DNA of 64,000 nucleotides, from sequence record MW825358.1. One strand, written 5' to 3'. Below the pieces are notes generated by a model that saw nothing but the letters and a program-made list of their open reading frames with translations, searched no databases and was not told where the DNA came from. Position 1 is the first letter of the stretch, and every line of letters starts with the position of its first letter. The position numbers were made by a program, and so were the translations under genes. Below are positions 1 through 64,000 of this stretch, piece by piece.

Positions 1-91
1 ATCATTGGCCAATCGGGAGGATGGGCACTCTAGCTATCAATCTACATAGAATGAGCGGCATAACGAGGGGGACCGATGGTCCCCCTCGGGT

Positions 92-1690
92 TTATGACGG
101 CAGACCCAACTCGCTCCCGCTGGGGGCAAACCAGGGGTTCTCATCTTCACTACCCACCGGACCACCACCGGGTGTCTTGCGTGAACTATCGGCCTTGCCC
201 AAGTCATCGCGCACCGCACCTGCCGGATAGAACGGCAACACGGTATAACGGTACTTGATGGGCGTGTCCTTAGGTTTACGATGTTTACCGCGTTGGATGG
301 TCAAGAACGAATCGCCATTGACCACTTCCTTGTGGATGAAGATTTCCAGATCCACTTCCTGGTCGATCGTACCGCAGCTATCGTAGTAACCCTTACCCTC
401 CAGATGCTTGACAAATTCATTCACACCCGCACGGGTCATCTTCTTTGCATCGGTAGACAACTGTGCCGGGGTGATAAAGGTCACACCACGCGGGGCCATG
501 AAGTTACGCACACGGCGGAACAGATCACGCACCTCAGAGCCGGTGGGACCACCTTGTAAGCAACCGACCTTGGAGATCATGTTCAAATAGTCAAAGACAA
601 TGGCATGGATCTCATAGCCCTGTGCCTCGTACTGAGTGACCATGTCGCAGATGGACTGGTAGGTCGTGTTGGACGGATCGCAACGTCCCATCTCCACGTG
701 GTAGCCATTGACCGACATACGCGTGGCGATGTATTCCTGCGCCCGGGCGATATTGGCCTTGCGCACGTCCTCGGGGATATTGGGATCTTTGAACTGGCTG
801 TCATCCACTTCCTGAAGGGTCTCGTTCTCCTTCAGCGAAATGTACAGCTGCACGATGTTCATGTGCAGTTCGTTTTCTGCCGAGATATGCAAGAGCAAGG
901 GCTTCTTGGTGGGATCTCGCATATGTGGCTTGTTATACAGCGCCAGGTGCTTGAAGATGTTCAGCGTAAAGCCGGTCTTCCATTGGTGCTGCAGAGCGCC
1001 GATCAAGACAAACTCACCGCGACGGAATCCACCGTGATCGCCGAGCATCCGGTTGATGGCCTGGTAGCCAGTCTTCAAGATACCATCTAGCGAGGTTTCC
1101 TCAGCCGCTCGTTGGAACATGTACTGCACCCCTTCCACATCAGAGAGGCTGACCATGTTCAACATACCCGCTACTTTGAACTCCTCAGAGGCGGAGTTGC
1201 GGTAGGGTTCGAGCTTGTTATTCATCTCATTGATGATGTTGCGCCAGTCCACCTGCTCGGGTCGAAAGTTCACCTGAGAGGAGTACTGCTTCAGAATCTC
1301 CTTAATCTGAGTCTGATTGATATGATCACGCAACTCGCAGCGCAGCTGAATGCACTGCCTCTTAAGGACAGGCAGTTCGACGTTCTCATCGACTGCTTGC
1401 TCGAAGGCATAGTACAAGCCTTCTTCATCCGCCGTGTTGATTCGTACACGCTGCAAGATGCTGCTACGATCGATCTCCTCACCCGGTGGGGTATCAGACA
1501 TCCACAGCACCGTCGTGCGCAACGTTTGAAGGACTTCTCGGGTATTGTCAAAGCCGCCTGAAGATTCCGGCACCTTGATTGTCTCGATCAGTTCTTTAAC
1601 GAGATTGGCGGAGTGGACCGTGGGGTCTTTGAGCTGCCCTTCTTTGAAGAGCAGCGTTGCCATCTTGACCAAAAGCAGTTTCGGGTCCAT
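92..1690 (-). CDS. dnaB: Replicative DnaB-like (SF4) helicase, phiKZ gp118-like
   Basis: Divergent Walker A RRGEFVLIGALQHQWKTG, Walker B AIVFDYLNM, H3 ITPAQLS, DQEVDLE and QRGKHR arginine-finger region; sits two genes before the major capsid gene as in phiKZ-like phages. Confidence 0.88.
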   Translation of the reverse strand: MDPKLLLVKMATLLFKEGQLKDPTVHSANLVKELIETIKVPESSGGFDNTREVLQTLRTTVLWMSDTPPGEEIDRSSILQRVRINTADEEGLYYAFEQAVDENVELPVLKRQCIQLRCELRDHINQTQIKEILKQYSSQVNFRPEQVDWRNIINEMNNKLEPYRNSASEEFKVAGMLNMVSLSDVEGVQYMFQRAAEETSLDGILKTGYQAINRMLGDHGGFRRGEFVLIGALQHQWKTGFTLNIFKHLALYNKPHMRDPTKKPLLLHISAENELHMNIVQLYISLKENETLQEVDDSQFKDPNIPEDVRKANIARAQEYIATRMSVNGYHVEMGRCDPSNTTYQSICDMVTQYEAQGYEIHAIVFDYLNMISKVGCLQGGPTGSEVRDLFRRVRNFMAPRGVTFITPAQLSTDAKKMTRAGVNEFVKHLEGKGYYDSCGTIDQEVDLEIFIHKEVVNGDSFLTIQRGKHRKPKDTPIKYRYTVLPFYPAGAVRDDLGKADSSRKTPGGGPVGSEDENPWFAPSGSELGLPS

Positions 1691-1721
1691 TTCTTATCCA
1701 AACCAAAATAGGGTTTTCATT

Positions 1722-2252
1722 ATGAAAATTGTCTACATCCCTCAGCAGTTGTACCCTGCGCTCAAGAAGGCGGACCTTCGTTCGCAAGACTTGTGCAACG
1801 TTGATAAGCTGATGGGCACACTATCTGCGGACGACGTAGCTTTTTATTTCTGGGCTAATGACAAGGCCAACTGCCCCATTCCCAAGCCGCTGCAAGAATT
1901 CCTGCCCAACCTGATCTTCGGCGGAGTGATGCCCTTTACCGATACCGCGGCCTCCAAGTCGCTGCTGGGGAAGTTCAATCACTTGAAAATTCACGGTGCC
2001 GCTGCTGCACTGTATGAGAATGATGCAATCCTTACCAGTGATTGTATGGAAGAAGATCTGCTTATCATCACTCACACAGCCGCGTCCGACGCTGTCGCGG
2101 GTGAAAAGTCAGCCAAAGAGAGTACGGTATTCTATGACCGTATTATCCAGCAGCTGCTGGTTTTCCTTCCTGCCTCTGTCGTCCTGGGTTCGCCCGTTCT
2201 GCTGGGTTGGATGAAGTCGGTACAAACTGACGCGAAGCTCCCCAACGCGTAG
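1722..2252 (+). CDS. Hypothetical protein between helicase and capsid gene (phiKZ gp119 position)
   Basis: ORF 1545-2252; the upstream part overlaps the helicase start, so ATG at 1722 (MKIVYIPQQ) is preferred. Confidence 0.6.
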   Translation: MKIVYIPQQLYPALKKADLRSQDLCNVDKLMGTLSADDVAFYFWANDKANCPIPKPLQEFLPNLIFGGVMPFTDTAASKSLLGKFNHLKIHGAAAALYENDAILTSDCMEEDLLIITHTAASDAVAGEKSAKESTVFYDRIIQQLLVFLPASVVLGSPVLLGWMKSVQTDAKLPNA

Positions 2253-2260
2253 GTTTTAAA

Positions 2261-2273
2261 ATTTGCCGTAAAA
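2261..2273 (-). promoter_or_regulatory. Candidate middle-promoter element (minus strand ttttacggcaaat) oriented toward the helicase
   Basis: Shares the 11-mer TTACGGCAAAT with the RNase H upstream region (52728-52738); resembles the phiKZ middle-promoter element ending in TAC. Confidence 0.45.
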
Positions 2274-2324
2274 CAATGCCTAATGATTTGGTAGTATTTT
2301 CTACCGGGGTTGAGCCCGAGCTGT

Positions 2325-2330
2325 CTATGA
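2325..2330 (+). promoter_or_regulatory. Candidate late promoter (cTATGa) for the major capsid gene
   Basis: phiKZ late promoters carry TATG overlapping the start site; TATGA recurs upstream of several structural genes in this window. Confidence 0.4.
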
Positions 2331-2501
2331 ATACTTACTTGAGTACGTATTTACGCACTTGCGCACTCCCCTCATTAGAGAGTGGTGGTCTAACGACTGC
2401 TCGCCCCGGTGGGCGGCAAGCCTAGGACCCCATCATTAGTTTAGCGGTGGGGAATAGGCTACTACTGCTGCCCTTACAAAACACACTCAAGGAACAAAGA
2501 A

Positions 2502-4769
2502 ATGGCTCTTCGTCTGAAAGCTGCCAAGTCGGCCCCGCTGTCCCAGCTGGCTGCCAACCTGCGCACCACCATCCTGGCCTCGGGTTCTGACCTGATTTCG
2601 GCCGGCACCACCAAGAACCTGCTGGCCTCGATGGAATCCATCGGTCAGATGGAAGCTGCAAACCTGCAGAACGAGTTTGAGGCTGTTCGCGATAACCTGC
2701 GTTCGCAGATCCAGGGCATCAAGGGTCTGTCCCGTTCGTTCGGTCTGGAGTCGGAAGGCTCGGCTGAAGAGCGCGAAGAGGCCCAGGCCCGCTTCGAGAC
2801 CGCGCTGGACGCTGGCGCGATGGCTGCCATGGCTGCCGGTAATCCGGAAGCCTACGCGCAGGCCGCTTACCTGGGTCAGGCCCAGGCCGCCCCGGGCGTG
2901 ACCATCGTCGACACGATGGCCTCCGACAGCGCCGCTGCCATGGACTACCGTCCGGCCGTGGCCATGGAAGCCTTCAACGACAAGGAACTGCGCGATCACC
3001 TGCCGTTCTCGATCCTGTTCAACATCTTCGCTTCGCGTCAGGACGACTTCTCCGAGATGTTCTTCCCGACGACCGTTGTCGCCCCGGACCAGGCTGGTCT
3101 GGACGTCACCGTTGCTCGCATGCAGGTCTTCAATGAAGTCCGTCACGCCGCTTCGGGTGCCAAGGTTGATTTCGGCAAGCGCAACCTGATCGACGCCGCT
3201 GTCGACTACACCATCCTGGCCGACGAGCACACCCGTCTGATCCCGGTCGTGCAGCCGGACGGTTCGAGCGACGACAAGTTCGTTGCCGACACCATCGTTG
3301 CCCCCTTCATGGAGAAGGTTGGTAAGTACGAAGTCCCGACCAGCGCTCTGGCCCTGGACAAGGACATCGACCTGATCGGTATTTCGCAGTACCAGCCGCT
3401 GCTGGGCGCTGGCGTGATCGATCACTCCGACGATGTGGACGCTCGCGTCTCCCTCGACAAGCTGTACCTCCAGGCCGGTTCCGGCGTGGCCGTGGCGTTC
3501 AACGTCAACCGTCTGGCCCGTAGCCAGTTCAACAAGACCGTGGAAGGCAACAGCCGTCTGCTGGGTCTGCAGTTCACCTCGACCGATCTGGTCATCGACA
3601 AGGACAGCAAGGCGATCGACGGCTCGGCCGTGACCGCGTTCGCTGGTATCGTCTCGGGCAAGTACACCGTGCGTCTGTCGGTGAACGTCTCGGGTGAGCT
3701 GAACGTTGAGTTCGGTAACGTCAAGGTGTGGGCTGCCTCGGTTTCCGTGGCTTCCATCCAGGACGAGAACGGCAACAGCGTTCCGACCTCCGGTGGCGCT
3801 GGCGCCGCTGTGGTCACCGCTCTGGCCGGTCTGAAGATCGTCGGTTACACCCTGCGTGCCAACCGCACCAACGCCAACCGTCGTACCCGTGGCCACCTGC
3901 TGGACACCGTGTATGAAACCCAGCGTTACACCATCCCGCTCGGCTCGCCGCTGTCGATCACCTCGCCGGTCACCGGTGACGGTTCGCGCGACGCTGCTGA
4001 CCAGAAGGCCCTGATCGCTGCCGCTCGTATGCGCAACAGCAACAACGCGGTCACCGCGCTGTTCGCCATTGCCGACCAGCTGCGTGAAGCGACCCGTGGT
4101 CCGAAGCTGCCGGCGGGTGAAGTGTCCGGTGTGGGCGGCCTGGGCCGCTTCCTGGTCGATCCGTTCTTCGAAGAGCACGATCTGGATCTGGTCGAGAGCA
4201 TCAACTCGATCAAGTCGCAGGACCGCGCCTACGACATCTCGGCCGTGCTGGTTTCGGCGATCCGTGATATCGCCTACCGCATGTACCAGAGCACCAAGAT
4301 CCAGCCTGCGATCGATGCGCTGACCGGCGTTGCCGGCGAAGCCCCGGTCCTGCTGGTGGGTACCGACCAGGTCCTGATCCGTCACCTGCTGGTGAACGGT
4401 GACAGCCGTACCTTCGGCACCGTGTTCGACAAGGCCATCGTCAAGGCTTCCGTTGACCGTCGCGTCTACAACAAGATCTTCATCTCGTTGAGCCGTGCTG
4501 GTGCGGAAGGTCCGGACCCGCTGACCTTCGGTACCCATGGTTGGATGTCCGAGCTGATCGCGACCATGCCGATCAGCCGCAACGGCCAGACCTCGAAGGA
4601 AGCGACTGTCCAGCCGCGTACCCTGCACATCAACAACATGCCGGTCCTGGCGATCATCAACGTCAAGGGTCTGTCGAAGGTTCTGGTCGATAAGACCGCG
4701 ACCCCGGCTCTGACCAGCGCTGGTGTGGCCAACGTGTACCTGGACGGCCTGAAGTACCCGACCCCGTAA
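2502..4769 (+). CDS. Major capsid protein with N-terminal propeptide, phiKZ gp120-like
   Basis: 755 aa, extreme codon bias typical of a highly expressed gene, RBS aaggaa; AMEAFNDKEL cleavage-type site, SRQDDFSEMFFPTTVVAPD, RRTRG and QPRTLHINNMPVL motifs as remembered for phiKZ-family capsid proteins; synteny with helicase and RNAP subunit. Confidence 0.92.
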   Translation: MALRLKAAKSAPLSQLAANLRTTILASGSDLISAGTTKNLLASMESIGQMEAANLQNEFEAVRDNLRSQIQGIKGLSRSFGLESEGSAEEREEAQARFETALDAGAMAAMAAGNPEAYAQAAYLGQAQAAPGVTIVDTMASDSAAAMDYRPAVAMEAFNDKELRDHLPFSILFNIFASRQDDFSEMFFPTTVVAPDQAGLDVTVARMQVFNEVRHAASGAKVDFGKRNLIDAAVDYTILADEHTRLIPVVQPDGSSDDKFVADTIVAPFMEKVGKYEVPTSALALDKDIDLIGISQYQPLLGAGVIDHSDDVDARVSLDKLYLQAGSGVAVAFNVNRLARSQFNKTVEGNSRLLGLQFTSTDLVIDKDSKAIDGSAVTAFAGIVSGKYTVRLSVNVSGELNVEFGNVKVWAASVSVASIQDENGNSVPTSGGAGAAVVTALAGLKIVGYTLRANRTNANRRTRGHLLDTVYETQRYTIPLGSPLSITSPVTGDGSRDAADQKALIAAARMRNSNNAVTALFAIADQLREATRGPKLPAGEVSGVGGLGRFLVDPFFEEHDLDLVESINSIKSQDRAYDISAVLVSAIRDIAYRMYQSTKIQPAIDALTGVAGEAPVLLVGTDQVLIRHLLVNGDSRTFGTVFDKAIVKASVDRRVYNKIFISLSRAGAEGPDPLTFGTHGWMSELIATMPISRNGQTSKEATVQPRTLHINNMPVLAIINVKGLSKVLVDKTATPALTSAGVANVYLDGLKYPTP

Positions 4770-4825
4770 TTGGGGCAGGTGCTTAGCGCAAAGCGTTAAA
4801 ACAGTAGTAGCCTACTGTTCAGAAG

Positions 4826-4856
4826 CTGCCCCGCCTTCGGGCGGGGCAGTGGTTTT
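4826..4856 (+). terminator. Intrinsic terminator after the capsid gene
   Basis: Perfect 10-bp stem ctgccccgcc/ggcggggcag with a cUUCGg loop, followed by tggtttt. Confidence 0.75.
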
Positions 4857-4860
4857 GCGT

Positions 4861-4910
4861 GGCATAACAGATTAGGCCAGACCGCTTTCGGGCGGTCTGG
4901 CTTTTATGCC
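4861..4910 (+). terminator. Second hairpin terminator, flanked by GGCATAA/TTATGCC
   Basis: Stem gccagaccgct/ggcggtctggc (4876-4901), UUCG loop, then tttt. Confidence 0.75.
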
Positions 4911-5007
4911 GCCTAGTCGGTTCAAAGATAAATCAAACGCATACCATCTAAGAGTACACCCGTCAACGGATGTGCTTTCCTTACCACCCAGAGAACCAGT
5001 AATTTCA

Positions 5008-6213
5008 ATGGGCCATCATACTCAACAACGACCACGCATCTTTCGAACCGAGGTCGTCCCCGTCCAGGCAGGAGGGGAGATCCTCGACCCCCGCTCGGCG
5101 GAGTTGGGGTTTCAGTTCATCAACCATCTGCACCGTCCAGTGACTGTGGTCACACGAACCGGCTTTCGGATCGTGATACCGCACTCTGGTCCTCCTCGTT
5201 TCCAAACGCTTAAGGACAAGCGACGTGTCCCGGGTGATCCGTACTTTATCATCCGTACCCGGCTGACGGCACAGCCTGAGGTAATTCTTGACACAAGCGA
5301 GCTATCCAATGATGCAGGACATCAGTCTACTATTGAGTCTCAGGCCTACCTGAACTCAGTGGTCATCATGGAAAATGCCCGCCGTCTGGGTCCTTCCCAC
5401 ACAGCCTGTGTGGAGTACCGGATTCCAGCGGAGGACTTTGATAGCAACGGAGGAGTCCTGCATCTGCAGAACATTGACCTGCTGGTCAGTATTCTCGATC
5501 AGGCCACCACCCCGCCACACCCCTACTCCTTACTCGGAGTGCGAAATCGAGACGCCGATGAGTTTCAACAGGAGCAGGAAAAAGTTGGGGTCTTTTATGG
5601 CGTTTATATCCGTGATAAGGACGGTGGCTTTGGCCAGCGTTACTTAAACATCAATGGTGAGGTCTTCGGCGTTCCTGTCCGTAACGAACCAAGTGATGAG
5701 CGAGATGGCGTCTATCGCGTGTGTAATGGCAAGGCCAATTCAGGGTACATCCACCGTCGCACGATTGTGGAGTATTACAACTTTGAAGAGGCCGATGAGA
5801 AGCTGGGGTTGTACCAGACCTATCGTGATGCCTTTGCACTAGGGAATCCTCAGGAGAAATCCAAGCGCGATTATGAAGAGCGCAGCCAGCAACTCAAGCT
5901 CGATGAACTTGAGTACCGCAATCAAAAGGCTGCCTCGGAGGCAAGAGTCGATGCAGAGAAAGAACGCATGCGCATGGAGATGCTGCACTTTGAACAGCAG
6001 CAGCGCAAGATTGATCACTTAAACCGAATGATCGGAGCTGAACTTGATCGCCGTGACCAACACCATCGTCGAGAGATGCAGGTGCTGAAGGAGATCTTGG
6101 AGGCGCGCGGACACGAGCGCCGTGAGGCTGGGGAATTGATCAAACTCATTCCCTCTGTGGTCACGACCGTTGCCCTGTACGTGGCAGCGATCAAGAAACT
6201 GAAATCGTTATAA
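5008..6213 (+). CDS. Conserved hypothetical protein with C-terminal coiled coil (phiKZ gp122 position)
   Basis: Long ORF; ATG at 5008 lies downstream of the terminators; charged heptad-like C-terminus. Confidence 0.65.
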   Translation: MGHHTQQRPRIFRTEVVPVQAGGEILDPRSAELGFQFINHLHRPVTVVTRTGFRIVIPHSGPPRFQTLKDKRRVPGDPYFIIRTRLTAQPEVILDTSELSNDAGHQSTIESQAYLNSVVIMENARRLGPSHTACVEYRIPAEDFDSNGGVLHLQNIDLLVSILDQATTPPHPYSLLGVRNRDADEFQQEQEKVGVFYGVYIRDKDGGFGQRYLNINGEVFGVPVRNEPSDERDGVYRVCNGKANSGYIHRRTIVEYYNFEEADEKLGLYQTYRDAFALGNPQEKSKRDYEERSQQLKLDELEYRNQKAASEARVDAEKERMRMEMLHFEQQQRKIDHLNRMIGAELDRRDQHHRREMQVLKEILEARGHERREAGELIKLIPSVVTTVALYVAAIKKLKSL

Positions 6214-6232
6214 CTCCTAAAACGAGGATTCA

Positions 6233-7894
6233 ATGGACAAGTACTTGTTCGATCTGGTTGACCAGCGCATTCCCAAATTCAATCGAAGGATTGTGGAAGG
6301 TCTGGCCACGGAAGAGATGCGCCATGTCGAGGCGTATATTGACCAGATTTGCCGGACCGCTACCGCCGAGCTGGCGCCGGAGCTGATCTACAAAGGACTG
6401 GTGCGTTGCACCCCCAAGGAAGAGTACCAAGAAGTGGTTCGCCGCTTTGGTGCACGCAACACCATCGAACATGCCCGCAGTGACATGTACATGGTCAAGC
6501 TGATGTTTGACCTGCACGGAGAACCCCTCCCGCCCAGGCCCATCTATCTGCCATTCGTCCAACGGGGCGGGCTGATGGAAATGCGCGGCAGTATGTTCGC
6601 CATCTCCCCAGTCATGGCTGATAAGGCAATCTCGGTAGGACAGAACTTCATCTTTATCCCGATGGCTTGGGACCGGATGAACTTCTACCGGGAAACGCAA
6701 TACTTCTACGCCAACGAAGTCCAAGAAGTGGTGCAGGTGGTGTGGTCCAAGACCCATCACTACGATCGCAAGACGCGTCGGACCAATTCGAAACTGGACG
6801 TCAAGGCCAAGACCGTACTGCCCCATCACCTGTTTGCCAAATACGGTCTGACCCGCACCTTTGCGGAGATGGCCAATTCTCAGGTGGTGGTAGGCAGTGC
6901 TGCGGAAATCACCCCGGAACATTACCCGCCCAGCGAATGGGTGATCTGTCATTCCAATGCGGTCAAGCCGCGTGGCGTGCGCAATACTGCGTATGTGGCC
7001 TCGGACATCCGCATGGCGGTGCCCAAGGACAAGTGGACGGTACCCGACGAACGGGAAGGTAATAAAGGCAAGATGCGTCCCAATGAAGCCCTGCGCACGT
7101 TGGTGGCAGGATTCTTCTATATCGTCGATCACTTCCCCGAGCGCGTCACGCCCGATGAAGTCGACGAGCCGCGCCTGTGGCGTGTGCTGATGGGCTATGT
7201 CATCTTCGGACCGGGGCAAAGCGAAGGTAAGTTGGCCGAGCAAGTCTCAGAGCACCTGGGCTCGCTGGACAACTATATCGAAACCCAAACGCGCAAGCGT
7301 CTGGAAGAGGTGGGTGTGTTTGTGGAGGACATCTATCAGCTGTTCATGCATCTGATTGATAACTTCGATGAGCTGATCAAGGACAGCTACACCACCTTGC
7401 CCAGCAGCTACGGCAAGCGCTTGACGTGCCTGCCCTACACGCTGTCGGACCTGACCTGGTCCATCCACCGCTTCATGTTCATGATCGATGCCCAGCGCAA
7501 GCGCAAGGCCCTCACCAAGGACGATGTCAACAAGACCTTCAACAAAACCTTAAAGACCAACACTGTGTTCAAGATGAACAAGCAGCACGGTGAAGTCAAC
7601 CCGATTGCCATTTCGGGTGACAACATGTTCTTTAAGGGCACCTCCCATGTGGTGTTGCAAGAGTCTTCCTCTGCCGGCCGCACCAAGACCCGTACCTCCA
7701 CGGATGATCCATCCAAGGTGCTGGATATCTCGGTGGCCGAAGCAGGCAGCTACAACACGATGTCCAAGGCCGAACCCACCGGTCGGTCCAAGATCAATCC
7801 GTGCACCCCGCTGTCTGCGGACAATGAGATCCAGGAGAACCCACTGCTGATCGAGTTGACCCGCAGAGTCCAGTCCATGATTCAGCGTACTTAA
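6233..7894 (+). CDS. rpoB: Non-virion RNA polymerase beta subunit, N-terminal part (phiKZ gp123-like)
   Basis: 553 aa; IYLPFVQRGGLMEMRGSMFAISPVMAD beta1-like segment and the C-terminal SIAEAG-like/PTGRSKINP beta motifs; position after the capsid gene as in phiKZ. Confidence 0.82.
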   Translation: MDKYLFDLVDQRIPKFNRRIVEGLATEEMRHVEAYIDQICRTATAELAPELIYKGLVRCTPKEEYQEVVRRFGARNTIEHARSDMYMVKLMFDLHGEPLPPRPIYLPFVQRGGLMEMRGSMFAISPVMADKAISVGQNFIFIPMAWDRMNFYRETQYFYANEVQEVVQVVWSKTHHYDRKTRRTNSKLDVKAKTVLPHHLFAKYGLTRTFAEMANSQVVVGSAAEITPEHYPPSEWVICHSNAVKPRGVRNTAYVASDIRMAVPKDKWTVPDEREGNKGKMRPNEALRTLVAGFFYIVDHFPERVTPDEVDEPRLWRVLMGYVIFGPGQSEGKLAEQVSEHLGSLDNYIETQTRKRLEEVGVFVEDIYQLFMHLIDNFDELIKDSYTTLPSSYGKRLTCLPYTLSDLTWSIHRFMFMIDAQRKRKALTKDDVNKTFNKTLKTNTVFKMNKQHGEVNPIAISGDNMFFKGTSHVVLQESSSAGRTKTRTSTDDPSKVLDISVAEAGSYNTMSKAEPTGRSKINPCTPLSADNEIQENPLLIELTRRVQSMIQRT

Positions 7895-7954
7895 AATTCC
7901 TATCACCCGCCTGAAGGTGCCAAAGAGCACCGCCGCCTACGGAGACCTAGAAGA

Positions 7955-10039
7955 ATGTCCCGCAATGATTTGATCAACAACCCACCCACGGTATTCCGTG
8001 TGGATATCGACCCGGAACTGGCTGAGCTGACGCCGCTGTTCACCGGCTATGTCATGGACATGGTCGCCAATATGTCCCAGCGCAATGCCGCGCGCAACAT
8101 GTTCTACGAGCTGGCACAGTCAGACAACTCGATTCTGCCGGAAATGGCGCAGGATCTGGCCACCCTGACTGAATTCTGCGTGTTCACGGAAAACACCCGT
8201 CCCAACCAAATCCATTCACTCCTGCACGAGCTGGTCCAAGTCGTGGTCAACGGCTATTTGGTGATGGCGGTGGAGAAGTTCCCCGAGCAGTTCAACCCCA
8301 CTATCTCCCAGGACATGGTCAATGACCTGGAAGGTTATCTGAGCAAATACCAGCAGGCCATGCAACAGGCCCGCAACTACGTCAGGGGCGGTGGTGGTCG
8401 CCAACCGGTCGGTGGTCGTGGATACGGGAACCAGAGCTTCCAGGGCGGTCGTAGTTATGGCGGTAATGGTGGTCGCACCAGCTACGGCGGTGGTGGCAAT
8501 GCTGGCGGGAGTTGGCAGCCTGGTGGTGGCGGTCGTAGCTATGGTGGTGCCGCCACCGGTCGTCAGGGCAGTCGTTGGGACCAGGTCGATGACCAGGGTA
8601 ACCTGCAAGCTGGCACGCAAGGTGGACACTATAACCCCACGGGCATGCGCTATCGTCCCACCGGGAAGGGAATGTGGGCCGAGGAGCAAAACGGTCGTCA
8701 GCCGGGTGCTGGTGGGGCGCGCTTCCACGGCGGTGGCGGTGTAGGCCGTCAGGCACGAGTGACCGTGGATGCTCCGGAACAGCAAGCTCCGATGGGGCGT
8801 CGTGGACCGGTGGTACCGGACAATGCCACGGTGGTCGACGGGATCACATTCGTGCCGGCTGTCCCAGGTCGTCAGTGGCCCAAGGTGGTCAACCCCGAAC
8901 GTCGTTGGGATCACATCCTGCTCGACAATGGGGTGCAGATGCGTCCTGCTTTCAACTCGCCATGGACGCTGTCCTTCGATCCGGCCACTCCGGCAGTGCC
9001 GTACTACGACCCGGGTACCGAAATTCTGTTCCATGTCAAGGAGCAGGATAAGGTTACCTGGAAACTGTTCACCTGGGATAATTCGATGGAATACCTCAAG
9101 CACGAAATGGATCCGAACCTGCGTCGTCGTGAGCAGGAGCTGCAACAGCGCAAGGAAGGCAAGGTCCGTCCGAACTGGGAACTGGCCAAGGACCTGCGTC
9201 CGACCCCGTCCAGTCCGCTGGCCACCAGCGAACCGCTCAACGCTGAAACCCGGGCCATGGAAGTCAAGTCGGTCAACGATGGCAACTTCATGCAGACCAC
9301 CTCGCTGGCCGATGCAGTCAAGAAGAGCAGCTACAAGCTGCGCGTGGAAACGCCGGAGCTGTTCAAGAAGCCCTTCGAGCTGTACGTGGATCGGGCCGTG
9401 CTCACCACTGAGGTGAACGTGGACTTTGGTCAGATGTATGAAATGACCAATGCCCAGTCCTTCCAGGACCTGTGGTCCAAGATGGGTGACCTGGAAAGCG
9501 AGCTGCTGTCTGCGGTGGATGCGCGTATCACCCAGGGCATCAACCAGGCCCTGAAGCAGAACCTGTCGATCCCGAGTCTGGACATCGACTCGTTCTACGG
9601 TGACTGGGCTGATCTGCGCGATGTGCTGCTGGAGCGGTATGGTGAGCCGGTGGTGGAGGCATTGGAAAGTGCTGCCCCTGAGGTGATCTTCCGCTGGCTC
9701 AGTCATTATGAGGAGTCTGAGATCGAGGAAGTGGCCGCGTTGCTGGATATTGAGGCTGAGCACAAGGCCTTGATCTGGTCTGAGCGCACCTCGGTGACCT
9801 GCCTGCCTTTCTCGGCAGCAGATCTGAACCTGCCGGCAGACGGGGTGATGGTCAGCGCAGCAGTCAATCCGGAAGTGTACAGCACCTTGCTGGCACTGAT
9901 GGCGCGCACGGCCGATTGGCCGCACGTGTACTTTGCTCGCTACCTGACCACCAATGACGGTCAGGTCTTCTCGGTGGTCAAGGGTTACCTCAACGATGAG
10001 GCCTTGATGATCTACAAGACCGACATCGTCTTGAAGTAA
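7955..10039 (+). CDS. Conserved hypothetical protein with an internal Gly/Arg/Tyr-rich low-complexity region
   Basis: 694 aa, strong codon bias; GGRSYGG-type repeats at about aa 140-270. Confidence 0.8.
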   Translation: MSRNDLINNPPTVFRVDIDPELAELTPLFTGYVMDMVANMSQRNAARNMFYELAQSDNSILPEMAQDLATLTEFCVFTENTRPNQIHSLLHELVQVVVNGYLVMAVEKFPEQFNPTISQDMVNDLEGYLSKYQQAMQQARNYVRGGGGRQPVGGRGYGNQSFQGGRSYGGNGGRTSYGGGGNAGGSWQPGGGGRSYGGAATGRQGSRWDQVDDQGNLQAGTQGGHYNPTGMRYRPTGKGMWAEEQNGRQPGAGGARFHGGGGVGRQARVTVDAPEQQAPMGRRGPVVPDNATVVDGITFVPAVPGRQWPKVVNPERRWDHILLDNGVQMRPAFNSPWTLSFDPATPAVPYYDPGTEILFHVKEQDKVTWKLFTWDNSMEYLKHEMDPNLRRREQELQQRKEGKVRPNWELAKDLRPTPSSPLATSEPLNAETRAMEVKSVNDGNFMQTTSLADAVKKSSYKLRVETPELFKKPFELYVDRAVLTTEVNVDFGQMYEMTNAQSFQDLWSKMGDLESELLSAVDARITQGINQALKQNLSIPSLDIDSFYGDWADLRDVLLERYGEPVVEALESAAPEVIFRWLSHYEESEIEEVAALLDIEAEHKALIWSERTSVTCLPFSAADLNLPADGVMVSAAVNPEVYSTLLALMARTADWPHVYFARYLTTNDGQVFSVVKGYLNDEALMIYKTDIVLK

Positions 10040-10042
10040 GCC

Positions 10043-10072
10043 GCATAAAGCCCCCACCCTTCGGGGTGGGGG
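10043..10072 (+). terminator. Hairpin with upstream GCATAA box and no U-tract
   Basis: cccccaccc-ttcg-gggtggggg (10051-10072). Confidence 0.65.
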
Positions 10073-10096
10073 TCTCTGTCAGCCAAAGGATCTTCT

Positions 10097-10465
10097 ATGC
10101 CCCATTTTGATTTGTTCGAAATTCCGCCCGGGTGGAGTACTCTGGCAAGCGCACCCAAGGATGGTCGCGAACTTCTCTTGCTGGTTCCTAGGGGCGGTGA
10201 TCATGCTATCGACACTACCAAGGAACCCTACGTTCAAACCATTGGCCACAACAGCTGTGATCACGATGGTCAGGACGTGTGGCACTACGTAGGTTGGTGT
10301 GCCGATCATGGGCACTATGTCAGTGTCAAAACATGGCTAACCAGCAGCGGCGAGGAGTCTGAACCTGCTGTCAACCATCTTCCCATTGCCTTCAAGCCAC
10401 TCCCACCGATCTTTTCCAAGAACGGTGTTGTACTCATTCAAGATGATGCCGCCCAGGTCGGGTAG
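10097..10465 (+). CDS. Small hypothetical protein with a WxPIxTAPKDG-like (DUF551-type) N-terminal motif
   Basis: WSTLASAPKDGRELLL motif typical of small phage accessory proteins; RBS aaagga. Confidence 0.6.
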   Translation: MPHFDLFEIPPGWSTLASAPKDGRELLLLVPRGGDHAIDTTKEPYVQTIGHNSCDHDGQDVWHYVGWCADHGHYVSVKTWLTSSGEESEPAVNHLPIAFKPLPPIFSKNGVVLIQDDAAQVG

Positions 10466-10542
10466 TTTGCTCATTACTGCACACACGCGTGTGCAGTGCT
10501 GAGTATTCTATACTCAACTGACCAACCTTTGGTGAGGTAGGC

Positions 10543-10633
10543 GGCATAGACGCGCACCTTGCGGTGCGCGCTAGCCTTTGTATAGGGGCCTCCGTATTGG
10601 AGGCCCCTCTTTTTATGCCCTCTTTTTTTTTTT
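10543..10633. terminator. Bidirectional terminator region between convergent genes
   Basis: Hairpins 10551-10570 and 10584-10608, GGCATAG/TTATGCC flanks, and an 11-T run at 10623-10633. Confidence 0.7.
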
Positions 10634-10635
10634 GC

Positions 10636-13539
10636 TTAGAGGACACCACCGCTGTTGTAGGACGGACCGGCATCTGGATCTTCTTGATCCTGCTGCTCCT
10701 CTGCGGCCTCAGCCTCTGACCCTTCCTGCTCGACTTCACCTTCAGAAGCGTCTGCCTCATCGGCAATCGGTTCCGGCATTTCAGGCATCGCTGCGGACAG
10801 ATCATCCATTCCACCGCCAAAGTCATCGGTTCCTGAAGGAGCACCGAAGGTATCACCGCCGCCGAAATCACCACCGGGGTTCTCACCCACCAGCTCGGCC
10901 AACTTGGCCACAGCCGGATCGGTCATCTGACGTTGACGGGCAAAGTTGTACATGACCTTCAACAGGGAATCACCCATGGACTTCATGTGTTCGCTGATGT
11001 TCTTAGCCAGATCCGGCTTGTCATCTTCGTCCACACCCACCAGCATGTCATGCAGCTCTGGCATCACGTTGTTATCGCGCATCCAAGCACGCATCAGATC
11101 AGCCTTGGTGGCTGCCTTGGTCACATCCACCAGCTCAGCCAGTGAACCCAGACCATGTGATTCCAAGAAGGCCGGGTTGATATACGCATCCAATGCCTTC
11201 TCATAGGCCTGGTCTTGCTTGTCATAGGCCTCCATCTGACGATCGATGGTGATCATATCCGGCTTGGGCAGGGAGATCAAAATGCACTGCAAGAACTCCA
11301 TGATGACCGCATCTTGGCCCATGTCTTCCAGCTTTTGCAGTTGCTCTTCAAAAGACTCCATCGTCGGGCGCGTTTGATTAGGCAGTCCAGCCTTGGACAT
11401 GTCCACCTTCTGATTGAAGGCTTTCTTACCCTGCAACGCCTGCTTTTGCTCGGCATTTTGCTCAGACAGTTCCTGGGCACGACCTTGATCGGCAGTGAGC
11501 TTATCCTTGTTCTCATCAATCAAGCGGCGCAGCTCTTCCATCAGGTTACCGTCAGCCAAGATGTACTTGGTGACAAAGTCCTGCAAGAACTCCTCCAAGG
11601 TTGCCTGATAACCCAGCACGCGCTTGGCCAGCAACAGGTTGTTTGCCACCACCGAGGTAGCAAACTCTGCATTGGCGCCTGCATCGACCATATCCGGAGA
11701 CAGGCCCATGGCCATCAGATGGCGATCGCGCAAGTCCTTCATCATTTCCGAATCAGGCTTGACGCGGTTGGAGGCACGCTCTGAGACGTCGAACTTCACT
11801 TCCGGGAACCGGGTGTTGCCTTGAACGGCCACATCGACCGAGGCATTTTGCAAGAAGCTGACAATGTCGGTAGGATTGGTCGCACCGAGTGGGAAAGAAC
11901 CCTGGCGGGTCTTGGCGTACTCGGTCATCAAGAACTCCACCGTGTGGGTGGGGTTGGGATCTTCCGGATCCAGGGTGATGTCAATGCGTGTGCGGTTGAT
12001 CGAGTTCTTGATCGAGGCCATGGTCTCGGCAAACAAAGCCAGGACGCGAATGCCGCCTAAGATCTTGGACTTTTGCAGCAAGGACTGACCAATGCCATAC
12101 TTGTTGTAGTCAAATGCAATGTAGGTCAACATTTCCGCAGGCACATACAACAGCTGGGTATGTTGACGGCCCATCGCACGGGCAAGCATGACGCGGTAGA
12201 CTTCCGTCGGAGAGGTCACCTCCACTTGATCACCGTAAATGCCATTGCGCAGTCGATCGGTCAATTCCTTTTCCAGGAACTGGCCGTAGATGCGTGACAT
12301 CTCATCAATCTCAGATTGACGATCCATGGCCTGACCTTGGAAGGCACGCTTAGCCTGAGTCAACAACTGCGAACCCATCGATGCATTGGCATTGAGAGTA
12401 TTGGACATATCAGCGTAGTAGTCACGCTGGGAGACCGTATTGATCGGATTACCCATGTTATCCAAGAGCACGAAATAACCCAGATGCTTTTCTGGGTTGG
12501 ACGGCTGATGGACGGGAATGACCGATTCAGAAGGCAACTTCATCACCAAAGGGTGACCGATCGTAGGACGGGCCAGAGCGTGGGTAGGCTGTATCAGATG
12601 GATCGGTGCGTGGGTACCCATCGTTGACTGACGATGACCCACACCCATTTGCATCCCAGCCATATAGGCCTCTTGCGACACCTCATAGTCAGCACTTTTC
12701 AAAGCCACTCGACCCCGCTTCCTGAGCAGGTGATAAGTGCGGTCTTTGGCCAGGCGCTGCTGCAGGGCAGACATGCGCAGTACCGAAGGATTGTCGATAA
12801 CGGTGACGTGCGATTCCATGCCCAGCTCGGTGGTGTCCAGCGCAGGCTTATAGCCGGCGGTGTCACCGTAAGCTTCCATGGAGAAATTCAGTTTGGCCGG
12901 ACCTTCAGCCCGCGCGTTTCCTAAAAAGCCCCAAGACTTAGGACGCCCATCAGCTTCGAAATCTTCGCTGATCGACTCCATCGAGACCCGACCTGGATTG
13001 TTGATGGCCTGATCAATGGAGGACTCAGGCAAGATCAACAGCGGATAGGAGCCAGTGAGAAATAAAGCGTCTTCCAAGGAAGGTTTCAGCAACTCGCTAA
13101 TCTTGTAGATCTTCTCAAAGTGCTCCGTGACCACATTGAGCATGGAACCTGCCAATTCGCTGTTAAAGCGGTTGGAATCCAGCGTGAAGTTCACTGCCGT
13201 GGTTACGTGGTCTTTGGGAGCCAGAATTGAGCTAACGAGGATCTGCATCGCCAGTTCTGTCTCAGGCAGAATCTGGAAGATGCTTTGCGCATCATTGACG
13301 TCATTTGCCGTCAGGTCTGAGATGCGCTTGAGCAAGCCCATGTCCGGCGCTTGTAGCGGCTTATCGCGACGACCAGCAGACAGATATCCCTGACCGAAGT
13401 TTTGCTGTTGTACCTCAGGGACCAACTTCCTGGTCAAAGCCGCCACCAAAGGTGCGCGACCGTTGGGTGTAAGGCGACGAAAATCGCTTCGCGCATCCGT
13501 CGGGATCGGGTACGAATAAGCGTTGTTTGAATTGGACAT
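10636..13539 (-). CDS. Putative portal protein (phiKZ gp129-like)
   Basis: 967 aa; QIFQILPETELAMQILVSSILAPKD, YPLLILPESSID and LPSESVIPV..P..HLGYFVLLD motifs as remembered for the phiKZ gp129 family; acidic C-terminal tail; divergent from the gp128-like gene. Confidence 0.68.
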   Translation of the reverse strand: MSNSNNAYSYPIPTDARSDFRRLTPNGRAPLVAALTRKLVPEVQQQNFGQGYLSAGRRDKPLQAPDMGLLKRISDLTANDVNDAQSIFQILPETELAMQILVSSILAPKDHVTTAVNFTLDSNRFNSELAGSMLNVVTEHFEKIYKISELLKPSLEDALFLTGSYPLLILPESSIDQAINNPGRVSMESISEDFEADGRPKSWGFLGNARAEGPAKLNFSMEAYGDTAGYKPALDTTELGMESHVTVIDNPSVLRMSALQQRLAKDRTYHLLRKRGRVALKSADYEVSQEAYMAGMQMGVGHRQSTMGTHAPIHLIQPTHALARPTIGHPLVMKLPSESVIPVHQPSNPEKHLGYFVLLDNMGNPINTVSQRDYYADMSNTLNANASMGSQLLTQAKRAFQGQAMDRQSEIDEMSRIYGQFLEKELTDRLRNGIYGDQVEVTSPTEVYRVMLARAMGRQHTQLLYVPAEMLTYIAFDYNKYGIGQSLLQKSKILGGIRVLALFAETMASIKNSINRTRIDITLDPEDPNPTHTVEFLMTEYAKTRQGSFPLGATNPTDIVSFLQNASVDVAVQGNTRFPEVKFDVSERASNRVKPDSEMMKDLRDRHLMAMGLSPDMVDAGANAEFATSVVANNLLLAKRVLGYQATLEEFLQDFVTKYILADGNLMEELRRLIDENKDKLTADQGRAQELSEQNAEQKQALQGKKAFNQKVDMSKAGLPNQTRPTMESFEEQLQKLEDMGQDAVIMEFLQCILISLPKPDMITIDRQMEAYDKQDQAYEKALDAYINPAFLESHGLGSLAELVDVTKAATKADLMRAWMRDNNVMPELHDMLVGVDEDDKPDLAKNISEHMKSMGDSLLKVMYNFARQRQMTDPAVAKLAELVGENPGGDFGGGDTFGAPSGTDDFGGGMDDLSAAMPEMPEPIADEADASEGEVEQEGSEAEAAEEQQDQEDPDAGPSYNSGGVL

Positions 13540-13585
13540 AGCTAACCTCTGAAGCTAACTTTTTTGTGAAATTGGGAGACGCCCC

Positions 13586-16330
13586 GTGTCAAAGGCGCAA
13601 TACGACATTTATAAGCGGAAGGTCCTCGACTTGGCCCGACGCTTGGTCGTAAAGAGTGGGCCTGTGGCCGATGCGATCAACACTGAGTTGCGCGCACTTG
13701 GACTACAGATCAACGAAAACGATCCAACGTCGTGGAAGTACTATCTACATCTGGCGGGCGAGTACCACAGCACCGACACGGTGATGACGGTCAAGTCCTT
13801 GGACACGCTTGAAACGATCGTGTTCAACAAAGCCAACTTGAACATCCATTTGGCAACGTCTCGTGAGTATCGGGAATTTGGGTCTTACTACCGAGCCTTG
13901 GTGGCTCAGTATCCAGACCAAGAAGACCTGATCCGCGGCATTATCAATCCGGTGGATATCAATACTGCCATTGCAGCAGAAGATGGGCAAATCCTCTACT
14001 ACGATGCTGATCTGGTGGAGGAGAACGAAGAGAACCTGATTGCCAAACTGGAAGTTTGGTGTAAAGTCTTCTCGCGCCGGTGGATGGTCCGGGCCTATGC
14101 GTTCGTGGATGACCTGTACGTAGCCGCACATCGCGGGCTTATGTACCAGCTGATCCCGGCCGTGATCATGAATATCCGGCTAGGCAACTGCCATACTAAT
14201 TACGCGCATTCCTATCACATTCGCGAGTACTTGGCAAGCCATCAAAAGCTGGATGAAGCTGTTGATTACATGACCAAAAAGCAAATGCTCTGGTTGTACC
14301 GGGAAATCCGGTATATCGAGCGTAATGCGGGTAAGCAATCAACCTTCAATTCTCTGCTCAAGCACATCATGACCGATCGGGGCCTGCCCCTATCGCAATG
14401 GGACATGCGCCATAACCTGGCGGCCATGCCCGATGCCATTACCCCGAATGTAGAGTTCGTGCGTAGTGCATTGAATTTGAACCTGACCTCAGGTGGTGCT
14501 GAAACACGCAATGTCACTGAGATGCTGGAGGCTGAGGCGGACTTGACGCTGGGCAACACCCGCGTGATGGACGATGTGGCCCCCATCATTCGGGAGCAAA
14601 TGGAATACAGCTTAAATGACAAGCTGGAGACCAAGGTACTAGAGTCCTCGGTGCTGGACATGACCGATGCGGCCATCTTTACCAAGGCCGATACCCTGCT
14701 GAACCATTGGCTGTTCCTGGCCTTTAAGGATCGCTATACGGCGGTCATCACCGTGGACAACCCGCGCACCGGTGCACCGTTGGTGCTCTCGGCCAAAGAA
14801 GCCTTTATCGTTTACGTCTACGTCTTCGGTAAAGCCTTGGGGTTGAACATTACCCACTTGCCGGTCTTGCCGGCCAACAATGTCCGTCGCTTGAATATTC
14901 CGGCGCGCAGCGTGTTGCAGGGGATGATTGCCAAAGAACATCAAGACCCTGAAGTCTTAGATGCGATCTATGCAGCCATTGAACCGACTGGAACCTATAT
15001 CTCCACAGAAGCCTTTAACCGGGCTGCAGTGAAGATCCACGAGGGGTTGATGCAACACCGCTGGATTTGGGCCACACGGGAAAACCGTGATGAACGTGGT
15101 CAGGTCGAAGCGGCGGCCATGCATTTGTATTTTGATTATCCGTGTGATCTGGGCAACTCCCAGACCTATACGGCCTGGTTTGCCGAGCGCGGGCTGGATA
15201 TGCCGCAGTTCACAGAGTTGGAGGCTGGGTTACTGGCTGACTCTCTGGTCTCCTATGCCACCGGTGCCAATCTCACCGCCAGCATTAGCCTGCGTGATAT
15301 CCAGGCAGCGATGCTGCGGATCATGGCCACGCTTTCGTCCTACAGCATTCAATTCCTGCAATCCATCAACACTCAGCCCATCTTGGTCAATGATTGGCCA
15401 GAGCCGCGCATTGGTAAGATTCATGCCACCGCTGCTGACACGATTGGGGTGAATAACATCAACCTCTATGTGCAGGATGTGCGGGAACGTGGTCGTGGTA
15501 AAGACCACTTGCCTGACATTGGATGGGGTGGAGAGCTGGATGATGCGGCCCATGGCAGGATCTATGATCGGATCGACTTTGACCTGATCTCCAGCCCAAG
15601 CGGTGAGACCACCTTTAGGTATCGCATCGAACTGCCGCGTCCGAACAATGTGGAGTGGAACGTCACAGCACCTGAGTTGGAGGACCTGGAGGATCTGGAT
15701 ACAGATTCCTACAAGCCGATCAACTCCACTGCCTTGGCCCAGGCCTTTGCAACGCTGGAGTCTGACCACTACGCCTTGGATGCTGAGGATCTGCAGACCC
15801 TGACAGAGCGCTGGAACAACCGTCCGGTGGAAGCACCGTATGTGCTGTACGGCGATGGGTTGTACGCCCCGAATCCGTTTGAGGCCAACACCTATGTTCC
15901 GCTGTTTGAGATGCCCATCTATGTCATGGATGCGTTCTTGACCGAGCTGGAATATCCGACTTGGTCCTTCCATTGCGTCCTGGACGATTTGGAATATCCC
16001 AAGCTGGTGGCCACAGCGGTCTTGGATGATCTGGTTTATCCCACCGCCCCGGTGGAGATGACGCTAAACCGTCTGCGTTATTCCGATGTGGAACGTGAGG
16101 CATTCTTAAATGACCTGCAATACCCGTCCTTGACCACGACAGTGATGCTCGATGAGCTGAACTATCCTGAGATCGGACAGGTGGTCCTGGATGACCTGGA
16201 GTACCCGGTCGTTGAACAGACACTGACCTTGAATCGCCTGAACTACACTCCGGTGATCATGTTGGATGATCTGGACTACCCGGATGTGGATTATGCCCTG
16301 GAGTCTGATGGGTTGCCGTATCCGTCCTAA
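13586..16330 (+). CDS. Virion structural protein, probable baseplate component (phiKZ gp128-like), with C-terminal LDDLxYP repeats
   Basis: 914 aa; DPTSWKYYLHLAGEYH, GNCHTNYAHSYHI and NAGKQSTF motifs; about 10 short C-terminal repeats. Confidence 0.7.
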   Translation: MSKAQYDIYKRKVLDLARRLVVKSGPVADAINTELRALGLQINENDPTSWKYYLHLAGEYHSTDTVMTVKSLDTLETIVFNKANLNIHLATSREYREFGSYYRALVAQYPDQEDLIRGIINPVDINTAIAAEDGQILYYDADLVEENEENLIAKLEVWCKVFSRRWMVRAYAFVDDLYVAAHRGLMYQLIPAVIMNIRLGNCHTNYAHSYHIREYLASHQKLDEAVDYMTKKQMLWLYREIRYIERNAGKQSTFNSLLKHIMTDRGLPLSQWDMRHNLAAMPDAITPNVEFVRSALNLNLTSGGAETRNVTEMLEAEADLTLGNTRVMDDVAPIIREQMEYSLNDKLETKVLESSVLDMTDAAIFTKADTLLNHWLFLAFKDRYTAVITVDNPRTGAPLVLSAKEAFIVYVYVFGKALGLNITHLPVLPANNVRRLNIPARSVLQGMIAKEHQDPEVLDAIYAAIEPTGTYISTEAFNRAAVKIHEGLMQHRWIWATRENRDERGQVEAAAMHLYFDYPCDLGNSQTYTAWFAERGLDMPQFTELEAGLLADSLVSYATGANLTASISLRDIQAAMLRIMATLSSYSIQFLQSINTQPILVNDWPEPRIGKIHATAADTIGVNNINLYVQDVRERGRGKDHLPDIGWGGELDDAAHGRIYDRIDFDLISSPSGETTFRYRIELPRPNNVEWNVTAPELEDLEDLDTDSYKPINSTALAQAFATLESDHYALDAEDLQTLTERWNNRPVEAPYVLYGDGLYAPNPFEANTYVPLFEMPIYVMDAFLTELEYPTWSFHCVLDDLEYPKLVATAVLDDLVYPTAPVEMTLNRLRYSDVEREAFLNDLQYPSLTTTVMLDELNYPEIGQVVLDDLEYPVVEQTLTLNRLNYTPVIMLDDLDYPDVDYALESDGLPYPS
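15938..16327 (+). repeat. Peptide repeat L[DN]xLxYP, about 10 copies
   Basis: LTELEYP, LDDLEYP, LDDLVYP, LNRLRYS, LNDLQYP, LDELNYP, LDDLEYP, LNRLNYT, LDDLDYP, SDGLPYP. Confidence 0.85.
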
Positions 16331-16342
16331 CCACCAACCATG

Positions 16343-16373
16343 AGCTGGGAGCCCTTCGGGGCTCCCAGCTTTT
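16343..16373 (+). terminator. Intrinsic terminator
   Basis: 12-bp stem agctgggagccc/gggctcccagct, UUCG loop, U-tract. Confidence 0.8.
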
Positions 16374-16399
16374 CTACAGCCTATTGGAAGGATTGCCAC

Positions 16400-16855
16400 A
16401 TGACTGGCTCACTGGCCTTATTGGCCATCCCGCACAGCGAGGCGGCGAACACCATTATCGCCGATGCTCTCAAAGCAGGCGTTAACCCCGATTACCTCTA
16501 CCCAGGCACCTCCAGCGTCCAGCAAAACGGAAAAGGACTGCTGCCTGTGTATATCGATTCAGATGCCTACAACGATCCGAGTTGGCCCTACCGTGGCAGC
16601 ACACAGCTCACCTATAACCGGGTGGATCTGAACGAAGCCTTGGGGCATTTGAACCTGACCTTGAAAGTCACCCGGACCTTCACAAGCGCGCAGTTGGTAG
16701 CCAAGCTTGCCAGTATCTTGCAGCTGTATTTTGAAGCCGGTGATTACGTGGCAGAAACACGCACGCTCAATACTGCCTCGGCAGTGTACACCCTTAAAGC
16801 TGCAGCCGATAGCCCGCGCTGGGCCGGTCAGTTGCAAATCCACGTACATCTGTAA
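16400..16855 (+). CDS. Virion structural protein of the paralogous YxRLDL family
   Basis: Start moved to ATG 16400 because the longer ORF start lies within the terminator; LTYNRVDLNEAL motif. Confidence 0.7.
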   Translation: MTGSLALLAIPHSEAANTIIADALKAGVNPDYLYPGTSSVQQNGKGLLPVYIDSDAYNDPSWPYRGSTQLTYNRVDLNEALGHLNLTLKVTRTFTSAQLVAKLASILQLYFEAGDYVAETRTLNTASAVYTLKAAADSPRWAGQLQIHVHL

Positions 16856-16858
16856 GGA

Positions 16859-18616
16859 TTGACCATGGCAAGTACCGAACTGCTCTTGAAGATGAGCACG
16901 CGCGGGGCGGTGGTGCGGATGCTCAACGATGAGAACGGAACCTTGTTTCATGGAGGTACCGGTGGACCGTTGGAAATCTCCCAGCCACTTTCCCTAGGCG
17001 GTTTGCGCACGGAGGTCGAACTGACCGTCCGCCGACAACTGACCAAAAGCGACAACTTGCCGTATCCTGGGCAGTTGGCGTTTCGCTATAACCGCTTGGA
17101 TGTGGCAGGGACCTTGGCCGATCAGCTCAACGGCTTTCGCCCCACCATGCCCAGTTCCACCCAAGTCTTGCTCGATGAGTTGACCTCCCGCACCGGGATT
17201 GTCTTTGAGCTGGAAGACTTCATCTTAGAAGACATTGGGCGAGACAACGGGGCCCCTTACACGCTCAAGGCCAAGCCTGAGTCCTTGCGTTGGACAGGGG
17301 AGCTGCAGGTCATGCTCTTGGATCTGACCAATCTGGCCACGTATATCCCACCGGGTCTACCGCCTAGTCCGCCTACCTTGCAATTGACCAGCCCTGCGGT
17401 GAGCAGCGTCAACAACCAGCCGTATTTGAACGCCACTCCGTGGCGTAGCGCACTGGCAGGTATTGCATTGAATGAGGCGGTGGTCACTAACGCCCACCCG
17501 CTGTATACCTTGGTAGCCAACATTGTCGGTGTGCAAGGTCAGTACCTGCGCGATTCGACCAACCCGTGGAAAGTTCAAAGTGCTGCCACCACCTACAACC
17601 TCTACGGAGCGCGGTTGATCAGTCGGGACGAGGCGGCCACCAATGTCAATCCTTTGATTCCAGCTACCACCCGTGTGGCACGCGTGCGCTTGGGACCTCA
17701 AGACACTTTGTATGGGGTAAAGGATCTGCTACTGCCCTATGCCAACACTAGCTTTCAAACCAGCGAGTTTAACGACGTGCCGCGTTTGAAGGCCTCTGCC
17801 TTGATCAGTGCCTCCAATGGTACGGCGTGGAATAGCTGGCTGAACTCCCTCACCGCTCCGTCGATTATTACCGCACTGCCGCAAGGTATGGATCTTAGGA
17901 TCAGTGGTCCTGATCGTTGGGTGGCCGATCCGGCCAATCCCTCACCGACTAATCTGTACAACGCGGTGGTCCAGTATAATGGTCAGCGCCGCTCTTCAGA
18001 TCTTGAGCCCTATCACAGCGAATGCAATCGGGTGATCGTGCTGACGGTCAGTGAAGCCAATACGGCCTACCAAGGCAATATCATTTTCCACTACCGTTCA
18101 CCTATCGTCATCAACGATACACCGGCCAATGCGATCTATGGCTCGCGCTATGATTTTGATCTAGCACCGCAAGAAGGGGTGGCACCTTACACCATCCAAT
18201 TGGTCTCAGGGGCATTAGCACCAGGCCATTCGATCAGTCCGTTTCATCACATCGAAGGCAACACCACCACCACTGGCTTGTATAACGCGGTGATTGATGT
18301 GACAGATGCCAACGGGGTCAAGGTACGCTTTAACTTGTCCTATCGCGGGGTCATCGGACCGATCGTGGTCCAAGGCAATCCGCCTGTTGCCACACGCGGG
18401 GTTCCCTACAGTTTTGACTTTACAGTCTCTGGCGGGCGTCCTGAATACACCTATCGGTTGATTACAACCGCGCAAGGTTTAACACTGCCCAGTCCTTTTG
18501 TACCACATGTGGAAGGGACCTTTACCGGTGAGGCCGGGGCGCGCGTGTTTGCTTTGGAGGTCACTGACGTGGTGGGAACGGTCTACACGCACAGTTTCAC
18601 CGTGACGGTGATTTAA
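16859..18616 (+). CDS. Virion structural protein (phiKZ gp130-135-like) with two C-terminal Ig-like (He_PIG-type) domains
   Basis: FRYNRLDV motif, ADSLxW-like PESLRWTG, NLYNAVVQYNG; C-terminal GSRYDF...EGVAPYTI and GVPYSFDFTVSGGRPEYTY beta-sandwich repeats. Confidence 0.7.
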   Translation: MTMASTELLLKMSTRGAVVRMLNDENGTLFHGGTGGPLEISQPLSLGGLRTEVELTVRRQLTKSDNLPYPGQLAFRYNRLDVAGTLADQLNGFRPTMPSSTQVLLDELTSRTGIVFELEDFILEDIGRDNGAPYTLKAKPESLRWTGELQVMLLDLTNLATYIPPGLPPSPPTLQLTSPAVSSVNNQPYLNATPWRSALAGIALNEAVVTNAHPLYTLVANIVGVQGQYLRDSTNPWKVQSAATTYNLYGARLISRDEAATNVNPLIPATTRVARVRLGPQDTLYGVKDLLLPYANTSFQTSEFNDVPRLKASALISASNGTAWNSWLNSLTAPSIITALPQGMDLRISGPDRWVADPANPSPTNLYNAVVQYNGQRRSSDLEPYHSECNRVIVLTVSEANTAYQGNIIFHYRSPIVINDTPANAIYGSRYDFDLAPQEGVAPYTIQLVSGALAPGHSISPFHHIEGNTTTTGLYNAVIDVTDANGVKVRFNLSYRGVIGPIVVQGNPPVATRGVPYSFDFTVSGGRPEYTYRLITTAQGLTLPSPFVPHVEGTFTGEAGARVFALEVTDVVGTVYTHSFTVTVI

Positions 18617-18625
18617 GGAATCTCC

Positions 18626-19189
18626 ATGAGTAATCTTTCGCAATTTAGCGTCCTGAGCAAGACGGCTTTAGAGGCGGTAGTGAACTTGTTCTACTACGTC
18701 TTTACCCGCACGTTGAATCGGGACTTTGTTGAGTTCGCCTTGGACACCACCACCTCTGAGTTGGTGATCACCTCCAAGCAAGAGTCTGCCAGTGGTGAGG
18801 TGGGGATCTACCGTGGCTCGTATCGATGGCCTTACGGTAAAGCAAGCTTACAGCAAGTCCTACCGCATCCGTTGGCGGTGGAGATTGCCTATCCGGTCTC
18901 CTTCCGCTTACTGCGACAACAACTCCTGACTCGCTATGAGTTCTTGGTAGAAGAAGGCGAGTTGGATGTGGTGCAAGACGGGGTCGGGTTGCAAGATGAT
19001 CAAACCGTCAGTGCGGATCTGGCTAACTCCTATGGTCAACTGCGCCTGTATGCCACGTCCAAGTCTGGGCGCTTTGTGGCCAACAGTTATCTCACCTTGA
19101 TGTTCATCCAACCCAACACGCGTATTCCGCTGCGGGCGTTGCTGGACTTTAAGAGCGGGCCGACGTTGGGCGCGATGGTGGGAGCTTAA
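18626..19189 (+). CDS. Putative virion structural protein (paralog family)
   Basis: In the structural operon with RBS aagga; WPYGKASLQQVL matches the family motif. Confidence 0.65.
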   Translation: MSNLSQFSVLSKTALEAVVNLFYYVFTRTLNRDFVEFALDTTTSELVITSKQESASGEVGIYRGSYRWPYGKASLQQVLPHPLAVEIAYPVSFRLLRQQLLTRYEFLVEEGELDVVQDGVGLQDDQTVSADLANSYGQLRLYATSKSGRFVANSYLTLMFIQPNTRIPLRALLDFKSGPTLGAMVGA

Positions 19190-19190
19190 G

Positions 19191-19688
19191 ATGGCCGGTA
19201 CGAAGAATCTGTATAACGCCGATCCCCAGGAGGTCTTACTGGAGGCCATCCAGCAAAAGACGGGCGTGGTGTTGCAGATGAACTATCTGACTGCCACGGT
19301 CACTCCCATTAGTGGTACCCAAACCCGGGTTCGCTTTGAACCTAAGTTGGTAAATGGGTACTGCCCGTACGTAGACCCGATCGAACTGGTCATTGACAAG
19401 CTGAATCTGCAAAGTCGCCTGCCCAAGGACATGGTCTATAACGGCACCTGGCCTGCCACCTTTGAAACGCTGGCGCTGTTTATGATCAACAGCTACGGGC
19501 TGTTGGTTTTGCCGGACGAGTGGGAGTTGGTTTCTAATGGAACCACCGTTCCAATGAAAGGCGGTCAAGCAGTCAGTCCCACATTGGGTGGTGATCGGTA
19601 TGTGTCCTTGCGCACTACCACCCAGCACCCCTTGTTTGTTGCAGGGATGACATTTCAGATGTTTGTCACCTCCCCAACGGCGCAGTAA
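19191..19688 (+). CDS. Putative virion structural protein (paralog family)
   Basis: Translationally coupled to the previous gene; LVIDKLNLQSRL motif. Confidence 0.65.
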   Translation: MAGTKNLYNADPQEVLLEAIQQKTGVVLQMNYLTATVTPISGTQTRVRFEPKLVNGYCPYVDPIELVIDKLNLQSRLPKDMVYNGTWPATFETLALFMINSYGLLVLPDEWELVSNGTTVPMKGGQAVSPTLGGDRYVSLRTTTQHPLFVAGMTFQMFVTSPTAQ

Positions 19689-19692
19689 AACC

Positions 19693-19730
19693 CATAACGC
19701 CCCTCCCGTTTTCCGGGAGGGGCTTATGCC
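19693..19730 (+). terminator. Hairpin flanked by CATAA/TTATGCC
   Basis: gcccctcccg-ttttc-cgggaggggc (19699-19723). Confidence 0.7.
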
Positions 19731-19808
19731 GTAAAGGACCTGTCCTATCATGTGTAGTGCGTCAAGTAAGCACGAAATCTTTGTTAGACACGTGGAAGGC
19801 GATGTATC

Positions 19809-21095
19809 ATGAGTAAGCCATTACCCGGCATTTTTGCCGTGCTGCGCCAGTTGGAACTGACCAAAGCCGGCGTGGCCAAGTTGCACTTTGTCGTGGAGAC
19901 CGAAGAAGGTCTGCGACACCTGTCGGTGGATGAGTTTCTCAAGCTCATCTCATCTACAAAAGCACCCCAGCAGATTGCATTGGCCAATCCAGCTGTCGAT
20001 CCCAACGATCCGCAGATCTTGGCTCTGCAAAAGGCCATTGATGGACTGCGTGCCCAGGTCAATGAACGCATCACCGATCTGGAGCCCTACTACGTAGAGC
20101 AATCGCCGCAGGAAGCTTTTGTGCCTGATGAATCGGTGGCACTGGGAACAGATGCCTTGTTAGGTGGAGCGGTTGACCGTGAGAATGTGGCTATCGGTTT
20201 GTGTGCAGGCTTAAAGTTAGACGGTGATGGTAATGTGGCCATTGGTCCTTATGCCAGCCACGACGTGGACGGTGTGCTGACCGATACGGTAGCCATTGGT
20301 CGAGAGGCTATGGCCGATCTGAGCGGGGACTTTGAAAACGTGGTGGCCTTAGGTGCCTACACCCACCCATCAGGTTCTCACCAGGTGATTCTGGGCGATA
20401 CCCGCGCCAATGTCTACACTGCCTCCAGTCCGCAACGCCGCAACGATGCCCGCGACTTTACCCAGATCAAGGACAACCCGTTGGGGCTGGAATTCATCTT
20501 AGGGCTGCGCACGATTCAATATCAGGAAGATTTCCGCGAGCGGTATATCGACTGGGACAACAAGCCCATCGAACCCACAGCACCGGGCCCGGAACCTGAG
20601 CGGCCGCAGCTGGCGTTAAACGATCCTAACTACCAATCCACGGTGGTGTCCTATCGACTGCAAAAGTCCAATTGGGACAAACAAGTGGCGCAGTATGAAA
20701 TTGACATGGCCACCTATGTCAGCAATTTGGACCAATGGGTCAAAGACAACCAGATGCACCGCTTGAACCCGGATGGGTCCAAGGCGGGTAAGCGCATCCA
20801 TTTAGGGTTGGCCCAAGGCCAGCTTAAGCAGCAGATCGAACGGACGGGTCTGGATCTGGCCATGATTCAAGACCACGCAGTGGCAGGCGGTGCTTCAGTG
20901 CAAACCATTGCCGATGTTGAAGCCATCGCCCCGTTGATCAAGGCCGTCCAAGAACTCCATGCCGAACTGCACAGTGCCACGACTATCGATCGACTGGCCA
21001 GTGCACTGATGCAACGTCACACTGAACTGACCGAACAGGCCATCGCCGAGCTGTCCTCTGCGGCAGCGGCTTTATCCTCGGCAAAAGCTGAGTAA
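19809..21095 (+). CDS. Tail fibre/spike with YadA-head-like repeats and a degenerate S74-type chaperone
   Basis: NVAIG/NVAIG/TVAIG/VVALG repeats; NDARDFTQIKDNPLGLEFILGLRTIQY, HLGLAQ and IAPLIKAVQEL resemble the S74 intramolecular chaperone. Confidence 0.72.
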   Translation: MSKPLPGIFAVLRQLELTKAGVAKLHFVVETEEGLRHLSVDEFLKLISSTKAPQQIALANPAVDPNDPQILALQKAIDGLRAQVNERITDLEPYYVEQSPQEAFVPDESVALGTDALLGGAVDRENVAIGLCAGLKLDGDGNVAIGPYASHDVDGVLTDTVAIGREAMADLSGDFENVVALGAYTHPSGSHQVILGDTRANVYTASSPQRRNDARDFTQIKDNPLGLEFILGLRTIQYQEDFRERYIDWDNKPIEPTAPGPEPERPQLALNDPNYQSTVVSYRLQKSNWDKQVAQYEIDMATYVSNLDQWVKDNQMHRLNPDGSKAGKRIHLGLAQGQLKQQIERTGLDLAMIQDHAVAGGASVQTIADVEAIAPLIKAVQELHAELHSATTIDRLASALMQRHTELTEQAIAELSSAAAALSSAKAE

Positions 21096-21131
21096 GTATT
21101 TACGTAAGTATTCAACAAGGCGCCTCCGAAC

Positions 21132-24100
21132 ATGTCTTTACTTCTTAAAAGTTTGAGTGGCCTGGCTTCGTTGAGTGTTGAAGAACTGCTCTCCACCCAA
21201 CGCTTTACCGTAATCACCCCTGAGGGTCTGTTCAATGTCACAATGGGTAACCTCACCGAAGCTGCCACCGCTGCAATCAATGCGCGTGTGGATGCACTGA
21301 GTGATGCCATTAGTAATGGAACAGGCCCTTCGATTTGGCCCACCCCGCGCACCTTGAGTCTGACCGGCCTGGTAACAGGTTCGGTCAGCTTTGATGGTAG
21401 CGGTAATATGTCTTTGGCCACCTCGATCGCAGATGGGGCCATTGCACAAGCCAAGGTCAATGGGTTGGTTGCCAAGCTCAACGAAATCGGCACTGCCACC
21501 AATAACCGTTGGGGCACCGGCTATACCACAGGACCCAGCCCTACCACCTACAGTGGTGATCTGAACCTGCTCTCTGGTGCTACCTTTATCCAGACCAACA
21601 GCTCCACCAGTTCAGTCCCTGAAAGTGGCGGGGACTTTACGATCTTAAGTAACGGCCCGACCAACACTTCCCATCAGTTAGCTTTGCGCAGTGGCGAGAT
21701 GTGGCTGCGCTCACAAGCCGCTGGTGCGTGGACCTCGACCTGGCACAAGTTCTGGACCAGTGATAATCTGGATCCGTCGGTGCTGCTGCTCAAGACAGAC
21801 ACGGCAAGCTCAGCCACCAAGTTGGCTACGGCGCGCAATATCTCCGCCACCGGTGTGATCACCGCCGGCGCACAGATGTTTGATGGCACGCAAAATGTGG
21901 TGCTCAACACCGCCATTGCAGATGGTGCTTTGTCCATCGCCAAAGTCTCAGGACTGCAGAGCGCGCTCAATACCAAGTATGAGCTACGTGGGCAGATTGC
22001 GGTCAGTACCAATCTCAACACCCTTACTACCTCGGGTTTGTACTTACAAGCCACGGCCTCTGAGGCGAGCACGGGCAACAACTACCCGGTAGCTAATCTG
22101 CCGGGTATCTTGCGTATTACCACCCAAGGTACGTTGACCGTTCAAGAATACATCACCAACACCAACGTCCAGTATCGCAGGTTCTACACCGGCTCAAGCT
22201 GGAGCACCTGGAATAAAGCTTGGACCGCTGCAGATTTTGATCCTGCGGCCAAGGCCAACTTAAGCGGGGCGAACTTCACTGGTGGCATCACAGCACCAGG
22301 GGTGACCGTCAATGGTGATCTGACAGCCAATGCGATGTATGCTGGCAGCTACCAATCGCGCGGGGATGCCAATCGCTGGGTCATCCAGTCTTTGGCTGGA
22401 AGTCCAGGCTTTGCACCTCGTGGTGGTTTGTGGCAAGACGACACGGGTATCTCGCTGGTCAGTAACTTTGGCGGAGTGTGGGTTCCTTTAAGTATCACCA
22501 ATGATGCGCAGTTGTACTTCAACGACAATGCGGTCTACCATGCGGGCAACTACAACCCGGCCATGCCGGTGCCCTCAGGGGGTGTGCTGAACATCGGCGA
22601 TACCGCAGGGACCCATTTGCGTTTCCGCAATGACGGTAAGTACACCATTAATGGCGGCACGACTTGGCGAGATCTCAATGAATCTCCTCAGGCCGTTACT
22701 GATCCGTTGTTTAACTCGGTGAGCATCGGTGCCGATACTGACATCCGGTTGTATGAAGACAATACCGCAGGGACGTTGTTGCTGCGCACAGGCAATTCCA
22801 CCGCGTACAGCTACTTCAACTTTGGCGGCAACGGTAATCTGACTGTTCCCGGACGGATCTACGCCCAAGGTAGCGGCGAGGTATGGCATTCTGGTAACTT
22901 CAATCCTGACAACAAGCTTGGGGTTAATGCCACTGCTGCCGCTGCAACCAAGCTGGCTACAGCCCGGACGATCAATGGCGTGGCCTTTGATGGTACCCAG
23001 AACATCACCATCACTGCGGCCGCCACAGTTCCAGATAGCCCTACATTCACCGGTTCGACTTGGTTTGACGTCAATAACGGTTCCACCGCCATGGGTGTGA
23101 TCCGTGAGTACGGCACCACGGGCGTTGCCTTTGATGCGGTTAATGCAGCCAACAACGCATACGCGCCGTTGAACTTCACCGCCACTGCACTGACGTTCAA
23201 CACCCAGACCATCTGGCACGCAGGGAATTTCAATCCGGCCAGTAAGGCCAATCTGGACTCCCCTTCGTTTACCGGACCGGTCATCTCCACCTATGGTTCT
23301 CTTCGCGCGCAAGGCTGGGCAGGCACTGCCACCAACGGTGTGTTGTACCTCAGTAGTACCGACTCGTATATCTTCAAGAATGGAAGTTTCTTCAGCTTCA
23401 AGAATGCAGAAGGTGCTTTTGAGGCGACATTGAACGCCGGCGGCACGATCTGGACTGCGAATAACTTCAGTCCTGCCAGTAAGTTGAACTATCGTGCACC
23501 GCTTGATGTTAACTGCGCCACTCCTTCCGGTAATGACTGGAATAACGCCACCACCAATGGTTGGTGGATGGCTAGCGGTGCGGCCAATGCACCAGGGGGT
23601 GGGACCGGTTGGTTCTTAGGTACGGTGACTGTCCATAACGGCAGTTGGGTTCAGCAAGAGGTGCGTGATTTTACCGCAGGTGTTAACGGAACCAAGTGGC
23701 GTCGCTGGCGCTTGGCCGATACCTGGAGTGCTTGGACGCAAGATGAGTTCTTTGGCGGGGCTGTCAGTGCCAACCGTTTCTTTGCCGGGTGGGATTCTGG
23801 CAACAACAACTCGATCTCTTGTTCCAACTGGTTCCGTTCCTCTGGTAATACCGGGTTGTACTTTAACGACTACGGCGGCGGTGTGTACATGCAAGACAGC
23901 ACGTATGTGCGCACGTACAACAACAAGGCCATGGCCGCGTCGTGGTTCCAATCGACAGGTGGTTTTGCGCCAGGTGGTAGTGCTGAAAATGCTGCGTTCC
24001 GCGCCACAGGTAGTTTCGGTGGTGGCTATGGTTTGATTGACGGTTCCTACCAAATTACCATGTATTCCAACACCGGTAATTTGATGTTTGCCTTTGGTCA

Positions 24101-24491
24101 AAACGGCGTTAGCACCAAAGCTCAGTTAAATGCCGATGGTACGATGTATGCCAACGACTACGCTTTGAACTCTGACGCTACGTTAAAGACTGAGGTGAGT
24201 GATCTGGTCTTTACGGGTCGGTTGCGTCCGGTGTCCTTCCAGTGGATTGAGTCAGGCAAGTTCGACTTTGGCTTTATCGCTCAGGAAGTGCAAGCACTGT
24301 ACCCTGATGCGGTGGAGCTGGACGAACTGTCCGGCAAGCTGCGGTTGAAGCAACAGAAGTTGGTGGCCGTTGTGGCCGCCCAGGCCAATCAGAACAGTGA
24401 TGACATTGACGCTCTGAAGGGGCGCTTGGCATTAGTTGAGGCTCAGTTGGCTGAAATGAAAGAACTGGTTGCCGCGTTGCGCAGTCAGTGA
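21132..24491 (+). CDS. Long tail fibre protein with C-terminal peptidase S74 chaperone
   Basis: KLATARTI...FDGT.N repeats, WHAGNFNP knots, gp53-like/pyocin-knob segments; NSDATLKTEV...GFIAQEVQALYP...coiled coil. Confidence 0.9.
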   Translation: MSLLLKSLSGLASLSVEELLSTQRFTVITPEGLFNVTMGNLTEAATAAINARVDALSDAISNGTGPSIWPTPRTLSLTGLVTGSVSFDGSGNMSLATSIADGAIAQAKVNGLVAKLNEIGTATNNRWGTGYTTGPSPTTYSGDLNLLSGATFIQTNSSTSSVPESGGDFTILSNGPTNTSHQLALRSGEMWLRSQAAGAWTSTWHKFWTSDNLDPSVLLLKTDTASSATKLATARNISATGVITAGAQMFDGTQNVVLNTAIADGALSIAKVSGLQSALNTKYELRGQIAVSTNLNTLTTSGLYLQATASEASTGNNYPVANLPGILRITTQGTLTVQEYITNTNVQYRRFYTGSSWSTWNKAWTAADFDPAAKANLSGANFTGGITAPGVTVNGDLTANAMYAGSYQSRGDANRWVIQSLAGSPGFAPRGGLWQDDTGISLVSNFGGVWVPLSITNDAQLYFNDNAVYHAGNYNPAMPVPSGGVLNIGDTAGTHLRFRNDGKYTINGGTTWRDLNESPQAVTDPLFNSVSIGADTDIRLYEDNTAGTLLLRTGNSTAYSYFNFGGNGNLTVPGRIYAQGSGEVWHSGNFNPDNKLGVNATAAAATKLATARTINGVAFDGTQNITITAAATVPDSPTFTGSTWFDVNNGSTAMGVIREYGTTGVAFDAVNAANNAYAPLNFTATALTFNTQTIWHAGNFNPASKANLDSPSFTGPVISTYGSLRAQGWAGTATNGVLYLSSTDSYIFKNGSFFSFKNAEGAFEATLNAGGTIWTANNFSPASKLNYRAPLDVNCATPSGNDWNNATTNGWWMASGAANAPGGGTGWFLGTVTVHNGSWVQQEVRDFTAGVNGTKWRRWRLADTWSAWTQDEFFGGAVSANRFFAGWDSGNNNSISCSNWFRSSGNTGLYFNDYGGGVYMQDSTYVRTYNNKAMAASWFQSTGGFAPGGSAENAAFRATGSFGGGYGLIDGSYQITMYSNTGNLMFAFGQNGVSTKAQLNADGTMYANDYALNSDATLKTEVSDLVFTGRLRPVSFQWIESGKFDFGFIAQEVQALYPDAVELDELSGKLRLKQQKLVAVVAAQANQNSDDIDALKGRLALVEAQLAEMKELVAALRSQ

Positions 24492-24526
24492 CATAACGCC
24501 CCCTAGGGAAACCTAGGGGGCTTTCT
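24492..24526 (+). terminator. Terminator with upstream CATAA box
   Basis: gccccctagg-gaaa-cctagggggc, then tttctt. Confidence 0.75.
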
Positions 24527-24546
24527 TGCGTACCAAGGACACAACC

Positions 24547-27500
24547 ATGTTCAAATATCTCAGTCTGGCCGGATTAGACTTCACCGATGAGGTGTTGGCT
24601 GGCCAGCATGTGACCGTGCGCACCGGGCCGGGGGACGATGACTTTGTCAATGTCTTGCTCGGTGATTTCCGTACCTTCATGACCGAATTGGTCCAGCAGC
24701 GGATCGATGATTTGGCTGGAGAGATCGGGGATAACACAGGACCTTCGATTTGGCCGGCTTTGCGTACGATGACCCTGGTAGGGCCCATCGGTGGTACGGT
24801 CTCCTTTGACGGTTCTAGCGACTTTACCTTGTTCACCACCGTAGCAGATAATGCGCTGCCTATTTCTAAGGTGGATGGTCTTCAAGGGATTTTAGATTCC
24901 TTGCAGCAAGGCGGTGTGATCGAAGCGGCTAATAAACTGGCCACGGCACGCACCATTGCCCTGTCGGGTCTGGTGACAGGCTCGGTAGCCTTTGACGGTA
25001 GCCAGAACGTTTCCATTGCCACCTCTATTGCAGATGGTGCTTTAACGTTGGCCAAGGTGTCTGGACTGAATAGTGCGTTGGATGCCAAGGCACCGCTCAA
25101 CGCACCTACCTTCACCGGCTTGGTTACCACCAAAGGTCCGTCCCTTGACGTATGGGCCCAAGACGCTAGTTCCTCTGCTGGAGTGATCTTCCGTAACTCC
25201 ACCGGACAAGAACAAGGGTGTTTGTTCTGGGACCCCACCACCGACACCATGACGTTAAGGCGCACCGCCGATGGCGGCGTAGGGGCAGCAGGCGAGTTGG
25301 TCATTTATAATGACCGCATGACCTTGAACGGTAACAACCTGTGGCATGCAGGCAATTTCAACCCAGCTACTGTAGGGTACTTGAGTAACGTTGCTACGAC
25401 CTATGAATCCGGGGCCAATGCGAATGCGTTGACCGCAGGCTCCAAGGCCATGATGCACAATAGCAATGCCAATACCCCAGGGACGGCATCGACTTATTGG
25501 TACATCGAAACTTTGATGATTGGCGCATCTAGTACCAATTTGTTGCAGCGTGCTTATGCGGTGGTGGGCGATGATGCCTATACGCGTTACTGCACTGCAG
25601 GGACGTGGGGTTCGTGGCGTCGGGTCTGGAATAGCTCCAACTTTACCCCGACCAGCAAGTTAGACAGCAATGCCAACGCCGTATCAGCCTCAAAGCTCGT
25701 CAGTGCGCGTACAATCGCGCTCACGGGCCTTGTGACGGCCACCGGTAGCTTCGATGGCAGTGATAACCTCTCGCTTGCTACGAGCATTGCAGACGGGGCT
25801 CTGTCGATTGCTAAAGTGTCTGGCTTGCAGACCGCCTTGAACAATCTGGCTGCCAAGAACGGCGCGACCTTAACCAACAGTACCTTGGCAGGCACCACCA
25901 CAGTCACCGGCGATATCATCCCTGATGTGGACAATGTCCATTCGTTGGGTGCTCCGGATAAGATGTGGCGGGACATGTACATCGGTCCTGGCTCTTTGTA
26001 CATTAACGGACAAAAGGTCTTAGAAGAGAACGACGGTACGATCCGCATGACGGCCGATCCTGGCCAGAACATCGCGGTACAGACCACCGGCTCAGGTGAT
26101 ATCGAACTGGCCCCGCAAGGTACTGGTTTAATTCAGCTCAAAGGCCCGGTCAGTTTCTTGGGTGGACAGAAAATTCGCACCTCCAATGGCTCGCCGCTGT
26201 TGTTTGACGAAGAACTTCAGTTCACGGCCGGGAACGGGATTGTCGGTGGGTTGACCATTGATGGCTCCGCTGCCTGGCATGCCGGTAATCAGCTGGCCTT
26301 GGGCACCACCCAGTCTGCAGCACGTACCGCCCTGGCTTTGGTGCCTGGGACCAACGTGCAGGCCTACAGTGCGAATCTGACCAGCTGGGCAGGGATTGAT
26401 CCGGCCTCTAAGGTCGATGTGGTCTCCTTAAGTGGGCAAGATAGCCGGGCTGAACAGGGCATTGGTGCTATCCGCACAGATCAAGGGGCACCGACGTTCT
26501 ATCAAGCTAGCGCACCGGTCATTACCGGTGAGCGTCGCAATCGCTTTACGGTCACAGACGCACGTACGGCTGCCATTACGATTCCTGTGGGTTCTTCTAC
26601 CGCAGTGGTATCTTTGGATGCCGATGCTTACGCTCCAGATGGTTCTAAGAGCGTGCGCAAGATCGTCAATACTGCGGCAGGTACGTATCGTTGGGGCAAT
26701 ACCGCCTCTGGTACGGCAGGGGTTAGCTATACTGGCTCGATCTATGTCCGATCGGCAGATGGCGTCTCCCGTAGCGGTAGTTTGAACATCAACGACTCAG
26801 GTAGCAATAAGAGCATCACGGTGACCGGTAAATGGCAACGTGTGTTCCACAGTGGCGCACATGCAAGTCAGACCAATCATTTCTTAGATCTGATTTTGCC
26901 GGCAGGTAACTACCACGTCTATGGCGTTCAGTTTGAGCTGGGTGAGCTGTCTGCCTATCAAGGTGTGCGCTCGACCACCGATTATGATGGCTCAGGTTTG
27001 CCGGTCGGTACCACTTGGTTCAACACGGCCGATGGTAACAAGCCCAGTCGTTATGATGGTAGCGCGTTTGTGGATGTCTCTGATATCCGCACCTCTGCCA
27101 CCGTTCCCACGGCCCGTGGCGGTACTGGCCTGACTTCTTTTACGGCCAACCGATTGTTCTACGCCACTGACGCAGCCACCATGGGACAACTGGCTGCCAC
27201 GGCGAACACCGTGGTGATTCATAACTCCTCTGGTGTGCCCACTGCCAGCACTACCTTACCCAGTGCGTTGAGCATTGGCGATATCCGTATCGGCAATAAC
27301 AACTCCTTGTCGGCAGCAGGTACCAACCTTAGTACCGCCACCGCCATTGCATGGGACTATGCGCGTATTATGACCGCCACGGCAGGTCAGGGTGTACGTC
27401 TACCTTCCCCAGGCGGTGGTAAACAAGTGCGTTTGTACAACGGCTCGGGTGTGGCAGTCAATGTGTATCCGACCAATACAAGCCAATCCATCGACAATCT

Positions 27501-29211
27501 GGCCAACGGTGCACCTTACCTGCTGCAGTCGGGTATGACGCAAGTCTTTATAGGCTCAGGCTCGGGTGGCTGGAATTCACGTGCCTTGCAGCTGAATGAC
27601 TTGCAATTAGATTACCTGCGTGTGGTGCGGGCCGATACCAATGGTTTGGTCACCGCTACTTCTTTTGCAGGTAACGGCTCAGCTCTGACCGGTGTGGTAA
27701 TCAATGACAGTGTCGGTGTGAACGGTCTGGCTTTGAGCTGGACTAATGGACAACCGACATTGCGTGTGGATGCAACTACCATGCGGTTGGCTCTGTATAG
27801 CGATATCGTGGGCGGCGGTTCAAGCTCTACCCCCACCTTTGCAGGGCTGAAACTGGCAGGGGCCTCTGGCACTGACGTCACCACACAGGTCTCAGGTGCG
27901 ATTGCCTCGAGTCAATCCTTAGGCGGTTGGTATGGTGGCGATGCAGCAGGTATCCAAGCGGCTATCAACTTCCGCGCTTCTCAGGCTTGGGGTTCGGGTG
28001 CGAAGGGTACGCAGATCAACTTCCGCGTGACGCCCATTGGGTCTACGGCTCTGACCGATGCTGGTTTTATCAACAGCTACGGTGAATTGCTCATGAACAA
28101 TCGGCTCATGGCCAAGGCCAATACCACTGCGTCGGCGCAGACCACAGGTCAGTACGCAGTGCTTCAGCACAATGGCACCACCGGTCGGTTGTTTGCACAC
28201 GACTACGCCACCTCCACGTATATGCCGATGCTTTACCAGGCCATGGCACACACCTTTGAAGGTGAGGTACGTACGGGCGGGGCCAATAGCTTCCGAATGG
28301 TCAATGGTAACTACGGGATCTTCCAACGTAATGACTCAACCAACTGGTACATGCTCATCACCGCCAGCGGCGATCAGTATGGCGGTTGGAACGGACTGCG
28401 TCCGCTGAACATTAACCTGGCCAATGGTCTGACCAGTGTGGGTAATGGCTTGAGCGTCACAGGCGGATTGGTGAGCAACGGCGATATCAATGCCACAGGT
28501 ATTGTCCGTGGCGCCAGTGGCGGTGTGGGTCGTGCGATTGATATTGGCAACGATTCTTCGTTGTGGGATATCGATGTGGCCAACACGGCCAGTTTGCGTG
28601 GTCAGCAGGACAATACCCAAGGTGCTTTGCAGTTCGGTTCGGGTGGTCCCACCATTGGTCGATCCGGGACGCAAAACCTTGTGTACTCCACCGGTGGCCT
28701 GTGGATTCCCACTTTAGCCATCGGTCAGTACGATACAGACCTGTTGCTGTATGAGACCGGTAACAATAACAACACCTTGGGTGTGCGCACCGGCGATGCT
28801 AATGGTTATCGCTACTTCGCCTTCTCCTCAGATGGTACCTTCTACGCCCAAGAGGTCGCTTTGACCTCGGACCGGAGCCTGAAGAAGAACATCCGTTCTT
28901 TGAAGTCCAACGGTCGCCTGCGCCCGGTACAATACGACTGGCGCGATGGCTCTGGCTTTGACATGGGCTTTATTGCCCAAGACGTGCAAAAGAACTACCC
29001 GCACGCAGTCACAGTCGATGAGCAAACCGGCAAGCTCTCGGTTAAATACCAGAAGTTGCTACCGGTGGTGGCCAAGCAGGTTAATGATGTGGAAGATATT
29101 GTTGTTGCCCAGCAACGCAAGATCAATGAGCTTCAAACCAGCAACAAGCAACTGGCTAAGCGCCTGACACAATTGGAACGTGTCATGAAGAAGTTGCTCA
29201 AGGCAGCATAG
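24547..29211 (+). CDS. Long mosaic tail fibre protein with C-terminal peptidase S74 chaperone
   Basis: ATG at 24547 after RBS aagga; shares N-terminal and shaft repeats with the previous fibre; TSDRSLKKNI...GFIAQDVQKNYP. Confidence 0.9.
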   Translation: MFKYLSLAGLDFTDEVLAGQHVTVRTGPGDDDFVNVLLGDFRTFMTELVQQRIDDLAGEIGDNTGPSIWPALRTMTLVGPIGGTVSFDGSSDFTLFTTVADNALPISKVDGLQGILDSLQQGGVIEAANKLATARTIALSGLVTGSVAFDGSQNVSIATSIADGALTLAKVSGLNSALDAKAPLNAPTFTGLVTTKGPSLDVWAQDASSSAGVIFRNSTGQEQGCLFWDPTTDTMTLRRTADGGVGAAGELVIYNDRMTLNGNNLWHAGNFNPATVGYLSNVATTYESGANANALTAGSKAMMHNSNANTPGTASTYWYIETLMIGASSTNLLQRAYAVVGDDAYTRYCTAGTWGSWRRVWNSSNFTPTSKLDSNANAVSASKLVSARTIALTGLVTATGSFDGSDNLSLATSIADGALSIAKVSGLQTALNNLAAKNGATLTNSTLAGTTTVTGDIIPDVDNVHSLGAPDKMWRDMYIGPGSLYINGQKVLEENDGTIRMTADPGQNIAVQTTGSGDIELAPQGTGLIQLKGPVSFLGGQKIRTSNGSPLLFDEELQFTAGNGIVGGLTIDGSAAWHAGNQLALGTTQSAARTALALVPGTNVQAYSANLTSWAGIDPASKVDVVSLSGQDSRAEQGIGAIRTDQGAPTFYQASAPVITGERRNRFTVTDARTAAITIPVGSSTAVVSLDADAYAPDGSKSVRKIVNTAAGTYRWGNTASGTAGVSYTGSIYVRSADGVSRSGSLNINDSGSNKSITVTGKWQRVFHSGAHASQTNHFLDLILPAGNYHVYGVQFELGELSAYQGVRSTTDYDGSGLPVGTTWFNTADGNKPSRYDGSAFVDVSDIRTSATVPTARGGTGLTSFTANRLFYATDAATMGQLAATANTVVIHNSSGVPTASTTLPSALSIGDIRIGNNNSLSAAGTNLSTATAIAWDYARIMTATAGQGVRLPSPGGGKQVRLYNGSGVAVNVYPTNTSQSIDNLANGAPYLLQSGMTQVFIGSGSGGWNSRALQLNDLQLDYLRVVRADTNGLVTATSFAGNGSALTGVVINDSVGVNGLALSWTNGQPTLRVDATTMRLALYSDIVGGGSSSTPTFAGLKLAGASGTDVTTQVSGAIASSQSLGGWYGGDAAGIQAAINFRASQAWGSGAKGTQINFRVTPIGSTALTDAGFINSYGELLMNNRLMAKANTTASAQTTGQYAVLQHNGTTGRLFAHDYATSTYMPMLYQAMAHTFEGEVRTGGANSFRMVNGNYGIFQRNDSTNWYMLITASGDQYGGWNGLRPLNINLANGLTSVGNGLSVTGGLVSNGDINATGIVRGASGGVGRAIDIGNDSSLWDIDVANTASLRGQQDNTQGALQFGSGGPTIGRSGTQNLVYSTGGLWIPTLAIGQYDTDLLLYETGNNNNTLGVRTGDANGYRYFAFSSDGTFYAQEVALTSDRSLKKNIRSLKSNGRLRPVQYDWRDGSGFDMGFIAQDVQKNYPHAVTVDEQTGKLSVKYQKLLPVVAKQVNDVEDIVVAQQRKINELQTSNKQLAKRLTQLERVMKKLLKAA

Positions 29212-29240
29212 AGGCTGTAGGGGACACGGAGGTCCCCTAC
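29206..29240 (+). terminator. Hairpin with upstream GCATAG box overlapping the stop codon
   Basis: gtaggggac-acggag-gtcccctac (29217-29240). Confidence 0.55.
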
Positions 29241-29265
29241 CCTTCCTAATTCTTTCGAGGACATC

Positions 29266-29715
29266 ATGTCAAACACCAACAACGCCCGGTTTGTGGATAT
29301 GGGCGGCGGGAACATCGCAGAGATGATCTCCCATCAAGTTCAGGTCTTTTGGAACCCGACCTTACAATCGGCGCGAGTAGTGTTTAATGGTGCCCCGTAC
29401 ATGCTCATGGGAACCAAGTACATTAAGATCGGTGAGAGTACGGATATGCTCGAGCAAGATCTGACCGGTATCTTGCACCTGAAGCTGATTCCGCCTGGCA
29501 CGATCGATCCTGTCACAGGGGCTGATCTTTCCAATATCTCCCTGGCCGGGGTCGTTTTGATCCATAAAGGCGCCTACGACTTTTTCTACAACGTCAAAGC
29601 TGGCACACCCGGTTATCCACTGGCCCAGACCATCACCGGTACCCAGCCCACCTACCAAGGTGAGAATGCCGGTAAGGTCGTTGGTAACCTGGAAGATGCC
29701 ACCCCGTCTTTGTAA
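29266..29715 (+). CDS. Tail-fibre-associated hypothetical protein (possible assembly factor)
   Basis: RBS gagga; DPVTGADLSNISLAG motif that I recall beside tail fibres in phages of Xanthomonadaceae (unverified). Confidence 0.6.
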   Translation: MSNTNNARFVDMGGGNIAEMISHQVQVFWNPTLQSARVVFNGAPYMLMGTKYIKIGESTDMLEQDLTGILHLKLIPPGTIDPVTGADLSNISLAGVVLIHKGAYDFFYNVKAGTPGYPLAQTITGTQPTYQGENAGKVVGNLEDATPSL

Positions 29716-29724
29716 GGAGCCGTC

Positions 29725-30246
29725 ATGGCACTTGGTACACGACCTAGTTTCTCCCAAGTCCGGGCCTTCTTTAACGGCCCGGCCAATCTGTCTGCCTACG
29801 TTCGTGGCGGTGCTTACGTACCTAATATCCCGGCCAATGCCAATATCTCCACCACGGTCAATGGGTTGCGCTTGAGCCAGTTCTCCGGTGCAGATAACGT
29901 CGCAGCGCCCACGATCAATGCCTCCAACAACAGTCCTTCTGTCAGTGGTAGCGGTCGTGCCACCAATCCGCCTCAGACACTTTCGTTTACGGTCTCTGGC
30001 TCTGGCGGCAATGGTAGCTATACCTGGAACGGTGTGTCAGTGGTGGCCAATAGTGGGACGGTGACCTCCTCTAGCGCATCGATGAGCGGAACCACGGTGA
30101 CGGTCAACTGTAATCACGCAGTCAATCCGGGCGACTACGATAACGCCACAGTTACAGTTCGTATTTCCATGACCTCTAACGGTCAAACTGTTACCCGCGA
30201 TATCAACTGTAGCTTTAACTACACCCATACAGGCACGCCCATTTAA
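29725..30246 (+). CDS. Putative tail fibre tip adhesin (gp38-like N-terminal attachment motif)
   Basis: MALGTRPSFSQVRAFF..LSAYVRGGAYVP..NANISTTVNGLRLSQFSG resembles adhesin N-termini of the MALP.SG.ISL...S.YYRGG..VP...N..IP....I.LS.FYG type; Ser/Thr/Gly-rich beta C-terminus. Confidence 0.6.
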   Translation: MALGTRPSFSQVRAFFNGPANLSAYVRGGAYVPNIPANANISTTVNGLRLSQFSGADNVAAPTINASNNSPSVSGSGRATNPPQTLSFTVSGSGGNGSYTWNGVSVVANSGTVTSSSASMSGTTVTVNCNHAVNPGDYDNATVTVRISMTSNGQTVTRDINCSFNYTHTGTPI

Positions 30247-30292
30247 TGCGTGGGTGGGGAGTCGGTAAATCTTCACACCCAGTGTCTGAACA

Positions 30293-30298
30293 TATGAC
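30293..30298 (+). promoter_or_regulatory. Candidate late promoter TATGAC
   Basis: About 35 nt upstream of the structural gene at 30331; same hexamer precedes other late genes. Confidence 0.4.
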
Positions 30299-30330
30299 AC
30301 TAGCATTTAGGACTCGACTAAGGTAAGCCC

Positions 30331-30861
30331 ATGGGGAATCCAGCTCCTACCGACCGTCGATTCGATAAACCGACCCACGAATCGTTGATTGACCTAATCA
30401 ACTACTCCAACAAGTCGTACATCGGATACGATGAGATCGAAGCCGATCAGATTACTCCTGTGAATGGAGGATCTGTCTCTATCAACACCAGTGTACGGAT
30501 CCGTCTGAAGGGTGCCGCTGAGAACGCGCCCTATGCCATCATGCGCTATGCGCGCTTGGACTTGTCTGAGTACATTCCCAATCCCGAAGACTTCCGCTTT
30601 GACTCCATGGTCGATGCTGATTCGGTCTTTGCCCAACTGAAAGCCCTGCACCATATCCAGCTCAGTGAACTTGACTGTGCGGTGGTCATTGGTGAGATTC
30701 TCAGTGACGGCACGCGGGAGATTACCTTCCTACCCTTTGCCGGCCATCCGGTTTGGATAGGCGAGCTGACTGTGAAGGGCGTACCCACCAACCACTTGGC
30801 CAACACGATGGCCGAGGGTGATCTAGATGGGTTCACTTTAGCACAACTGGCTTATCAGTAA
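30331..30861 (+). CDS. Virion structural protein (YxRLDL family)
   Basis: MRYARLDLSEYI and HPVWIGEL motifs; C-terminal GDLDGF. Confidence 0.7.
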   Translation: MGNPAPTDRRFDKPTHESLIDLINYSNKSYIGYDEIEADQITPVNGGSVSINTSVRIRLKGAAENAPYAIMRYARLDLSEYIPNPEDFRFDSMVDADSVFAQLKALHHIQLSELDCAVVIGEILSDGTREITFLPFAGHPVWIGELTVKGVPTNHLANTMAEGDLDGFTLAQLAYQ

Positions 30862-30866
30862 GGCTT

Positions 30867-30895
30867 GCTGGAGGTCTTCGGACCTCCAGCTATGC
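30867..30895. terminator. Hairpin followed by TATGC
   Basis: gctggaggtc-ttcg-gacctccagc. Confidence 0.65.
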
Positions 30896-31047
30896 TGTCA
30901 ATATTCGTTGATAGTCAAGTCCGTTATAGTGTGACTACTCCTGACCTGTTACGCACCGAGCGTCGTAGCGACAGGCCTTCACCAGTCCGCCGTCCTTCCG
31001 GCTCGGAAACGGAACTTGTCCCTTTAGAAAGATTGGAGCATTCTCAA

Positions 31048-31911
31048 ATGGCAACTGTGCCGCGCGTTATTACGCGCACTATCAACGGCTCGCGCATTCT
31101 TGCGGCGATGCAACAGGGTAAGGCCTATGTGGCCGTGCCCAACACCACCTTAAACGAGGCGCTGGGGATCAATGCTGCGCTGCAGCCTGAGAACTCTGCC
31201 CAACCGATCGTGGCCTACTACGGTATCGGTAACAATGGCCACGTCTTCCGGACGGCCGGCGATGGCATGCAGTATCCGCAGGCACGTAAGCATTCCCCGG
31301 ATGACTTTGGCCTGTACAACCAGATCCCGTTCTTGCTGCGCGATCCGGATGATGACATCACCGCCGCTGAGCGTGCCAACTACGGTCTGCGTAAGATCAT
31401 CACGGTCAACAACGTCAACTATATCGCCTACTACCTCAAGCGTTTGATCATCTCAGCCGATCCGGTGAAGATGCTTCAGATCACGGTGCAAGACGGCGTG
31501 TCGACCTCGGTGGAGTTTATCCCCACCCAAGCCAATCTCAACCCGACCCCGACAGACCCGGCCGCTACCGGTGCGGTGAGCACCGATGGTACCTATCTGG
31601 TGACCTCGGCCATTGCCACCATCGAATTCAGTGAGAACGATGTCACTGAGCTGATGGAAGTGGCCCGGATCATGTACGGAACCGTGGAGCGGGCGTTGAT
31701 CTCTGAGCTGGCCATCGTGGCTGGCGCAGATCGTATCGTCTCGATCACCGATCCGGGTCAGAGTCCGTTCAATATGCGTGAGGTGGTGGCCGCTCAGATC
31801 GTCACCCACATCACAGGCCTGTGGCCGGTGGCGTACTACGCCAATGGCTTTACCTATGCGCTGGATATTGGTGCCAATGAGCCCAAGACCGGCATTACCA
31901 CAGGCACCTAA
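31048..31911 (+). CDS. Virion structural protein, probable tail/baseplate (phiKZ gp139-like)
   Basis: Start at ATG 31048 with RBS ggag; NTTLNE, YYGIGNNGH, LYNQIPFLLR and YIAYYLKR motifs. Confidence 0.7.
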   Translation: MATVPRVITRTINGSRILAAMQQGKAYVAVPNTTLNEALGINAALQPENSAQPIVAYYGIGNNGHVFRTAGDGMQYPQARKHSPDDFGLYNQIPFLLRDPDDDITAAERANYGLRKIITVNNVNYIAYYLKRLIISADPVKMLQITVQDGVSTSVEFIPTQANLNPTPTDPAATGAVSTDGTYLVTSAIATIEFSENDVTELMEVARIMYGTVERALISELAIVAGADRIVSITDPGQSPFNMREVVAAQIVTHITGLWPVAYYANGFTYALDIGANEPKTGITTGT

Positions 31912-31930
31912 GGCCTGAAGAGGAATTACC

Positions 31931-32515
31931 ATGATACCACGTACTGAAAACAGTACACCGTTTCGCGTGGTAGGCATTGACCCCGGTACGGAGAATCTCG
32001 GGTTCTCCGTACTGGATCTTGACTTGCACGTTGGCCGGATTCACGTTGCCCACTCTGAAACGATCTTGACCACAAAGATGATCAAGGACTATCGGATTGA
32101 AGAACAGACTCACGGCATGCGTACGGCAAGACTGATGGCGCTGGAAGATCGTTTGTTCGTCTTGTTCGAACTCTTCCAGCCCAACGCTATCTGCACAGAG
32201 TCCCCATTTCTGGGACGCTTCCCACAAGCTTTTGCAGCACTGACTGAATGCGTGAGCTATGTGCGGCGGGCCGTGCACCGGTTTGACCGGTACCTGCCCT
32301 TGGAGATGGTTGATCCACCTACAGCCAAGAAAGCTGTGGGCATGACAGTCAAACGCGGTATTACGAAAGACGATGTCAAGGAAGCGGTGCGGAAGCTGGA
32401 GATCACCTATGCAGAGGGTATTGCCCTGGATGCATTAGATGAGCACCAAGTGGACTCAATCGCGGTGGCCTACTACCACACGCTGTACTTCAAAAGCCAA
32501 ATCCCCGACTCCTAA
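31931..32515 (+). CDS. ruvC: RuvC-like Holliday junction resolvase
   Basis: VVGIDPG (catalytic D), ICTESPF (E), PTAKKAVG, KDDVKEAV, DEHQVDSIAVA (D..D). Confidence 0.9.
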   Translation: MIPRTENSTPFRVVGIDPGTENLGFSVLDLDLHVGRIHVAHSETILTTKMIKDYRIEEQTHGMRTARLMALEDRLFVLFELFQPNAICTESPFLGRFPQAFAALTECVSYVRRAVHRFDRYLPLEMVDPPTAKKAVGMTVKRGITKDDVKEAVRKLEITYAEGIALDALDEHQVDSIAVAYYHTLYFKSQIPDS

Positions 32516-32527
32516 AGGAGCATTGCA

Positions 32528-33016
32528 ATGAAGCTAGATGAAGCCCTAGCCCTTGCCGGGGAGCATCCGTTGTCCACGTACGCTTGGGGCGTTGGCGCGG
32601 TGATTCTCTTCAATTCGCTGGTAGCCAAAGACCAGCAGATCGATGTTAATCACAGCGGTCAACAAGCCCATGACAAGCTGCGCCGGCTTCCTTCTTCCAC
32701 CTTGGCTGCCATCTTGGTCCGTGAGGTCCAAATTGAAGGTAGCAATATCGAGTTTCTGCCAACTGTTGGGGAACAAAGTCAGGGGCGTCCGCCCACCATT
32801 CCTTCAGGACGTAAGGCCAATCCGGTCATTACCCTGGTGATGGTGGTGCTGGCGGCAGTATCCATTGGTTTGGTGATCAGCAACTATCGTACGGGCAGCG
32901 ATGCGCAAAAGGCCGCCACGGCCGATGTGCTGAAAGTCGTTGTCCAGACCATGGGTGAGCTGGCCAAAGAAAGCAATGACACTGCGAAGCAAAATACAGA
33001 TGCGCCTCAGCAATAA
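32528..33016 (+). CDS. Hypothetical membrane protein
   Basis: Hydrophobic segments AWGVGAVILFNSLV and VITLVMVVLAAVSIGLVIS. Confidence 0.6.
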   Translation: MKLDEALALAGEHPLSTYAWGVGAVILFNSLVAKDQQIDVNHSGQQAHDKLRRLPSSTLAAILVREVQIEGSNIEFLPTVGEQSQGRPPTIPSGRKANPVITLVMVVLAAVSIGLVISNYRTGSDAQKAATADVLKVVVQTMGELAKESNDTAKQNTDAPQQ

Positions 33017-33021
33017 GGCAA

Positions 33022-33057
33022 CATAAGCCCCCGCCTTGAAAGGCGGGGGTCTATGCC
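33022..33057. terminator. Bidirectional terminator, CATAA/CTATGCC flanked
   Basis: gcccccgcct-tgaa-aggcgggggt between convergent genes. Confidence 0.75.
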
Positions 33058-33066
33058 GTTAAAAGG

Positions 33067-33675
33067 TCAAGCCAGCTGCTGGGCCACTTCGGTGCGCACA
33101 GGAGACAGGGCTTTGGTGACTTGTCGCAAGATGGCTGTCGGTTCACGGTAGGTGCCGTACTCCTTCATGTACTTGGTTTCCAGTTCACGCTTGTTGGCCG
33201 TCTTCTCTGTGCTCGGACCCCAACCTAACAGGCCCCACAGGCGCACTGCGACAAACATCGCATAGCGCAGATACCACTTAACCCCTGCCGCATCCATGGC
33301 ATCAAGGAAGATAAAGTCTGCTTCCTTACGGGAGATCTGATAGGGGACATCATCCTTGTACATGGTCTTGGTTTCGCACAGAATGTCGTGCAAGACCGCA
33401 GCCTGTCCGTAGTTGCCCCACGGCGGGACCAACCACCACAAGGGCTTGGGAACGCTAGCACCATCGCTTAAGAAACCAGCCGGTACATAGCCCCAGATGT
33501 TGGATTGCTTTTCGCTTTTGTAGTAGCGAAAGGACCGCTTGATCTTGTAGTAGGAACCTCCAAGTAGCTCAGAGGCTACCGGGTCATATTCCATCTGCAA
33601 ATCGGTATCAAAGTTGGTAAAACTCTCAGCCTGCTGCAACTGGGTCGCAGTTGGCACGTAGGGTGTGATTTGCAT
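33067..33675 (-). CDS. DUF1353 domain protein
   Basis: VPAGFLSDGASVPKPLWWLVPPWGNYGQAAVLHDILC...SRKEADFIFLDAM..GV signature. Confidence 0.88.
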   Translation of the reverse strand: MQITPYVPTATQLQQAESFTNFDTDLQMEYDPVASELLGGSYYKIKRSFRYYKSEKQSNIWGYVPAGFLSDGASVPKPLWWLVPPWGNYGQAAVLHDILCETKTMYKDDVPYQISRKEADFIFLDAMDAAGVKWYLRYAMFVAVRLWGLLGWGPSTEKTANKRELETKYMKEYGTYREPTAILRQVTKALSPVRTEVAQQLA

Positions 33676-33691
33676 TGTTGCTCCTTGATCG

Positions 33692-33730
33692 AATAAAAAC
33701 CCGGGAGGCGAACCTCCCGGGATCTATGCC
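33692..33730 (-). terminator. Intrinsic terminator on the minus strand with upstream GGCATAG
   Basis: cccgggagg/cctcccggg stem, UUCG loop on the minus strand, followed by tttttatt. Confidence 0.8.
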
Positions 33731-33733
33731 GCT

Positions 33734-35080
33734 TTACTGAATTTGCTTGACAGCGTTGTGGGTGGCAATGCGTCGACCCGGGTGTTCACCGGAGAAGAAC
33801 GAATGATCATCCACGTTAAAGAAGACTACATCGCGGATACCCACGTACTCCATTGACGTCACCGGCTCCCAACGCAGGACCCCGTAATCGTCAACCAACA
33901 CCAACTCGCCCACCATCTCAGGACCAAACATCTTGGTACTGCCATCTTGCAGGGTCATCGGTGTGGAGTCAGAGGCCACAATGGAAATACCCGACTCAGA
34001 GACCATGCGATAGCACGGCTGGGGCATGACCTTGTTCTGGCGTACTTGACGCGAGACAATGGCATCAGGATTGTAATCCGTACCATCAATCCACTCGCCA
34101 ATGGCAATATCCTTGGCCTGACGCTGCTCATCCATCCAGGTCTCAACCCACACACAGCCGGTGTCACCACCGCCTCCGCCACCACCTCCGCCACCTCCAC
34201 CACCCCCGGCGCCAGAGCCATCTTCACGGGTGATGATGACCATGTTCTGGGTTACGTTGAGGGTGACAAAGTTGAAGCGGAACTGAAGTACAGCATTGCC
34301 GTTGCGACGGATGGTCACTAAGATGCGACCACGGTTATACCGACGCAAGGCCGCGTTGGGATCTCGTTGAGAGTAGTTGTTGGCGGTGGTAGTCATATCC
34401 GCACCAATCTCAACGGAGCGATCGGTATTGACTGGCATGTTATTGCCAAGACCATAGATCGTGCCAGATTGGACGTTGAATGAACCGTAGTTACCCTGCT
34501 GCCATTGATACCCGCTGGGACCTGCGCCACGTGGAATCCACAGGCGCCCATAGGTGTGCTCTTGGGTCTGGTAATCCACGGTATAGGCATCACCAAAGTC
34601 AGCTCGCGGAGACTGTGCCCATTGACCAGAGGCCACCACCCGCCCATTGGGGTAATGGTAGCTAACGGCATTGGCGTTATCTTCCAGGCGCTGGGCCAGG
34701 GAGACAAAGTTGCGAGTGTATTGGGTGATATCCCACGTCCCGTTGCGGCGTAAGGTGAAGACTAAACGATGCAAGGTGCGCGGGTTACCGTCCCAGTCCA
34801 CCGCTGAGGCATCAGACCACATCGAGTCGTAACTACCGACATCCCCCATCGAGGGGACCGTATAGGCCACCGTACCACGACCGGCCCAGGTGTTAGTTAC
34901 ATCCCAGCCATCACCTCGGTAATGTCCCACATCGGCAATCTTAGAACCATTGGCAATGGAGGCAAACCGCATGTAGCTGCCGTCTGCGTTAAAGAACCCC
35001 TCGATGGCCGGACCGTTAGGGTCCGGCTCGAAAAGGGTGTTAAACGACTGTCCAGCAGGATTGAAGAAGTAATCAGACAT
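33734..35080 (-). CDS. Putative tail-tip protein with poly-Gly linker and C-terminal Hint (intein/Hedgehog-like) domain
   Basis: Hint starts at G/CVWVETW (Cys codon 34154-34156) and ends at ...VVFFNVDDHSFF...IATHN/A (33755); N-terminus F..LFEP...G.....RFASIANGSKIADVGHY...D..N.WAGRG resembles fibre-associated small proteins. Confidence 0.82.
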   Translation of the reverse strand: MSDYFFNPAGQSFNTLFEPDPNGPAIEGFFNADGSYMRFASIANGSKIADVGHYRGDGWDVTNTWAGRGTVAYTVPSMGDVGSYDSMWSDASAVDWDGNPRTLHRLVFTLRRNGTWDITQYTRNFVSLAQRLEDNANAVSYHYPNGRVVASGQWAQSPRADFGDAYTVDYQTQEHTYGRLWIPRGAGPSGYQWQQGNYGSFNVQSGTIYGLGNNMPVNTDRSVEIGADMTTTANNYSQRDPNAALRRYNRGRILVTIRRNGNAVLQFRFNFVTLNVTQNMVIITREDGSGAGGGGGGGGGGGGGGDTGCVWVETWMDEQRQAKDIAIGEWIDGTDYNPDAIVSRQVRQNKVMPQPCYRMVSESGISIVASDSTPMTLQDGSTKMFGPEMVGELVLVDDYGVLRWEPVTSMEYVGIRDVVFFNVDDHSFFSGEHPGRRIATHNAVKQIQ

Positions 35081-35089
35081 GGAGCCTCC

Positions 35090-37198
35090 TTAGGCTTTCG
35101 CCTCCAAGGCCTCCAGACGCGCCAGGACGGCCGCCAACTGGATTTCCAGTACGCGAGTACGCTCTTCTGCCACATCGGCTCGTGCGTTCGCTGCGTCGGC
35201 CTCACAGCCTGCAGCGTATGCCATCTCAAAAGCCGAACCGGTATAGTCCACCGCCAGACGATCCACCTTGCGCTTGATACCATGGCGATAGGTGGTCACA
35301 CGGTCAGGGGCTGCCTTCTGAAGGTCTTGGGCGATCACACCACGCTGGTGCTCATCCAGTTCCTTATGCGTCCACTGCTTAAAGTCTACCTCTCGCCACA
35401 GGGCACGGGCTTCAATGGAAGAGATCTTCTTCTTAAAGCGCTTATCTGAGGGCTGGAAACCAGCACCTGCGATGGCGCGGCCGTTATGGACCACGTAGTT
35501 GCCACCTGCTTGGAACTGGAAGTAGCGTGAACCGGCCACACGCAAGGTAATGGACCCATCGCCATCTTGATACAGATAACCGGAGTTACCAATGGCCAGT
35601 GTATTAAGCGAGGCATTGGAACCAATCACCACACGCTGGTCAATCTGGGCCTGCAACGGATTGACCGCCCGGGCCTGGACCAACTGTGCGGTACGAATCG
35701 GGGTCATGTACACCGAGTTGGACGAACCAGCTTCCGCATCACCTTGCGAGGCAATACCGTAGTTCTGCACGTTACCCAGACCCACCTGTCCGGCAGTGGT
35801 ACCGTGCGGATTATCGGTCCGGTTGGCGTGAGCGGCAATATTCGGATCAGGCTGACTGGTGGTGTGGACACGTCCCATTGAGGTGGCATCCACCGTGGCA
35901 CGGATTTCACCGTTGAGCCAGGCCAGATAGATCTGATTACCGCTGCTGTTGCGCACCTGCTTGTAATCTTCAACCGAACCTAACCCGACCTGTGCCTTTG
36001 TCACTTGGTGGGGATTGGACGTGTTGTTGATGTGGGCTGTGAACTGCGTACCGACGGCCGCATCAATCAAGGCCTTGGAGGTAGCCGGGGTCATGAACAA
36101 GTTCGTGGCCGTGCCGGCCTGCGCTTGGGCAGTAGTGGCAGTCAGGAAGTTGTCGACATTCCCCAGACCCACATGACCCTTATTGGTGTTATGTGGGTTA
36201 TTGGTATTGTTGATGTGTGCATTGAGCGGTGTGAGGGCCAGCGCGGCAATGGCCGCTCCGGACAAGGTCGCCGTCATGTACGCATCACCGCTACCGGCTT
36301 GGGCCTGAGCGGTGCTGGCCAAGGGGTAGTTGACCACCGAGCCCAAACCCACTTGACCCTTGGTCACCTGGTGGGGGTTGTTGGTATTGGCCACGTGTGC
36401 ATTAAACGCACCACCGACCTGGGCCGCAATAGCTTGCTTGGTGGTCAGGGCCGTCATGTACACCACATTGGATGTACCTGCCTCAGCTTGTACCTGTGTG
36501 GCTACCGGGTAATTCTCAACAGCACCCAAGCCGACCTGACCCTTGGTGGTCTGATGCGGATTGGAGGTGTTGTTGATGTGCTCACCCAGACCGTTTTGGG
36601 CCGACTGAATCAAGGCGCGCAGTTCATTGTCCCGCAGGTCAATGTACTGACGCTGTTCATCAAAGGCAGCCTGATCGCCCAGCAAGATCGCACGGCGGAT
36701 CTGTTCCAGGGCCACCACCACGTACTCAAAGCCGTAGACATCACCGATGTCATGCAAGTGAGCCGTCGGCGGGAAGTACTCAGGGGCACCGATGATATCG
36801 CCCCACAGCACAGTGCGATTATCCAGATCCAACGAGGCAAGCATCTGCTCGATCATAGACACCGAGGAGCTGTAGTCGCCACCGATGGCCTGATAGTCAA
36901 ACTCAACCTCTGTGGCTTGGCAGGTCGGCAAGAACAGCAGGACCGAACAGATTTCCTGACAAGCGCGCTGCGAGGCGGCCAGGAACATGTGCACCGGACG
37001 ATAGTCCGTATCTGGGATCAGCTCGACCCCAGTGGTCTTGTTACGTACCACCAAACGGCGTGTGTAAAACGGTCCCCGCGTGGGGACAATGGCTCGACTC
37101 GATCCGGGCGCACCGATGGTGCGTTGCTCGGCGGCGACCAGATTGGTCGCCGCCTCACCGGTGAGATCAAGCGGGAGTTGAAGAACGATAGGACTCAT
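35090..37198 (-). CDS. Tail fibre protein (phiKZ gp145/146-like N-terminus) with HxxNxxNPH repeats and S74 chaperone
   Basis: PLDLTG....N N-terminus; 5 NPH.VTK.QVGLG repeats; PSDKRFKKKI...RGVIAQDLQKAAP...VDY. Confidence 0.88.
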   Translation of the reverse strand: MSPIVLQLPLDLTGEAATNLVAAEQRTIGAPGSSRAIVPTRGPFYTRRLVVRNKTTGVELIPDTDYRPVHMFLAASQRACQEICSVLLFLPTCQATEVEFDYQAIGGDYSSSVSMIEQMLASLDLDNRTVLWGDIIGAPEYFPPTAHLHDIGDVYGFEYVVVALEQIRRAILLGDQAAFDEQRQYIDLRDNELRALIQSAQNGLGEHINNTSNPHQTTKGQVGLGAVENYPVATQVQAEAGTSNVVYMTALTTKQAIAAQVGGAFNAHVANTNNPHQVTKGQVGLGSVVNYPLASTAQAQAGSGDAYMTATLSGAAIAALALTPLNAHINNTNNPHNTNKGHVGLGNVDNFLTATTAQAQAGTATNLFMTPATSKALIDAAVGTQFTAHINNTSNPHQVTKAQVGLGSVEDYKQVRNSSGNQIYLAWLNGEIRATVDATSMGRVHTTSQPDPNIAAHANRTDNPHGTTAGQVGLGNVQNYGIASQGDAEAGSSNSVYMTPIRTAQLVQARAVNPLQAQIDQRVVIGSNASLNTLAIGNSGYLYQDGDGSITLRVAGSRYFQFQAGGNYVVHNGRAIAGAGFQPSDKRFKKKISSIEARALWREVDFKQWTHKELDEHQRGVIAQDLQKAAPDRVTTYRHGIKRKVDRLAVDYTGSAFEMAYAAGCEADAANARADVAEERTRVLEIQLAAVLARLEALEAKA

Positions 37199-37228
37199 GG
37201 CCCGCTTAGCTCCTAATTACGTTGTTGG

Positions 37229-40200
37229 TTACGGCGTCAGGACCGTCGGGTTGGCACGGCTGTAAGCCTCCACCAGCACCGGACGCAGACGTCCGTTGCG
37301 CTGAGACTTGTACATCACACCGTTCCAATCACTGAAGTACAGACGGTTCGGACGAACCAGCGGGTTATTCAGACCCAAGTAGCTCATCTCCCACGCACCG
37401 CCGTTGTAACGGTAGTGGCGCTGCTTACCATTGTCTGCAGCCACACCCAAGCGGACATAGTCCCGATACATGCGCGGACGCTGCAGCACCTTGAAGGTGG
37501 CATTGGGTTGCTCAATGGAGATCACACCCCAGGTGCTGGGGGTGTCGACAAACGGAGCCAGACGCGTATCGTCTTCCAGATCAATCACGACCTGCTCGGC
37601 AGCCAGATAACTGGTGGAGCCGTGCTGGGTGACATCGATGGTGAGATAGTTACCTGCACGGACCACACGAATGCGCACCGGACCTGCCACATCCCAACCG
37701 TGACCGGCCTCGACGTAGTCAGTACCCACGCGGTTGGCATCCACCGCACCGGTATCAGCCCATGCCAGAGTGCCGTTGGCGCTGGCAATGTCGCTCACAC
37801 CGATCTGACCCGGATTCAAGGCAATGGTCTTGAGGCGATAACGCATCGAGGTCCCATTGTCCAGCGCAGCTGCGCCACCGGGGGTGCGAATCACTGCCAG
37901 GGCAAAGGGACGACGGTTCTGTGTCACCACAGCGGCCAACACACCCAGGCCGTTGGCCTTGGTTGAATCCGAATCCAGCTCCACCTCTAAAGTGTAGTTG
38001 GTCGAATACTCAGTGGCCGTCAAGGTCGCATTGACCCCGGTCATGACCGTGTTATCCAGCAGCAAGGCATCCTTGGCTGTCGACCAACCCCAATCATCCA
38101 ACACATCGGTGTTGCCGTAGAGGTAGTTGAGTAGACGCGGGCTGTGCGGGATAAAGTCGTGGTAGTCCTCACGCAGGACGTTCTGAATGGTTTGCACCGT
38201 CAGCTCGTCATCGTCATTGTCCACCACCGAGACCCACTCCATCAGGCTACCGGTGGTCTGGTCGCTGTTGAGGGTCAAGGGCAGATCGCCAAAGGCCACA
38301 TCGCCCAGGCTCGGACGAGCACGGGTAAAGGGCGGCAAGCGCGTGGTCAGGTAGGTGATCCCTGTCGGTTCAGCCACCAGCGTGCTGGAGGTGCTGACAA
38401 AGAAACGCCCATCTTGCGAGAGCGGGGTGACTTGGATGGCACGGCGCAGACCCGGACCGCGGGCATACAACCGCACAATCGAGTTACCGCTGTCATCACT
38501 GACGGTGTAGCCGAAGTTCAAGGAGATCTCGTAGTTCTCCGTCTCCAGCGTAGCGGTGGACAGATTCAACTGACGCGGGGTGATGACCACACGGGTGGAG
38601 GTCGGGCTGTAGGCACCGTAGCTATCGCCACCGGTGATAATGGCCACGATATCACTCAGCGGCGAGGTGATCTGATTGGCCGGCAGCGTCACCTGACCCA
38701 GCAAGGTCCAGTTCTCAGTGGCCGTCTCAGTGGCCGGATAGATGACCAAGGACACTGCATTCGCAGCGATCTCCGCGGCCGTCTTGCCATCGAGCTTATC
38801 TGAGTCTGCTGCCTTCTCCGTCTTGCCAAGCTTTGCACTCAGGGCCGTATCCACCTGTGCGGTGGTGTAGGCACCGACTTGCGCGGCTGTGGTGTTATGC
38901 GGGTTGGCTGTGGAGTTGATGTGAGAAGACAGGGTGTTACCCACGGCCGAGTCAATCAACTGCTTGCTGCGCAGCACCGTCATGTAACGATCTGCGGCCA
39001 GACCTGCTTCAGCTTCGGCCTGTGTAGCGGTGGCGTAGTTGTTCACATTCCCCAAGCCGACCTGTTCTTTGGTCACCTCGTGAGGATTGTTCAAATTGGC
39101 AACGTGGGCTGCCAGATCGCCACCACCACCGCCTCCACCGCCCATGGCGGTAATCAGCGCTGCGGCACCTGCCGGGGTCAAGAACAGGTTGTTGGCCGTA
39201 CCGGCCTGGGCCTGTGCTGTGGTTGCCGTGGCAAAGTTATCCACATTACCCAAGTTCACCTGTGACTTGGTGACTGCATGGGGATTGTTGGAGTTGTTGA
39301 TGTGATTGGTGAAGTCCGTCTTGACGGCCACCTGGATCAACTGCACCGTACGCAAGGGGGTCATATAGGCGGCATTGGACGTGCCTGCCTCTGCCACGGC
39401 TTGCGAGGCGAAACCGTAGTTCTGCACCAACCCCAGTCCCACCTGCTCGGCGGTGACGTTGTGCGGGTTGTTGACATTGTCCACGTGATCGCTAAAGCCC
39501 TGCAATGCGATGGAGTTAATCGCCTCACGGGTCATGGCCGGGGTCATGTACAGCTCGTTGCTGACACCTGCACGGGCATCAACGGCTGTGGCAATACCGT
39601 AATTCAACACGTTACCCAAACCCACGTGGGACTTGTTGGTATTGTGCGGGTTATCCGTACGGGAGGTATGTGCGGTGATAGCGGCAGTGGCCGTGACATC
39701 AATCAACTGCTTGGTGCGCAGGACAGTCATGAACTTGTTCGCAGCCGTACCGGCTTGGGCTTCAGCCTGGGTGGCCGTTGCGAAGTTGTCCACATCACCC
39801 AGACCGATCTGGGACTTGTTGGTGTTATGCGGGTTGTTGGAATTGTTGATGTGGTCATTCATCGTGTTACCGATGAGGGCCTGCACCAACTGCGCACCGC
39901 GTTGAACTGTCAAGTACCGGTTGGGGGCTGTGCCCGCTTGCGCCTCAGCAATGGAGGCCACCGGGTAGTTCTCAACCAACTCCAGACCCACCTGGGCCTT
40001 GGTCACACCGTGCGGATTGTTCTTATCGGCAATGTGGGCTTGCAGGCCGCCTTCACCGGAGGCCAGCAGGGCATCACGGATCTCGCTCAGCTTGTCCACC
40101 ATCTCCGACATCCCCACCATGTCATCCAGATGCCAAACGTGATCGATCGGCGGGAAGGCATAGGGCAGATCCGCCACCTGTTCCCAGGTAAGGCGGCGCG

Positions 40201-40585
40201 GGTTGGTCAGTTTGGTCGAGAGAATCTCAACGATCTTGGCAGCATCCAAGGTCCAGTCACCGCCCAGGGTCTGATAGGTCAGACGCACCGCACCGGTGAG
40301 GGTCTTGTCGTAAAACGAAATCGAACCGAAGATGGCAGATGCGGTTGCATAGGACGCATCGTGGAAATAGTGCGAGGGAATGTAGTCAACGCCCTCCACC
40401 AGGGTCCGATTGCTCGGCAGGTGCACCACCGTCATGCCTTCCGCAAAGAACGGGGCAGCCGCCGGGATGATGTAGTAATACTCGGACAACTCGGGCGGCG
40501 AGATGACCGAATGTTCTGCCGTAATCTTATTCGAAGCCAGCGTGCCGCTGGGATCGAACGGATAGGCAATAGTGGGATTGCTCAT
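37229..40585 (-). CDS. Tail fibre protein (phiKZ gp145/146-like) with 7 NPH repeats and a C-terminal beta-sandwich domain
   Basis: Start at ATG 40585 (MSNPTIAYPFDPSG); YQTLGG, W..V...P..FPP..H motif shared with the neighbouring fibre. Confidence 0.88.
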   Translation of the reverse strand: MSNPTIAYPFDPSGTLASNKITAEHSVISPPELSEYYYIIPAAAPFFAEGMTVVHLPSNRTLVEGVDYIPSHYFHDASYATASAIFGSISFYDKTLTGAVRLTYQTLGGDWTLDAAKIVEILSTKLTNPRRLTWEQVADLPYAFPPIDHVWHLDDMVGMSEMVDKLSEIRDALLASGEGGLQAHIADKNNPHGVTKAQVGLELVENYPVASIAEAQAGTAPNRYLTVQRGAQLVQALIGNTMNDHINNSNNPHNTNKSQIGLGDVDNFATATQAEAQAGTAANKFMTVLRTKQLIDVTATAAITAHTSRTDNPHNTNKSHVGLGNVLNYGIATAVDARAGVSNELYMTPAMTREAINSIALQGFSDHVDNVNNPHNVTAEQVGLGLVQNYGFASQAVAEAGTSNAAYMTPLRTVQLIQVAVKTDFTNHINNSNNPHAVTKSQVNLGNVDNFATATTAQAQAGTANNLFLTPAGAAALITAMGGGGGGGGDLAAHVANLNNPHEVTKEQVGLGNVNNYATATQAEAEAGLAADRYMTVLRSKQLIDSAVGNTLSSHINSTANPHNTTAAQVGAYTTAQVDTALSAKLGKTEKAADSDKLDGKTAAEIAANAVSLVIYPATETATENWTLLGQVTLPANQITSPLSDIVAIITGGDSYGAYSPTSTRVVITPRQLNLSTATLETENYEISLNFGYTVSDDSGNSIVRLYARGPGLRRAIQVTPLSQDGRFFVSTSSTLVAEPTGITYLTTRLPPFTRARPSLGDVAFGDLPLTLNSDQTTGSLMEWVSVVDNDDDELTVQTIQNVLREDYHDFIPHSPRLLNYLYGNTDVLDDWGWSTAKDALLLDNTVMTGVNATLTATEYSTNYTLEVELDSDSTKANGLGVLAAVVTQNRRPFALAVIRTPGGAAALDNGTSMRYRLKTIALNPGQIGVSDIASANGTLAWADTGAVDANRVGTDYVEAGHGWDVAGPVRIRVVRAGNYLTIDVTQHGSTSYLAAEQVVIDLEDDTRLAPFVDTPSTWGVISIEQPNATFKVLQRPRMYRDYVRLGVAADNGKQRHYRYNGGAWEMSYLGLNNPLVRPNRLYFSDWNGVMYKSQRNGRLRPVLVEAYSRANPTVLTP

Positions 40586-40647
40586 GAAGAATATCTCCAG
40601 CAGAGGACGCATCGTATGGCACGATGTTAAAAAATACGTGTACCATA

Positions 40648-40653
40648 TCATAG
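40648..40653 (-). promoter_or_regulatory. Candidate late promoter (cTATGa on the minus strand)
   Basis: About 65 nt upstream of the fibre start in an AT-rich divergent spacer. Confidence 0.3.
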
Positions 40654-40719
40654 CTATTGGCCCTGCCTTGGTCCCGTATTTCCTCTTTAATTGTAATTCT
40701 CGTTTCGAGGAGTAATTCC

Positions 40720-41964
40720 ATGTCTTACCAGCTCGTCGAAGCCCGAGCACGCTCAAAAGACTTGAGCGCTGAGTGGGCGGTGGTGGATGTCACCAACATC
40801 ACCATCGGCACTTTGTTCACGACCTACTCCAATGTGTGGTTGACCTTGTCGCATACTGCGCTGGACCACAACGTCTATTTGGAACTCAACAGCATTCGCG
40901 AAGCCCTGGCCGCCAGCTACAGTAGCCTGACCTTGGCCCAGTGGCTGACGCAAAACGGCAATGGGACTTTGCCTACGCAAAACACGGCCCCCAAGTTAGG
41001 CTTAAAGCTGGTCAAGTATTCTGATGCATGGCGTGCAGGCTATGACATCAAGCCGATCAATCGCTTCCGCAGTGATGATTCACAGTTGGCTGTGGGTGAT
41101 AAGCATGATCTGTTGATGTCTAAGACCGGGGTGGATTTCATGGTCTACCACCGCTATGCCATGGTCAGCGTTAACGGGTTCTTCCACCGCGTGGCAGGTT
41201 CTACCACCGGTCTGCAAGTCATTGAGGGCAATCGCTCAGGGCGGTTGGCCAATGATAACCAAATTGGTATCCACTCTTTCCGAGAAGTGGGACGTTTGGA
41301 GTATCTGCCGATCACCCCATCAATGATCTTTAAGACGGTAGAAGATCAAGGCTACAAGACCCGGGCTTATCTCCAGCTGCCGGCCGCGGCCAGTGACAAG
41401 ATCGCCCTGTTGGTCTTGGGTGGGTATCTGCACGTGCTTGATGAGGTCTATACCCGCACCGGTCCGACGACCTTGTGCATTAACTTCAACAAGCTGGCCT
41501 GGCCTGAGCGCTATTTTGACAGCCGGCGCTTTATTGACCTGCAAAGTCTGCCTTTGACCTTAGATCCTGATAACCCCACCCATGTGGCGGTGGAGGATCT
41601 GTACTCTGATGCAGTGCTGCAAGCGTATATGACCTTGCCGCAGTCCTTTGTGGTGTTGGTCAATGCCAAGGACTTCTTTGCACGCAAGCGCCCGACGGTC
41701 AACATTAAGTTGCCTGGTCGCTTTGAGGTTCCCACCACCACCGAGCGTCTACCCATGTTTGGCGCCTGGGGTAAGGTCTATGACTATGCGATCTTCCCCG
41801 ATTGGGGCACGCATGTGTTGGCTTGCTCAGAAAACCAGAAACAGAACTACCTGTTCCGCACGACCAAGTGGCAAGGTGACCGGGCTATCAGCGCGGTCCT
41901 TGATGCGTATCGGCCGTGGGATTGGTCTGATGCATACATGCTTGAAATGGGCCGGTTCGGCTAA
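40720..41964 (+). CDS. Conserved phiKZ-family virion structural protein
   Basis: ATG at 40720 with RBS gaggag; MVSVNGFFH, LLVLGGYLH and PQSFVVLV motifs. Confidence 0.72.
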   Translation: MSYQLVEARARSKDLSAEWAVVDVTNITIGTLFTTYSNVWLTLSHTALDHNVYLELNSIREALAASYSSLTLAQWLTQNGNGTLPTQNTAPKLGLKLVKYSDAWRAGYDIKPINRFRSDDSQLAVGDKHDLLMSKTGVDFMVYHRYAMVSVNGFFHRVAGSTTGLQVIEGNRSGRLANDNQIGIHSFREVGRLEYLPITPSMIFKTVEDQGYKTRAYLQLPAAASDKIALLVLGGYLHVLDEVYTRTGPTTLCINFNKLAWPERYFDSRRFIDLQSLPLTLDPDNPTHVAVEDLYSDAVLQAYMTLPQSFVVLVNAKDFFARKRPTVNIKLPGRFEVPTTTERLPMFGAWGKVYDYAIFPDWGTHVLACSENQKQNYLFRTTKWQGDRAISAVLDAYRPWDWSDAYMLEMGRFG

Positions 41965-41966
41965 GC

Positions 41967-42014
41967 GGCATACAGTCCCTGCTCCCGCAGTGGGAGCAGG
42001 GACTGGTTTTATGC
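41967..42014. terminator. Bidirectional terminator, GGCATA/TTATGC flanked
   Basis: 14-bp stem cagtccctgctccc/gggagcagggactg. Confidence 0.8.
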
Positions 42015-42422
42015 TGCCTGGGCGGCTTGATCGCGCCGGACCATGAATTCCCGGGTCGGCACACTGCACAGTGCCTTGACAAATCCACACGCTGCGTACA
42101 GACGCTTGGCCGGATCGTTATGCGGGATCACATACAGCGACCGGAAAGGACGCTCCATCAGGTACTTGCGGGCAATGCCATGACCGCGTGCTTCGGGCAT
42201 GATGTACAAGTTGGACAGATGGCCATTTTTCATCTGCCAGCGAGCAAAGCCCACCAGCGTATCGTTCAAGTACAACCCTTCGGTGGTTTGTTGGGTGTAG
42301 AGCAGATAGCTCATTACGCGGACATCTTGATCGATGTCCTTGTTGTTCTTGCACGATTCGGTAAACAAGAACTGCTTCAGCTCGTCCCAACCCAGCAGAC
42401 GAAAATCAATACGCGGCAACAT
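42009..42422 (-). CDS. GNAT-family acetyltransferase
   Basis: LVGFA...LSNLYIMPEARGHGIARK (motif A), N.PAKRLYAACGF (motif B); ATG at 42422 has RBS aagagg. Confidence 0.82.
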   Translation of the reverse strand: MLPRIDFRLLGWDELKQFLFTESCKNNKDIDQDVRVMSYLLYTQQTTEGLYLNDTLVGFARWQMKNGHLSNLYIMPEARGHGIARKYLMERPFRSLYVIPHNDPAKRLYAACGFVKALCSVPTREFMVRRDQAAQAA

Positions 42423-42855
42423 TGCGAGGAACCTCTTGGGTAATGCGTTCAAAAACGGTCAGTGACTTGGGGTAGGGCTGTTTGCCAGCGGGCTGAAACC
42501 CCATCTTGCGGCACAGGCGATCCATCACGCCGTAGCGCACCGGGACCTGGATATCGGTGATCCTGATTTGACGAATGAAATACGAGGCACACCCGTGCTG
42601 ACGAAACTTAGGTGTGACGTATAACTTGGTCAGCTGACGCCGGCCTGTGTGGTTTTGCGATGCGGTAGCAAAACCCACCGGGGTGGCATCAATGTACAGC
42701 AAGAAGCAGGTGTCCTGGCCAATATCAAACAGACTCAGTTCTTCATACTGGTCCAGATCGTGTTTGGCCTCTTTGCGTTCATCACGGATATAGCTGATCA
42801 ACAAGCGCGGTGTGATGCGCTCATAGCGCTTGTTGGCAAAGCGAAAATCCCCCAT
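42406..42855 (-). CDS. GNAT-family acetyltransferase (paralog)
   Basis: PVGFAT...LTKLYVTPKFRQHGCAS (motif A), LCRKMGF. Confidence 0.8.
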   Translation of the reverse strand: MGDFRFANKRYERITPRLLISYIRDERKEAKHDLDQYEELSLFDIGQDTCFLLYIDATPVGFATASQNHTGRRQLTKLYVTPKFRQHGCASYFIRQIRITDIQVPVRYGVMDRLCRKMGFQPAGKQPYPKSLTVFERITQEVPRNVAAY

Positions 42856-42877
42856 GACACATCCCCAGGGTTAAGAG

Positions 42878-43870
42878 TTAGATGGAATCGCGCGGACCGG
42901 TAATCGGTGCGGACGAGGTAATACCGTTGGCGGTAATCGGTTGGGCAAAGTTGGCCGGGCCGGCAAACGAGGCCGTACCACTACCACCTGCCGCGCCGGT
43001 GGTCAGACTCCCCACTGCCACTTCACCTGTGAAGGTAGACATGGGGGTATTGAACGTGTTGGTGTCAGAATCCACTTGGAACTTGGGTGTCTTGATTTGG
43101 AAACTGGAACTGGCATCGACCACTCCAGTCTGACACTTCAAGGTAAAGGCCTTGGTGGTCAGTTGGATCGTCTTTTCAGCTTCTACCACCATGTTATCGG
43201 AGGCATAGCCAATTAGGTCTTTCTTGTTGAGCTGCCAGGTGGTACCATCGCCGTTCTTCAAGGAGATGATCTTTTCCACTGACTCTAGTTGAATCAAATT
43301 GCCAAAGTCATCGAGCAAGGACACCACCCCGGTGGCGGTGTTGATCTGCAAGGCGTATTTGGCCTTTTCACCATTGGCCAAGGATGTCTCTAAGTGAATC
43401 AACTTCTCATGGGTAGAGATGGCCAGGTGATACCAGTTGGAGACATCCTCCATATCGGCATCTTCCTGGGCGGTGGCCGAGACCCGCAGGTGGATCGTCT
43501 CCAGGCGCCGCAGGTGATCATCCCAACCCGTTTCTGTCCAATAGAACTGATCGGTGTCCTTGTAGCGATAGATGAACACACGCTCGCCACGACGCACGTC
43601 AGGCGCGGTGCGGCGGTTGGAGCGCATGGGCAGCCATTTGGCTGTCAGGGCCGTGTTGAGCGTGACAGAGGCGTCATAGGCCGAGCCGTCGCTGCGTTGA
43701 CCCTGGGCGGTAGATTGGAAGGGTAAGGACACCAACTCACCATCGAGCTGGGACAACTGCTCGATTGGGGTAATTTCAAGTTCGTCTGAGTTGAGCGCCT
43801 TGTTATTGGCAGCTCGACCCAACGAATACAGGCGCATGCCTGAGAGTTCTGGATCAATGCGGTCAGACAC
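42878..43870 (-). CDS. Baseplate central spike / tail tip protein (phiKZ gp164-like)
   Basis: YSLGRAANNK, W..SNRRTAPDVRRGERV..Y...D..FYW OB-fold-like N-terminus, then a beta-strand repeat C-terminus; divergent from the SbcC-like gene as in phiKZ gp164/165. Confidence 0.72.
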   Translation of the reverse strand: MSDRIDPELSGMRLYSLGRAANNKALNSDELEITPIEQLSQLDGELVSLPFQSTAQGQRSDGSAYDASVTLNTALTAKWLPMRSNRRTAPDVRRGERVFIYRYKDTDQFYWTETGWDDHLRRLETIHLRVSATAQEDADMEDVSNWYHLAISTHEKLIHLETSLANGEKAKYALQINTATGVVSLLDDFGNLIQLESVEKIISLKNGDGTTWQLNKKDLIGYASDNMVVEAEKTIQLTTKAFTLKCQTGVVDASSSFQIKTPKFQVDSDTNTFNTPMSTFTGEVAVGSLTTGAAGGSGTASFAGPANFAQPITANGITSSAPITGPRDSI

Positions 43871-43896
43871 GTCAGGTGCCCTCTTGGGAAATATTA

Positions 43897-43902
43897 GTCA
43901 TA
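43897..43902 (-). promoter_or_regulatory. Candidate late promoter TATGAC (minus) for the spike gene
   Basis: About 30 nt upstream of the start. Confidence 0.4.
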
Positions 43903-43907
43903 AGGTA

Positions 43908-43939
43908 AAGTTTTACGGGTTCTTCTGAGGGTATGATAG
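43908..43939 (+). promoter_or_regulatory. Candidate middle promoter for the SbcC-like gene
   Basis: aagttttac followed by gatag at the same spacing as upstream of RNase H. Confidence 0.45.
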
Positions 43940-43966
43940 AAACCACAATTCAAGGCCCCGCACGCC

Positions 43967-46426
43967 ATGAGGATTGAACGTTTGGAGCTGTATGGCTACA
44001 AGCGGCTGCTGTTGAACAACATCCGCCACTTTACCTACACTCCGACCCAAACTTACCAGCTGATCCTGGGGACCAACGGGTCCGGGAAAAGCTCGTTGCT
44101 GTATGAACTGTCACCGCTGCCGGCTGCAGCGGCTGATTACATCAAAGATGGCTTTAAGATCATCCATCTCTCCCACCGTGGCCAGCAGTACGTGTTGACC
44201 TCCACCCTGAAGACCGGCAAGCACAGCTTCCGGTGCAATGAGGAGGAGTTCAATCCGGGCGGCACTGGTGAGGTGCAAAAGATGCTGGTCCAGCAGCACT
44301 TTGGCATTACCCGCGATATCCACGAGCTGATGACCGGTGAACTGCGCTTTACGCAGATGTCCCCAGCTGAGCGTCGCAAGTGGATCACGGCTATCTCCAA
44401 GGTGGACTACGCCTATGCCATGGCCACCTTCAAACGCATTGCCTCGCGCACACGCGATCAGCAAGGTGCTTTAAAGCACGTGAACCAGCGTCTGACCCAG
44501 GAAACCCATAACCTGCAAGCACTGAGTGATTTGGAAGGGTTGGACGAGCGGGCAGCCAAGCTACAAGAAGAACTGAATGTGCTCATGCTCGAGCGCATTC
44601 CCAACCTGCCTTCCTTTACCAATCAGCAACAGCGCATTCACCAGCTGTGCGATCAGATCGTGGCAGACTCACGGGAGTTCTTTAAGTCCCTGGCGTATCT
44701 GCCCAACGGCAAGCATTATCAGAGCAATGATGATGTCAACCTGGACTTGCAGCGGCTGGATAGCAACCTCAATGCCACCCAGACCATGCTCGATCGCATG
44801 GGCAATGAATACTCAGAGATGGAAACGGTGGTCAATGCCGTGCAGATGGATGCCGGTGAAGACCTAGACGACCTTCCCCACCTGATTGAACAGCAGCAGC
44901 TAGAAAATGAGCGCTGGCGCGCCACGCCGACGGTGTTTACCAACTTGCTGGGGCCGGAAGAGATTCAGCGGGACTGGCGGGCAATTGCCGATGAGGTCAT
45001 TGTCACGTTCCGCTCCTTGCCCGATAACCGGGATCGTCGTTACTCCAACGAATCCATGCAGCATGCCCGTGATGAAGTCCAGCGGCAACAGAACTTCATT
45101 GACGGTACGATGGCTAAGATCTCCAATCTGCAAACGCGTATGGCCGCCATGCGTGAGGCCCAAGAGACCCAGTGCCCAAGTTGCAAATACATCTGGCGTC
45201 CAGGCTACTCAGATGAGGAGATGCAGCAGATCCAAGAACAAGTCACCTACTTGGGAACAGAAGTCGATCGGGTCCGGGTGCTACGCAAGGAGCGGGAAGC
45301 ATTCTTGGAAGAGGCCGATGGCTACGCTGCCCTCTACCGACGCTTTCGCGGATTTGTCCAAGGTTATCCACGCCTGCAACCGCTGTGGGACTATATCCTG
45401 ACCAACCAGCTATTGCTCAATGACCCCAAGTCCAATGTGGCCTTGTTTGAAGTCTGGCGTGTGGATCTAGATGCCAATGTCCAGTGGCAGATTGGTCTGA
45501 AGCGCTTGCAGCATTACTTGGATGTGCAAGAACGTCAAAACAGCCTAGGGGATCAGGGGCACTTTAATCGCCGCATGCTGCGCTTGCATGAAGAGATTGC
45601 CCAAGCCACCCAGCAGCTGTTTGAACAACGCCTTGAGCGTGGGATGGTCGATAAGTACTACCGCAAGCTGGTACGTGCCCAAGAGCTGGGTCAACGCATG
45701 GAGGCGGCTTATACGGAAATTGAAAGAATCCGTGCAGGCTTGCTAGATGCCATCCGCAATGAGGTCATCGATGAAACCGTTCGTAGCCACCAATTGGAAA
45801 TGGGTGGAATCTTGCGCAAGTTGTCTGAGAAAGAAGGTCAGGCAGGCATTGTGCGGGATCTGGAAACTTCTCGGGCCGATGTGGAGGTCGATGTCGAGGC
45901 CATGCGGCTATTGACGGCGGCCTTATCGCCCAATGAAGGACTCATTGCCGAACAGCTCTCAGGTGATATTGGTTGCCTGGTGGCCCAGCTTAACTCGATC
46001 ATTGCTTCAATCTGGACTTACGGGATGAAAGTGATCTCCTGTGGTCTTGACACAGGTGAGTTGGATTACAAGTTCCCGGTGGAATTTGAAACCCACGACA
46101 ACCGCCCGGTAGATGTCAGCAAAACCTCGAAAGGACAGCGACAGGTCATTGACCTGGCCTTTCAGTTAACGGCCATGCTCTACATGGACTTTACCGACTA
46201 TCCTTTGTTTTTGGATGAGCCCGGTGAAGGCTTTGATGAGCAGCACCGCATTGGCTTGATGAGTTTTGTCAAGCAGCTGATGGATGCCAACCAGCACTCC
46301 CAGTTATTCATGATCTCCCACTACGCCTCTGGCCATGGGTCCTTCGTGGGTGCTGAGACTTTGGTGCTTGATGCGTCCAATATTTCCGTGGCAGGGGACT
46401 ACAACAAACATGCGGTCCTTGCGTAA
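43967..46426 (+). CDS. sbcC: SbcC/Rad50-like SMC ATPase (phiKZ gp165-like)
   Basis: Walker A GTNGSGKS, long coiled coil with CPSC zinc hook, signature SKGQ, Walker B LFLDE, ISH. Confidence 0.92.
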   Translation: MRIERLELYGYKRLLLNNIRHFTYTPTQTYQLILGTNGSGKSSLLYELSPLPAAAADYIKDGFKIIHLSHRGQQYVLTSTLKTGKHSFRCNEEEFNPGGTGEVQKMLVQQHFGITRDIHELMTGELRFTQMSPAERRKWITAISKVDYAYAMATFKRIASRTRDQQGALKHVNQRLTQETHNLQALSDLEGLDERAAKLQEELNVLMLERIPNLPSFTNQQQRIHQLCDQIVADSREFFKSLAYLPNGKHYQSNDDVNLDLQRLDSNLNATQTMLDRMGNEYSEMETVVNAVQMDAGEDLDDLPHLIEQQQLENERWRATPTVFTNLLGPEEIQRDWRAIADEVIVTFRSLPDNRDRRYSNESMQHARDEVQRQQNFIDGTMAKISNLQTRMAAMREAQETQCPSCKYIWRPGYSDEEMQQIQEQVTYLGTEVDRVRVLRKEREAFLEEADGYAALYRRFRGFVQGYPRLQPLWDYILTNQLLLNDPKSNVALFEVWRVDLDANVQWQIGLKRLQHYLDVQERQNSLGDQGHFNRRMLRLHEEIAQATQQLFEQRLERGMVDKYYRKLVRAQELGQRMEAAYTEIERIRAGLLDAIRNEVIDETVRSHQLEMGGILRKLSEKEGQAGIVRDLETSRADVEVDVEAMRLLTAALSPNEGLIAEQLSGDIGCLVAQLNSIIASIWTYGMKVISCGLDTGELDYKFPVEFETHDNRPVDVSKTSKGQRQVIDLAFQLTAMLYMDFTDYPLFLDEPGEGFDEQHRIGLMSFVKQLMDANQHSQLFMISHYASGHGSFVGAETLVLDASNISVAGDYNKHAVLA

Positions 46427-46442
46427 GGGCAAGGACCGTTTC
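46413..46442 (+). terminator. Intrinsic terminator overlapping the sbcC stop
   Basis: cggtccttgc-gtaagg-gcaaggaccg, then tttt. Confidence 0.7.
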
Positions 46443-46456
46443 TTAAGGAGAGAGGA

Positions 46457-47725
46457 ATGAGAGATACAGACGCAACCAAGCGTTATCGTCCGAGTGCGGC
46501 CGAGTTAAAACTTGATGCGCGTGTTCAACAGCTGGGACAGACCTTGCATCAATTCAGCATGCGTGTGCGCTCAGTGTTACCCGGCGTGGGTGAGCTGGAC
46601 ATGGGTCAGTATTATAGTCAACTTCCCGTGTACGGTAACTACCTCAGTGACGAAGACATGCTCAATGGCTATGGTCCACGTTTTGTGGCCAAATACCATC
46701 TGGCGCGCAGTGATGCAGAGCGTCAGGCACTGTTAGACACCTTACCCGCCACAGGTAACTACGGTAGCTCGTTTTGGACTGACCTGCCGTTACTCACTGG
46801 CCATTGGGAATTCGGACACTTTGACCGCATGCTCGGTGACATCGTCTCCCCCATATGGGCCAACTGGTTAGAAGGGGTAAAGGTCGATTCTTCGATTCGT
46901 GAAGCCCTTGATCTGCCGTGGAATCAAATTCCGCAGTTGGAAGTCCAGGCCGATGACACCGTACAGGTACCCGCAGGCGTGGAACTCATCCGCTACAAGA
47001 CCAGCGAGCGCGAGGGTACTGACGGTTGGCGTAATAAGGTCACCATCCCTGCTAAGGAAAAGCTCTTGGCTTTGGTGGGCATACCGGAGCTGTCTGCATA
47101 CGTAGTCATTGAACACTTGCACATGAACTTCAGTAGTCATCGGTCCCGGGATATCCCGCGGATTGAAGGCTGCATCTGGTGGAACCAACACGAACTGTGC
47201 TGGAACTCCACCGGCCCTAACTTTGATCGCAAGTATCACGAATACGTTGTGCGTCAGTATTTGGCTGCCACTGGTATGCCGGAACTCAACTATGTCAGTG
47301 ATGAAGAAATGCGGACGATGGGTGAGGCGTTGTTGGCACATTTGCAGGCCAATGAAGCCTGGTATGCTGAGGCACTGAAATACCAGGGTAAAGTAAAGTC
47401 CACAAAGGTTTCCTTGCCGGGTGTTTGGGAGCTTAATTTCAGTCGTAGCAGCTACAGCAATGATGCTACGATGTCACCACTCTTTGGCAACGTCGACCCC
47501 AACTACCCCAAGCACTGGGATGTGGCCTACAACTTCAACAAACACAATGTCGCTCCGCTGTATGCACTGTCCGACGATGGCTTTAACTATCTGCGGGCAA
47601 CACTACCCATCTCCCCCTACAAGCGGCGAGAGGTCATTGACGCGGTTATGCAATTTATCAATGCCGATCCTGAAGCCTTGGTGATTGTGCATGAGCCACG
47701 CGATACAACGTTCGATGATGATTGA
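46457..47725 (+). CDS. Hypothetical protein
   Basis: 422 aa with strong RBS aaggagagagg; no recognised motif. Confidence 0.7.
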   Translation: MRDTDATKRYRPSAAELKLDARVQQLGQTLHQFSMRVRSVLPGVGELDMGQYYSQLPVYGNYLSDEDMLNGYGPRFVAKYHLARSDAERQALLDTLPATGNYGSSFWTDLPLLTGHWEFGHFDRMLGDIVSPIWANWLEGVKVDSSIREALDLPWNQIPQLEVQADDTVQVPAGVELIRYKTSEREGTDGWRNKVTIPAKEKLLALVGIPELSAYVVIEHLHMNFSSHRSRDIPRIEGCIWWNQHELCWNSTGPNFDRKYHEYVVRQYLAATGMPELNYVSDEEMRTMGEALLAHLQANEAWYAEALKYQGKVKSTKVSLPGVWELNFSRSSYSNDATMSPLFGNVDPNYPKHWDVAYNFNKHNVAPLYALSDDGFNYLRATLPISPYKRREVIDAVMQFINADPEALVIVHEPRDTTFDDD

Positions 47726-47779
47726 TTTCTCCGGCCGCTAAGGTCTGTTCTAAGTACCCTTTAACCACAAGTGACATCC

Positions 47780-48820
47780 ATGTCTAAGAAGAAAGAAACC
47801 GCCGTGTCTTACTTGCGTATGCCGGCCCAGACCATCGAGCTGTCCAAGCGTGTGGACCTGATCATGCAAAGTCAGGTTCAGTTGGCACAAGTCCTGGCCA
47901 AGCACCTGCCCGCTGCAGCTGCATCGGATCTGGCATTGGTCTTTCAGCAGATCGAACAGGCCAAGGTCCAGATCGAATCTGAGGTGGGCCTGTTGGTCCT
48001 GCAAGGTCATGGCGCCAAGGGCGCACTGGCTTCTACCAAGATCGCCACAGAAGCCACTGAGAAGGCGTTCAAGGCCAAACTGGTCCCCATCGCCACCGCA
48101 CCGCTGACGGTAGATCTGCTCATGGCGGTGTTGGCTCAGCACCTGACGGTGGATACGGCCAATGGTCCGCAGTGGCTGCTTCCTAGCAGTGAGCTTTATG
48201 GCGTGTTGGTACAGGAAGGATCCAAGGTTAAGGACACCGCGGTGACCGACCTGGCCGATGGGATCTACCTGTTCAACGAGGGTGATCAGACCACCTACTC
48301 CCTGCGCTTGCAGGTGGGACCGCATCTGTTGACCTATTCGCCGCTCAGCGGACCGCGTTTGGTGACCTACAGCGAAGTGGAAGAAAGCTACATCCCACAT
48401 CGGGCCTGGCAGGTGGTGGAGCAGGAAGATTTCCTCACGGCCATCCAGAACTTCTTCAGCAAGTCCAACGTGCGTGAGGTCAATGCCAAAGACCTGGAAA
48501 TTCTGACCAAGAAGTTCCGCAGCCTGCCTGAAGAGATTCAAACTCAGCTGGGCCAGCTGGACAGTGATTCGGGCAAAGCCCAGATGTTGGTCAGTGAGGT
48601 CTTTGTGTTGGAGATGGCGCCAGGTGTTTCGACACAGATCCGCGGATTGCGCGATGATCTGGCCTGGGAGAGCCTGAGTCTGGTCACCCGTCGTGGCATC
48701 TACCGCACGGCGCTGGCGGTGATTGAGGCAGCTGCCAAGCAAGCCAAGGACGCTGCTAAGGAGACGCCCGTGGCCAAGGCGGTGAAGAAGGCCACCAAGT
48801 CACCTAAGGCTGCCAAGTAA
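47780..48820 (+). CDS. Hypothetical protein with Lys/Ala-rich C-terminal tail
   Basis: Biased codons; ends AKETPVAKAVKKATKSPKAAK; alternative GTG start at 47771. Confidence 0.75.
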   Translation: MSKKKETAVSYLRMPAQTIELSKRVDLIMQSQVQLAQVLAKHLPAAAASDLALVFQQIEQAKVQIESEVGLLVLQGHGAKGALASTKIATEATEKAFKAKLVPIATAPLTVDLLMAVLAQHLTVDTANGPQWLLPSSELYGVLVQEGSKVKDTAVTDLADGIYLFNEGDQTTYSLRLQVGPHLLTYSPLSGPRLVTYSEVEESYIPHRAWQVVEQEDFLTAIQNFFSKSNVREVNAKDLEILTKKFRSLPEEIQTQLGQLDSDSGKAQMLVSEVFVLEMAPGVSTQIRGLRDDLAWESLSLVTRRGIYRTALAVIEAAAKQAKDAAKETPVAKAVKKATKSPKAAK

Positions 48821-48830
48821 GGAGTCTGTC

Positions 48831-49307
48831 ATGGCAATCCAACGTATTAAGCTGACCCCAGCTGAGGTGCGCAGTGCGATCGACAAACTTCATGTTGTCA
48901 ACTTGAGCTTTGCGCAGTCTGCTATTGCCGCTGCGCCTGATAAATCTCATGTCAGTGCAGAGCAGGCCGTGATGATGGCCATCGAACTGTTGGGGTTGAC
49001 TCGGGTCATTGAGTTGATCAAGCGCAATGGGGATGTGGTCATTATCTGGATGACGGTGTTGGAAGAGATTGGTTGGGGACGAGGCTCGGTCAATGCCGAT
49101 GTGCAGTTCTCCATTCTGACCAACTCCATCAAGTCGGTGGTCAACCGCGAAGCTGCCACGGATCTGAAGAAGCAAGAGTTGGTTGTCCAGCTCATCAAGA
49201 CTTTGGATATCGAGCTGAGTTGGGAGACCTTTATCGTCCAGAAGCTGTTGTCTGACAAACAGATCAACATTCCCTGGGTCGTGCTTTGTAGTAACGATAC
49301 GCTGTAA
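48831..49307 (+). CDS. Hypothetical protein
   Basis: RBS aaggag; co-oriented operon member. Confidence 0.7.
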   Translation: MAIQRIKLTPAEVRSAIDKLHVVNLSFAQSAIAAAPDKSHVSAEQAVMMAIELLGLTRVIELIKRNGDVVIIWMTVLEEIGWGRGSVNADVQFSILTNSIKSVVNREAATDLKKQELVVQLIKTLDIELSWETFIVQKLLSDKQINIPWVVLCSNDTL

Positions 49308-49312
49308 CGACA

Positions 49313-49354
49313 GCATAGCGTCCCTCCTGCCCGAAAGCAGGAGGGACTTATGCC
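49313..49354. terminator. Bidirectional terminator, GCATAG/TTATGCC flanked
   Basis: gtccctcctgc-ccgaaa-gcaggagggac. Confidence 0.8.
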
Positions 49355-49356
49355 GG

Positions 49357-49974
49357 TTAAGGGTCTTGCTGTTGTAAGGCCATCAAGGCCTGCTCAAGAT
49401 TGGCAATGCGCTCTGCCTGAGCATCGATGATCACCTGTTGGGACAACACCGTGGCCCGATCTGTTGTGCGATTCGTAATGGCTGCCTGGCGCGCTACCTC
49501 CAGCGTCGCGTGCTGTTCGGCAGTGACCACACCGCTATACGGAGCCACATGTTCATTCACCGTATTTTCCACCCCGGTGATATCTGAAGCCACTGCGGCC
49601 AGCTGTGCTTTGGCATAGGTCAGATCCACCGCATCAGGAAGCGGTCCTAACAACACCGAAATGACAATGCGCTTATACGCCACGCCGGTAATGTCAGGAA
49701 ACTTCTCAATGAAGCTATCAGGGACATGAACCACACTGGCCGTCTCTGATTCCAAGGTGATGATATTGGCCCCAGCGGCCATATCTGCTTCGTATTGCTC
49801 GCGGCTGACTTCCTTAGGCGCGTAGTACTTGGTGTACACGTCCTCGCCACGTTCGGCAAAGTCACGGAAGCTGCGAATGGCAATACATTCATACTGCGTA
49901 TCGCTGGCAATGACCCAAGGCGTGCGCAGGGTGTAAAGACCCTTGGCGTGCAAGGGAGGCGTATTGAGCGCCAT
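49357..49974 (-). CDS. Putative virion structural protein (phiKZ family)
   Basis: PPLHAKGLYTLRTPW, VPDSFI..FPD, SLGPLP-like motifs; C-terminal coiled coil. Confidence 0.65.
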   Translation of the reverse strand: MALNTPPLHAKGLYTLRTPWVIASDTQYECIAIRSFRDFAERGEDVYTKYYAPKEVSREQYEADMAAGANIITLESETASVVHVPDSFIEKFPDITGVAYKRIVISVLLGPLPDAVDLTYAKAQLAAVASDITGVENTVNEHVAPYSGVVTAEQHATLEVARQAAITNRTTDRATVLSQQVIIDAQAERIANLEQALMALQQQDP

Positions 49975-49986
49975 GGCAAGCCTCCG

Positions 49987-51735
49987 TTATTCTTCTTCAG
50001 GGGTCTCGGTGGTATACACGTGCAAGGTAAAGACCTTCGAGGCCACCGTGCTGTTGGCATCGGTCACCTTGACCGTGACTTGGACATCGCCTGCAATCTC
50101 AGGACTACCGGTGAACACACCCGTATCCGGGTCGATCTCAGCATCTACCATGCGATAGGTATCGCTCATTTCCACCAGTTCGATCACATACGGAGCCTCA
50201 CCGCCCACTGCCACAAACTGCGTGCTGTACTCACCGGCGGCAATATCCGCATTGGGCATGGCCACCAGACCCACTGCACCTTCTGTGGTGATCTGCAGGG
50301 CATCCACCGAAGCCGGCGGGAAGTACTGCTGGACAGACTGACGCGAGGCCACCAGGTACTGGACATTACCGTAGTTGCTCACCACGTACATGAAGGTCTC
50401 GCCTTGCGCGTTGGTGCGCTTGAGACGGGTCATGTTCTGCGGCATATCGGAGAACTCGGTCATCTCCTCTGCAACCTTGAGCATGGCATTGAGCAAGGTG
50501 ACCCAGGCTTGGGTCTCAGGCTTCATGCGGTCAAAGTCCAGCGAGGAGGTGAACACGGCGATATAGTCCGGCCACTGCTCTTCAAAGCGGTCAATGGCAT
50601 CGCGGTTTTCCGGACCTCCCACGACCAGCAGTGATAAGGACTTGTAGGTGCAACCCACCACCGACAGAACGGTATCGATATGCTCTTGCGTGTAACCGGT
50701 GCCTGTGGCACTGCGGCGGGCCGTGGCCAGCGCAGCCAGCGCATTGACCGAAGGAGAATAGACACCTTCTTCAATGGTGGAGTTGGGAATGGCCAGGTTG
50801 GACCACAACGGGGTGATGATGAACTCAGTGCTGGTGAAGATGTCCGGGAAAATCACCGCCCACTCTTCGCGAGTGTGGGTGGAATTGGCCAGAATCCAGT
50901 TAGCCAGACCTTCCTTGATCGAATCCACGTTATCGCCGGCAGCGCCGTAGATCACAAAGGTCCAATTGGTTGGCAAGGTCCAGGTACGATCATTGGGATC
51001 GTGATACAAGAAGGACAGGGTCCGGATCTTGGTTTCCGGCATACCGTTCTTGACCTGATGGATGAGAATCATGGTCTCTTCCATCGTGCGTGCATCGATC
51101 TTGGTCTTGACCTGATCTGAGAGCAGGAAGAAATCATCTAAGCGGTCAGCCGCAATCGGCGGAACAAACTCCAGATTGAATTCATCATACTCACCGCCAA
51201 AGGCGGCATCGGCAAACCACAGCTTGATACGGCTGCGCGCCAAGTCGGCTTTTTCTGCATCACTCCAGGTCGCGCCCAACCCATCGATGTTGACATAGAA
51301 GGTAATGCTGGCCGGCAGGTACACCCCGTCTTGGACGGTCATCTGTCCCACCAGAGCATCGACGATCTTCCCGTCAAACTCAGCCTGCAGCAGCTGGCGG
51401 CAGGTTTCAGCATTGGTGTTGAAAGTACCACCCACGGCCTGGGAGTGCATCCACTGGATCATGGACAGCATCAGGCTCTGGAACGGCACCGGCACGGTGT
51501 AGGCCGGCTGGGCCGTGGTGCGCGAGGAAAACACCGACAGCTCAAGGCTGGTGGGGTTATTACCGGCGCTGGTGGTGTAGTACAAAGCGCGGTCCTTGGC
51601 ATAGGTCGCGCTGTAAAGAGAAAGCTCGCCCAGAGGAGCGGTTTCATAGCGGTCGTTATCCGCAAAAGCACCGATGGACACAAACCCCTTCAGGCTATAG
51701 GTGTCCGCCAGGCTGACGTTGTTGGAATCACTCAC
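49987..51735 (-). CDS. Virion structural protein with a C-terminal Ig-like domain
   Basis: LGELSLYSATY, W...FPDIF...EF.I.PLW motifs; C-terminal GGEAPY...IDPDTGVFTGSP...VTVKVTDAN He_PIG-like domain. Confidence 0.72.
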   Translation of the reverse strand: MSDSNNVSLADTYSLKGFVSIGAFADNDRYETAPLGELSLYSATYAKDRALYYTTSAGNNPTSLELSVFSSRTTAQPAYTVPVPFQSLMLSMIQWMHSQAVGGTFNTNAETCRQLLQAEFDGKIVDALVGQMTVQDGVYLPASITFYVNIDGLGATWSDAEKADLARSRIKLWFADAAFGGEYDEFNLEFVPPIAADRLDDFFLLSDQVKTKIDARTMEETMILIHQVKNGMPETKIRTLSFLYHDPNDRTWTLPTNWTFVIYGAAGDNVDSIKEGLANWILANSTHTREEWAVIFPDIFTSTEFIITPLWSNLAIPNSTIEEGVYSPSVNALAALATARRSATGTGYTQEHIDTVLSVVGCTYKSLSLLVVGGPENRDAIDRFEEQWPDYIAVFTSSLDFDRMKPETQAWVTLLNAMLKVAEEMTEFSDMPQNMTRLKRTNAQGETFMYVVSNYGNVQYLVASRQSVQQYFPPASVDALQITTEGAVGLVAMPNADIAAGEYSTQFVAVGGEAPYVIELVEMSDTYRMVDAEIDPDTGVFTGSPEIAGDVQVTVKVTDANSTVASKVFTLHVYTTETPEEE

Positions 51736-51772
51736 TTGTTTCGCTCCATTGGCTGAGAGATCTTGGTTAATC

Positions 51773-51778
51773 TATGAC
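51773..51778 (+). promoter_or_regulatory. Candidate late promoter TATGAC for the spanins
   Basis: About 40 nt upstream of ATG 51813. Confidence 0.4.
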
Positions 51779-51812
51779 GGAACTCTATACCATTAAACCC
51801 CGAAAGGTCCCT

Positions 51813-52391
51813 ATGTCTGCTTTGACTCTACTGCTGACAATCGGCCGGGAGTTGTTTCCGTTTTTAAAGGAAGCGCTTTTGGAAGGACTGACCTTCCGCG
51901 CTTGGTTGAAAGCCAATGTCTCCACGGCTTTGTGGTTACTGATTACTGGACTGATGACCCTTGCTCTGGCCCATACCACCGATCAGCTCGCGCTGGCCCG
52001 GAAGAATGAGCAGGCGGCCCTCAGCACGCTTAACCAGCTCCAAGAGCCGGTCAAGCAACTTGCAACAAAAGCCATCGCCCTTAAGGATGAGAATGCTTTG
52101 CTCAAAGTCGATCTGGCCCAGTTGGTCGACGCTGCCGATGCAAGCTCCAAGAAGATCGAGCAGTACGAGCAGTGGGCAGACCAATGCGGTCTGCAACCGC
52201 TCATGCTGCGTAACACCTGTCCGGCTAAAACCAAGGCTGCTCGTCAGTCTGCTCCAAAGACGCCACCTCGGTGGCAACCCCCGCAACATTCCACCACTCC
52301 ACAGCCAACTGAAGAGGAAACCCAAAAGCGCGGCTTGATGCAGCGCATTAAGGATGCTCTCAGTGGCAAGAAGAGGAATCAAGACGAATGA
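51813..52391 (+). CDS. Putative inner-membrane spanin
   Basis: N-terminal TM segment (ALWLLITGLMTLALA), then a periplasmic coiled coil and Pro-rich tail; directly upstream of a lipoprotein. Confidence 0.68.
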   Translation: MSALTLLLTIGRELFPFLKEALLEGLTFRAWLKANVSTALWLLITGLMTLALAHTTDQLALARKNEQAALSTLNQLQEPVKQLATKAIALKDENALLKVDLAQLVDAADASSKKIEQYEQWADQCGLQPLMLRNTCPAKTKAARQSAPKTPPRWQPPQHSTTPQPTEEETQKRGLMQRIKDALSGKKRNQDE

Positions 52392-52714
52392 AATACCCGG
52401 CGATGTTACTCATCGTGGGGTTACTGACCAGCTGTGTGACGGTCACGGTTGTGCCGCCTACCTCCGGTGAGGTGGGCGGTTTACCGCCTGTGCCCTCAAG
52501 CGGCAAAAAAGCCGAAAGCTGTACACAGTATCAACCCCCTCGACGTAAGGCTATTCCCGAACCCCCGACCCTGACCGAGGCCGATCTGGATGTGAAAGAC
52601 CGTTTGATCAAGGTCCTGGCCGAACACGGCGGGGCATTACGTACCTACATTGAAGATGAGCACGAAGAGGAAGATAAGGCTTTACAGCGCCACCAGGTCG
52701 AATGTCCGCCGTAA
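52388..52714 (+). CDS. Putative outer-membrane spanin (lipoprotein)
   Basis: Signal peptide with lipobox LLTS-C, Pro-rich mature part, ATGA overlap with the previous gene. Confidence 0.72.
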   Translation: MKYPAMLLIVGLLTSCVTVTVVPPTSGEVGGLPPVPSSGKKAESCTQYQPPRRKAIPEPPTLTEADLDVKDRLIKVLAEHGGALRTYIEDEHEEEDKALQRHQVECPP

Positions 52715-52722
52715 GGAACGTA

Positions 52723-52754
52723 AAACCTTACGGCAAATCGCAATACTAAGATAG
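52723..52754 (+). promoter_or_regulatory. Candidate middle promoter for RNase H
   Basis: aaaccttac matches the phiKZ middle consensus AAanntTAC; followed by ggcaaat and gatag. Confidence 0.5.
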
Positions 52755-52775
52755 GTGGATCCAAACGGACAACTC

Positions 52776-54239
52776 ATGAGCAACGAAACAACTCAACCCA
52801 CCCACGGTGTGTTCTACACCGATGGTGGCTGCGACAACCCTCACGTGGCCGGCTGGGGTCTGCACGGATATCTGTTTTTGCCTGAACCTGCCAAGCAGGG
52901 AACGGGTAATCCCAAAGCCCTGCCCACGGCCACAGGCTACAAGACCGGCGCAACCGGTAAACCCGATATTTCCCTGACGCATTATGTCGATGCGTTTGGT
53001 GCCATCAACAGCAATGCCACCAACAATGTGGCCGAGCTGCAAGCTGGGCTGTCAGCCCTGAACCTGGTCAAGCAAACCGGCATTAAGAATGTCCATCTGA
53101 TGATCGACTCCAAGTACGTCATGGACGGCTTTGATCGTTGGATGTACAACTGGAAAAAGGCCGACTGGCTCCAGCCGGACGGTTCCCCGCGGGCCAATGC
53201 TGCCATGTGGCAGCAGATGTATGACCTGAAGTCAGAGATGCTGGCTGATGGGATCAAGTTCACCACGCAATGGGTGAAAGGTCACTCAGGTGAGTTTGGC
53301 AATGAGCGGGCCGATACCTTGGCCACCGCCGGTAAGATGGCCGCGCGTAACAACACCCCGATCGAATCGATCAAGGTGGTGGAGGCCAAAGGCTTTTGGT
53401 CGGCCAAGAGCGAGCGCAATCGCATGCTGTCTCTACCTAACTGGTACTTTGCAGCTTACGGCAGCAATGCACCGATGGCCCCAGGCGATCGCCATGGTTA
53501 CTATATCGGCACGATCCGCACCGATGTGGAACTGATTGGTAAGGCCATTGCCGATGCCAGCTTTGCGGTGGTCTACCTCAAAGAACGTGATCCGGTCTTG
53601 GACATTGTCAAGGCAGGCACCGAGGACATGTACGTGGGTCGCCCGCAAGGGGTGATGGTGGGTTATCTGGATGAAATCTTTAAGCCGGCTTTGTATGAGC
53701 AGCTTTCAGATTACGGCCGGAACCTGCTTTTGAAAGACCGACGCAACCGTCGTTTGTCCACGCAAGACAAGAAAGTGGTGCTGCACGAAGCCAACCCACC
53801 GGGTCTGTCATTTCGCTTGATGGATCACTTGGGAATCTTGGAGGACCGTCTCCAATCGTATCTCAAGTCGGATGTGAAGACGCAGTTAAGAACTACCGAC
53901 TTGACAACGCTAATCTATGAGACAACAACTGCGAAAAGCAAAATAGTTGTTAAGCTCAGTCAAGCGATTACGACCGGAACCAAGTCGGTGAAGGTTGAGG
54001 GTAACTATTTCGTGGATAAGAGCACTGACAAGCAGCTCCCAATCACGTTGACCGTTGCCCAGGATCTTCCCGACCGCAACACCCTCTCGGCCTTGGCCGT
54101 TGAAGGCGTGAAGGTCACCTTGCTCACCTGGCCAGAGTCCACCCGTGCGGTGCGCTTTGCTGTGGTGATTGAGGCTAACGGCGACGTCGGTATCTGGGCC
54201 GGGCCATACTCCAACCTCCAGATGCTTCCGTTTTCTTAA
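52776..54239 (+). CDS. rnhA: Ribonuclease HI with long C-terminal extension (phiKZ gp155-like)
   Basis: FYTDGG, TNNVAEL, IDSKYV, N..MW, WVKGHSGEFGNERADTLA RNase HI catalytic motifs. Confidence 0.93.
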   Translation: MSNETTQPTHGVFYTDGGCDNPHVAGWGLHGYLFLPEPAKQGTGNPKALPTATGYKTGATGKPDISLTHYVDAFGAINSNATNNVAELQAGLSALNLVKQTGIKNVHLMIDSKYVMDGFDRWMYNWKKADWLQPDGSPRANAAMWQQMYDLKSEMLADGIKFTTQWVKGHSGEFGNERADTLATAGKMAARNNTPIESIKVVEAKGFWSAKSERNRMLSLPNWYFAAYGSNAPMAPGDRHGYYIGTIRTDVELIGKAIADASFAVVYLKERDPVLDIVKAGTEDMYVGRPQGVMVGYLDEIFKPALYEQLSDYGRNLLLKDRRNRRLSTQDKKVVLHEANPPGLSFRLMDHLGILEDRLQSYLKSDVKTQLRTTDLTTLIYETTTAKSKIVVKLSQAITTGTKSVKVEGNYFVDKSTDKQLPITLTVAQDLPDRNTLSALAVEGVKVTLLTWPESTRAVRFAVVIEANGDVGIWAGPYSNLQMLPFS

Positions 54240-54256
54240 CTCCTGAGGTCCTTTCC

Positions 54257-54694
54257 ATGCACAGCATGACGAGTCCCCACCCGGGTACCTCTAGCCGGGT
54301 AAGGGCAGTGGTGGAGTTCTGTCTGTCCAAGCTCGTTTCGGAACATGCCAAGCGGATTATCTTCGTGACCAGTCTTTATGCAAGGATGTCACGGCTGGAG
54401 AAACTGCAAGCTGCCGCAATCGACAAGCTGAACCACTTTATGGTCCTGGCAACGAACAGTGCTTCGTTGCCCTTGCCATCGCGGCTTCAAAACGTAATCT
54501 GGAAAAGCACCAGTCTTAACGACATGCTCTCCCCAGAAATTCTGAAGACGCCACTGACGCCAGAACAACGGCGTGAACTATCCACCAAGGTCGTTGATAT
54601 CACACCTGGGTGGTTGCGGTATGGCACCAAGCCTTCAATGATTGATGATGTTGGTAATCTGCTTTCGCCCAGCGGTCGCATGGCGATGGCATGA
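54257..54694 (+). CDS. Hypothetical protein
   Basis: Co-oriented ORF with gagg RBS, ends before a terminator. Confidence 0.6.
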   Translation: MHSMTSPHPGTSSRVRAVVEFCLSKLVSEHAKRIIFVTSLYARMSRLEKLQAAAIDKLNHFMVLATNSASLPLPSRLQNVIWKSTSLNDMLSPEILKTPLTPEQRRELSTKVVDITPGWLRYGTKPSMIDDVGNLLSPSGRMAMA

Positions 54695-54707
54695 GCCAAT
54701 GAAAACA

Positions 54708-54751
54708 GCATAAGCGCCCCCTACTCTTTGCGAGTAGGGGGCTGTTTATGC
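54708..54751. terminator. Bidirectional terminator, GCATAA/TTATGC flanked
   Basis: gccccctactc-tttgc-gagtagggggc. Confidence 0.8.
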
Positions 54752-54763
54752 TGCTGATTGGTT

Positions 54764-55579
54764 TTACACCAGCGGCTTGACAATCTCAACGTTCTGATTG
54801 ATGGTCTTCAGGTACTCATCCACGCGATGACGCACCACACCGTAGAACTCCACCAGCTCAGCAATCTGGAAGGTCACCTTGCTCAGCTGCTCCATGGCCA
54901 CAGAAGAGAACTGGAACTCTTCCTTGTGCTCAGACACGCGCACGGACAGGACATCCAGCAGATCCACGATTTCCGGAACCTTCTTCTGTACCTTCTCATA
55001 GCGCCCATCAGCATAGAGCGTTTGCAGCTTCTTGGACAACTGGTTCAGCTCGTTCCAGTCAGCTTGTCGACGGAACAGTTCGCTGTAGATCGGATCACGC
55101 TCATCAACCTTGTCAGGGAAGAACGTGTCCAGGCGCTTCTTCAGGCTATCAAGCTTAGGGGCATCCAGACCCGGAATACGCAAGGAGCCAGAAATGGACT
55201 TTAAGGATTCAGGCTCTGCAATGCGCTGGGCCAGCCACGTCGCATAGGGCACCAGGACATCTTTTTCCAAATCAGAGATGCTCTCCACCATGGCCACCAA
55301 GGCCTGACCGTACTCGGCCAGGGTACCCTTAAAGCCCTGCGGTGCCACCAGTTGGGTTCCACGCAGTTCGCTGAAGGGCTTATGCTGGATGCGCAAAGCC
55401 AACCACCCCAGATCCTTGGCGCCAAAGACGCTGGCGATGGGGGCAAAGATGTTCTTGGCCAAAAACTCAGAGGCCGAAGACAGGAATGCAGGAATGCGCT
55501 CAGCAGCCTTGTCCATAGCCGTGCCGCCAGCGGCCTCCATGGAGATGGTCTCACTGGCGTCGCGCAGATTGTTCAACAT
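54764..55579 (-). CDS. Putative head protein with short propeptide
   Basis: ISME/A matches the S/A/G-x-E head-maturation protease site; candidate late promoter TATGAC at 55634-55639 (minus). Confidence 0.6.
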   Translation of the reverse strand: MLNNLRDASETISMEAAGGTAMDKAAERIPAFLSSASEFLAKNIFAPIASVFGAKDLGWLALRIQHKPFSELRGTQLVAPQGFKGTLAEYGQALVAMVESISDLEKDVLVPYATWLAQRIAEPESLKSISGSLRIPGLDAPKLDSLKKRLDTFFPDKVDERDPIYSELFRRQADWNELNQLSKKLQTLYADGRYEKVQKKVPEIVDLLDVLSVRVSEHKEEFQFSSVAMEQLSKVTFQIAELVEFYGVVRHRVDEYLKTINQNVEIVKPLV

Positions 55580-55743
55580 AACGACTCCACAGGGATGGTA
55601 AATAGGGGACGATTCACGTCACTTGACAGATCGGTCATAGACTTAGACTACAAAGCTGTGGGTTTTTTACATGAAAGCGCCATGGTTTGACGGTGCGCTG
55701 TGCACTGGAATTCCGCCACCATAATAACGATTGGAAACTCACA

Positions 55744-56463
55744 ATGTTCGAACCCAAATCCTACCTCGAAGAACGTCTGGCTCTGGCTGAGATCTTCCAG
55801 CAGTCGCTGGCGCAAACGCTGCTGGCCGTCGTGCCGCGCGAACAGCGTCCGCAGATCCAGTACCTCTTCGAGCACTACGGTCGCAGTCAGCAGCTGCTGC
55901 GTGACAAGGAAGCCAAGCGTGTCGTGGGCGAGCCGGTCCTGGAAGAAGGCGTGGCGTACCTGGACCAGACCAAGCTGCTGGAGTATCTCAAGGCCAATCT
56001 GGGTCGCACCTATTTCGGTACCGAAGAAGAAACCGGTGCGCCGGATGGCTCGATCGGCACCAAGGGCTTTGGTACCAAGTTCGCCGACTGGCTCAAGAGT
56101 CTGCCGGATATGGACAAGTCCTTTGCCAAGAACATGCCGTCGGGTTTCTACTCCGACGTCAGCCGCGGTGCTCCGGCCCCAATTTTGGTGCTGAACTTTG
56201 GTTCGCGCCTGTTGATCGCCGGCTATCACGTGTACCTGGGTGTGTTCAGCATTTACCTCGACCACGTCCCGGCCGACTTCAAGTGGGAAATGGAAGACAA
56301 GCGCGCCCTGCGTGGCGAGGCTGTGACCTATTTCAACGACATCAAGCTGGGTGACTTTGAGACCGAGTTCCTCAAGGCGATGTCCGCTCAGGGCATTGGC
56401 GAGATCAAGATCCCGCAGGCCCCGGCTGCAGCTGAAGCCACTCCCGAAACCTCCGCTGAATAA
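55744..56463 (+). CDS. Hypothetical protein, highly codon-biased
   Basis: ATG at 55744 (MFEPKSY); codon usage similar to the capsid gene. Confidence 0.72.
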   Translation: MFEPKSYLEERLALAEIFQQSLAQTLLAVVPREQRPQIQYLFEHYGRSQQLLRDKEAKRVVGEPVLEEGVAYLDQTKLLEYLKANLGRTYFGTEEETGAPDGSIGTKGFGTKFADWLKSLPDMDKSFAKNMPSGFYSDVSRGAPAPILVLNFGSRLLIAGYHVYLGVFSIYLDHVPADFKWEMEDKRALRGEAVTYFNDIKLGDFETEFLKAMSAQGIGEIKIPQAPAAAEATPETSAE

Positions 56464-56497
56464 GCGGGGGTTCCCCTCTTTCATCAGCGAGTAAGAC

Positions 56498-58030
56498 ATG
56501 AGTCTTAAGAACCATTTTAAGAAAGCCCCTAAGATGCGACCACAGCTCAACATTGGGTCGGTCTTTGATATCCCCAACGGTCGATACTATCTGGGTAAAC
56601 ACGGGGAATCGGTCCTCAATGGTGGTGTGGCGTTTTTCACCGGTGTGGCCGGACGTGGTAACACGTTCAAGTCCACCTTGATGCATTACATGACCTTGGC
56701 GATCTTGGATCGCTATTCCAGTAGCGTGAGCAACATCTACGATACGGAAATGTCCTTGACCGCTGAGCGCATGTATCAGCTGGCCCAGCACATGGACAAT
56801 ATCGCCGGGGTGGATCTGGAGGCGGAAGATCGCATGCTGATCACCGATTCCACAGCAATGATGGGTGAAGAGTGGTTTGATGCACTCAAAGCGCACGGGG
56901 CAGACCTGATCAGTAAGGAAAAGATCAAGGCCAACACCCGCACCACACCTTTCATTAATCATGAAACCGGTGGGTTCTTTACTTCGATCGCACCCACGGT
57001 GGTGGAGATCGATTCACTGTCCATGCTTACCACCACTGCAGTCCAGCAGGTCTTTGACAAGAGCGAGATCGGCGATAGCTCCACCAACATGAGCGCTATG
57101 ACCGATGCGCGCATCAAGACGCAAATGATCAACCAGTTCCCGGCCTTCACCGCCGCGCACGGCATTTACGTCATGACCTCTGCCCATGTGGGCAAGCAGC
57201 ATGTGATGGACAAATACGCACCGCCTGCCAAGCAACTGATGTTCTTGAAGGGCGATAACTCTTTCAAGAATGTGCCGGAGAAGTTTTCGTTCCTGACCAA
57301 CAACTTGTACTTTGTCCATTCGGCAGAGATTTTGCTCAATGCCGACAAGTCCGGATGTGAGTTTCCCAAGGACAGCGATGACAAGCGCAAGGGCGATACG
57401 GATCTGCAGTTGCTGACCGTACAGAACCTGCGTGCCAAGTCCGGTCCGACGGGTATGCCCATTGAAGTGATCGTCTCTCAGAACGAGGGCGTCCACATGG
57501 GCCTGACTGAGTTCAACCTGATCAAGAATCTGGGGCGCTTTGGGCTGGATGGTAACATGCAGAACTATGCACTGACCTTACTGCCTGATGTCTCGCTCTC
57601 GCGCACGACGGTGCGTGGGAAGCTGGATAACAACCCCAAGCTGCGTCGGGCCATGGAAATCACCGCTGAGCTAGCCTACATGTACAACTTCGGCTACCGT
57701 ACGGAAAATACGGTGGACAAGCCGGAGGCTCTGGGTGAGGAAGAAGTCCTGGATCGCGATCTGTCCTGCACAGCCAAGGAACTCTACGAGGACCTGAAGG
57801 CTAAAGGTTATGATTGGGATGTGTTGTTGGCCACCCGTGGGTATTGGGTGTTCCAAGAAGACGAGAAGGATCGTCCCCCGTTCCTGTCCACGATGGATCT
57901 GCTGCGCATGCGAGCCGGGCTCTATCATCCGTATTGGATGCCCAAGCCGACTCCGGCTACAACCGACCAGAAGGTCAATGACGCCATCGCAGCGATTGGC
58001 GCCAAGGCCAAGAAACCTGTTACCGCGTAA
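56498..58030 (+). CDS. uvsX: UvsX/RecA-like recombinase (phiKZ gp152-like)
   Basis: Walker A GVAGRGNTFKST, YDTE, Walker B VEIDSLS, SAHVG, RAKSGPTG. Confidence 0.88.
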   Translation: MSLKNHFKKAPKMRPQLNIGSVFDIPNGRYYLGKHGESVLNGGVAFFTGVAGRGNTFKSTLMHYMTLAILDRYSSSVSNIYDTEMSLTAERMYQLAQHMDNIAGVDLEAEDRMLITDSTAMMGEEWFDALKAHGADLISKEKIKANTRTTPFINHETGGFFTSIAPTVVEIDSLSMLTTTAVQQVFDKSEIGDSSTNMSAMTDARIKTQMINQFPAFTAAHGIYVMTSAHVGKQHVMDKYAPPAKQLMFLKGDNSFKNVPEKFSFLTNNLYFVHSAEILLNADKSGCEFPKDSDDKRKGDTDLQLLTVQNLRAKSGPTGMPIEVIVSQNEGVHMGLTEFNLIKNLGRFGLDGNMQNYALTLLPDVSLSRTTVRGKLDNNPKLRRAMEITAELAYMYNFGYRTENTVDKPEALGEEEVLDRDLSCTAKELYEDLKAKGYDWDVLLATRGYWVFQEDEKDRPPFLSTMDLLRMRAGLYHPYWMPKPTPATTDQKVNDAIAAIGAKAKKPVTA

Positions 58031-58047
58031 GGCCATTGGCGTAGCTG

Positions 58048-58464
58048 ATGGCTGACCTTAGTCCCTGCCTTCCATACGGGCAGGGACTTTCATTTCCTGA
58101 GATCGCCATCATGTCTCCGTTTAATTGCCAAAGCCCGGTCACCGCCGGGGTGTACACGGCCTTGGCCTCCATCGACGTTTCGGTGGCCTTTCGCTTCCTC
58201 CAGCAGTACCAAGAACCCAACGCAGCTAGCACCGATTACCACCTCAGCTCGGTCAATCGCTTCTGGCGCGAACAGCTCGGTTATGCCGGGGAAATGTTTG
58301 ACACCCTCGATGCACGCGCGTACCTGATTGATCGGGTCCAGCTGCACGATTGGCTGCGCATGTTTGCCATTCACGTCGCTCCGGTGATTGTGAATTTGAA
58401 CCTGCCCCAACGCTTGCCCGAGGCCGGCCCCAGTCTTGACTTCGGTCAGTTCCAATTTGCTTGA
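58048..58464 (+). CDS. Hypothetical protein
   Basis: Co-oriented ORF after uvsX; exact start uncertain (alternative ATG at 58111). Confidence 0.6.
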   Translation: MADLSPCLPYGQGLSFPEIAIMSPFNCQSPVTAGVYTALASIDVSVAFRFLQQYQEPNAASTDYHLSSVNRFWREQLGYAGEMFDTLDARAYLIDRVQLHDWLRMFAIHVAPVIVNLNLPQRLPEAGPSLDFGQFQFA

Positions 58465-58466
58465 TA

Positions 58467-58510
58467 GCATAAGTCCCTCTCCTGGCTTTTTAGTAAGCTC
58501 AGGAGAGGGA
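58467..58510 (+). terminator. Long hairpin with upstream GCATAA
   Basis: tccctctcctg...caggagaggga with an inner gctt/aagc stem. Confidence 0.6.
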
Positions 58511-58539
58511 TCTTGTGTACTGTCTTTAGGAAAGATGTC

Positions 58540-59205
58540 ATGAGTAACCGTAAAGCAGCCGAAGCTGAGGCCTTGGCATGGATTGAACAGCTGGTCCCAG
58601 GCGGCCAGTGTGTGGCAGATACCAAAGCTTTGTTTGCTTCAATGAGTGATGCCCAGTTTGAGACCTATATGGCCAAGCTGGAAAGCGGCGAGGAGATTCT
58701 TTCCATTGCCGTACCCAATCTGGGGACTGATCGTTTAGAGCTTGAGCGCTTGTTGGACTTAGGACCTAAGTTGGGCCATAGTTTCTTTGAGCAGCTGTGG
58801 CTGACAGATGCCAAAACGGGCACGACGTATCTGACTCCTGAAAAGTACTTGGTCATTGATCTGCCGCTGCGCCGTCAGCAGCAGCTGTTGACTGAGAAGA
58901 TCTCCATTCCAGATAACAACCGGCACGTGGATGAAATGACCGGGCAGGTCACAGGTGATTCTAAGGGCGCAAGTCTGTCGCTGCCTGAGATCCAACTGCT
59001 GCGCTCTCAGGGATTGGATCGACCCATCTTGGAGGCCATCAAAGTACGCGGCGGCGATCATCGCGCTTTCCGTGCGATTGACCGGCAGATCATCGAAACA
59101 GGCGGGGCGAGCTTGGATAGCGTACTGGGTGCAGGTACGCGAGTGAAATCCACCGAGTCGCTGGCCACATTGTTCAAGGGCATGCATCTGTCCACTAACT
59201 TGTAG
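58540..59205 (+). CDS. rpoB: Virion RNA polymerase beta subunit, C-terminal part (phiKZ gp149-like)
   Basis: LPLRRQQQLLTEKIS...DEMTGQVTGDSKGASLSLPE...EAIKVRGGD beta C-terminal switch/clamp motifs. Confidence 0.85.
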   Translation: MSNRKAAEAEALAWIEQLVPGGQCVADTKALFASMSDAQFETYMAKLESGEEILSIAVPNLGTDRLELERLLDLGPKLGHSFFEQLWLTDAKTGTTYLTPEKYLVIDLPLRRQQQLLTEKISIPDNNRHVDEMTGQVTGDSKGASLSLPEIQLLRSQGLDRPILEAIKVRGGDHRAFRAIDRQIIETGGASLDSVLGAGTRVKSTESLATLFKGMHLSTNL

Positions 59206-59211
59206 TGTGCT

Positions 59212-59754
59212 ATGACTGAAACTGCTGCTTACTTTAACCTGCTGCAAGTTCAGCAGGATCTTGATATTGAAATTGCCGCACAGCTCGACTACCACCAACT
59301 GTCCGATGAAGCCTACGATGACCTGCTGGCTTATCTGCTGTCAGATGCGCAGGCCGTGCGCTTTTATCTACACAACGATGCCTTCACTGTAGGTGAGACC
59401 TGGAAGGTCTTGCGCATGAATGAAGTTGCCATGGATGTGGTGATGGATCTGACCTTGTCCTTGCAGATGATCTGTCGGGCCCAGCATCAAAATGGTTGGA
59501 GCCAGCTGGTGGAGATCTACAGTGAAGCGGTGGGGTGTTTGCGCAAACACGAAGCTGACAGCAGTGCTTTGAAAGATGAGGAAGAGTTGGAGATCTTTGT
59601 CACTCCTTCTGAGGCCAAGGAACTGGTTATGTGCAATCCCTGGCTACTGACCTTGTACATGATCCGGCGTTCCAGTGCCATTCGGCGTTTGTTGTCCAAC
59701 TTGAAGGCAGCAGGCAAGACCTTACCCAAATCTGCTAGTGCGGCGGCCACATGA
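59212..59754 (+). CDS. Hypothetical protein
   Basis: Operon member; NPWLLTLY motif. Confidence 0.7.
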   Translation: MTETAAYFNLLQVQQDLDIEIAAQLDYHQLSDEAYDDLLAYLLSDAQAVRFYLHNDAFTVGETWKVLRMNEVAMDVVMDLTLSLQMICRAQHQNGWSQLVEIYSEAVGCLRKHEADSSALKDEEELEIFVTPSEAKELVMCNPWLLTLYMIRRSSAIRRLLSNLKAAGKTLPKSASAAAT

Positions 59755-60560
59755 GCTTTAAGACCGAAGAGTCGGTGATCTATGTGGAATTAGATGCCTT
59801 GATGGATACACGATTGCCGACCCTGGGATTGATTTCCTCCCAGGCGGCCGTGGAGGCATCGACCGACCCGCGCTACTTTGAACGGGTCATTGATGACTTT
59901 GAGCCGATCTGCGGGATTAGTAAGGATACTTTCCGGACCTTGTATGCCAAGCGCGATACCGAGATCCTCAAAGCCTCTGTGATCACGGAGATGGTCTTCA
60001 TCTTAGACGGGATCGTGCGGCAGCTGGAAGAAGAGGCGCGCTCTACACCGTTTATCTCCCGCGTGCGCGTCGAGGTCAACTATTACCCTTACGTCTTAGA
60101 TGAAGGCGAGCGCGAAATGATAGCCACGGCGATCATGGCCCGCTGTGGGGTGGAGACCTTGGTCGAGCTGATTCGCTTAGATCCCTCAGTGATCACGCCC
60201 ACGCGTTGCCGGGATCGGTACTCAGGGATGATCCTGTACAACTTCCATGACTGGATGAAACACCATCTGAAGGCCTTTGAGAGCGTCAAGATGCCCCGCG
60301 TCACCGTGGTGGCACCTGCGCTCTACTACGACGTTGTACCGGCCTCAGATGCGTTTGTAGAGGACGGGCTGAGCGAGCATATCACCGCCTTTGAGTTGGC
60401 CCGCGTAGGTATGGTGGAAATGTTTGCTTTGGACCTGCTGCCTGCGGCTAACTTCAGCATGGCCCGCGTTCCTGGGCAATACACCTCTAAGCCTAAGCCC
60501 GAAGTACCTGTGATTGAGGTCGCCCCACGGCAAGCTCCGCGGCAACGCGAAATCAAATGA
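59751..60560 (+). CDS. Hypothetical protein (VYVELDALxDTR N-terminus)
   Basis: ATGA overlap; N-terminal beta strand plus ELD resembles a degenerate HAD motif I. Confidence 0.7.
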   Translation: MSFKTEESVIYVELDALMDTRLPTLGLISSQAAVEASTDPRYFERVIDDFEPICGISKDTFRTLYAKRDTEILKASVITEMVFILDGIVRQLEEEARSTPFISRVRVEVNYYPYVLDEGEREMIATAIMARCGVETLVELIRLDPSVITPTRCRDRYSGMILYNFHDWMKHHLKAFESVKMPRVTVVAPALYYDVVPASDAFVEDGLSEHITAFELARVGMVEMFALDLLPAANFSMARVPGQYTSKPKPEVPVIEVAPRQAPRQREIK

Positions 60561-60562
60561 CG

Positions 60563-60599
60563 CCATAGACCCCCTCCCGTTTGGGAGGGGGACGTATGG
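60563..60599. terminator. Bidirectional terminator, CCATAG/TATGG flanked
   Basis: ccccctccc-gttt-gggaggggg. Confidence 0.75.
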
Positions 60600-60602
60600 T
60601 CT

Positions 60603-61088
60603 TTACTTCTTGTTTTCGTCAAACAAAGAGTCAAACGGAATCTCTTCGATCTGAACACTGGCCTCACCGGGCTTAAGCTCCAGCGGCTGCAGGTTCGAGG
60701 CATCTGAGATACGCGGTGCCTCACGACGCACCGTTCCTTCAATAGGCGCCTGCATGGGACGATCGCCCAGACGTTCCAGGGCACGCGCCACCGCAGCCAC
60801 CGCTTCACGGTCAGCCGCAGACTCTTGAGCCCTCGCACCAATCTGCTTTTGCTTGATGGCCTGGCTATCCAGATCCTTGAGCATGACGTGAACCAGCTTT
60901 TGCTCATCAAGATCATCTGGTAGCACACCGCCATTGGCTTCCAGTTTGTAGGCAATCTGACGCAGACGAATCTTGCGGGTATACGCAAGCAGTTCGTCCT
61001 CGTTCATGTCTGCGATCTGGTCAATATCTGGGACCCGCTTGATAGGGGCGAGCCCGTTGGTTTCTTCGTGGCTCATAGCCGCCTCCAT
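60603..61088 (-). CDS. Hypothetical protein
   Basis: Convergent on the terminator; start may be the ATG at 61076. Confidence 0.68.
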   Translation of the reverse strand: MEAAMSHEETNGLAPIKRVPDIDQIADMNEDELLAYTRKIRLRQIAYKLEANGGVLPDDLDEQKLVHVMLKDLDSQAIKQKQIGARAQESAADREAVAAVARALERLGDRPMQAPIEGTVRREAPRISDASNLQPLELKPGEASVQIEEIPFDSLFDENKK

Positions 61089-61266
61089 GTAAAAAAATCA
61101 CAATCACATATTATCATGGTGTAAGCAAGGCCAACGAAAAGCTTCCCGAGAAGGCAAGCTGTCGATTAATTTTTACCAAAAGTCCTTATTTTAGAAGAGC
61201 AGCAGATGTCACGACTTACGTACATCTGTTTTCTCTGTGTGCCGCCCTACCAATAAATAGATACTT

Positions 61267-61827
61267 ATGTCAATCCTCAGTCGCCTCGTGACCCGCTATC
61301 GGGACTGGCAGGCGCAGCGTCGAGAAGCGCATTGGAACCATGACATTGACATGCATTTGAAGACCCACGATAACCCGTTTGATCCTACCGGGATTGAACT
61401 GGCCGTGACTCACCTCAAAGCGGTCAAACTCACCGCTGTTCCAATGGCTAAGCGCCGCCGCCTCCCCATTGCCGCCTTCAGCTCCAACATTGACGAGTTC
61501 CTCGTTAAAGTCCAATACTGTACCCGCCTGATCGAAAACCGCGAAAGCATTCCTCAATCCTTTTTACCTAACACGAAGAAGCTCTATCGTCTTGACGATT
61601 TCTTCGTGACGGGAGAGGGGCATATGGTCGCAATTGAGAAGATCGCCCCGACCTTGATTACCCGTTTAGAGCAATTTGTCGCCGCTATCAGACAGCATGA
61701 GATCCTTCAGCTGGAAGAAAACGAGAAGATGAAAGATCTCAGTGGCTACTATCAACGCAAGCTGTTCCCGCTTTACCAGGACTGCTACTACATCGTACAA
61801 GCTGTCCACGCAACCACGTTTCGTTAG
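61267..61827 (+). CDS. Hypothetical protein
   Basis: ORF after an AT-rich divergent spacer containing aatttttac (61168-61176). Confidence 0.65.
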   Translation: MSILSRLVTRYRDWQAQRREAHWNHDIDMHLKTHDNPFDPTGIELAVTHLKAVKLTAVPMAKRRRLPIAAFSSNIDEFLVKVQYCTRLIENRESIPQSFLPNTKKLYRLDDFFVTGEGHMVAIEKIAPTLITRLEQFVAAIRQHEILQLEENEKMKDLSGYYQRKLFPLYQDCYYIVQAVHATTFR

Positions 61828-61871
61828 TCCACCTTCCCGATCCGCCAATCGGGCCTACCAACGAGGTACCA

Positions 61872-62474
61872 ATGTCCTTTAATCGAGAGGATAACTTCCT
61901 CAACGAAGCCAACAAAGGCGTCGATAAAGCCAGGGGTGTATTGGCCGTGCTGTTTCGACAGCTTTTGGCCGTACGCGGGATTGACCCCTGGCGCTGGGAT
62001 ATGCTCATTCGAGACTACCTGGCCGATCCGCGCAACGGCATCCCCAACAACTCCCGCGACCGTTCCTCGGCCCGCGGTAATCTGAACAAGGAGCTGTTCC
62101 GCCCGGACATGACCTGGCGGGTGTTTCTCAAAGCCATGAACTTCCTCAACCTGGTCCGCGTGAGCTTTACGGTCAAGGTGCAGTGGAATGATGGTACGGT
62201 CAGCGAAGTCACCGCCCGACTCAAAGACCGTGCACGCTTTTCCCAGACCAGCGACCTCCCGCCGGTGGTCAATGATCTGGACAAGCCTGCCCTGCCCCGA
62301 CTGCCCGCCATACCCCGTCCAGAGCGTGCACCTACACCTCAGATGGATCTGCCCATGCCTGGTCTGGGTGGGCCTGGAGAAGAGCGAGATGAGGAAGATG
62401 AGGACCTGGATGAGAATGATGAAGTCGAAGAATCCAGCGTCACCCATGACCGCCCCTTCCTGCTGCGCCGTTAA
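61872..62474 (+). CDS. Conserved phiKZ-family hypothetical protein with acidic tail
   Basis: GVLAVLFRQLL...W.MLIRDYL.DP.N...RGNL.KEL...MTWRVFLKAM.FL motif; RBS gagg. Confidence 0.72.
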   Translation: MSFNREDNFLNEANKGVDKARGVLAVLFRQLLAVRGIDPWRWDMLIRDYLADPRNGIPNNSRDRSSARGNLNKELFRPDMTWRVFLKAMNFLNLVRVSFTVKVQWNDGTVSEVTARLKDRARFSQTSDLPPVVNDLDKPALPRLPAIPRPERAPTPQMDLPMPGLGGPGEERDEEDEDLDENDEVEESSVTHDRPFLLRR

Positions 62475-62482
62475 GGAGTCCC

Positions 62483-63229
62483 ATGTCTGCTAAAGTTCGC
62501 TTTACCACCAAGATCTTCGATCTGGAAGAAGACGGTCAGAGCTTCATTGCCATCTCCTCTCGCGGTAAGACCCGCTTAGGGCGTGCCTTGGCCGCAGGTG
62601 CAGGTTGGCAATTGTTGGTCCCTGGTTATGGTGGCTTCACCAGTCTGGCGGGGTTAATCCGCTTTATGGCTGGGGACCAACGGGGTGTCAATAAGGTCAT
62701 TTGTGGCGCTGACTACGACGATGCTCTAACCGAGTCGGTCAAGTCGGTCTATGAAGAGCTGGTAGTGGGTTATGTCCGTGCGATCTTCTCCTGTCCCCGT
62801 GGGCAGGAGCTGGGCCTGCTGAGGTTGCTGCATGAAAACCCCCTACCCTTTGCCATCGTCTACAACATAGATGATGACTGGGTAGCTAGCAAACCCGCGC
62901 CCTGGTTTGAAGAAGCGCTCAACGAGTTGTATCGCGGTGGCAATGGACAGGCCTCAAGCCCTGCGGGTTTGTCCAATCCACATTTCCTCCAATGGGATCC
63001 CTCTGAAATCGATAACAAGGATCCTGCCTTTATCCGAGCCCTTGAAGGCTTTGATGAACTTGAAAAGCAACACGGCACTGTCGGTGCGTTGGAGCAGGTT
63101 TTGGCTAAACCTGTTTTCAAGGATCTGTCCAAAGAAGAACGTAATGCAATGATTCGGACCTACGTATTGTCCGTCACGGCAGATCCTGCAACCACCCATC
63201 AGTTCATTCCACCCCCGTCTGAGAAGTGA
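62483..63229 (+). CDS. Degenerate NADAR-like (T4 gp30.3-like) paralog
   Basis: N-terminal DGQSFIAISSRGKTRLGRAL...PGYGGFTSL aligns with DGIDHINCYSKAQTALGQQL...PEFGFFASL of the next gene. Confidence 0.55.
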   Translation: MSAKVRFTTKIFDLEEDGQSFIAISSRGKTRLGRALAAGAGWQLLVPGYGGFTSLAGLIRFMAGDQRGVNKVICGADYDDALTESVKSVYEELVVGYVRAIFSCPRGQELGLLRLLHENPLPFAIVYNIDDDWVASKPAPWFEEALNELYRGGNGQASSPAGLSNPHFLQWDPSEIDNKDPAFIRALEGFDELEKQHGTVGALEQVLAKPVFKDLSKEERNAMIRTYVLSVTADPATTHQFIPPPSEK

Positions 63230-63326
63230 TAATGTGAGTACGCACAACTCACGTTATTCTTCAAGGGCGATTTAAAGCGCCGCACTACTTTCCTCACGGC
63301 GCTTTTTCCGCCAAAGTGAATCACAC

Positions 63327-63920
63327 ATGTCCACTGACACCACCCCGCTGTCACCTTCCGATAAACCTGATCCCGCAAAGGACGGCATTGACCACATCAA
63401 CTGCTACTCCAAGGCCCAGACCGCCCTTGGTCAACAGTTGAGTAACTTCAGCCACGTTCCGTTTGATCATCCTGAGTTTGGCTTCTTTGCGTCACTGGAA
63501 GCCTACTGGTATTGGCTCAAGACCGGCATGCAGCACAACTCGCTGCGTCGCCTGTATGGGGCCACGGCCAAATCCGCTGGCATTCGTCAGTTGGAAGTCA
63601 GGATGGATGTCGAAGAATTCCATCGACTGTTCAGTGATGGCATTCGGCTTCGGATTGCCCAGAATCCGAAGTTGCGTGCTGCGGTACGCCAGTCCACCTT
63701 GCCTTTCCGGCATTACTACGTCTACGGCACCAACCCGCCGGTGGTGCGTGACCAAACGCGGATGTATTGGCAAATGGAAGTGATGGAGGAAGTGCGCGCC
63801 ACTCTCAAGCGCGATGAACCCATCAAGCTCTCAGATGGAACACCGGCTGCACGAGCAGCCATCCGTGAGGTGGAAGCCAATCCTTTGCCGGAAGCCTTGC
63901 GCTTTCCGACTGAAGATTAA
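63327..63920 (+). CDS. NADAR-family protein (T4 gp30.3-like)
   Basis: DGIDHINCYSK..T.LG..LSNF.H.PF....G.F.SLEAYWYWL..G...LR.LYG..AK..G and LPF.HYY motifs. Confidence 0.78.
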   Translation: MSTDTTPLSPSDKPDPAKDGIDHINCYSKAQTALGQQLSNFSHVPFDHPEFGFFASLEAYWYWLKTGMQHNSLRRLYGATAKSAGIRQLEVRMDVEEFHRLFSDGIRLRIAQNPKLRAAVRQSTLPFRHYYVYGTNPPVVRDQTRMYWQMEVMEEVRATLKRDEPIKLSDGTPAARAAIREVEANPLPEALRFPTED

Positions 63921-63957
63921 CTCCATCAGCGTCTGCGTTATCCTGTGTAGTGTTAGT

Positions 63958-63991
63958 GCTCTCCGGTCCCAGTGGCCGGAGAGCGTTATGC
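63958..63991. terminator. Hairpin followed by TTATGC
   Basis: gctctccggtc-ccagt-ggccggagagc. Confidence 0.6.
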
Positions 63992-64000
63992 TGCCCAGGT

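Follow-up and report, generated by a model that had tools for sequence, protein, structure and literature searches.

An apparent phage-type NADAR and a conserved, putatively catalytically dead paralog encoded side by side in a Xanthomonas jumbo phage

Erasure of DarT1 DNA ADP-ribosylation by phage NADARs is a recent finding, and full activity of the T4 NADAR seems to require a further phage factor. The nucleus-forming chimallivirus vB_XciM_LucasX, a jumbo phage of Xanthomonas, carries at the end of its genome an apparently intact NADAR next to what looks like a degenerate copy of it. The window analysed here is the whole 64,000-nucleotide stretch that forms this genome end. In an earlier reading, made from the sequence alone, two neighbouring genes on the same (+) strand, LUCX_333 (ORF1) and LUCX_334 (ORF2), were described as a NADAR-like paralog followed by an intact NADAR, and both ORFs lie where that reading had placed them (Table 1). 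A dead copy thus lies beside an apparently active one in jumbo phages that form a nucleus and in which the genome access of DNA-repairing enzymes is itself regulated.

GenBank lists LUCX_333 as "assimilatory nitrate reductase large subunit", a product name that is without support and was rejected. Direct scans of both proteins with Pfam, NCBIfam and PADLOC, as well as phmmer against the PDB, returned zero matches, and the PHROGs matches of the two proteins are all of unknown function. A word-seeded homolog search retrieved no relatives of ORF1; those described below came from an exhaustive phmmer search, and the resulting ORF1-family profile gave noise only against PDB sequences.

Table 1 Features of the ORF1/ORF2 locus (positions within the window)
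Feature	Position	Strand	Basis
ORF1 (LUCX_333), putative catalytically dead NADAR-fold paralog with C-terminal helical domain, 248 aa	62483..63229	+	Family alignment, hhalign, AF2
ORF1 N-terminal pseudo-NADAR domain, residues 1-152	62483..62938	+	pLDDT about 84-92, Foldseek, catalytic columns
ORF1 linker, residues 154-179, predicted disordered	62942..63019	+	pLDDT <50
ORF1 C-terminal three-helix domain, residues 181-233	63023..63181	+	Helices 181-187, 190-207, 217-233
12-bp hairpin overlapping the ORF1 stop codon	63228..63258	+	RNA fold
Terminator- or attenuator-like element between the two ORFs: GC-rich 9-bp hairpin, then a run of five T	63274..63307	+	RNA fold
12-nt motif shortly before the ORF2 start	63309..63320	+	Conserved across phages
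ORF2 (LUCX_334), predicted phage-type (His) NADAR-superfamily enzyme, 197 aa; E58, K65, H129	63327..63920	+	AF2, Foldseek, profiles, AdfN alignment
ORF2 C-terminal tail, ~residues 162-197, low-confidence	63810..63917	+	pLDDT 61-64 over last 20 residues

ORF2 and the phage-type NADAR signature

The AF2 model of ORF2 (pLDDT 91) displays the element order b-a-b-b-a-a-a-a-a-b-b-a, and three NADAR structures are its sole confident Foldseek matches in the PDB (2b3w, 8bau and 8bat at probabilities of 1.00, 1.00 and 0.99, TM <=0.61, with the next match at 0.07). A profile of the ORF2 family produced weak matches against PDB sequences, the best two being YbiA (2b3w) and PnNADAR (8bau). Alignment with T4 AdfN (gp30.3) by hhalign (88% probability, E 3e-6, 25% identity) places AdfN E36, K43 and H123 on ORF2 E58, K65 and H129, respectively, and the S-N-F of AdfN on ORF2 S39-N40-F41. 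In AdfN, E36 and K43 are essential (PMC11825919), and a His in place of Glu is characteristic of phage NADARs (PMC11125620). The Glu and Lys of YbiA align with E58 and K65 in the family profile, and the two ORF2 residues show the seven-residue spacing of this pair on the core helix (E-x6-K).

Conservation was counted by column over 26 distinct ORF1-type and 32 ORF2-type sequences, using ORF2 numbering throughout. The E58 column is Glu in 32/32 ORF2-types, and the H129 column, matched to AdfN H123 by alignment only, is His in 31/32. The canonical Lys column is occupied by K in just 10 of the 32, so the family may use another mechanism or substrate. Neither PF08719 (NADAR; gathering threshold 35.1 bits, best relatives at 15.2 and 20.7 bits) nor PF08010 (Phage_30_3; gathering threshold 36 bits) matched ORF2. 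With the latter model T4 gp30.3 itself reached 237.5 bits, as compared to 19.9 bits for the best ORF2 relative, whose match was confined to the N-terminal 60 profile positions. As both Pfam models miss it, ORF2 is attributed to an unannotated phage NADAR family, whose members are annotated as hypothetical throughout. The His-type NADAR signature is thereby extended to a large set of proteins (548 phage records) missed by current domain models.

Models and alignments together show ORF2 to be a predicted NADAR-fold protein of a widespread, unannotated phage family which has kept the three active phage-type positions; it is apparently a working ADP-ribose-removing enzyme of the NADAR type. The description "intact NADAR" thus stands with regard to fold, AdfN residue match and profile matches, and has to be qualified with regard to the sub-threshold scores in the Pfam NADAR and Phage_30_3 models and the variable Lys of the family.

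Fold, lost active site and maintenance of ORF1

The sequence-only reading had aligned ORF1 and ORF2 colinearly without gaps. BLASTP reproduces this alignment (ORF1 13-76 versus ORF2 15-79) almost without gaps, the exception being one 1-residue gap near its end. Taken alone this pairwise result (28% identity over 65 residues, E 0.002 in a single comparison) is weak and would leave room for a chance resemblance, which is however ruled out by the remaining comparisons. The hhalign probability is 95.4% for ORF1 against the ORF2 family (E 1.9e-8, 139 columns) and 99.5% for family against family (E 6.6e-23, 144 columns), the ORF1 ortholog of phage RTH11 matches ORF2 directly (E 5e-11), and Foldseek retrieves ORF2-type phage proteins with the N-domain of ORF1 at probability 1.00 (E 6e-7 to 1e-4). 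Annotated NADAR proteins are found among the weaker Foldseek matches, and the top PDB match is YbiA, weak on its own at probability 0.63. The AF2 model of ORF1, obtained from its own family alignment alone, has a mean pLDDT of 79.5, and the strand and helix order of its N-domain is that of the ORF2 model. The fold comparison by HHalign and Foldseek, proposed earlier as a check on both proteins, points to a NADAR/YbiA fold for the N-domain of ORF1. On the basis of these alignments and models, this domain is a predicted structural relative of NADAR without being an enzyme of that kind.

The motif losses described from the sequence were borne out. ORF2 S39-N40-F41 stands opposite A37-A38-G39 in ORF1 (loss of SNF) and E58 opposite A56 (loss of the Glu of SLE), and a later Leu-Pro-Phe, also noted before, is present in both proteins and aligned by hhalign (ORF1 120-122, ORF2 125-127). 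Across the family, the H23, N25, N40, E58 and W61 columns are replaced in 26/26 ORF1-types, and the same is true of K82 and H129 with a single exception among the sequences aligned there. The Glu column contains G, A or S in every ORF1-type, the His column Y, L, V or I, if aligned, and the Lys column is never K. Conversely, the structural columns D19, G20, T32, G35, F54 and S56 are kept in 26/26. At the Y62 column a new Arg is invariant (24/24 aligned ORF1-types), and altogether the ORF1-types have 17 invariant columns of their own. The most conserved ORF1-type columns cluster at the former active-site motifs, suggesting that the cleft is still used. The helical domain behind the linker belongs to no known family (zero Pfam matches for residues 176-248) and is conserved among short-form relatives; between ORF1-types this C-terminal part differs, occurring in short and long forms.

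These data show ORF1 to be a paralog of the ORF2 family with, as judged from alignments and models, a retained fold, replacement of every polar active-site column, and a flexible linker and small helical domain gained in addition. Assignment as a catalytically dead NADAR-like paralog, as put forward in the earlier reading, is in agreement with hhalign, AF2, Foldseek and the column counts. A literature search did not return a description of a conserved catalytically dead NADAR-fold family. The further proposal that ORF1 may read ADP-ribose is disfavoured, because replacement affects all of the catalytic and conserved polar columns. The same holds for a direct contact with nucleic acid, as the ORF1-types are uniformly acidic (median N-domain pI 5.05, versus 8.2 for ORF2-types). 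A reader role thus looks unlikely; ORF1 is more plausibly a helper or decoy that binds protein.

The loss of all catalytic residues could also indicate a functionless, decaying relic of a duplicated NADAR. ORF1 evolves faster than ORF2 (ortholog identities of 28-39% versus 52-61%), and in one metagenomic relative the ORF1-type gene is called as two ORFs. Still, the gene is open at full length in six of the seven genomes despite divergence to about 30% identity, and its rate resembles that of the neighbouring intact gene LUCX_331 (homologs at 24-36% identity). The invariant columns, a fold confidently predicted from the family alignment alone and the conservation of the new C-terminal domain argue in the same direction. 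Near-identical metagenome copies differ by 0-3 nt, too few for dN/dS. We regard a pseudogene as highly improbable and this reading as close to refuted; the data show that ORF1 is maintained as an open gene beside ORF2 in a chimallivirus-like jumbo-phage clade.

Gene neighbourhood and possible roles of the pair

A survey of the pair in relatives, likewise proposed in the earlier reading, found ORF1- and ORF2-type genes adjacent in 7/7 distinct jumbo-phage genomes. In a more distant syntenic relative (L012/L013) the locus contains just one NADAR-type gene, and no ORF1-type gene was found near the ORF2-type genes of XaC1, XbC2, RAY and PBECO4. In all relatives the flanking genes share this synteny to the same degree. 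As the whole neighbourhood is syntenic, the conserved adjacency of the pair is weak evidence for functional coupling and may reflect a tandem duplication inside a syntenic block. Such a duplication would have occurred in an ancestor of the jumbo-phage clade. In a midpoint-rooted NJ tree the ORF1-types fall outside all ORF2-types, probably due to a long-branch effect.

The C-terminal tail of ORF2 follows a similar distribution, being present in 7/7 genomes with an ORF1-type and 0/5 genomes without, and also absent in P0021-P0028 (three of the calls were read by eye from C-termini). Phylogeny confounds this correlation between the tail and the ORF1-type partner, as it concerns a single clade.

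In single-sequence folds, the RNA of the spacer (63228-63330) has an MFE of -35.2 kcal/mol (z = -5.75), with 0/200 shuffles equally stable. A simple terminator scan missed the second of the two hairpins due to its 14-nt loop; RTH11, L007, L008 and L011 have an equivalent GC hairpin at the corresponding site. The motif upstream of ORF2 is unique within the window, and RTH11, L007 and L008/L009 each have a single copy of its 10-nt core (63311-63320), at the matching position. In L010 the ORF1-type and ORF2-type genes are 17 bp apart.

In summary, the analysis supports an intact NADAR with a dead paralog, and the retention of the dead copy in related phages suggests, short of proof, an enzyme-plus-helper pair that may be directed against bacterial DNA-tagging defences. 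On balance we lean, with modest confidence, towards a joint explanation in which ORF2 is a nucleobase ADP-ribose eraser and ORF1 a dead, protein-contacting paralog derived from tandem duplication. ORF2 would remove ADP-ribose from nucleobases, i.e. guanine-type adducts of DarT1-like or other DNA/RNA ADP-ribosyltransferases, and this de-ADP-ribosylation would protect the phage nucleic acid. ORF1 would act via protein contacts and bind neither ADP-ribose nor DNA, which is the weakest step of the proposal; it might assist the NADAR by stabilising or localising it, or else lure away a basic host protein, e.g. the toxin, as a decoy. The protein-binding role is suggested by the acidic N-domain, the clade-limited ORF2 tail and the potentiating factor proposed for the T4 NADAR.

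With regard to ORF2, a role that Iyer, Aravind and colleagues have put forward for the majority of phage NADARs has to be considered, namely the processing of soluble ADP-ribose-derived signals or toxins, or of other N-glycosides, rather than ADP-ribosylated DNA. Erwinia phage RAY and P0026 carry ORF2-type domains as fusions with DprA/SLOG-like domains, the canonical Lys is variable, LucasX ORF2 itself is neutral (pI 7.0) instead of basic, and E. coli YbiA is a small-molecule N-glycosidase. All NADAR families tested so far, the T4 His-type included, nevertheless hydrolyse guanine-ADPr on DNA (PMC11125620, PMC12945103); moreover, ORF2 has the His-type signature in common with AdfN, and its family is basic overall (median pI 8.2). 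We consider a soluble substrate doubtful, albeit not negligible. A comparable, rather low probability is assigned to functional independence of ORF1, which would then be an old tandem duplicate in an unrelated role not involving ADP-ribose, with adjacency explained by origin and synteny. The complete replacement of conserved polar active-site columns, the gain of a different C-terminal domain, which comes in a short and a long form, the equally syntenic flanks and the terminator-like hairpin and separate conserved motif preceding ORF2 are all compatible with independence, as is the lack of direct similarity between AdfN and the ORF1 family. It is at odds with the clustering of ORF1-type conservation at former active-site motifs, with a pair that was never separated in seven genomes and is closely spaced in L010, and with an extra ORF2 tail that occurs only where an ORF1-type is present.

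The most specific version of the preferred explanation, in turn, is distinctly unlikely as formulated: ORF1 as a dedicated ORF2 partner, i.e. an acidic adaptor that perhaps docks on the tail and stabilises, targets (for example to the phage nucleus) or gates the enzyme, or else as a NADAR-shaped decoy for a DarT-like toxin. If a partner or decoy, ORF1 would give the NADAR superfamily its first described pseudo-enzyme and would be part of a two-component counter-defence; if an adaptor, it would be the kind of "potentiating factor" inferred by the T4 AdfN study. Cooperation of the two proteins would make the locus a concrete candidate for NADAR potentiation or targeting, and if they do not cooperate, ORF1 would still illustrate clearly how a phage can convert an enzyme fold into a binding module.

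Comparison with known systems

The earlier reading had stated, correctly, that T4 gp30.3-type NADARs reverse DarT1 guanine ADP-ribosylation (PMC11825919, PMC11125620). ORF2 shares with AdfN the core fold class, the residue-for-residue alignment of S-N-F, Glu, Lys and His, and the organisation as a small stand-alone protein of a large lytic phage. The relation is remote, however: Phage_30_3 misses ORF2, which has an extra tail and a family with variable Lys, and T4 has no dead paralog next door. The T4 AdfN study postulates a potentiating factor for the His-type NADAR; T4 gp30.2 was tried as an analogue of ORF1 and rejected (hhalign <1%). To YbiA from E. coli (2b3w), the Phytophthora NADAR with ADP-ribose (8bau) and the NADAR of Geobacter lovleyi DarG1 (8bat), ORF2 is 15-19% identical, and its His stands where YbiA has Glu and DarG1 Asp.

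In DarTG1 the NADAR gene adjoins the DarT1 gene, whereas ORF2 is an orphan, at most in an AdfN-like arrangement. No ART domain was detected in the neighbours LUCX_331, LUCX_332 and LUCX_1, and PADLOC gave zero matches; with no DarT-like toxin gene adjacent, the ORF2 locus is not an antitoxin-toxin locus. A literature search for DarTG in Xanthomonas returned nothing usable. AdfA and AdfB are non-enzymatic anti-DarT factors that bind DarT directly, and the C-terminal domain of DarG2 also binds DarT, illustrating that phage counter-measures to DarT can be enzymatic or of the binding type, with the two kinds either paired or used in alternation. These proteins may be functional analogues of ORF1 should it act as a decoy or inhibitor; a relation in sequence or fold to ORF1, with its predicted NADAR fold, was not found.

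In coronavirus nsp3, the active macrodomain Mac1 is followed by macrodomain-fold domains that do not bind ADP-ribose. The fold there is Macro and not NADAR, and the domains belong to one polyprotein rather than to separate genes. Still, the logic may be the same by analogy: an ADP-ribose hydrolase accompanied by a duplicated fold which has lost its ligand contacts and would serve another binding role.

Locus and resemblance of the two reading frames

The last 8 kb of Xanthomonas phage vB_XciM_LucasX (MW825358.1, 305,651 bp) are 100% identical to window bases 56000-64000. The phage has X. citri 306 as host, i.e. it infects a plant-pathogenic bacterium rather than a plant or an animal. It carries a tubulin-like gene (PMC9009655), and a published PicA tree places it among the nucleus-forming chimalliviruses (10.1101/2024.03.21.585822). 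The genes studied here, ORF1 (LUCX_333) and ORF2 (LUCX_334, hypothetical in GenBank), lie 97 bp apart. GenBank lists LUCX_333 as "assimilatory nitrate reductase large subunit", a mis-annotation unsupported by Pfam, NCBIfam and structure searches. The fast-evolving LUCX_331 gave a weak, sub-threshold Pfam match to Imm53 (immunity protein 53; E 0.001, 19.2 bits, cut-off 25).

Coordinates of the features in the window and in the phage or metagenomic loci (L) compared
Feature	Sequence	Position	Strand	Remark
LUCX_331	window	61267-61827		two positions upstream of ORF1
ORF1	window	62483-63229	+	248 aa
GC-rich hairpin and U-run, then 12-nt motif	window	63274-63320		directly upstream of NADAR-type gene
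12-nt motif	window	63309-63320		single occurrence in window
ORF2	window	63327-63920	+	197 aa
K65 codon	window	63519-63521		ORF2
C-terminal tail	window	63810-63917		ORF2
Hairpin/motif counterpart	L003	about 6722-6779
Hairpin/motif counterpart	L007	about 3950-4000
Hairpin/motif counterpart	L008	about 3945-4000
ORF1-type gene	L007	3196-3914		called as two ORFs
P0038	L012	4001-4558		single NADAR-type gene
RAY gp153	L018	4977-5858		fused protein
ADP-ribosylglycohydrolase gene	L017 (XbC2)	8279-9205		annotated; ARG-type
NADAR-type ORF	L010	5035-6294		419 aa

The colinear, almost gap-free alignment of ORF1 and ORF2 proposed in the sequence-only reading was reproduced by BLASTP (28% identity over 65 residues, E 0.002). 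By hhalign, ORF1 (residues 11-149) matched an alignment of 28 ORF2 relatives (ORF2 13-156) at 95.4% (E 1.9e-8); this alignment also covers the Leu-Pro-Phe, noted earlier as a shared motif, further along both proteins. The two families matched each other at 99.5% (E 6.6e-23, 144 columns). The ORF1 ortholog of phage RTH11 links both families through its match to LucasX ORF2 (E 5e-11). The similarity is real and far past chance.

ORF2 as a candidate phage-type NADAR

ORF2 alone gave no match in Pfam, NCBIfam, PADLOC or PDB; its sole matches were two PHROGs without an assigned function, 11222 and 652. Among PDB sequences, the ORF2-family profile scored YbiA (2b3w, E 0.032) and a Phytophthora NADAR (8bau, E 0.33) highest. 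A confident AlphaFold2 model (pLDDT 91, pTM 0.85) retrieved by Foldseek the NADAR structures 2b3w and 8bau (probability 1.00 each) and 8bat (0.99), all others scoring at most 0.07. T4 AdfN (gene 30.3, from NC_000866; 237 bits on Pfam Phage_30_3) matched the ORF2 family with 88% probability (E 3e-6) in an alignment that places S18-N19-F20 on S39-N40-F41, E36 on E58, K43 on K65 and H123 on H129. AdfN requires E36 and K43 (PMC11825919), and His where YbiA has Glu is a hallmark of phage NADARs (PMC11125620). Judged from alignment and model, ORF2 belongs to the NADAR superfamily, is of the phage (His) type and is predicted to be active.

The initial description of ORF2 as an intact gp30.3-type NADAR is fair with respect to these residues, but less so in two other regards. 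ORF2 and every relative failed PF08719 and PF08010 membership at Pfam thresholds, the best relatives reaching 20.7 bits (cut-off 35.1) and 19.9 bits (cut-off 36), respectively. Moreover, the K65 column holds K in just 10 of 32 distinct ORF2-type proteins, LucasX included, and S, G or A in the others. The family may rely on a Lys at a shifted position or work by another mechanism. The counterpart of K65 is essential in T4 AdfN, and K82 is almost invariant in the family.

ORF2-type genes are present in 548 of 50,697 phage records, including many jumbo phages and Ackermannviridae-sized genomes, with almost every copy annotated as hypothetical. In Erwinia phage RAY (gp153) and in protein P0026, both from other chimalliviruses, a DprA/SLOG-like domain is fused C-terminally to the ORF2-type domain; the fused gene is flanked by UvsX and RNA-polymerase beta-like genes, a different spot with a similar neighbourhood. 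Xanthomonas phage XbC2 has two ADP-ribose-related genes near each other, the ADP-ribosylglycohydrolase gene lying ~3 kb downstream of the ORF2-type gene. In the metagenomic relative L010, the 419-aa ORF contains an in-frame GIY-YIG/NUMOD3/I-TevI-type DNA-binding (homing-endonuclease-like) region before its NADAR-type domain, i.e. between the ORF1-type and ORF2-type parts.

The ORF1 family: retained scaffold, replaced active-site columns

Word-seeded searches found no ORF1 relatives; an exhaustive phmmer search found nine representatives at 50% identity, and a profile search an additional longer-form subgroup. As the structure prediction used an alignment of ORF1's own family only, the fold was not carried over from ORF2. 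The predicted N-terminal domain (residues 1-152, pLDDT about 84-92) has the same strand and helix order as ORF2, and after it come a linker predicted to be disordered (154-179) and a domain of three helices (181-233). Among viral predicted structures, eight reached a Foldseek probability of 1.00 (E 6e-7 to 1e-4), including the RAY "DprA-like" protein with its ORF2-type N-terminal part; the weaker matches were filled by giant-virus and phage proteins annotated as NADAR. In the PDB the best match was again YbiA, at a probability of just 0.63. Taken with hhalign, the predicted fold and these matches bear out the proposal that the upstream protein is a NADAR-like paralog, and speak against the refuting case named with it, an upstream protein of some other fold.

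Residue conservation in 32 distinct ORF2-type and 26 distinct ORF1-type proteins (ORF2 numbering)
Column	ORF2-types	ORF1-types
D19, G20, T32, G35	identical 32/32	identical 26/26
F54, S56	31/32 each	identical 26/26
H23	32/32	0/26 (Y, F, M or I)
N25	32/32	0/26 (A in all)
N40	31/32	0/26 (L, A, T or V)
F41	F, L or W	G 26/26
E58	32/32	0/26 (G, A or S)
W61	32/32	0/24 aligned (V, I or L)
Y62	Y 29/32 (rest F, H)	R 24/24 aligned
K82	31/32	1/19 aligned (others Q or D)
H129	31/32	0/18 aligned (Y, L, V or I)

The ORF1-type proteins retain the scaffold, have lost all enzyme-invariant polar residues and show other, newly fixed residues at those sites; their alignment holds 17 invariant columns of its own. 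On the residues, this pattern is the signature of a putative maintained pseudo-enzyme and not of decay. Compared over one set of phage pairs, ortholog identity is 52-61% for ORF2 and 28-39% for ORF1, compared with 50-66%, 24-36% and 38-52% for neighbours LUCX_332, LUCX_331 and LUCX_1; ORF1 evolves fast, yet not above the rate of an intact neighbour. The L007 gene was called as a pair of ORFs, with a single change of frame; this may reflect two genuine genes or a misassembly.

The earlier pairing of an intact NADAR with a dead paralog is confirmed as an observation and its structural and evolutionary reading supported, whereas the suggested role of ORF1 as an ADP-ribose reader is disfavoured. 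The ORF1-type N-domains are all acidic (median pI 5.05, net charge -2 to -10; ORF2-types: median pI 8.2, LucasX ORF2 7.0), which, together with the replaced polar active-site columns, argues against ADP-ribose reading or direct nucleic-acid binding and would favour protein binding. Every ORF2-type protein of the partner-bearing clade carries an extra C-terminal tail of ~35 residues (low model confidence), missing from five partner-less ORF2-types and from remote family members. This is suggestive of a docking peptide, albeit the correlation with the partner is confounded by phylogeny. The ORF1-type C-termini contain a short proline-containing stretch. T4 gp30.2, the neighbour of AdfN, was considered as an ORF1 relative and is unrelated.

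Distribution, spacer and relation to known systems

The proposed survey of relatives showed an ORF1-type gene immediately upstream of an ORF2-type gene in seven distinct genomes: LucasX, Xanthomonas phage RTH11 (ORF1 39% identical, E 5e-39; ORF2 56%) and five metagenomic jumbo-phage contigs (105-310 kb). Only 2 of 50,697 phage records hold an ORF1-type gene, and none occurs within 5 kb of the single ORF2-type gene in XaC1, XbC2, RAY or PBECO4. A more distant syntenic relative (L012/L013) has no ORF1-type gene and a single NADAR-type gene, P0038, directly after its LUCX_332 homolog. P0038 scores between the two families and may resemble the pre-duplication state. It keeps the equivalents of H23, N25, E58, W61, K65 and K82, with H in the N40 column and Y in the H129 column. 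Most simply, a single tandem duplication occurred in the LucasX/RTH11-clade ancestor, after which the upstream copy diverged rapidly; a neighbour-joining tree did not confirm the timing.

The 97 bp between the genes form a very stable fold (MFE -35.2 kcal/mol, z -5.75), with one hairpin across the ORF1 stop codon and one GC hairpin followed by five U. A 10-nt core of the downstream motif is exact and at the same position in RTH11, L007 and L008/L009, despite protein identities of only 52-61%; L011 has a diverged version of it. Candidate roles for the element are those of a terminator or attenuator, of a phage promoter and of a translational operator. The stable fold counts against tight ORF1-ORF2 coupling, and in view of the conserved motif ORF2 may be controlled separately. 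In L010 just 17 bp separate the two genes.

A DarTG1 system has an ART gene; none adjoins ORF1 or ORF2 among the adjacent genes, and the locus is therefore not a DarTG1 system. An anti-DarT1 role of phage NADARs is established for T4, Bas32 and Bas60 (PMC11825919), and guanine-ADPr hydrolysis is common to all four NADAR families (PMC12945103). Because chimalliviruses import a macrodomain anti-DarT enzyme into the phage nucleus (PMC13309987), where a DNA-repairing eraser localises is a real issue in these phages. A putative two-gene counter-defence module formed by ORF1 and ORF2 is plausible. Sensitive profiles find NADARs in >48% of medium and jumbo phages (PMC9503650). Against this background ORF2 is a new representative of a kind of protein already known in phages, from a family missed by domain databases. 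The searchable literature yielded no account of a NADAR paralog without catalytic activity; what sets the pair apart from the known systems is the existence of an ORF1 family and its constant placement next to the enzyme.
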